DNA of 63,494 nucleotides, the filler included, from Octopus bimaculoides (Eukaryota): assembly GCF_001194135.2 (NCBI RefSeq). It is 7 parts of 6 records of this genome, joined end to end, with 100 filler letters (N's around TTAATTAATTAA, not from the genome) between each part and the next. Parts side by side here need not be neighbours in the genome. Positions count along the whole stretch, not along the records: positions 1 to 24,431 come from NC_068984.1; 6 more parts are not named here. One strand, given 5' to 3'. Made by a program: the position numbers and the translations under genes. The notes beneath the pieces were generated by a model. The model had not been told where the DNA came from. It saw only the letters and a list, made by a program, of their open reading frames with translations, and searched no databases. Positions 1-63,494 of the stretch are shown here, piece after piece; position 1 is the first letter of the stretch, and the number at the start of each line of letters is the position of its first letter.

Positions 1-97
1 AAAAGAAAATCTAAAACATATACGCTTTCTATATGCACATGCGCAGACAAAGAGATAAATGTGTCTGAGTGCGTGTAAGCGCGCTTGCGTAGTGTGA

Positions 98-165
<68 letters not shown>

Positions 166-316
166 GTATTTGCAACGAAACCTCCATGAACTAGAGACAC
201 CAAACAAGTACAACTCTCATGAAAGACAATCACGCAATATCAGTGTGCAGGAGAGTAGACAAGAAAACTATTGGAAACTAAGGAGCCAAGACACCTCAAC
301 CAAGTTTAAACATACA

Positions 317-347
<31 letters not shown>

Positions 348-448
348 TTGCACCTCAGAGCTTTCTGTATTCAATAAAACTGTGGCCCACAATGTGTTTG
401 CAGTGCCAATACTCATACCAACATTTAGGCTGCTTGATTGAACGCTTG

Positions 449-600
<152 letters not shown>

Positions 601-630
601 ATGCATATATGAATATATAGCTGAACTTAC

Positions 631-1176
631 GGTTGCATCTTCATCAATAAGGAAAGTTTTATCTGCGGCAAGAATGTCTTGAACTTGTTTAGAAATCCGA
701 ATTTTGGAAGGTTTACTCGAATTTAACAAGTCTTTCATTTCAAGTAGACCAGTTCCGAAGACATAAACAGCTTTCGGAGACTCTGCTATACCAATGTGTA
801 GATTGCCTATATGGATCGCAACACGGATCTCCAAGTTTTGTAGGTGAGGGTCACTGTTTTGAAAAATCCCTAACCAGTCTAATGCTAAGTGAGCTATTGT
901 AACAACGCGTGTAGTTTTGTCGCTTTCATTTTCTATTCCAGTTAGGTAAATCCACGTGCAGGTTTCCGATGCTATTTGACAGACATTTCTCTTAGAAGTC
1001 TTATCTTCAATTAGAAAATGAATTCTCTTTAAAACAGCAGCTACGTCATCCATTTGTCTTTTAGCAAGGAATTGTTTAAACTCATGCAGTTCTACTCCCA
1101 GAAAACAGTTATCGAGATGATTGTTCACCACAAACGGTTGATCCGATATGAGATTTGGTAAGATGAACTTTGGCAT
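631..1176 (-). other. Degenerate class III (guanylyl) cyclase domain
   Basis: Follows the receptor-GC signalling helix; aligns nearly ungapped by eye to the GC fold (F722, V754, G769, IAHLAL, RVAIHIG, VFG, KIRIS) but catalytic residues are substituted. Confidence 0.8.
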
Positions 1177-3208
1177 ATAGCGACTGAGCTGTTGCTCCAT
1201 TCTTTCTTTAGCTAAATTCAACTCGTTTGTTCTTTCTTCGATTCGCGTTTCTAAATGTTCAGTATACTCTTCCATAGCTTCCATCATGCTGTCTAAGACG
1301 CTTTTACGAAATGGATTTGCATGTTTAAGCATTTTAAGTATTTGGTCGAAAGTCGGCCGACTATTGGCCATTGAAGACCAAGCTATCTCCATAATCTGGC
1401 GGACTTGTACGGGTGTATCTTCGTTCGTTTCAGGACGAAGATTATTAAAAATAATCGCATTGAAGATTTCATCTATGCTCATACTATCAGCCAATTCAAT
1501 GTATGGCTCATCTCGGCTAAATATCTCTTGAAGAATAATAGCGAAACTATACACATCGCTCGTAGTTGTTGGAAATTTCAAAAAATTTGAGGCTAATATT
1601 TCTGGTGCCACCCAGAAGTCGCTGACTATAAAATCTTTGTCTTCTGGAATGCCATTAATTTGTCTTTTCCATGCCAGCGGATTTTTCAGCGGATTGATGA
1701 TAGAATACAAACGACAGTATTCCCAATCAGCTATTTTCACCGTCCATCTGCTGTCTATCAGACAACAAGACGAGTGTAGGTTTCCGTGAATTAAACCCAT
1801 TGCATGCAAGTAACTCATGCCACTCACAATATCGATAGATAAAGAAAACTTAAAATCTGTGGTTAGATTGTATTTTCCATCTTGAAGAATTTCGGTAAGA
1901 ACTCCTTTCGAACAATATTCATTAACGGCAAACCTGTCGTTATAATCGATTTCAGTTAAGCCATAAAACCGAAGAACGTTCGAATGTAAAATATGTTCTC
2001 GCATCCATATCAATTCCCGTTTTGTTTTCTGATCTATATGAGCAAAATCTGGCACATTTAGAAGTCTGATTCCAATTTGCTGTCCTTTCCATCGACCAGG
2101 CCATTGTAAAATCTGGGACAGAATCATTTCACCGTCGGGAATATCATTGATTGATTTGAACGATCTTATAGATTTAAAAAACGTCATCTTTGACTTCTTC
2201 GTGTAACCTCTGTCTTCGAAATAAAACAAAATGTTCTCGATAGCAATATTCCATTCATTATTGTTGATCATTTTTCTGAGCTTCAGCTTTTGGTAAATAA
2301 TGTAACCGAATAAAGCTAACAATATCAGGCAGAATAAAGGAATAAGAATCGCCACAGGCGTCTTCCATTTTTCTTCAACGTAATTCTCTCTCTTTTTATC
2401 TTCTGCCACCATATTCCACAACGAGGCTCCATTGCATTCCATGTGCAATAATATTTCTCTTTTAATTTTCGCTTTCAGTTCATTCGTTATTGGTACCATA
2501 TTTTCTCTGGTACAAATTGTTCTGGCATAGTCATCAGTTGTAAACCATTGGATGAAACGAAGAAGCTCTTTAGCAACTTCACATCTTTCAGTGTATTTCA
2601 GACGAATAACCATATATGTAAACCCTAGAATTGGATAGATTCCTTCAGCTGGAATATCAACAAGTGTTTCTGTGAACGAATGCTCCTCTGAACTCCGAAA
2701 ATACGTGTCTAAAGCCTTTTGTATAGAAGCTTCATCATCGGGGGAAATAAAATGGCCGGCCTTATTTTCTATTCTTGCAAGTGAAAGGTCGAATTTTTTC
2801 GCTTCGTTGACGACGACATACCCAATTGAATATTCGAAAGACGCTATTATTCCTGCCATTCCGGAATTTTTCTTCCCGTAATATTTCACAGCTCGTGGAT
2901 TCCATTTCACTGGTGTGTTACCGCCGTCTACAGTTCCGGCAGAAAAGGCGCCATATTGTTGTTTCCAGTTTTCATCAAAGGCACTCAGAGCTGTTGTGAA
3001 CATATTGGTAGTTCCTGATTTACTTTGACGAGCAAGGACGATTATTTCGGCACCTGGCAATATTACACCGGGGTTGGTTTGTAGGAATGTGGTGTCGTTC
3101 CAATGAGTAAATGTTCCATTATAAATACCAACAAGTTGTTCTCTGGACAGATTCAATAGGAAACCGTATGATTTCACTTCCGGTAGATTGTATGCAATGG
3201 AAATTGCC
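631..3208 (-). CDS. Coding exon 2 (2578 bp): rest of PstS domain, TM helix, kinase-homology domain, signalling helix, degenerate guanylyl-cyclase domain
   Basis: Acceptor ttattattgcAG|G (AG at 3210-3209) restores the frame to give PTMAG-AISIAYNLP, a continuous PstS motif; RQSKSGTT, SIGYV, NKAG, YPI; TM VAILIPLFCLILLALFGYIIY; HGNLHSS, WVAPE, DVYSFAII; SVLDSMM..MEEY..LE..IEERT..L; RVAIHIG, VFG, KIRIS; ends at consensus donor ACC|GTAAGT (GT at 630-629), phase 0. Confidence 0.92.
1324..2121 (-). other. Kinase-homology (pseudokinase) domain of receptor-GC type
   Basis: HSNVLRFYG, EYCSKG.L, DIVSGMSYLH, HGNL (HRD to HGN as in receptor GCs), IDSRWTVKI, WVAPE, SDVYSFAIILQEI, RPTF. Confidence 0.9.
2293..2355 (-). 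other. Single transmembrane helix of the receptor
   Basis: 21 hydrophobic residues followed by basic stop-transfer QKLKLRK. Confidence 0.85.
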
Positions 3209-3300
3209 CTGCAATAATAAATGTAATAAAATACGTTAAACAAACATTACCATTACTCTGTAACACACAAATCTACATCAAACAAAACAGTTCAAATATT

Positions 3301-3515
3301 GTTTCAAATTTCGGCACAAAGCCAGCAATTTCGGGGAAAGAATAAGTCAGTTACAGTGACCTCAGCGTTTAACTGGTACTTATTTTATCAGCCCCCGAAA
3401 GAATGAAACGCAAATTTGACCTTGGCGGAATTTGAACTCTGAACAAGAAGACAGACGAAATGTCACTCAGCGTTTTTTTCCAGCGTGCTAACGATTCTAC
3501 CAGCTTGCCGCCTTA
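3301..3515 (-). mobile_element. tRNA-headed SINE, family B (central GTCGACTTTGCCTTTCATCC..GGGGTCGATAAA..AGTACC domain; MetaSINE-like from memory)
   Basis: Homologous to copies at 10833, 14331, 16806, 45110, 59710. Confidence 0.85.
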
Positions 3516-3540
3516 GCAAAGCATTTGACATATTTAATAT

Positions 3541-3747
3541 TCTCTTATTCGTTTTCAGTCATTTGACTGCGGCTATGCTGGAGCATCGCCTTTAGTCGAA
3601 CAAATCGAACCCAGGACTTATTCTTTGTAAGCCTAATACTTATTCTATCGGTCTCTTTTGCCGAACCGCATCGGTTGTCAAGTGATGTTGGGGGGACAAA
3701 CATAGACACGCAAACACAAACACACACAGCCACACACACACACACAC
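3541..3747 (-). mobile_element. SINE family A, 3' half (cut by gap)
   Basis: ttcagtcatttgactgcggc..gctggagca..cgcctttagtcgaacaaatcga shared with many copies. Confidence 0.85.
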
Positions 3748-4105
3748 NNNNNNNNNNNNNNNNNNNNNNNNNNNNNNNNNNNNNNNNNNNNNNNNNNNNN
3801 NNNNNNNNNNNNNNNNNNNNNNNNNNNNNNNNNNNNNNNNNNNNNNNNNNNNNNNNNNNNNNNNNNNNNNNNNNNNNNNNNNNNNNNNNNNNNNNNNNNN
3901 NNNNNNNNNNNNNNNNNNNNNNNNNNNNNNNNNNNNNNNNNNNNNNNNNNNNNNNNNNNNNNNNNNNNNNNNNNNNNNNNNNNNNNNNNNNNNNNNNNNN
4001 NNNNNNNNNNNNNNNNNNNNNNNNNNNNNNNNNNNNNNNNNNNNNNNNNNNNNNNNNNNNNNNNNNNNNNNNNNNAACTTATTAATAATATTATTTCATT
4101 GCATG

Positions 4106-4258
4106 AAGCGGCGAGTTGGCAGAGTTGTTAGCACGCCGGGGAAAACCGCTTGGCTACATTTCATCTGTCTTTATGTCCTGAGTTCAAATTCCGCCGAGGT
4201 CAACTTTGCCTTTCATCTTCTCGGGGTCGATAAAATAATGAGAATTGGGGTCAACAAA
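4106..4258 (+). mobile_element. SINE family B
   Basis: Head gcggcgagttggcagag, B-box gagttcaaattcc, central domain. Confidence 0.85.
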
Positions 4259-5910
4259 TCATTTCCTTATATATATATATATATATATAAAGAAATGATT
4301 TGTTAATCAAGCTCTGACCGCAATAAAAAATCTGTCTGTGTGTATCTGTCTACCTACCTGCCTCTCCCCCCTCTCTATCTCTCTCTCAAGAAGTTTTTGT
4401 GTATGTGTGTATAGCTGTTTGCGTGTGTTATTGACTGACATACATATCATGTGGTGTGTGCTGGCGTCTGCCCACGAGTATAGTTATTAATGTGCGCATT
4501 TGTATGTCTTTACATTGATTTAAATCTATAAATGCGTATTCGTCTGGCTAACTTAAAATCTCTCCATACAGCGAAACCCAAATGTAAATCTCCCAGCTTA
4601 AAACCATTTTATCCCACCTGAAGAGTCTTCTATGCATTGTTCGTTGCATATTGTGTTATTACATCGTTCGTCGCCCACAAGGAAACAGTGCATGAAACAA
4701 TTGTTGTGGTAATAAATTTCTTTGTGTTGGTACATTCCGTCTTCTCTGTTTATCTTTAATATATATATATATATATATATATAGTGAGAATTTACAANNN
4801 NNNNNNNNNNNNNNNNNNNNNNNNNNNNNNNNNNNNNNNNNNNNNNNNNNNNNNNNNNNNNNNNNNNNNNNNNNNNNNNNNNNNNNNNNNNNNNNNNNNN
4901 NNNNNNNNNNNNNNNNNNNNNNNNNNNNNNNNNNNNNNNNNNNNNNNNNNNNNNNNNNNNNNNNNNNNNNNNNNNNNNNNNNNNNNNNNNNNNNNNNNNN
5001 NNNNNNNNNNNNNNNNNNNNNNNNNNNNNNNNNNNNNNNNNNNNNNNNNNNNNNNNNNNNNNNNNNNNNNNNNNNNNNNNNNNNNNNNNNNNNNNNNNNN
5101 NNNNNNNNNNNNNNNNNNNNNNNNNNNNNNNNNNNNNNNNNNNNNNNNNNNNNNNNNNNNNNNNNNNNNNNNNNNNNNNNTATATACACGTACATAAACC
5201 AGGCGGAAGATCGAAATTTGTTGGAAGAGGGACTATGATCGATATGCTAACGATAGTATCAGAAACTATTTTAAATTATGCAGTTTAATACATCAGAATT
5301 ATCACTAACGATTGTTTAGTTGAGTGTCACGTGAGAACACCGTGCGACATCATATTTAACCACTTTACACGCCTCACTACGCTGGCTAATAAATCAATCA
5401 ATAACTTTATACATGAATCGATTCATTCGGTGACATTGATCTTTTAGCTTGAATCTCGCCAAACTAAATCAACTCTGCATGTTATTATAAGATTAATTTC
5501 TTCTAAAAGATTGCATTTGGCGTAGAACGCAAGAAGTACTTTTGTCAACCTTTCAGACGCACATCTTCAGGTGTGGACAGGTGTGTTGGCTCCAGCTACT
5601 ACACAACTCTCACTTATGGCTTGCAGAAATCGGTAGTGCACATCAATAGTTACGCCTCAGTGCCTCACAATGCTTATTTTAAGGTAAGTATTGAAAAAGT
5701 AACCTCGTAAAATATACAACAGAACTTACATTCCAACCTTGCATTTTAATCTTAAATTTTGAACAGCGTTTCTCAAAGGGGGATTTATCGGCTCCTTTGG
5801 GACCCTACACAACCCACTTCAAAATGATCTACAATGAAAATGCTTTTTGATTCCATTTCGATAAAGGTTTCGCACGAAATGTCAGTAGACTTCTTTTCTT
5901 TTCCCATTAT

Positions 5911-6290
5911 ATCTTTTACTTGTTTAAGTCATTAGATTGTGACCATGCTGAAGCACCACCTTGAAGGAACGAATCGACAGCAGTACTTGTCACCATTATG
6001 TGTTTTGTAATGCCTGGTACTTATTCTATCGATCTCTGTTGCCGAACCGCTAGGTAACTGGGACATAGACACACTAGCACAAAGCCGTGGTGGTGGTAGT
6101 GGTGGACACACACACACATGTATGCGTACAACGGGCTTCCTTCAGTTTCCGTCTCGCAAATCCACTCACAAGGCTTGGTTCGGCCCGAAGCTATCGTAGA
6201 AAAACACTTGCCCAAAGTAGCAATTTGTGGCACTGAACCCAAAACCATGTGGCCGAGAAGCAAACTTCTTACTACACAGCTACGCCTGCA
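5911..6290 (-). mobile_element. SINE family A, near full length (tRNA head, CORE-like ccttgggcaagtg segment, internal CA/TA microsatellite)
   Basis: Collinear with copies at 17261, 20341, 39518. Confidence 0.85.
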
Positions 6291-6397
6291 CCAATTTTTG
6301 CGTTAATTAGTTTTGTGTTAATTAGTTTTGCGTTTTCATTTCGTTCTTTAGTCTGGAGAGAATGGGTCACGGCAATCTGTGCAACAAGCACGACCGG

Positions 6398-6456
6398 ATG
6401 ATGATGATGATGATGATGATAATGATGATGATGATGATGACGACGACGACGACGAC

Positions 6457-6510
<54 letters not shown>
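6398..6510. repeat. (GAT)n/(GAC)n microsatellite
   Basis: Direct reading; gives a spurious poly-Met ORF. Confidence 0.95.
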
Positions 6511-6511
<1 letters not shown>

Positions 6512-7890
6512 ACATTTTATCCACCATCTTTTGAATTTTTGTCTACCTGTTGTAACCTCGCACGCCGTCCAACTGTCAATCTCTTATTTCTCTCGATTCA
6601 TTTCAGGTATTTTACCTGGAAAATGTATCGAGGCCACTGTCAATTGACTCTAATTCTTCGTTATGTCATCAGACATAAATAATGCCTCTACACACATCTG
6701 TGACGTCCTGTTTTCCTTCTTTAAAGCAATATTTAGGAACTGAGATTTGCGAAAAATCTTTTGCTCAAAACTTACATTTATAAATCGGTGATCAACAGGA
6801 AAACGAATCTAAATTTATTTTTTTTATCGCTTATAGAGAAAAAAAAAAAAAAGAAAGGAAGTGACTTTGATATTTGTCGAAGCCTGGGAGAAAAAAAGGC
6901 AAGTTACTCCCATTCGGAAAACTCTGACCTGAAAGCCTCCCACAAAGTGTACTCTGCTATAGGCGCCCAAGGATCTCTTGATGGTGTTTAGCTGAGTTAT
7001 CACACCAAAAAATTTATCATCTAAAAACCACTCTCACCCCAGCACAAGAACCGTTCCATGTAATGCGTTGCCACGCATTTTCCATCAACCATATTTCTCA
7101 CAGAAAGACTTTTGCTGGCCTGAAATTGTAGTGAAAGACGCTCAATGTCTCAATGTGCCGCAGAGTGAGATCGAACCTGGGACAACATAGTCAGGAAGTT
7201 AACCCTAGAAATTTAGCTGATGCACTGTATTTCCTTACAATTGCTAATATACTAGTGGGGAAACACCTGTAATCGATTTAATTGTACGACTTCGGTGACA
7301 TCGGTGATTCGTCACCAATTACATATATACATGCATACATACATACATACGGGATACATACATACGTACGTACATACATACGTAAGTAATACATACATAA
7401 GTACATACATACGTACATGCGTACATACACACACACACATACACACAAACACACACGCATATTGTTTCATGACATTTTTATTACTTTTCAATGCGCTGTG
7501 AAAGCTCTTCAGTTTAAAGCTGGCTGTGTTTTGCATTCAGCCACTGTACAGGCGTTTTATAGAATATGCAATAAATCATGACTTATGTTGCTCATAAAAC
7601 AAAACTTGCATAATACTAATTACTTTAGCAACGAAATACTATTGTAGATTAACCGATTATCTATTATCAATATTCAAAGCATTTCATATCATGTATCTTT
7701 CTATGTATGCATCTATACAACATGGATATATCTGTATGTGTGTATTTATGTCTCTGAATGTGTGTATGTATATATATGTGTGTATGTTATATATTCTATG
7801 AGCTCATGATTCACGCACACATACTTATAAACATATACAGGTATACACACACACATACACACACGTGTGTGTGTGTAGGCGCATGGGTGT

Positions 7891-8180
7891 AGGCGCGTGG
7901 TCTAGTGGTATTGCACACTTACAATCACAATTTCCTGGTTTCGATTCCTTGACCGGGCGGTGGGTTGTTTTCTTGAGCAAGAAACTTTACGTTGCTCTGC
8001 CATCACTTTGACATTTGACCTGTGACACACGGTGCACTCTACAGGCAACGTTGATTTGGTGCAGAGGAGTGGGCGAATGTATGGCACACACTTTTGCTCA
8101 CTGTAAATAAATCATCTCTACTGGGACTTCAGTAAGAAATTGCGGAAACCTGGTCTGTCGTTTACGACAGGAGAACCCAC
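7891..8180 (+). mobile_element. Diverged tRNA-headed SINE (third type)
   Basis: A-box gtggtctagtgg, B-box ggtttcgattcc, followed by ttcttgagcaagaaact. Confidence 0.6.
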
Positions 8181-8310
8181 TGTAATGTAACATCTATCAT
8201 ATAACTAACAAAATCATGAAACAGCTGTAAACAAACGGAATAAACATCTATTCTCTCACCTCACTTCTCTTATCTATCTATCTATCTATCTATCTATCTC
8301 TCTCTCTCTA

Positions 8311-8360
<50 letters not shown>

Positions 8361-8659
8361 AAAGTTAACCTCCGATGTCAACTTTGCCTTTCATGCCTCC
8401 AGCATCGTTGAAATACAATACGAGTCAAGTCCTACAGTCGATATAATCCAGTAACTCCCTCCCAGAGAAAAACTGTTGACGTGCTCGTAAATTAATCCGT
8501 ATTATAAGAAGTTCCAGACCATCAGTATCCAGAAAGTCGAGGTTGTAGTTGCGTCATGAAAACTGAACAATATGTAACGTCAAAGAGGGAATGTGAATGC
8601 ATGTTTGTACGAAGCTGTACAGAAATCAGATCAGAATTGAAAATAGATTCATAGCTTAC

Positions 8660-8988
8660 CCAGCCATAGTTGGAAGCATTTTCAGGTTGCTGCTTGCATT
8701 TGCTGGTAGCAATGTTTCAGAGCCAGCAAAATCCACAAACTCATCCTGCTGTATGGCTTTCAGGCCTTTACTACTCCCTGTTACATTGTAGTACATTACC
8801 ACGTTGGTGAAAGCTCTTCTCGTGGGCATGTAATTGTTGATCCACTGTGCGTAGACTTCGGCTGGGAAACTGGCACCGACTCCTTGAACTGTAATTTCCT
8901 CAGAAGAAACTAAACTTGATCCAAGTAGATTCACTACGAGGATAACAAAATGTCGATGAGGAGAAATGAAAAAATAACCCAGCTTCAT
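8660..8988 (-). CDS. Coding exon 1 of PstS-ectodomain receptor guanylyl-cyclase-like protein (signal peptide plus N-terminal third of PstS domain)
   Basis: ATG at 8988; hydrophobic signal peptide FVILVVNLLGSSLVSS; PstS motifs VQGVGASFPAEVY, GSSKG, VDFAGSE, LPTMAG; ends at donor GG|GTAAGC (GT at 8659-8658), phase 2. Confidence 0.9.
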
Positions 8989-9855
8989 CTTTCACCAGGT
9001 GCAGTTCTTACTGACGAATTAATATGAGAATAAAAAAGATATCCTTTTTTGTCCAACAAGAAAGGGTTGTAATAAACACGGAAGATGTTTTCAGAAATAT
9101 GAAACTAGGGGCCCATGATTTATATTTATAGAAATATTTGAAGGTTACTAGGTGATGTTTTCTCCAAAGCACTAAGTTCATAAAGGATACGAAATAGCTG
9201 AAGCCAAAAATTGAAGGAATATCGAGAATTCGGTTTGTTTGGGAAATCGAACCCCTGTTTGGCAATTTCACCAACTTTGGGGAATGTATCGAAAACATAA
9301 ATAACGATTTCTGTCGGAAAAATTCAAAGTTTAAATTCTTCAAAGAGAAAAACAGCCAATTGTAGCATTCATGCCTCTCCCCGAGAGACAAAAGAAAGAA
9401 AGTAGGAATGACTGACAATGAGTATTGGAAGTGGATCAAGGACTCATTTCCGCCGTCTTTATTGTATCAACCGTCACTTGAGAACATTATAAGAAAATGG
9501 TAAATATTAGAAGAGAAATCTTTAGTTGGATTCACACGTTTGTTTTCCAATAGTTTTGTTATTTATAAAAATTCTCGTCGTTTCTCTGTATCCATTACCT
9601 TTAGAAATATGGCGAAAACTTGCGTCCATTTAAGTTGGATTGTGTATTTCGTAATTGTGGTGAGTGTTTCTGTTTTTCACCATAAACATAATCTTCTTAG
9701 GTTAGAAATATTTCATTAAATTCCGTGAAGTGAGAGGAGTGTGGCGCATTATATTCTCTTCAGTCATTTACCATTCTTGAAAGTGATATCTGGAATGGAG
9801 AAAAAAGTAAATTGAATTGCTACTAATTTTTGATAAGACAAAGATCTTAAATACC

Positions 9856-10083
9856 TTCTTTTACCTGTTACAGTTATTAGATAGCGGCCATTCTGGGGCA
9901 CCACCTTGAAGATTTAGTCGAACAAATAGACCTGGTACTTGTTTTATCGGTCTCTTTTTGTGGAACTGCTAGGTTAAGAGGACGTAAGTTAGATAACACT
10001 AGTTGTCAAGTTGTCAAGTTGGGCGAGAGACAAACTCAAACACACACACAGCTGCACATGCACACACAGACACATGCACATGT

Positions 10084-10119
<36 letters not shown>

Positions 10120-10268
10120 GATAGGCTTCTTTCAATTTCCGCCTATCAAATCCAATCACAAGGCTTTGGTAGGCCCAGATAGAAGAAACTTTTCAAGGTG
10201 CTACGCAGTAGAAGTGAACCCGGTATAATGTCCTTAGGAGGCAAGCTTCTTATTACTTAACCAGGCAT
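9856..10268 (-). mobile_element. SINE family A
   Basis: Diverged but collinear with the family A consensus. Confidence 0.75.
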
Positions 10269-10700
10269 ATATATATATATATATATATANNNNNNNNNNN
10301 NNNNNNNNNNNNNNNNNNNNNNNNNNNNNNNNNNNNNNNNNNNNNNNNNNNNNNNNNNNNNNNNNNNNNNNNNNNNNNNNNNNNNNNNNNNNNNNNNNNN
10401 NNNNNNNNNNNNNNNNNNNNNNNNNNNNNNNNNNNNNNNNNNNNNNNNNNNNNNNNNNNNNNNNNNNNNNNNNNNNNNNNNNNNNNNNNNNNNNNNNNNN
10501 NNNNNNNNNNNNNNNNNNNNNNNNNNNNNNNNNNNNNNNNNNNNNNNNNNNNNNNNNNNNNNNNNNNNNNNNNNNNNNNNNNNNNNNNNNNNNNNNNNNN
10601 NNNNNNNNNNNNNNNNNNNNNNNNNNNNNNNNNNNNNNNNNNNNNNNNNNNNNNNNNNNNNNNNNNNNNNNNNNNNNNNNNNNNNNNNNNNNNNNNNNNN

Positions 10701-10795
10701 GAAGGAGCTTCGGATCTAGGTTAGAAACCGGCTCTTTCTCTATTGGCAAGAAATCTTGAAATAAACTGAATAATGACATACATACATACATGCAT
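10701..10795 (+). mobile_element. 3' tail of a further retroelement family ending in (CATA)n (family C)
   Basis: Reverse-complement matches at 22180-22360 and 22490-22540 (ggttagaaacc..ttggcaagaaatcttgaaataaa). Confidence 0.65.
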
Positions 10796-10832
10796 ATGAG
10801 AGGGTGGCGTATGATTTCTTCTGGACTTAATC

Positions 10833-11042
10833 TTTTCCACTCTAGGCACAAGGCCCGAAATTTTTGGGGAGTGGGGACCAGTCGATTAAATCGACCCCAG
10901 TACGCAACTAGTACTTAATTTATCGACCCCGAAAGGATAAAAGGCAAAGTCGACCTCGGCGGAATTTCAGAACGTAAAGACAGACGAAATACCGCTAAGC
11001 ATTTCGCCCGGCGTACTAACGTTTCTGCCAGCTCACCGCCTT
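10833..11042 (-). mobile_element. SINE family B, full length, young-looking
   Basis: High similarity to copies at 14331 and 45110. Confidence 0.9.
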
Positions 11043-11337
11043 TTCTTGTAGACTTAATGTCCTCCTGAAGAATTCTAATGATGTAAATTAGGCGTCGGCT
11101 GGGAATAGAAACCGGGTCCTCGTTCATCTTACTCGAGAACGTACTTTCACTTGACCCGAGAAGAGTCAAAATGCGTTGCATGTAAATAGAAATACTGTGT
11201 TGTATTATTCTTCCAGAATTGGCAGACGGTAACCAGCCTCTAATCACTTCCGTCGTCAGAGATGCAGATAACCAGGGATGTTATTGATCACCAAATCCAC
11301 GTGAAATAAAATATGCTTATGAATAAGTTTAAGCATG

Positions 11338-11710
11338 CGCAGGAGTGGCTGTGTGTATATACATATATATACATACATATATATATATTCAGTCCCACTG
11401 CGTGGCACCTTGGGCAAGTGTCTTCTACTATAGCCTCGGGCCGACCAAAGCCTTGTGAGTCTATTTGGTAGACGGAAACTGAAATAAGCCCGTCGTATAT
11501 ATGTATATATATATGTGTGTGTGTGTATATGTTTGTGTGTCTGTGTTTGTCTGCCCAGCTTCGCTTGACGACCGATGCTGGTGTGTTTGTGTCCCCGTAA
11601 CTTGGCGGTTCGGCAAAAAGAGACCGATAGAATAAGTACTAGGCTTACAAAGAATAAGTCCTGGGGTCGAGTTGCTCGACTAAAGGCGGTGCCCCAGCAT
11701 GGCCGCAGTC
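11338..11710 (+). mobile_element. SINE family A, young-looking
   Basis: aggagtggctgtgtg head, gtggcaccttgggcaagtgtcttctactatagcc, tail to gap. Confidence 0.9.
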
Positions 11711-11856
11711 NNNNNNNNNNNNNNNNNNNNNNNNNNNNNNNNNNNNNNNNNNNNNNNNNNNNNNNNNNNNNNNNNNNNNNNNNNNNNNNNNNNNNNNNNN
11801 NNNNNNNNNNNNNNNNNNNNNNNTATATATATATATATATACATACACACACACAC

Positions 11857-11896
<40 letters not shown>

Positions 11897-12089
11897 ATAA
11901 AGTAACAGGTGTAAAGTTAGCGCATTTCCAGAGAGGCATTCGACCCGAATACTGGGCTACCAACACAGTCGGGTTCCAGGCGAAAGTTTTACGACGATTA
12001 CACCGTAAAGTGTGTTCCTCCCGATATAAACAAAACAAAAAAAAAACAAGAAACAAAGTCTGGAAGACGCATAATGTAACATCAGACTT

Positions 12090-12700
12090 TTGAATTAACT
12101 CTGATGAAGTGCCTCTCTAATGTCTAAAATCGCAAACATTCTGTAAATTATCACTTCGAACTTTTGCGGAGAATGGCGTTGAAAATAGAGTTGGTACAGA
12201 AACAATTTCTTGTCAATCACGAAACAAAAAAATCCAACTCCACTAATTTCCCACATCAATAAATTAAGAATTCACAATAAAGAATTCAGTCTAGATTGGT
12301 CTATCATAACGGAAACCACACCATATAATACACACACTAAAAATTGTACTTTATGCACGAAGGAAGCGATCCACAAACCCCGGGCCAACAAAAAAGCTTA
12401 CTTAAAATATCTGATATCATAATTACCTGTAGACATAAATATCTCTCAACTTTTAAATTCTTCCCCGAAAATAATTAGCCTGTAGGATTTAAATTAGTCA
12501 CCCTTCATATTTTGGATTCGTCTTAAAATAATATTATATATAGCGTCGTAATGTGTCTTAACCGGTAAATTTAATTCTGATTATATCATCCGCACAAACA
12601 GTATGGTCCGACTAAGCATTCGTTTTTTAAAAATTTTCAAATCTTTCATGTCTCTTAAAATTTTAACAACTCTTCGAATCTTTTAACTCTGATGAGAGAA
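12090..12700 (+). mobile_element. Penelope-like element 3' remnant (GIY-YIG C-terminus between two taactctgatga direct-repeat starts)
   Basis: Translation PTPLISHINKL...FSLDWSII...Y....KNCTLC.KE and, after a frameshift, ITCRHKYL match the C-terminal pattern of PLE GIY-YIG domains. Confidence 0.65.
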
Positions 12701-13267
12701 GTATAGATAATTGCTATGGTCGGTGTTAGCTCACCCATTCCAACCTATATCTTCCCAAAACGGCAGCAAGACTTTGCCCTTATTCAGGATTCCTCTTAAA
12801 TCATCTTATACTAACTTTCTCATCTACCCTCCTCATTGATTCTAATACGGACATTCAAAACACGGAAGTACATTTATGTATTTATGTTTATGTATTTATA
12901 TATATATATATATATAATTTATTATGTATTTATGAATTTTTATGTATTTATAAATTTTCGTATGTTTATATATATTTATAAATCCTTATGAATTTTTTAT
13001 CATGTCTCATATATGTGAACGCATCTATGTATATTATATACTATGGAGAATTTCGATAATCTGATATGGATTGCGACTTTTGAAATNNNNNNNNNNNNNN
13101 NNNNNNNNNNNNNNNNNNNNNNNNNNNNNNNNNNNNNNNNNNNNNNNNNNNNNNNNNNNNNNNNNNNNNNNNNNNNNNNNNNNNNNNNNNNNNNNNNNNN
13201 NNNNNNNNNNNNNNNNNNNNNNNNNNNNNNNNNNNNNNNNNNNNNNNNNNNNNNNNNNNNNNNNNNN

Positions 13268-13283
13268 GGGGGGACACACACAC

Positions 13284-13321
<38 letters not shown>

Positions 13322-13650
13322 CATATATACGACGGGCTTCTTTCAGTTTCCGTCAGCCAAATCCACTCACAAGGCTTCGGTCGGCTCGAGGCTATGGTAG
13401 AAGACACTTACCCAAGATGCCACGCAGTGGGTCTGAACCCAGAACCATGTGGTTGGTAAGAACGCTACTTAACACGCAGCCACTGACGCCCGGTTTCTGC
13501 ACAGTTCTCGTTTACCAAATTTCAGTCACAAGTTGTGGGTCAACTAAACGTTTAATTAGAAGACAATCCGCTAAGTTTTTCACGCAGCGGGATCGAACCT
13601 GTAATTTCATGGTTATGAAGCGAGCATCTTAGCCACATACTCACTTCGTC
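13268..13650 (-). mobile_element. Two tandem SINE family A heads
   Basis: gacgggcttctttcagtttccgtc..ctgaacccagaaccatgtggttggtaag, then a second diverged head. Confidence 0.75.
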
Positions 13651-13940
13651 GCACACTGGTAAATTTCTGAATGGCAAGTGTTCCAGAAAAATTGATTGTA
13701 AGTGCAGTTGTGTTTGTATTGTGCACAACGTTACTTGAAACAGGACATCTGTATGTCAACGCCTCCTTGGTATTCAGTTTTATTTTGAAGTTGCAAATCA
13801 ATTTTCGGATTAATTCATCGAATACAATGTTGATTTATTAATCGATTTATAAGATCCATTTAATATAAACATCAATGTAGCTACAAGCAAAGACAGAGAG
13901 AGAGAGAGAGAGATGTGCGTGTATGGGCGTACGGAAGTGC

Positions 13941-14010
<70 letters not shown>

Positions 14011-14270
14011 TGTGTGTGTGTGTGTGTGTATATGTATATGGTGATCTTACGATACCAGTACCAAAGATCGGCCTTTTCGGTAAAAAGTGTAGGAGGGGAA
14101 AGAGGGAAACGACGTCGTAAAAGCAAAAGAGATAGAGAGAGCGCGATTTCTTTTGAAGTTGGCGCTGGTGTGTGTATGTGTGAGGGAGAGAGGGAGAGAA
14201 AGAGAGATAGATAACGGAAATTATTTTTATTTCTGGTAATTTTTCAGATCAACACCCGCACGATCTTCAC

Positions 14271-14320
14271 TAGGGTGTTAGGGTTAGGGTTTTAGGGTTA
14301 GTGTTTAGGGTTAGGGTTAC
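14271..14320 (+). repeat. Degenerate interstitial (TTAGGG)n tract
   Basis: tagggtgttagggttagggttttagggttagtgtttagggttagggtta. Confidence 0.8.
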
Positions 14321-14330
14321 GGACGGAATT

Positions 14331-14523
14331 CCCTAATTTTGGGGGGAGGGGGCCAGTCGATTAGATCGACCCCAGTACGCAATTGGTACCCAATTTATCG
14401 ACCCTCGAAAAGATGAAAGGCAAAGTCGACCTCGGTGGAATTTGAACTCAGAACATAGCGGCAGACGATATACCGCTAAGCGTTTCGCCCGGCGTGCTAA
14501 CGCTTCAGCCAGCTCGCCGCCTT
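14331..14523 (-). mobile_element. SINE family B
   Basis: Collinear with the 10833 copy. Confidence 0.9.
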
Positions 14524-16099
14524 AGACAGAGAGCAAATACCAAAAAATGCCTCAGGACTCAGTCATATTTGATTTGGTAAAGACATTGACGTTCCTATGT
14601 TAAAGCCTGTGACAGCAATGTACTTTTATTTCAGCTGATAGTGAGATCGATTTTATACCTAAGCAAGCATTTTGCATTGGCTTTCCTTTTTAATGTTTTC
14701 CCCAGTTCGATCGCGAATCGAATTCGTTTCCGCATTATATAATGTGGGGTATAAGTACTAACGTTTGATCGATCTGTTCCAATCACTTTGGTCTTTCATC
14801 CCCACCCGGTCCCGGCTTCTGTAGATGATATCGATAACTGAAGTTTATTTATTTCCATTTAACATGTCAGACAATTACCCTCCCTCTCCCCTCACCATCC
14901 TCCTCATCATCATCTTCACCACCATCACCATCATTGTCGTCAGTCCACCCCATATCCATTCAGTCACCATCGCCATTAAGTTCACCGCCATTGACGGCGG
15001 TACCACTGTTCTCTGTCAGCGGTCTTCACCAAGGTTTTCAAAGAAGAACGAACACTCGTGGATCGGTTCCCAAGGGATTACTTCTCTGTCAAGCAACTCT
15101 AAATTCCCCAAGACATTGTCAAACAAGGGGCATTTGCCTTCCTGCTGTCAACAGTTAAAGAGGCCGGCGTAAAAATTACACTTGAGCTACTTTCTCCATT
15201 CAGCAAATATACAAAGTAGCCATCTTTGACGCCCGAATAATAAACGACGACAGAACATAAAATAAATGTTAACATCTATTTAAACGGCCTATTTTCCTGC
15301 ACAAATTCAAAATGAACAGGAAAAACGATATGATAAAAGATAGCAAAACTACTTTAATGATTTGTCCTTTCTAAATAAATACATGGCTGTTTCTATCAAT
15401 TGCACTTGACTTTCAATGAAGATTCCATGTATTGTTTTCCTTGGTTACAGAGTATCTTCTATAGATACTCTATCTTCTATCTTCTATAGATCTTAATATT
15501 ACGTTGAGAACCTAGAACGCGCGGGCGCGCGGGCGCGCGGGCGTGTGAACTGTGGGTAGGTGGTTCTCATCAAATGGTAAATATATGTTCAAAAAGCAGT
15601 TACATTAACGATTAATGTTTCCAGAAGTGTTTCTATTGTTTAGTTTAATGCTTTGGGAGTGGCTGAGCTGATGTTTCACAACGTCCATCTCTTTCATGTC
15701 GAAGGGTTAATGCTTTCTAATGTCTATATATATATACAATGGACAGGTAACGAACAATTCGGACGCATGCATATAGACATACATGCATTCAGAGAGAGAT
15801 AAATAGATAGGCAGGCAATTAGGTACATACGTGCATGCATGTATCCAACCATCCATCCATTCAGTCAACCCTCCATCCATCCATCCATCCATCCATCCAT
15901 ACGTATGTATGTATGTATGTATGTATGTATAGAGTGTTTGAAGTGTTCTACAGAGATTGTATATTAAGAAAAAGGTGACAGTCAAAATTTTGGGTAATTC
16001 TTTATTAGCGCTTTCGCTCAATTTTTCTTGAAGAGTTCGGTTAAACAAAAGAAAACGCTAATAAAGAATTATCCAGAATTATGACTTCCTCCTTTTTCT

Positions 16100-16563
16100 T
16101 AATATATATGTACATATGTATGTATATATGCATGTATATATATGTGTGTATATATGCATGTGTATATGCAGGTGCATGTATATATGNNNNNNNNNNNNNN
16201 NNNNNNTATATATATGTATATATGTATGTATATATGCATGTACATATGCATGTATATATGCATGTACATATGCATGTATATATGCATGTATATATGCATG
16301 TATATATACATGTATATATGCATGTATATATATATGCATGTATATGTATGCATGTATATATATATGTGTGTATATGTATATATGCATGCATATGTGTATA
16401 TATGCATGCATATGTGTATATATGCATGTATATGCATATATATGCATGTATATGTATATATATGCATGTATATATATGCATGTATATGTATATATATGCA
16501 TGTATATATATGTATATATATGTATATATGCATGCGTATATATGTATATATGCATGTATATAT
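16100..16563. repeat. Complex alternating purine-pyrimidine repeat (ATATATGCATGT-like units)
   Basis: Direct reading. Confidence 0.9.
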
Positions 16564-16565
16564 TG

Positions 16566-16805
16566 AAACTACTGTCTTTGCAAAACATATTAAGAATATT
16601 GGAGCTGCTGTCAAGCTCGAGGTGATCCAGAAGACAGCATTGTTGGGTACAGATCGCATTGTAAGGAGAGTATTGTCTGTTTGAGTCACAGGAGAAGAAG
16701 GCACTACTTGACACCTTTGGTGATTTGTTATTACCTGCTTTCAAGTAAAGAATAACCGGTCATTAAGAACTATCCGAAAGTCTTTCATAATCGTAATAAC
16801 AATAA
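16566..16805 (+). mobile_element. 3' end of Dong/R4-like (restriction-like endonuclease) LINE
   Basis: Translation KHIKNIGAAVKLEVIQKTALLGTDRIVRRVLSV*, then 3' UTR ending in taa-like repeats. Confidence 0.75.
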
Positions 16806-17020
16806 TCCTTTCTACTGGAAGCACAAAGCCTCAAATTTGTGAGGTGGAGACTAGACGATTATATTGACCCCAGTGTTTCACCGTTACTTAATTTATCAAC
16901 CCTGAAAGGATGAAAGACAAAGCCAACTTTGGTGGAATTTGAACTTAGATCATGAAGACGGACGGAACGCCGCTAAGCATTCTGTCTGGTGTGCTAACCA
17001 TTCTGCCAGTTCGCCGCCTT
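16806..17020 (-). mobile_element. SINE family B
   Basis: Collinear with family B. Confidence 0.85.
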
Positions 17021-17260
17021 GTGGATTATTATTGACTTAAATTAAAACAGGGCCGAGTAAACAACTTCATGGCAACCGGAAGTGGTTAGTCAAGTATTTG
17101 AGGAAAGGTCATTTAGGCAGCCATTGTTTTTCATTATTTAAATGACAACTAATTCATTTATTTACTTATCACGTGAAGACTAATTAGTATTTACAATCAA
17201 TATTACACCTGAAACTCTATTAACTGCTTTGACAATATCTTGGTTAATTACAGCCAAGCC

Positions 17261-17636
17261 TTTATCTTTTACTTGCTTCAGCCTATAGACTGCGGCCATG
17301 CTTGGGCACCGCCTTGATGAATTTCAGTCGAACGAATCGACCACAGGACTTGCATTTCCTTTTTAATCCTGGTACTTCTATCGGTCTCTTTTTGCTAAAC
17401 CGCTAATATTACGGGGACGTAAACACACCAACACTGGTTGTCAAGCGGTGGGTTAGGGGACAAACACACATACACACACACATATACAACCGGTTCCCTT
17501 CAGTTTCCGTTCCACTAGACTTTGGTCAGTCCGTACCTTTAGTAGAAGACTCTTTGCCCAAGGTGCCACGCAGTGGGACTGAACCTGAAACGATGTGGTT
17601 GGAATGTAAACTTCTTACCGCACAGCCACGCCTGCG
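17261..17636 (-). mobile_element. SINE family A, full length
   Basis: Tail to tRNA-like head (gcaggcgtggctgtgcggtaag on minus strand). Confidence 0.88.
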
Positions 17637-17824
17637 AACCTAAAAGTTTCCTCTCTTCATTTAAACGCGTTCAAAACTGATTAATTATCGATGAGCTTTA
17701 GATAAGTGTTCGATCCGCCAATTAGATACTCAGGTTTTGCTTCTAAAAAAAAAAAACAATTTACCAATTTGTCTTTAATTATGAATTCCATTAATTCATT
17801 AAGAATGTACACATAAAACACACG

Positions 17825-17856
<32 letters not shown>

Positions 17857-18479
17857 CATACACACATTCTCTTCACTGACTCTCCCTTTCTCTGTCTCTC
17901 TGTCTACCTCTTCTCCCTCTTTCTTTCTTGCTCTGTGTCTTTTTCTTCCTCCCCACTTCTCTTTCAGCCTCTGTCTCACTTTTCCTCTCTCTGTCTTTCT
18001 TTCTCATTCTCTCTCTCTTTTCTCCCCTCCTTCTCTCTCTCTCTCTCTCTCTTTCTTTCTGTATTTCTATCTCTGACTCTCTCTTTCTCCTTCCCTTACT
18101 CTCTCTCTTCCCCCTCTTCTTCTCCTATCCCGCAGTTTTTAATTTCTGAGCGGAACGATTTTTTTTATTAAAAAGGAAATTTTTTGACATTTTCCGCTGA
18201 CTGGAAATTGTTCTTGGGAAAGGAAAAAACATTTAGATAATGGTTGTTCTGCGATTTTTCCAGATAAAATTCTTAATTAAAACTGAGGGATGCCATATGG
18301 AGTCGACAGTTTTGGTTTACACTCAATTTTTGGAGGTTAATTAAAAACTATATCATACAGTTTTCATATACAAAAATAATTTTTAAAAACTTGATCAATA
18401 AAACAATTTCACAAAATTAGTTTCAATGTCATGATCCATAATCCATGGCCTGATATTGTTTCTTAGACACTCGAGAGCA

Positions 18480-19095
18480 ATTTTGAAAGAAGAGGACAGG
18501 GGTCGCCCCCAGTCTTTGACTGCTACTTTATTTTATGAACCCTGGAGTCTAAAAGGTGAAATTAGCCTCAAAGGGATTTGAACTCAAAATTAAAATAATC
18601 AAGGAAATGCCGTTAAGGGCGGGAAGGGCCACAAGAAATACTGTTGTGCATTTTTCACCGCATATTATCTAACATCGTTGCTAATTTGAGCACAAGGCCG
18701 GGATTTTTTCTTTGAAGGAAGGAAAATCGATTACATTGAACCCAGCACTAAACTGGTGCTTATCGGACCCTGAAAGGATGAAAGGCAAAGTCGACCTCGG
18801 TGGAATTTGAACTCAGAACTAAGAAATGCCACTAACCATTTTGCACGAGGCAGAAACGGTTCTGCCAATTCGCAGTATGTAATAATTGTTTTTTTAATTT
18901 TGGCACAGACGAGGAATTTTAAGGGAATAGGGTGAAAATTGATCCCCAACACTTGACTGCTACTTCATTTTATCGATCCCGGTGAACGAATGGTAAAACT
19001 GCCTTGGGAGAGATTTGAACTCAGAACGTAAAAATCCCAGAAGAAATGCTACAATACATTTTTATTGACACTCAAACAATTCTACGAATCCATCG
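18480..19095 (-). mobile_element. Three tandem diverged SINE family B copies
   Basis: Repeated atttgaactca(g/a)aa heads near 18580, 18805 and 19015 with central-domain remnants. Confidence 0.7.
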
Positions 19096-19610
19096 CTCTT
19101 TAACAAATTGAAAAAAAAAAAAAACATTAAAAGACATACTAAAAACTGTTGCCATCAAAATAAGATCGCCATAACCAGAAAGAATCGAAAAGGAGATTCA
19201 TTCTGCCTTGGTTTACACGTAAGTCTGAAAAGCCACGTCCCGTATTATTGTGGACAGAACGTTGTAAATTGTTTTGGGTTTCGTGCATGATCACATCGCT
19301 TTCAATGCGTTTTCGAGTCAGAGTATCGGCATGCATGCTCACTCAATCATGTCCATAGACACACTCTGGTTTTGCAATGACAGATGCAAAAGATATGGTC
19401 AGCTGCTTCATTGCACTGATTGCATGTACTATAGTTGTTGTTAGTCTCGTTTCATTTTGTTCAAATAATTCCGTGTGTGCGCGCATATGCGTGTGTGTGT
19501 GCGTGTATTATGCAACTAAATCAGACTTCCCTCTTCTGCTTTCAACTCATAGCTTTTCATCTCTTGTTACCTTTCTGTAGAGAATTTGCCCTTGAAAATT
19601 ATCTCAAATA

Positions 19611-19818
19611 TATTAGGCTGGTGCATAATTTATTGCCGCTTTTTGTCAATAAATTTTATTCAACAAAATTTAAACAAAACGCCAACCAGAAATTGAAGTA
19701 GATGGTGAATATGCTCCGGAATAATCGTTTAAAGATGTTTTTGTTAAATGTTGCTATAGTTTTTGTTGAATAAAATTTATTGAAAACAAGTCGCAATAAT
19801 TATGCACCAAATCTAATA
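19611..19818. mobile_element. Mariner-type MITE
   Basis: Ends tattaggctggtgcataatttattgc / gcaataattatgcaccaaatctaata; subterminal IR caataaattttattcaacaaaa / ttttgttgaataaaatttattg; TA termini. Confidence 0.8.
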
Positions 19819-20340
19819 TTTTAACTCACCTAAAAGTTTGTTTATGCCTAAACACTGCTTGGCGCTGATATTATGGTAATGTGTGTGCTTGCGTGTGTGC
19901 AATTAAAAGTAAAAGAGATAAATAATTCCAGGCAGACATCTATAAAGCACTCAGTGGTGATAAACGAATTCGATTAACTTTATGAAACAATCAGATATCA
20001 AAACATTCAAGTAGAATTTAACACCCAAGATAAGTTTTCATGCATGACAAGTGAATCCAAATATCGCTTGGAAGAATTTCAAGAAATTCAGAGTATTATG
20101 CTACAAGAACAAGAATGGAAAGAATCACATCTTTGATAATTGATGATCATGCTGTACACTATCGTTTCTATTGTGCCAAAATATTTACAATATATATCCG
20201 AAAATGTAAGCTAACAACGCAATCAAAGTAATCCAAAAACGGGCGAAATTGAAAGGGAAATAAGAAAATATAATTCCAGAGTTCGCATGCGAAATCAGCC
20301 ATAACTGAATTCTACGGTGGAATTCTTCGAAACGTAAATA

Positions 20341-20779
20341 TATTATTCTTTTATTTGTTTCAGTCATTTGACTGCGGCCATGCTGGAGCACCGCCTTTAA
20401 TCGAACAAATCGATACCAGGACTTAATCTTTGTAAGCTTAGTATTTAGCCTATTGGCCAGTTTTGCCGAACCGCTAAGTTACGGGGACGTAAATCCACCA
20501 ACATCGGTTGTCAAGCGATGGTGGGTGGGGGGGCGGGCTGCANNNNNNNNNNNNNNNNNNNNNNNNNNNNNNNNNNNNNNNNNNNNNNNNNNNNNNNNNN
20601 NNNNNNNNNNNNNNNNNNNNNNNNNNNNNNNNNNNNNNNNNNNNNNNNNNNNNNNNNNNNNNNNNNNNNNNNNNNNNNNNNNNNNNNNNNNNNNNNNNNN
20701 NNNNNNNNNNNNNNNNNNNNNNNNNNNNNNNNNNNNNNNNNNNNNNNNNNNNNNNNNNNNNNNNNNNNNNNNNNNNNCG

Positions 20780-20810
<31 letters not shown>

Positions 20811-20974
20811 GAGGGCTTTTTTCAGTTTCCGTCTAATAAATCCACTCAGAAGACTTTGGTCGGCCCAAAGCAGTAGTGAAAAACTACTTGCCAAAAGTGT
20901 CACGCAATGGGACTGAACCCAGAACCATGTGGTTGGGAAGCAAGCTTCTTACCCCACAGCCACTCCTGCGCCTG
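20341..20974 (-). mobile_element. SINE family A spanning a gap
   Basis: Tail 20341-20540 and head 20810-20974. Confidence 0.85.
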
Positions 20975-21439
20975 TTATGTTTAATATCATTTATTAAATT
21001 GAACATCACAATAATTCATTTTGTCGAAGATGTATAAACGTCTCCAGATGCTATGAATAAGTGAGTTAGTCTTACCAGTGGCATTTTTCATCTATTCTTT
21101 CTTGTCTCTATCGTCAAATTCAAGAACAAAAAAAGGATAAACAGCAGAAGTCAATTGGACTGACACAGTGAAAGTTTTCGATGGCAAAATAGGAAATGAC
21201 GTCTCAAGCATGGATCTTCGTCGGAAAGAGGGGAAGTCTACAGACGAGGAAAGGCAGGAAGGAGCAGATAGTTCGGAGAAAAGCACGGGTGTCGTTACGG
21301 GGCCACACCCTTAGGTTTGACTCCTAAGATCTGATGAGATGCATGCTTCCGCCGCGTGCCCACGAAACTCGTTATTATAAACATGACTGCAACAGGGTGT
21401 ACTGAGTGCTACTTTCTTTCGTTTGGTCACAACACACAC

Positions 21440-21641
21440 AGATACACACACACTCATCACAGAGGTACACACACACACACACACAGGCACGCACACTCAC
21501 CACAGAGGTACACATAGGCACACAGACGCACACAGGCACGTGCGCACACACAGGCACACACATACACAGGCACACACACATACACAGGCACACACACGTA
21601 CACAGGCACACACACTTACACTGGTACACACTCACACAGAG

Positions 21642-21711
<70 letters not shown>
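21440..21711. repeat. Complex CA-rich repeat (cacaggcaca units) ending in (CA)n
   Basis: Direct reading. Confidence 0.9.
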
Positions 21712-21713
<2 letters not shown>

Positions 21714-23774
21714 CGTTTTCTCACCTGATCACTTCTGGTTTTTTGGTTTTTACTGATTCTGCTGCTGACTCTATTCCTAAATAGATCAAAATCAGAAACC
21801 CACTATTGATATTTCACTGGTTTGATTCTTCTGCGGCCATAATTCCTTATCAAGTCCTGTAATTACCGACAACTCCCTCGTCTCGCTGTTCGTTCAGGTG
21901 TTGCTACGACAAGTGTTTCTGTCGATTCAAGCTCATTGATTTTGTCACGCTCCCTCAATCTTCTCCTTTCTTTATTCTATCACTAAAGTACTCCTCAATG
22001 TTAACTCTCGGTCATCTATTGTGATTCTTATGTCTGTTTTTATTAGGTTTATTGTTAAGTGTGGGGTCAAGCGGACAGTAATATTGTTGCGGTTGGGATA
22101 TTTACTTCAGCGTTTCCATGGTGATTTCTGTACTCTTCATTATTTGAATTTCGATCTTGTTTTAGTTTGGTTGTAATGTTGTTATCTGTATGTATGTATG
22201 TATGTATGTATGTATGTATGTATGTATGTATGTATGTATGTCATGGTTTAGTTTTATTTCAAGATTTCTTGCCAATATAGACAGAACTGGTTTCTAACCT
22301 AGATCCAAGGTTTCTTCATTGGACTTTCAACATGTATGTATGTATGTATGTATGTATGTATGGAGCTAGTTCAACCCACTCTGGCTGAATGCCGACGCCA
22401 GTTCAAGTACATGTTTACGGAGTTATTGGCTACATTTTTGTTCTTTATTTTTTTGTGTTGACTGTTTATATAATAATGTTTTTCTAACATAGATCTAAGG
22501 CTCCTTCATTGGAATTTCAACGTGTATGTATGTATGTGTGTATGTATGTCTCTTCTATTTTTTTTTATCTGTTATAAATCTTCCACTGATGAGGGAGCGG
22601 GTTTCCAACAAAGATAGTGGGCTCCATCTTTGGGATGTAGTTAACAGAGAAATTCATATTTGGAACTTTAGAAAAGTCTTGCATATTTTTACTGTTCCAC
22701 TCACAGATTGGACTTGTACGAATCAGCCGCTAACAAAACCTCACGCTCCAATTATTGGTATGAATATGAATTCAGAGTCTGGATATAGAAACTGGCGGTA
22801 ATGCAAAAATGAGTATAATTTTTTTTCTTAACTGATAGAGTTTACATCGCACATATTTGTTGAGGAATTCGTCTTCTACATAATGATACTATATAAAAAA
22901 TTAAAAAAATTATCTATCAGATGCCATCGTTAAACCCAACTTACAAATCCTCTTTGAAAGATTACAGGTGGACACAATTGTACTTACAAANNNNNNNNNN
23001 NNNNNNNNNNNNNNNNNNNNNNNNNNNNNNNNNNNNNNNNNNNNNNNNNNNNNNNNNNNNNNNNNNNNNNNNNNNNNNNNNNNNNNNNNNNNNNNNNNNN
23101 NNNNNNNNNNNNNNNNNNNNNNNNNNNNNNNNNNNNNNNNNNNNNNNNNNNNNNNNNNNNNNNNNNNNNNNNNNNNNNNNNNNNNNNNNNNNNNNNNNNN
23201 NNNNNNNNNNNNNNNNNNNNNNNNNNNNNNNNNNNNNNNNNNNNNNNNNNNNNNNNNNNNNNNNNNNNNNNNNNNNNNNNNNNNNNNNNNNNNNNNNNNN
23301 NNNNNNNNNNNNNNNNNNNNNNNNNNNNNNNNNNNNNNNNNNNNNNNNNNNNNNNNNNNNNNNNNNNNNNNNNNNNNNNNNNNNNNNNNNNNNNNNNNNN
23401 NNNNNNNNNNNNNNNNNNNNNNNNNNNNNNNNNNNNNNNNNNNNNNNNNNNNNNNNNNNNNNNNNNNNNNNNNTCTTTCCTCAAAGTTACCTACCTTGTG
23501 CTTAAACAAACATTCCTTAAAAACCCCAAAAAAGGGAGTGTCGTGGAAATAACAGAATCTGCGATTAAACAGCATTGCAGTATTTAGTTTTATCTCATAA
23601 CATTCTGCAAAGATCGATAAAATAATTATTGATCATGTTTTGGGGAAAAATTCGTTGATTGACATATCACTTTGACATATTTGTAAACTTGAGAATTGAT
23701 AGACGAAGACTGTGTTTTAGGAGTTATTCATCAGAAGTTCATTCTTATTAACAACAATTTAATTAATTCCAGAC

Positions 23775-24105
23775 ATGCGCAGACATGGCGTTGTGGTTAA
23801 AGAGCTGGTTATGCAATCGTGTGGTTGCGGGTTCAATCCCACTGCGCAGAAACTGAAGCAAGTGTCTGCTACTATAGTCCCATCCCGGGCGACTAATGCT
23901 TTGTATGTGAATTTAATTGTTGGAAACTATGTGGAAGCCCCTTTGTATTTGTGTGTCTGTATGTCTCTGTCAGTGTTTGTTTCGACACTATCGACTGACA
24001 ACCGGTGATGGCTTGTTTACGTCCCCATAACATTAGCTGTTTGGCAAAAGAGTCCGGTACAATAAATACTTGACTTAAAAAAGTAAACACAAGGGTCGAT
24101 TGCTA
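23775..24105 (+). mobile_element. Diverged SINE family A
   Basis: Head atggcgttgtggttaaag..gggttcaatccc and family A body. Confidence 0.7.
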
Positions 24106-24240
24106 ATCCAGGGGTTCTCAACCTTTTTCTTCTTGTTTTGCTTCTTTGATCCCCAACATATCCATACAGAGAACATCATCTGTAGGGGTAGTAAAGGACC
24201 CTTCATAGTCATTTGATGTCTGTACAAAAGACCCTACTCT
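24106..24240. mobile_element. Possible hAT-type MITE end
   Basis: caggggttctcaaccttttt resembles hAT (Charlie-like) termini; partner end not found. Confidence 0.35.
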
Positions 24241-24279
24241 ATTTTAATAATTTGATATCCTAGCGATTTGCATTATATT

Positions 24280-24432
24280 CTTATTTTCTTTTAATTGTTT
24301 CAGTCATTTGACTGCGGCCATGCTGGAGCATCACCTTTAGTCGAACAAATCGACACCAGGTCTTACCCTTTGTAAGCCTAGTACTTATTCTGTCGGTCTC
24401 TTTGCCGAACTGGTAAGTTACGGGGATGTAAN
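24280..24432 (-). mobile_element. SINE family A 3' half
   Basis: Family A tail up to gap. Confidence 0.85.
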
Positions 24433-24549
24433 NNNNNNNNNNNNNNNNNNNNNNNNNNNNNNNNNNNNNNNNNNNTTAATTAATTAANNNNNNNNNNNNN
24501 NNNNNNNNNNNNNNNNNNNNNNNNNNNNNNNTATATATATATATATATA

Positions 24550-24765
24550 TGGGGGGGGGTATGTTTGTGAGTCTGTGTTTGTCCCCCCAACTTCGCTTGA
24601 CAATCGATGCTGGTGTGTTTATGTCCCCGTAACTTAGCGGTTTGGCAAGAGACCGATAGAATAAGTACTAAGCTTACGGAGAATATGTTCTGGGGTCGAT
24701 TTGTTCGACTAAAGGCGGTGCTCCAGCATCGCCGCAATCAAATGACTGTAACAAGTAAAAGAATA
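24550..24765 (+). mobile_element. SINE family A 3' half
   Basis: Reverse complement of the 24280-24432 segment. Confidence 0.85.
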
Positions 24766-24862
24766 GAAGAATAAAAGAATGCACATTCACATATCTATAC
24801 ATCTCACCTCTCACATACATTAATATTCACATAAACACTCACATAAATATACATATATATAA

Positions 24863-24895
<33 letters not shown>

Positions 24896-24947
24896 TATAT
24901 ACATCACACGTGTATGTATGTATGTATGTATATAATANNNNNNNNNN

Positions 24948-24993
<46 letters not shown>

Positions 24994-25515
24994 GCACATT
25001 GCTACATTGTTTAAGATACAATTATTATTTAGCTACGTATATTGTATACTTTACAACTGAAGTGCCTCTAACCGGAAGAGGTTAATATGTGGTAAATAGA
25101 CAGAGCAAAGAACAAGTCTTTGTAAGCGATATAAGCAACAATGTCCGGATATAGTAATTAAGTATCTGAGGTTTAGCTGTTAAATACTTCCTACTAATTA
25201 ACGATACAGCTTTAGAAACGCTCTAAAATAACCAAATAGATCTTATTTGATTTCTCTGATTGGGTCATTTGGCATGGAACATTTGAAATATATGTCATGC
25301 TAACCGCTGCTATTGAATAACAAAGTGAATTTCGAGATTAATTATTCAAAGCGGCCAATCACAGCATCATTAGCATGGGTTTATGACATTTATTTCGATA
25401 TTTTCAGGTAATGCAAAGAAAAAAAAGAAGGTATTTCGGTGGTTTCCTGATATTATCCTACATTTTTAAATGAAATAAAATCAATGAAAAATAACTGTGA
25501 ACATGTGATTACATG

Positions 25516-26359
25516 TGCGAAGCAGCATCAAAAAGTTTCCGGAGTAGTTATGTTTAATAAAAAAAAAACTTATTTGCCAAAGTTTTAATATCGTCTCCTT
25601 CGAAATAGTCAACTTGCGCAAGCGGTCCCAGCCTCCCTGCCACTCCGTAAGCAAATCGAGGACCTTCTTTGATTCACTCTTGATCTCGACAACGGTCATA
25701 AAACGGTGATCTTTGAGCTTCATTTTCATCTTGGAGAAGAGATGGAAGCCCGCGGGTGCTAAATCTAGCGAATAAGGCAGGTGCAGAAGAAATACCATGT
25801 TTTTGGCGAGAAACTCACGAGTGAGGAGAGAGCGGTGACCGGGTGAGTTGTCGTCATAAACAATCCAAATCTTAGGAATGCCTGCACGAACCCATACGAC
25901 AGACCAACAACATCTATAATGTTGTTGATTGTATTCCGACGATTCTCATGCACAAACTGATGAATTTTCTCTACATTTCCGGGGGTGATGCTTGTAGCAG
26001 ATCTTCCAGATCGTTCATCGTCTTCCAGAGACATTTTTCTGCTTTTGAAGCGCCCGTGCCACTAGAAACATTGCGTGTGACCCATTGCCTCATCACTGTA
26101 GGCCTGCTAACAAGTTTAACGCAAAATTTCATGTTGGCTCTTTGTTCCAGCTTCCTGTCCATGACAAAAATGGCAGATTACAGAATACATGTGATCACAA
26201 AAATACAAATTTCACAAATTGCGAAGTAAACATAGCAATGTCACTTAGCAGACTGCCTCATGAAGGACCCTGCTAGCTCTCACTGTGCATGCAGCCGCGT
26301 GCTGGTATCTCTTGGCACGCTACAGAACTAGTTCTGGAACTTTTTGATACCACCTCGTA
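25516..26359 (-). mobile_element. Internally deleted, decayed mariner transposon
   Basis: Imperfect TIRs tgcgaagcagcatcaaaaagtttccggag / gttctggaactttttgataccacctcgta; translated remnants MDRKLEQRANMKFCVKL, SLEDDERSGR, WIVYDDNSPGH, PYSLDLAPAGFHLF. Confidence 0.9.
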
Positions 26360-26693
26360 CAATATCTACATTATTTGGTTCGATTTAAATTTCCTGTTTT
26401 CAAATAATGTTGATTCTCACGAATATTTCTTTTCAATGACATCCCTAACGTCTATCCTCCTTACGATTTTGCCCTGAGTCACTCATTTCATGAGAGCACA
26501 TATCACATATTCAATTGTAAAGCATTCCAATTTTCGTTAACATCAACTTGTATGTTTAGTGTCTGTAAATTCTTATTTGAAACGGGAATCTACGTTTAGT
26601 ACTGCCAAGAAAATAAATGAAAGAATGCGGATCAATAACGAAAAAGCCCCACAATCTCTTCTTCATTTCACCATTTCACTATTTATTCTCCAG

Positions 26694-26750
<57 letters not shown>

Positions 26751-26848
26751 NNNNNNNNNNNNNNNNNNTTATATATATATATAATTTTTTTCAGAATGAG
26801 ATAAAAAAACCAAGGCTGTGTAGATTTTAGAACATTTATAAATAGAAT

Positions 26849-26896
26849 GTCTTACAGCTGTTTCCAGGATATTTATTATATCCCTTCATCGGAGAT
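26849..26896 (-). ncRNA. Minimal type I hammerhead-ribozyme-like motif (CCGAUGA core variant)
   Basis: Minus strand: atct CCGATGA a GGGATAT aataa ATATCCT g GAAA CAGCTG TA agac; 7-bp stem II, palindromic stem III ACAGCUGU. Confidence 0.55.
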
Positions 26897-28923
26897 GGTG
26901 TGGGAAGATGGTTAAGCAATAGTTAATTTAGATAAGATACGAAATAGAGAATGAATTGGAGGAACGAAAATAGATGTGAGATATGCATGGATATTGTATT
27001 TGTAAATCCATTATTTAGGCAGAAGCAAAATATGAATAACCTGGTCGTCTACAGGAGTTTCCGACGAGGTTGTTTATATTTTATGACATTACATTAATCT
27101 CAGTTTTAGCAAAAAGTTGAAGTGTCAAATTTTAAAAGTGCATAATCCCCTAAACAAATTAAAAAAAAAGCAGGAACAGCTATTCGTGTAATAATTCATA
27201 AACCAACTGAGAAAAACAAAAGACTTCATTTTATTTATTAAGGAAATATCGGTCAAAATGACGCACAGAGAACAAACACATTTTTTAGCAATCATTTAGT
27301 AGTAACTTTAATTATGTACTCGAAGTAATCATTATGTTTAAGACAAGATTGAATTATAGTAATACGAATTCCAGTCATTCTAAGATTTTCATGATTAAAC
27401 CAGACTACACTTAATTAACTATGTATAATTTTATTAACAAATGGTTACATTTGTATTTCGTGACCAGAAGCTTTCAATTTCTTACTTCACCCTCCCCCTT
27501 TTTTTCTCTATAGCATATTTTCCTTATGCCTAATAATGGCGACACAGTTAACTTTTCATAATAACAATATGTGCCCTTCTTTACAAAATGTAAATAAATA
27601 TTTAGTGTTTAATAAAGATTAAAAAAAGAAATATTACAAGACCCTGTTAATTGCCGATGTCCTACTGAACATACAGTCAAACAATTCACCCACACACAAA
27701 TGTGCACAAGTATTCACACACATACACATACACACACATAGTATTTAGATATTCACATAATCTTTTTATTAACTGACATAGGTCGTTCAAATTACATAAG
27801 TGCACATATGGGTTGAGTATTCTTTTTTCTAATACAAATGTACTACTTCATGTACTCTTCATCATAAGCAATGCATTCAAACTACCGTTGAATCAGCGTT
27901 AAAAAAAATTCCAGACGTGCAATGCTGTGTGCACCTTTTCACAACCACTTTAACCTAATCTGTGCAATCAAATTGTTGTTCCCAAAGACTGTCCCTCACC
28001 GGAGCAAACAGGTAGAATTCCTCCTAATGGCTTCACTAATCTAATCGAGAGTCTCAGGGTTCTGCTCGTTGTTCACAGTGGATCCCACATTCTCGGAAAT
28101 TACACAAAATGACTCCCTTGTTTTCTATCAAGCAGTCGCTATGACTTCTTGTGCTAATCACTAGTTGTTGGACATTTTAGGCTTTGCAGAAGAGGAGCAA
28201 TGCCATTCCCTGGCCTGAGTCTCTCTCATCAAGATACGCCTACGTTTCATCCCCTATCATCAGATCGGAAAAACGTGTATTCAATTACTTCGAACATTTC
28301 TAGCTGATCTGAGCAGACATCAACTCATCTCTCAAATCGGATGTCAGTTTAATCGATACCGACTTAACGCATACTTTCTGATGCCTAAAATCTTCCACAT
28401 CTTCTGTAATGTGACCTCAGTTGTGCAGCAAGCTGGCAGATAAATATTCGTCTCTGTCCACGCTAATAATTTAGTCCACTCGCTAGCGAATCGTGTCAAT
28501 GGTCGACGTTGATTGTCTCTCAAAGAGTGGTTTGTCTATAACGCTAGTTTCTCTCCTTTATCATTGGTCTTGTCAATGGTGGCATCTCACGAAATGACCT
28601 ATAATCTTCCGTGGATGTCGAGAAACCTACACCCGTCATAAATCAAAAACTCAGTTACGGCAGCTGCGTTTGCTAGTAACTCATTAGTTACCAGTAGCTA
28701 AAGAAAAGGAAGAGCAGTTACTATACAAGAAAAGTTAGTTCACCATCATTTGTAATTTTGATAAAACATGTCAGTTAATAAAAAAAAGTTATACCCACTG
28801 TTGCATTACAGTCGGTACAGCATCATGTGGTGCATGCGTGCGTGTGTGTGCGTGCGTGTGTGTATGAGTGTGTGTGTGCGCGCGCACCTTTATATATACT
28901 TACATAAATCTATTAATATATAC

Positions 28924-28964
<41 letters not shown>

Positions 28965-31064
28965 CATACATGTATGTATGTATGTATGTATGCATGTATG
29001 TATATATGTGTGTATGTATGTATGTATGTATGCATGTATGTATATATGTGTGTATGTATGTATGTATGTATGTATGCATGTATGTATGATCACGACCCTG
29101 CAGTTCTAGAATGCTAACAAATAATTCTATTCTGTCTTACACAGTTTATATATTAGTCGAAACGTTTACAACATAACTATTGGCAACTACCTCACTTCCT
29201 TATTATTACTACTCGGTTGGTAATGACAAAGGAATTATTCAGGCTGAATCTACTTAAAGTAACTATTGTATTCTGATTCATATCTCTTTTCTGGGGAATA
29301 TATTCACATCCGTAAGCAACTGTAAATCTAAAGGGCTTCTTATTGTTCATAGATAAACACTCTACTTAACTAACTACATTCTTCATTCCATTGTGTAGTC
29401 TGATATACCTTTCTATTTCACCGACTTCTCAGTACTTACATTTTATATGATTATATAGGAAACTAAAGTTACACATTTCTATGATTAATGTACCAAAAGC
29501 AAATATAAATAAATATTCAGAAAGCTATTTTACTAAAGAAAGAGGACAAATGTAAATTTCTCTTACGGTTTGGATTTTTCTTTTTTGTTTTTGTTTTCTT
29601 TTTGTGTTTTCAGTCCAAATCCAGCCGAAGTCAATTTCACCTTTTACACTTTCGATGTCAATAAAATAAGGTACCAGTCAAATATTGGAGCCGAGGTATC
29701 GACTAATACTTCACCCTCATATTTGCTGGCCTTATGTCTGAATTAGAAACAATGTATATAGCAATACTAAAGACGATAGATTAGCTGAATAGTCAAGGTC
29801 TTGGAGGAATGGTCTGCAATTAAAACGGTTGTTTTCATTCTGAGTTAAAATTCCGTTAACGTAAACTTCACATTTCATCCACCTGACGCCTAAAAAATGA
29901 AATTTCCAATCAAGTACTCCACGCGTCTTGATTGACTAACTCCATCCCAAGATTTCTGGAGTTGAGCCTTTAGAAATCACATTCTGGCGGCTTCTAGCAT
30001 AGATAAAGAAAAAAGTACTATTCAAGTACTGGTTTTCACATACTCGAGTATATCTTCATAGAAATTTCTAGCGTTGTACCTATGTAAGAAATCAAAATAC
30101 AGCCAGGGTAATGGTGATTTGTTTTGCATATGCACACGGATATATATTTAGGGGAAAGGCAAAGTTGATTGAATCGTTTTTAATACATTAGTTACACCTT
30201 TTATCGACTCCTAAAGGATTAAATAAATTATCAAAGCCGACGATATTGAAACTGATAAACGTAAAACGATGTAAATACTAAGTGCTCGATGTTTTCCTGA
30301 AAGTCTATCGATACAACCATTAAGCACTAATCAAAGTCAATTGTAATAAAGCGGCGGCCAATAAAGTCTCAACCATCATGAGAGATGGAAAACCTACAAA
30401 TGTATGCTTCATTTGTATATATCTACAAACAACACGCACATAAAAAATAACTAAATATACCCTTGAGAATTTTTTAAAGCTATCCTCATTGAAAAAAGTC
30501 AAATTAGTGATTTGTATACAAGCAATATATAGGTGTATATACGGTCGAAATATTTCATCACTGGTCAGCTAAATTATGAGTTAACACAACGCACGTTAGC
30601 AATGGCGATTACTATATATTCGAAACAATAGGCTATGAATACAAGGATTATGTAGTAGAATCAACAGCACATGAGAAAATAACAAGTCTGGAAAATGAGT
30701 AGAATATACACAGACTCTAAATTACATGTTAATCAGTGTTCTACTTTCAACTATTAAATGCAAATATGATTTGTATTTTAGGGTAAAAAAAAAAAGACTA
30801 TTAACACACTAGAATCTATTGATGCGACATAATTCATTCAACTCTTGCCACACCTCTTCGCACACACACGCACCTCATCATACACACGCGCGCGTGCACA
30901 CAAACACACGCACACGCACGCACGCACCACACCATATACACTCACAAGCACCACATCATACATACATACACCCACACAAACTAGCGACGAAAATGAAAGT
31001 ATTCCATACCGCCGCATAATTCATCTATATACCTCTCTCTTTCTTTCTGTCTTTCTCTCATTCA

Positions 31065-31108
<44 letters not shown>

Positions 31109-31113
31109 ATATA

Positions 31114-31152
<39 letters not shown>

Positions 31153-34089
31153 NNNNNNNNNNNNNNNNNNNNNNNNNNNNNNNNNNNNNNNNNNNNNNNN
31201 NNNNNNNNNNNNNNNNNNNNNNNNNNNNNNNNNNNNNNNNNNNNNNNNNNNNNNNNNNNNNNNNNNNNNNNNNNNNNNNNNNNNNNNNNNNNNNNNNNNN
31301 NNNNNNNNNNNNNNNNNNNNNNNNNNNNNNNNNNNNNNNNNNNNNNNNNNNNNNNNNNNNNNNNNNNNNNNNNNNNNNNNNNNNNNNNNNNNNNNNNNNN
31401 NNNNNNNNNNNNNNNNNNNNNNNNNNNNNNNNNNNNNNNNNNNNNNNNNNNNNNNNNNNNNNNNNNNNNNNNNNNNNNNNNNNNNNNNNNNNNNNNNNNN
31501 NNNNNNNNNNNNNNNNNNNNNNNNNNNNNNNNNNNNNNNNNNNNNNNNNNNNNNNNNNNNNNNNNNNNNNNNNNNNNNNNNNNNNNNNNNNNNNNNNNNN
31601 NNNNNNNNNNNNNNNNNNNNNNNNNNNNNNNNNNNNNNNNNNNNNNNNNNNNNNNNNNNNNNNNNNNNNNNNNNNNNNNNNTAAGGTAAATTTATTATAC
31701 ACATTTGTAAAATGGGTATCAAGTACTGATAGTCACAAGGTTTGCAACATGGAGTTTTGTGTTATTATGATTCAATTGGCATTGTTAAAACCTTTCGCTA
31801 ATATAATTCAGTACAAGCAATATTAGGCTTGGATATGTCACGACCCTACATGAAAATAAGGCCGGAGCTTGCAACATTTTCCACGGCATATATGTGACTT
31901 AGGTTACTATACGTGGCCCTCACCTTCAGCTGAGTGGATTGGAGGAACGTAAAATGAAGTTTTTTGCTCAATAACTCAAAGCGTCGTTCGCCCAATCTGA
32001 ACATGAAAGCAACGACTTTACAACCAACCACTATCCTAACCACTGAGCCATATTCATTCGCACAAACAATACATGAAAGTGAAGTAAAGATATTTTAAAA
32101 AGTGTTCTTTACACACCGAAATCCCTGTCTTACCTTTAAGCTAATATATGGTACATTATATTTGAAGACAGCGTTACCTAATAGCCTATAATGCCAAATT
32201 ACCGACACACGCACACACAGCCACTCATAAAACACGTATTATATTGCACATAATACGCACAGATACATAAATCTCGGTGTATTTGTTTTCATGCTGAAGT
32301 GTGTGTTATTCAGTTTTTTTTATGAGTAACATTAAGATCGAAAACAAGAAAGAGGTTTCTTTATTCATACAATGCAACACTCCCAAATAATAAGAAATAT
32401 AATACATCAGATACCAAAGTGTGAGTTAGTGTATTTATTTATCGTCGTATGTAAGTAAGCTACCGCTGTTCAACCATGAGAGTTGATTTTCAATGAAATA
32501 TTAGAAAAATAATTATTAGAAAAAGCTAAATAAATATAACATGCCGGAAAGAAATCTCATAATGATACAAAGCTAAAAGTTAGAACTAAAGAAAAAGAAG
32601 AAATTAAAACAAAACATGAAACTCTAACATTAAAAAAGGCGATTCAATCATCTGCCTTTATGTTGGCACCTAATGATTAATCATTGTCATTTCATTTTGT
32701 AAAGTACATATCAACAAAAAAGCAAGGTTCTTAGGTACGGCGATCGGAATCAACTTTCGAATGAATAATGAAGAATATCCTATATTCTAAATATCATATT
32801 TTTATTGATAAAAATCAAAAATGAACTTCGAAGAAAATACAAAACATGTGTCATGTCGTGTTCTGCATGGAAAAATATTGTTTATGTTGTTGCGTCCGAG
32901 AAGATGGAGTATCACTCGTAGAAGACGCTCCAAGTTCAAAAGTAGCACAAAAGTGGGTAAGTTTGCCTGGCGGGGGATTTCATTGAACGTTTATCAAGCT
33001 ACCATTTATCAAAGTGGAATTTTATAATCAATGTTTGGTCTAAGTTTTCAAAGAGAAAGACAATGTGCTGTACATGACAGAAACACAGATATCATGTGTC
33101 GATTTGAATTGAGGTAAAATTCGTTATATTTTGTGTGGAAATTAAGATGACAAAAAGTAAACAAATGAATTACATTTTTACGAATACTAATTTCAGTGAT
33201 AAGAATTGCAGTGATAGTAATGTTGAGTATATGGAACTTGAAGAAGCGATCGATGAAGATGGTAATTCTTGATATGATTTAGAGAAACATTCTATGTTGG
33301 GAATTGCTCATGAGACTTGGGAGCATAATGAAGTCTGTCTTTGTTAAAAGAATGGAGTAGCATGTTTGTTTTAGTATGGTTAAACATTACAAAATCTTGT
33401 CGATTGGACGTTTTCATTGATGAAAGTAGTGAGTACTACAGGATATATTAATCGTAGAGTTGATACAATATGGTGTGGTTATGTGGTCATATGATGATGA
33501 TATGATGCCGTGAGGAAAGATGATATGGGTAAGATGACATAGATACTTGAGAATGCTGTGCTTAGGTGAATTTAAAGTAGGCTAAACTCCACTTAAAAAC
33601 ACTTTTTACAATTATTCACCCCAACAAGTGACATGATACGTTCTGATGTATAGATAACTCTTCTTAAGAATAGTTTTGCTGGATTCTATTGTTATTAATG
33701 ACATAATATTTTGTGTTTTTTTCACAAAACGGAATAATATGTTTCATGAATTAGCAGCACAATTAAAACTATGATGCAATAACAGATAAAAGAGACAATA
33801 TTTCTTTTCTTTTTTTTCTTTCTACTTGACATACCTTAGTATCTTTTTACAGTCAACTATACCAATTTCCTTACAGTTTTCAGTACAGCTGAAAATTATA
33901 TATAAAGAAGGAAAGAGTTGTGCCTACAGTTTTTGAATATCTTAGGGGAATAGGGCTAAACGTTTGATCTTGTTTTGTGCGATTAGAATAAAAATTATAT
34001 AAAATCAAAGTTAAAGTTCAATCGGGTGCTAAAATGTGGCAATGACGCTCTCAGCAGTAAAAAAGAACTGTTAAGTGGTGGTTTTATTT

Positions 34090-34390
34090 ATCTATGCGCC
34101 CTTCTAAAGCCTAGCTAGGCTCATGGGCCCGGTTTCCCGGTTTCTATGGCGTATGTGTTTCCCCCAGTTGGACGGGACGACAGTCCATCACAGCGTTACT
34201 CAAGAAACAGTGACAGATAGTTGGGGCGAAAGAGTGCAACAGGGGTCGTCACCACCCCCTGCCAGAGCCTCGTGGAACCTTAGGTGTTTTCGCTCAATAA
34301 ACACCCACAACGCCCGGTCTGGGAATCGAAACCGCGATCCTCAGATCGCGAGTCCGCTGCCCTAACTACTAGGTCATTGCGCCTCCACTA
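34090..34390 (-). mobile_element. tRNA-headed SINE with V-domain-like centre
   Basis: Head ggaggcgcaatgacctagtagttagggcag..ggtttcgattccc; gctgtgatggactgtcgtcccgtcca resembles the V-SINE domain. Confidence 0.75.
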
Positions 34391-34679
34391 AGAGGTGATT
34401 AGTGATTACATATTGTGGGGAAGTAAGAGTTTTCATAAAGCTCTTTGATAAATAAAAGTAAACAAAATCCGTCAAGCAATGAAGCAATAAAAGAATTATA
34501 TTTGTAAAATGTTAAACGTAAAATTAAACATTTTGCACATTGTATGAAAGGCGAAATTGTTATAAGGGCAATAATTAATTAATTTTGGGCTAGAAATTGA
34601 GCTTGAGGTACTTCTAACAGTAGTAGTAGCCGCAGCAGCAGTGCCGGCAGCGATAATTTCTTCACTGGCGGTAATGGTC

Positions 34680-34885
34680 TGCGATCTAGGTATGAGGCCA
34701 GCAATGTTAATGTGAAGGATAAGACGATGCCATTGATCCCTGTACTTAAATAGTATTTTATTTTATCGACTCTGAAAAGATGAAAGGTAAAGTTGAACTC
34801 GTCAGGACTTGAACTGAGAATGTAAGAAGTTGGAACAAACGTCACGAGGCATTTTCTCCGATGCTCTGACGATCTGTCTGTTTGC
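34680..34885 (-). mobile_element. Diverged SINE family B
   Basis: ttttatcgactctgaaaagatgaaaggtaaagttgaactc..ttgaactgagaatgtaa. Confidence 0.7.
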
Positions 34886-35838
34886 TGCCCTATTGCATTG
34901 CCTGTATTCAGAATGCTGAAGTATTTCCAAAGAGAACTGACCATATAATGATACTAACAAGGAATTGCAGTTGTGCTACATGTAAATCGTTTGCACACAA
35001 ACTGTCAACGTTGTATCATAAATAATGTAAGATGTAAATGAGCTCTAGCAATAGCTGGGAAGTTAACCCTGCGACCTCTCATTCAAGGAGCAGCGTTGTA
35101 ATCTCAGTCACTTTTACGCCATGGAAACTGAGTTCAGTTCCAGTATCCTGAATCCTAGGGCTCATGACAATCCAGGAGATGTGATGAGGTATGAAATATC
35201 TTACAGAATTTACTTTATTCCTTCATTTCATGGATCACTACTCTTCTCAGAAATACTGCAACTGTTGGAGTTTACACCCTCAACCGCTCTTAAAGCATAA
35301 GCATGATAAAGAAGATACATCTAGGAATATCAGCTCTTTATCTAATAAACCACAGTATTTGGTGGGTACTTGATTTTATCGCACCTGGAAGAATGAAAAG
35401 CGAAAACTAACGTCGGTAGCATTTGAACTCAAAACATGAAGTTCTAACAATTCTACTATCCTACTACCCTTGTTATTAGTTTGAAAGATCAACTGGTGCC
35501 TAAGACCTTATACAGAAAGTTATATTACTTAACTGAAGTTACCGGATCGTTAATCAAGCCTATTTGCAATGGCTAACTCTGTAATTGATCTTTTCTCTTT
35601 TTTAATATATTTCTTATTTTTAGAGAACAAATAACATCAAATGAAATGACATTAATGACATAACATAAGAAGAGAAGAAACAGGCAGACAAAAACAATAT
35701 AGTCTGGAAAAAAGTCCACTCCCTGCATCTTGTTTATTATTTGCTATGGCATTCAGTTCAAAGCAACAATAAACGGCCGGCCGTACGCTTTCTTTCTGTC
35801 GCTCACACACATATACATATGCACATACTCACATCCGC

Positions 35839-35933
<95 letters not shown>

Positions 35934-36476
35934 CTGATAACGTGGGATACTCAAGTTGTACCTTTAGAAGTCAGAAAGTAATGCGAACGGCTATTAAAAT
36001 TTATAAAAGAAAATTCGATACGAATCCGAATTCATGAACAAAGTAAAATGAGCGTCCTTTAACCATTGTTGTTATCTTCAAATACATCATTATTATCAAA
36101 AATTACTTACATTAGAACAACGCCACACATCTAAAGGAATATGTAAATTTTATATAAAATACCCGAGGGCACATCTCTCAGAAAGAGAGAAAAGCAAAGT
36201 TGGCTCTGTTGAGGAAAAACATGGTATATGGCGTGAATCATTTAATTAGTCCAGCACTGTATTGTCGTTGCTATTCCATTCCATTTCTCCAATCGTTGTA
36301 GATTCACTAGTAAGATGAAATTCCTGCAAGATGTTGTCAGTATACTTATACTACCTACTTGTCTACGTGTTGGAGAAAGCGATCTGTGATCGGATGATTA
36401 TCCTTGGTTTTCGACACCTTTCCTTATATAGGCACAGATGTAATTCTTACTCAAAATAAATTGTACTTCATATTCG

Positions 36477-36558
36477 AGACTCCGATGAAGCTATAAGGTG
36501 TCATTCAGGCACTTAACTACAGGCCCACTGCATCGTATAGCAGAAACAGCTGCAAGCT
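36477..36558 (+). ncRNA. Hammerhead-like motif (CCGAUGA variant, long stem II loop, decayed)
   Basis: gact CCGATGA a GCTATA ..40 nt.. TATAGC a GAAA CAGCTG CA agct; same architecture as the 26849 motif. Confidence 0.45.
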
Positions 36559-36606
36559 AATGAAGTTCATATGATAATAATTTATTCTATTGTCATCTTT
36601 CTCTTT

Positions 36607-36639
<33 letters not shown>

Positions 36640-36819
36640 NNNNNNNNNNTATATAAGTGAAGGTATGCCAAGCAATTTCCTTCTAAATTACTAAATTATA
36701 TGATTCAGGGTTCAGTACCACTACGTAGCAACTTGTGGTTCTAGTGTGTTCTACGGTAGACTCGGACAGACCAAAGCCTTGTGCGTGGATTTGGTAGAGG
36801 GGAAACTGAAAGAAGCTTG

Positions 36820-36853
<34 letters not shown>

Positions 36854-37011
36854 CGAATTTGTGTAAATGTGTATAGAATAATGCATCAGTTGAATAAAGT
36901 TAAAACATGGTCTGGCTTTCCCGTTTTTATTATGGTATTTAAAAAAAAAAATTTTTTTACAATATTGAAGCATGTGAAACATTAAAAAAAATTGTAATGT
37001 TCATAAAGTTC

Positions 37012-37049
37012 ATTTAGCGCTTTCATACGTTCCTAGTAATCATCGGATT
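37012..37049 (-). ncRNA. Hammerhead in the inverted pseudo-LTR (CCGAUGA variant)
   Basis: Minus strand aat CCGATGA ttactaggaacgtat GAAA GCGC TA aat. Confidence 0.55.
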
Positions 37050-37735
37050 TCAAAATGCATTTAACTGACAGTTGAGTTCTTGACAACTGTAGTAATATGA
37101 TTGACTTCTTCCTTTTTATACCTCTTAGAAAGCTCCGACAGGCTGAATTTTTGAAATATGGTTTTGCCCAATCCACATGCAGCTTAAACGTCACGGTTTG
37201 CCAGGCGTACATGTATTACTGGCATAGATCTCGCCTTTACTTTAACCAATCACCTTTCAGTTTACATGTAATGGTTTTATGAATGAGCATACTTAGTTTC
37301 CAAGTGAGGTTGGAAGGAACATAAAAGAAAAACTGTTTATTGAAATGTTCAACCCTCTTCTGAACGGAAATAACAACAATAATAAAACAACCAGTTAATG
37401 ATGTGGATTAAAAAATGTCTTTAACATATGAATAAAAACAAATTCTCAAACATTCCCACCATTTGAAATAAAGACGATCGAAATCAACTAAGTTTGCTCA
37501 CTCATAAAGCCATTACAAGTAAACTGCAAGCTAATTGGTTGAATTAAAGGTGGGATCTTTGCCAGTAATATTGGTATGCCCGGCAAACCGTGATGTTTAA
37601 GTTGAATGCGGATTGGTCAAAACCGTATTCCAAAACTTCAGCGTGTTGGAGCCTTCTAAGAGGTATAAAAAAAAGAGAAGTCAGTCATTTTACTATAGTT
37701 ATCAAGAATTCAACTGTCAGTTAAATATATTTTGA

Positions 37736-37773
37736 AATCTGATGATTACTACGAACGTATGAAAGCGCTAATT
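37736..37773 (+). ncRNA. Minimal hammerhead ribozyme in PLE pseudo-LTR
   Basis: aat CTGATGA t tac tacgaac gta t GAAA GCGC TA att; stem I aat/att, palindromic stem III AGCGCU. Confidence 0.65.

Positions 37774-63494: not shown

What the first reader, a model, noticed from the sequence alone, without database searches (positions are those of the whole stretch)
631..1176. Cyclase domain has lost both halves of its active site (pseudo-cyclase)
Seen: by-eye alignment to the GC-A motifs gives FSDIVGF to GVELHEF (metal Asp to E718), VETIGDAY to IASETCTW (guanine-specificity Glu to A758, second metal Asp to C762), PRYCLFG to KAVYVFG (Cys to Tyr), and DTVNTASR to TGLLEMKD (Asn to L834, Arg to D838); numbering follows the ORF track. 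Known: class III cyclases need the two Asp from one protomer and Asn/Arg from the other. Inference: it can neither act as a homodimer nor complement a partner. Yet the frame stays open for 859 codons with fold residues kept, which suggests a scaffold, an allosteric output, or a ligand-gated dominant-negative partner of active GCs.
Basis: partly seen in the sequence, partly recalled or inferred. Interest (0 to 1): 0.75.

Follow-up and report, generated by a model that had tools for sequence, protein, structure and literature searches.

The report
Dead cyclase domain in octopus receptor
An octopus cell-surface receptor that looks like a guanylyl cyclase has lost every residue needed to make cGMP. 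Selection still keeps the gene intact, and it belongs to an old, apparently undescribed invertebrate family whose outer domain is a bacterial-type phosphate-binding protein.

Summary
Window 631-1137 (minus strand) encodes a class III cyclase-homology domain (Pfam 35 bits; AlphaFold/Foldseek TM about 0.8 to GC-A and soluble GC). At the seven catalytic and specificity positions it reads E, A, C, V, gap, L, D instead of D, E, D, R, C, N, R.

It is not decaying. dN/dS for this domain is 0.19 against O. vulgaris and 0.26-0.29 against Argonauta.

The gene has three coding exons, and the last lies off the piece. It encodes a signal peptide, a PstS-like phosphate-binding ectodomain with all eight phosphate ligands kept, a transmembrane helix, a pseudokinase, a signalling helix and the dead cyclase domain.

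A library-wide search shows a large protostome family with this architecture. One group (Owenia, Priapulus, Trichinella) keeps every catalytic residue. A well-supported derived clade (molluscs, a nemertean, others) has lost them, and octopods are the most degenerate.

The phosphate pocket stays conserved in both groups. In the dead clade only fold residues and the signalling helix stay conserved in the cyclase part.

The most likely reading is a ligand-sensing receptor whose cyclase domain is now a non-catalytic dimerisation and relay module. How it signals is inferred, not shown. I found no description of this family in the searched literature.

The parts
8660..8988 (-). Coding exon 1 (aa 1-110): signal peptide (aa 1-29, window 8902-8988) and the N-terminal part of the PstS-like ectodomain. 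It carries the phosphate-ligand positions equivalent to E. coli PstS T10/F11 (S,F), S38 (S) and D56 (E). A GTAAGC donor follows at 8659-8654.
   Evidence: tblastn with the O. vulgaris and Argonauta orthologues; splice context; PstS alignment; ligand table.
3211..8659 (-). Intron 1, about 5.4 kb. It contains two N gaps and copies of dispersed repeats.
   Evidence: Exon mapping, N runs, repeats.
631..3208 (-). Coding exon 2, 859 codons (aa 111-969). It runs from the middle of the ectodomain to near the end of the cyclase-homology domain. AG acceptor at 3210-3209, GTAAGT donor at 630-625.
   Evidence: The same giant exon is seen in O. vulgaris (L001), Argonauta (L002) and in single-ORF gene calls of relatives (L003-L005).
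2383..3208 (-). C-terminal part of the PstS-like (PBP_like_2) ectodomain. It includes R-x-x-x-S-G-T, which is equivalent to E. coli PstS R135/S139/G140/T141.
   Evidence: Pfam PBP_like_2 62.6 bits. Yersinia and E. coli PstS structures match at E 1e-33 to 1e-31. Ligands are conserved across the family.
2293..2358 (-). Transmembrane helix PVAILIPLFCLILLALFGYIIY, followed by a basic stretch (QKLKLRK).
   Evidence: Read directly from the translation. It is a hydrophobic 22-mer at the position where relatives also have one.
1327..2034 (-). Kinase-homology domain (pseudokinase). HRD reads HGN, DFG reads DWE, and the VAIK Lys is Arg. It is the most constrained part of the protein (dN/dS 0.05-0.06).
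   Evidence: Pfam PK_Tyr_Ser-Thr 113 bits; motifs read from the translation; dN/dS.
1138..1299 (-). Signalling helix / coiled coil (VLDSMMEAMEEYTEHLETRIEERTNEL...). Its conserved positions are nearly invariant across the family and shared with canonical receptor cyclases.
   Evidence: Alignment to GC-A; long helix at residues 2-39 of the model; column conservation.
631..1137 (-). Cyclase-homology domain with a dead active site. It matches Pfam profile positions 14-164 of 183. The last strands are on exon 3, off the piece.
   Evidence: Pfam 35.2 bits; AlphaFold pLDDT 82; Foldseek TM 0.77-0.81 to GC-A and soluble GC.
1090..1092 (-). Codon GAA = E718 in ORF numbering (E816 in the protein), at the first metal-binding Asp position.
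970..972 (-). Codon GCA = A758, at the guanine-specifying Glu position.
958..960 (-). Codon TGC = C762, at the second metal-binding Asp position (beta2-beta3 turn).
766..768 (-). Codon GTT = V826, at the triphosphate-binding Arg position of PRYC. The specificity Cys position is a gap in the HMMER alignment.
742..744 (-). Codon CTT = L834, at the transition-state Asn position (helix alpha4).
730..732 (-). Codon GAC = D838, at the transition-state Arg position (helix alpha4).
1..630 (-). Start of intron 2, with an (AC)n microsatellite at about 440-570. Exon 3 encodes the tail (aa 970-1070 in O. vulgaris). It lies about 12.8 kb downstream in O. vulgaris, so it is beyond the edge of this piece.

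Best explanation
**What it is.** The segment encodes the cyclase-homology domain of a real, spliced octopus gene for a type I membrane receptor. The domain order is signal peptide, PstS-type phosphate-binding ectodomain, transmembrane helix, pseudokinase, signalling helix, cyclase-homology domain and C-terminal tail.

**State of the domain.** It keeps the class III cyclase fold but has none of the seven residues that bind metal, triphosphate and guanine or stabilise the transition state. It should therefore make no cGMP or cAMP as a homodimer. It also cannot supply either half of a shared site in a heterodimer. That is inference from the established two-metal mechanism of class III cyclases.

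**History.** This state was inherited. The gene belongs to a derived clade of PstS-ectodomain receptors whose catalytic positions drift freely. Relatives in annelids, priapulids and nematodes keep all of them.

**How it most likely works (inferred).** Selection still protects the phosphate pocket, the pseudokinase, the signalling helix and the fold skeleton of the dead domain. Phosphate or a similar oxyanion would close the ectodomain. The change would pass through the signalling helix to the dimer of dead cyclase domains, which now serves as a dimerisation and relay scaffold. The output would be non-enzymatic, through the pseudokinase and the clade-specific C-terminal tail with its conserved end motif.
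For: **Shown.**
- Catalytic positions are E, A, C, V, gap, L, D against D, E, D, R, C, N, R.
- The fold is kept: pLDDT 82, TM about 0.8 to GC-A and soluble GC.
- Purifying selection acts on the domain: dN/dS 0.19 (CI 0.07-0.46) and 0.26-0.29. The pseudokinase is at 0.05-0.06 and the ectodomain at 0.20-0.28. Fisher p = 8e-5.
- The gene is genuine. It has GT-AG introns, conserved exon structure and intact orthologues on chromosome-scale scaffolds.
- The ectodomain matches PstS structures at E 1e-33, and all eight phosphate ligands are kept or conservatively changed. These ligands are nearly invariant in 117 family members.
- Family census: 387 hits at E <= 1e-30. Eleven representatives have a PstS ectodomain and fully canonical sites (100% identity at the catalytic columns). 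Forty-three degenerate representatives show 16% pairwise identity at the catalytic columns against 21% for the whole coiled-coil and cyclase alignment.
- The degenerate clade has bootstrap 100/100.
- Pfam cyclase scores fall in a series: 204-222 bits (intact group), 104 (Lineus), 86 (Haliotis), 55 (P0003), 35-40 (octopus).
- Every column conserved in the dead clade is also conserved in active cyclases, except one Met-to-Leu change. There is no sign of a new active site.
- Full-length members of the dead clade carry a tail with a conserved C-terminal motif that the intact group lacks.
Against: - No activity assay exists, and pseudoenzymes occasionally turn out to use migrated residues.
- Glu at the first metal position could still bind metal. 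An acidic residue there survives in about two thirds of the dead clade, which is unexplained.
- The output route through the pseudokinase and tail is inference only. No partner is known.
- The tail exon is not in the window.
- Phosphate binding by the ectodomain is predicted from ligand conservation, not measured, and octopods have Glu for PstS Asp56.
- The neighbour-joining tree may pull fast-evolving sequences together.
- The intact group is a grade, not a supported clade.
Confidence: 0.6

Rival explanations
1. Ligand-gated dominant-negative or regulatory partner. The dead receptor heterodimerises, through the conserved signalling helix and cyclase-fold interface, with a catalytically active receptor cyclase. 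The partner could be an active PstS-type paralogue or an ANF-type receptor. Phosphate would then tune that partner's cGMP output.
For: - The signalling helix and the fold skeleton are the conserved parts of the C-terminal half, and they are shared with active cyclases.
- Active receptors with the same ectodomain exist in other protostomes.
- There is a precedent for obligate heterodimeric receptor cyclases: ODR-1/DAF-11 in C. elegans (PMC5225109).
- Some members of the dead clade keep just one half of the site. Haliotis, Lineus and P0007 keep the metal half; P0003 keeps Asn/Arg.
Against: - No active PstS-type paralogue was found in a cephalopod, although the searches were not able to exclude one.
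- A heterodimer with the octopus protein would have no complete site, so the effect could only be inhibitory.
- Pure inhibition does not explain the clade-specific tail or the very strong constraint on the pseudokinase.
- All mammalian receptor cyclases act as homodimers (PMC5225109).
Confidence: 0.22
2. Ligand sink, or a transport or clearance receptor. The ectodomain binds phosphate for buffering, uptake or clearance, as NPR-C does for natriuretic peptides. The intracellular part would serve only for dimerisation and trafficking.
For: - The phosphate pocket is the best conserved functional site.
- Molluscs also have short PstS-like proteins without intracellular domains: Aplysia 545 aa, Haliotis 436 aa, Nucella 498 aa.
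Against: - The pseudokinase is the most constrained region, with dN/dS 0.05.
- About 570 intracellular residues plus a conserved tail are kept in full across molluscs and a nemertean. That is far more than trafficking would need.
Confidence: 0.08
3. Residual or unorthodox catalysis. The domain still turns over a nucleotide using Glu718 and non-canonical residues, or it binds nucleotide as an allosteric ligand.
For: - An acidic residue persists at the first metal position in octopods and in most of the dead clade.
- The domain is under purifying selection.
Against: - Second metal ligand, triphosphate Arg, base-specifying Glu and Cys, and transition-state Asn and Arg are all replaced by residues that cannot do the job.
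- The hairpin that carries the last catalytic Lys is shortened in the O. vulgaris orthologue.
- Former catalytic columns are no more conserved than average, and no new conserved polar cluster appears.
Confidence: 0.06
4. Decaying gene or assembly artefact. The degenerate motifs reflect a pseudogene or a misassembled region.
For: - The assembly has many N gaps and microsatellites.
- The ORF track overruns the exon on both sides.
Against: - There are 969 open codons across two exons with canonical splice sites.
- The gene is 95% identical to an intact O. vulgaris gene and 73% identical to an intact Argonauta gene with the same structure.
- dN/dS is 0.17 overall.
Confidence: 0.02

Closest known systems
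Receptor guanylyl cyclases of the GC-A/NPR1 type (structures 9bcs, 9bcv)
   Same: - Same order of transmembrane helix, kinase-homology domain, signalling helix and class III cyclase fold.
- Best sequence match and best structural match.
- The pseudokinase has HGxL in place of HRD, as in GC-A.
   Different: - The ectodomain is a type II PstS-like binding protein, not the ANF-receptor (type I) fold.
- All seven catalytic and specificity residues are replaced.
- The core of the gene is one giant exon.
PstS-ectodomain receptor cyclases with intact active sites (Owenia fusiformis CAH1793096.1, Priapulus caudatus XP_014672517.1, Trichinella pseudospiralis KRZ27753.1); uncharacterised database entries
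   Same: - Same ectodomain, pseudokinase features (Arg for the VAIK Lys), signalling helix and giant-exon structure.
- 32-35% identity (25% for Trichinella) over almost the whole length.
   Different: - They keep D, E, D, R, C, N, R, K exactly, with Pfam cyclase scores of 204-222 bits against 35 for octopus.
- They end about 20 residues after the cyclase domain, with no long tail.
Half-degenerate cyclase dimers: ODR-1/DAF-11 of C. elegans, soluble guanylyl cyclase alpha/beta, C1/C2 of membrane adenylyl cyclases
   Same: A class III cyclase domain that has lost catalytic residues but is kept as a partner in a dimer (PMC5225109; the rest is established knowledge).
   Different: In those cases each subunit keeps the half the other lacks, so one site works. 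The octopus domain lacks both halves, so it can complete no site.
NPR-C (natriuretic peptide clearance receptor)
   Same: A member of the receptor cyclase family that binds ligand but makes no cGMP (established knowledge).
   Different: NPR-C lost the whole kinase-homology and cyclase region. Here both domains are retained full-length and are under selection.
Bacterial PstS phosphate-binding proteins (E. coli 1ixh, Yersinia 2z22)
   Same: The ectodomain aligns over residues 2-283 of 321 at E 1e-33 to 1e-31 with all eight phosphate ligands matched. The closest bacterial sequences, from Chloroflexi/Anaerolineae assemblies, are 37-42% identical to the related Owenia ectodomain used as search query.
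   Different: - Here the domain is fused to a eukaryotic signal peptide, a transmembrane helix and intracellular signalling domains.
- It carries N-glycosylation sequons and conserved cysteines.
- It is split by a spliceosomal intron.

Membership tests
Class III nucleotidyl cyclase domain (Pfam PF00211), homology | Profile match above the curated cut-off | tested here: met
   35.2 bits against a cut-off of 21.9, E 1.2e-8, profile positions 14-164 of 183. The O. vulgaris orthologue scores 39.9 bits.
Class III nucleotidyl cyclase domain (Pfam PF00211), homology | Class III cyclase fold preceded by the signalling helix | tested here: met
   AlphaFold model with pLDDT 82. Foldseek top hits are GC-A, soluble GC, Rv1625c and rhodopsin-GC, with E down to 3e-13 and TM 0.6-0.8.
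Catalytically competent class III cyclase | Two metal-binding Asp residues | tested here: not met
   The positions read E718 and C762.
Catalytically competent class III cyclase | Transition-state Asn and Arg on helix alpha4 | tested here: not met
   The positions read L834 and D838.
Catalytically competent class III cyclase | Triphosphate-binding Arg, and the Lys of the C-terminal hairpin | tested here: not met
   Arg is replaced by V826. The hairpin is on exon 3, outside the window. In the O. vulgaris and Argonauta orthologues it is shortened and has no Lys.
Guanylyl cyclase (substrate specificity) | Glu and Cys that select guanine | tested here: not met
   Glu is replaced by A758. Cys aligns with a gap, or with Tyr in a gapless alignment.
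Guanylyl cyclase (substrate specificity) | cGMP synthesis | not testable with these tools
   This needs an enzyme assay.
Receptor guanylyl cyclase architecture | Single-pass receptor with kinase-homology domain, coiled coil and cyclase domain in that order | tested here: met
   Pfam domains and their order; signal peptide and transmembrane helix read from the translation.
Receptor guanylyl cyclase architecture | ANF-receptor type ectodomain | tested here: not met
   The ectodomain is PBP_like_2 / PstS-like. There is no ANF_receptor match.
PstS phosphate-binding protein family | Full-length sequence similarity to solved PstS proteins | tested here: met
   E 1.7e-33 to Yersinia PstS and 2e-31 to E. 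coli PstS, covering residues 2-283 of 321.
PstS phosphate-binding protein family | Eight phosphate ligands (E. coli T10, F11, S38, D56, R135, S139, G140, T141; residue list from established knowledge of the E. coli structure) | tested here: met
   The octopus protein reads S, F, S, E, R, S, G, T: six identical and two conservative.
PstS phosphate-binding protein family | Binds phosphate | not testable with these tools
   This needs a binding assay.
Pseudoenzyme | Homologue of an enzyme that lacks catalytic residues yet is under purifying selection | tested here: met
   Catalytic table. dN/dS 0.19 and 0.26-0.29 for the domain. Fisher p = 8e-5.

The most novel reading that the evidence does not exclude
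Protostome animals have an undescribed family of cell-surface receptors whose ectodomain is a bacterial-type PstS phosphate-binding protein. These would be candidate direct sensors of extracellular phosphate. One lineage signals by cGMP. A second, old lineage (molluscs, nemerteans and others, including this octopus gene) has turned both of its enzyme-like intracellular domains into dead modules. It signals by a new non-catalytic route through its pseudokinase and a conserved C-terminal tail, or by gating active cyclases.
Probability: 0.35. Interest if true: 0.85.

Novelty: new variant of a known kind. Interest (0 to 1): 0.68.

Why it matters
Receptor guanylyl cyclases are textbook ligand-to-cGMP converters. 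A whole clade that keeps the full receptor, including the cyclase fold, with no possible active site would be a clear case of a pseudo-cyclase. Pseudokinases are well studied, but my literature searches turned up nothing on pseudo-cyclases.

The wider family is at least as interesting. Its ectodomain is a PstS phosphate-binding protein with an intact pocket. How animal cells sense extracellular phosphate is an open question.

The family also supplies a natural experiment. Active and dead receptors with the same sensor domain can be compared directly, with and without phosphate.

Tried and rejected
- **Literature.** Eight full-text searches covered PstS or phosphate-binding ectodomains on guanylyl cyclases, PBP_like_2, pseudo-cyclases and horizontal transfer. 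None found a description of this family. The oyster kinome paper does not mention it. One review gave the ODR-1/DAF-11 precedent.\n- **Active paralogue in cephalopods.** A profile of ectodomains from the active group was swamped by bacterial PstS and returned only short mollusc PstS-like proteins. A pseudokinase profile returned mostly fragments. The question stays open.\n- **Source organisms.** Sample look-ups for unnamed relatives gave accession numbers but no organisms.\n- **Alternative alignment.** I looked for a register that would restore the catalytic residues. No Asp lies at the beta2-beta3 turn and no Arg lies on helix alpha4. Three alignment methods and the model's secondary structure agree.\n- **Exon 3.** It is not in the window.\n- **Pseudogene or artefact.** Rejected on open frames, splice sites and dN/dS.\n- **New active site.** Rejected because no clade-specific conserved residues exist.\n- **tRNA-derived repeat.** No tRNA-like genes were found in the window.

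Full report
**Gene anatomy**

The finding lies in a minus-strand ORF, 3243..355, of 962 aa. Only part of that ORF is coding. tblastn with the closest orthologues maps two coding exons in the window:
- Exon 1 is 8988-8660 (aa 1-110).

The splice sites are canonical: GTAAGC after exon 1, AG before exon 2 and GTAAGT after exon 2. Past the donor, the ORF track runs on through an (AC)n microsatellite in intron 2. ORF numbering equals protein numbering minus 98.

In O. vulgaris the gene has a third coding exon (aa 970-1070) about 12.8 kb further on. That exon is beyond the edge of this piece.

Pfam finds PBP_like_2 (62.6 bits), a Tyr/Ser-Thr kinase domain (113 bits) and Guanylate_cyc (35.2 bits; cut-off 21.9) in that order. 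A signal peptide and a 22-residue transmembrane helix can be read from the translation.

HMMER aligns the C-terminal 223 residues to human GC-A over their whole length. The alignment gives:

| GC-A motif | Octopus | Changes |
|---|---|---|
| FSDIVGF | GVELHEF | Asp -> E718 |
| VETIGDAY | IASETCTW | Glu -> A758, Asp -> C762 |
| PRYCLFG | AVY-VFG | Arg -> V826, Cys -> gap |
| DTVNTASR | TGLLEMKD | Asn -> L834, Arg -> D838 |

A MAFFT alignment with a fish GC-C and family members gives the same register. So does an hmmalign of 61 domains.

An AlphaFold model built on an 11-sequence alignment has mean pLDDT 82. It places E718 at the end of beta1, T761-C762 at the beta2-beta3 turn, and L834 and D838 on helix alpha4. 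These are the locations of the catalytic residues in active class III cyclases.

Foldseek returns GC-A, soluble guanylyl cyclase and bacterial and fungal class III cyclases at E down to 3e-13 and TM 0.77-0.81, with only 15-18% identity. The domain is therefore truly a cyclase fold, and truly lacks the site. The one softening point is that Asp to Glu at the first metal position is conservative.

**It is not decaying**

I fetched the orthologous loci of O. vulgaris (95% protein identity) and Argonauta hians (73%). I then computed Nei-Gojobori dN/dS by domain.

| Region | vs O. vulgaris (dS 0.14) | vs Argonauta |
|---|---|---|
| Cyclase-homology domain | 0.185 (bootstrap 95% CI 0.07-0.46) | 0.26-0.29 (dS about 0.9) |
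| Pseudokinase | 0.063 | 0.05 |
| Ectodomain | 0.28 | 0.20 |
| Whole coding sequence | 0.17 | 0.15 |

A Fisher test on the substitution counts for the cyclase domain gives p = 8e-5. The domain is under purifying selection, weaker than on the pseudokinase and similar to the ectodomain.

**The ectodomain is a PstS phosphate-binding protein**

The ectodomain matches the solved Yersinia and E. coli PstS proteins at E 1.7e-33 and 2e-31, over residues 2-283 of 321. From established knowledge of the E. coli structure, the eight phosphate ligands are T10, F11, S38, D56, R135, S139, G140 and T141. The octopus protein reads S, F, S, E, R, S, G, T.

Across 117 family ectodomains these positions are close to invariant. 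For example, R135 is Arg in 95 of 99 sequences and G140 is Gly in 88 of 95. This holds both in members with live cyclase sites and in members with dead ones.

**The family**

A phmmer search of the exon 2 protein against 1.84 billion representatives gives 387 hits at E <= 1e-30. Most of the best 150 align across all or large parts of the query, from ectodomain to cyclase domain. I classified them by ectodomain and by the residues at the catalytic columns.

- *Intact group.* Eleven representatives with a PstS-like ectodomain have the full canonical set D, G, F, E, G, D, R, C, G, N, R, K. Named examples are Owenia fusiformis (annelid), Priapulus caudatus and, nearly canonical, Trichinella pseudospiralis. 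Their Pfam cyclase scores are 204-222 bits.
- *Degenerate group.* Forty-three representatives are degenerate. They include the octopods, two cephalopod-like sequences (P0003, P0004), Haliotis, Lottia, pulmonate snails, the nemertean Lineus and a tardigrade.

In a neighbour-joining tree of the pseudokinase-to-cyclase region, the degenerate sequences form one clade. Bootstrap support is 100/100 without the tardigrade and 66 with it. PstS-type receptors as a whole get 76. The intact sequences form a grade rather than a supported clade. Fast-evolving sequences can attract each other in such trees, so a single origin of the loss is likely but not proven.

Within the degenerate clade, the catalytic columns have 16% mean pairwise identity against 21% for the coiled-coil and cyclase alignment as a whole. 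In the intact group they are 100% identical.

Every column that is at least 60% conserved in the dead clade carries the same residue in active cyclases, apart from one Met to Leu. What selection keeps is the signalling helix and the glycines, prolines and hydrophobic core of the fold. Nothing suggests a replacement active site.

Pfam scores fall stepwise from Lineus (104) and Haliotis (86) to P0003 (55) and octopus (35-40). Octopods are therefore the most degenerate members.

**Mosaic remnants**

- Haliotis, Lineus, Lottia and P0007 keep both acidic metal ligands but lack the transition-state Arg; only Lineus still has the Asn.
- P0003 keeps Asn and Arg but lacks the second Asp.
- Octopods keep neither.

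This could be chance. It could also be a trace of a past heterodimeric stage like ODR-1/DAF-11, where each subunit supplies half of one site (PMC5225109). I could not decide between these.

**How it most likely works**

The following points are shown:
- The sensor pocket is conserved.
- The pseudokinase is the most constrained region.
- The signalling helix is conserved.
- The cyclase fold is kept without its chemistry.
- Full-length members of the dead clade have a C-terminal tail ending in a conserved motif: NKI[FCYH]P[LIV]EQ in cephalopods and Haliotis, K[VI]LPL in pulmonates, and Pro-rich ends in others. The intact group stops about 20 residues after the cyclase domain.

The mechanism is inferred. 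Ligand binding closes the PstS domain. The change travels through the transmembrane and signalling helices to a dimer of dead cyclase domains, which acts as a structural relay. The output is by protein-protein contacts of the pseudokinase and tail.

It is plausible because the interface elements are shared with active cyclases. However, I found no active PstS-type paralogue in a cephalopod, and the searches that could have found one were not sensitive enough to exclude it. A ligand-sink role like NPR-C fits poorly with about 570 conserved intracellular residues. Residual catalysis and gene decay are unlikely for the reasons given above.

**Comparison with what is known**

The protein has receptor guanylyl cyclase architecture and is a homologue of class III cyclases. 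It fails every test for a competent cyclase, and its ectodomain is not the ANF-receptor type.

Database names such as 'guanylyl cyclase GC-E-like' or 'atrial natriuretic peptide receptor 2-like' are automatic and misleading. One metagenome annotation does note 'class 3 adenylate cyclase/ABC-type phosphate transport system substrate-binding protein'.

Eight literature searches found no paper on PstS-type receptor cyclases or on pseudo-cyclase receptors. The library is incomplete, so prior description cannot be excluded.

**Verdict**

This is a new variant of a known kind: a receptor cyclase with a dead cyclase domain, set in an apparently undescribed family with a phosphate-binding ectodomain. 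The signalling route remains to be found by experiment.

Noticed in passing
window 2383-3208 and 8660-8901 (minus strand): The ectodomain is a bacterial-type PstS phosphate-binding protein with all eight phosphate ligands kept. It is split by a spliceosomal intron and carries several N-glycosylation sequons. The closest bacterial sequences (Chloroflexi/Anaerolineae assemblies) are 37-42% identical to the related Owenia ectodomain used as search query, which suggests an old bacterial origin of this domain.
   Followed up: partly
P0041 (Owenia), P0044 (Priapulus), P0121 (Trichinella), L004, L005: Receptors with the same PstS-like ectodomain but a fully canonical guanylyl cyclase site exist in an annelid, a priapulid and a nematode. 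They would be candidate phosphate-regulated cyclases. I found no description of them in the searched literature.
   Followed up: partly
L001 32353-32655 (O. vulgaris exon 3); C-termini of P0001, P0002, P0005, P0006, P0010, P0011: The dead clade has a C-terminal tail ending in a conserved motif: NKI[FCYH]P[LIV]EQ in cephalopods and Haliotis, K[VI]LPL in pulmonates. The catalytically intact relatives lack it. It may be a docking site, and the partner is unknown. The exon is not in the window.
   Followed up: partly
window 631-3208; L003 10001-12703; L004 1001-3607; L005 1001-3574: One giant exon covers the region from mid-ectodomain to near the end of the cyclase domain. It is shared by dead and intact family members, and many gene calls start at the same ectodomain position. 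This is unusual for animal receptor cyclase genes, which normally have many exons.
   Followed up: partly
P0092 (Aplysia, 545 aa), P0172 (Haliotis, 436 aa), P0105 (Nucella, 498 aa): Molluscs also encode short PstS-like proteins with no kinase-homology or cyclase domain. They could be secreted or membrane-anchored phosphate binders, analogous to NPR-C.
   Followed up: no
window 1327-2034 (minus strand): The kinase-homology domain has Arg in place of the VAIK Lys, HGN for HRD and DWE for DFG. The Arg is shared by dead and intact family members. This domain has the lowest dN/dS of the protein (0.05-0.06).
   Followed up: partly
P0003, P0005, P0007, P0008, P0058: Retention of former catalytic residues is mosaic in the dead clade. 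Some members keep only the metal-binding half and one keeps only the Asn/Arg half. An acidic residue at the first metal position survives in about two thirds of members.
   Followed up: partly
window 355-630 and 3211-3243: The 962-aa ORF on the ORF track overruns the real exon at both ends. It reads 12 codons of intron 1 and about 90 codons of intron 2, through an (AC)n microsatellite (about 440-570) that translates as THTHTH.
   Followed up: yes
window 3403-3516 and 3530-3669, with copies at 4108-4216, 5923-6050, 10937-11042, 11518-11710, 14413-14525, 16910-17020, 17277-17403, 20338-20474, 24275-24410: Two short dispersed repeat units (about 110 and 140 bases, 73-88% identical between copies) are scattered through the introns and intergenic DNA, often next to microsatellites or N gaps. 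They are probably SINE-like elements. ARAGORN found no tRNA-like gene.
   Followed up: partly
P0078, P0089, P0100, P0107, P0110 (1500-2900 aa): Some representatives match the query in 4-10 separate stretches. This suggests tandem arrays of family members merged by gene prediction in some genomes.
   Followed up: no
window 3748-4075, 4798-5180, 10290-10700, 11711-11823, 13087-13267, 16187-16206, 20543-20777, 22991-23473: Eight runs of N (assembly gaps) lie within the piece. None falls in a coding exon of the gene.
   Followed up: yes
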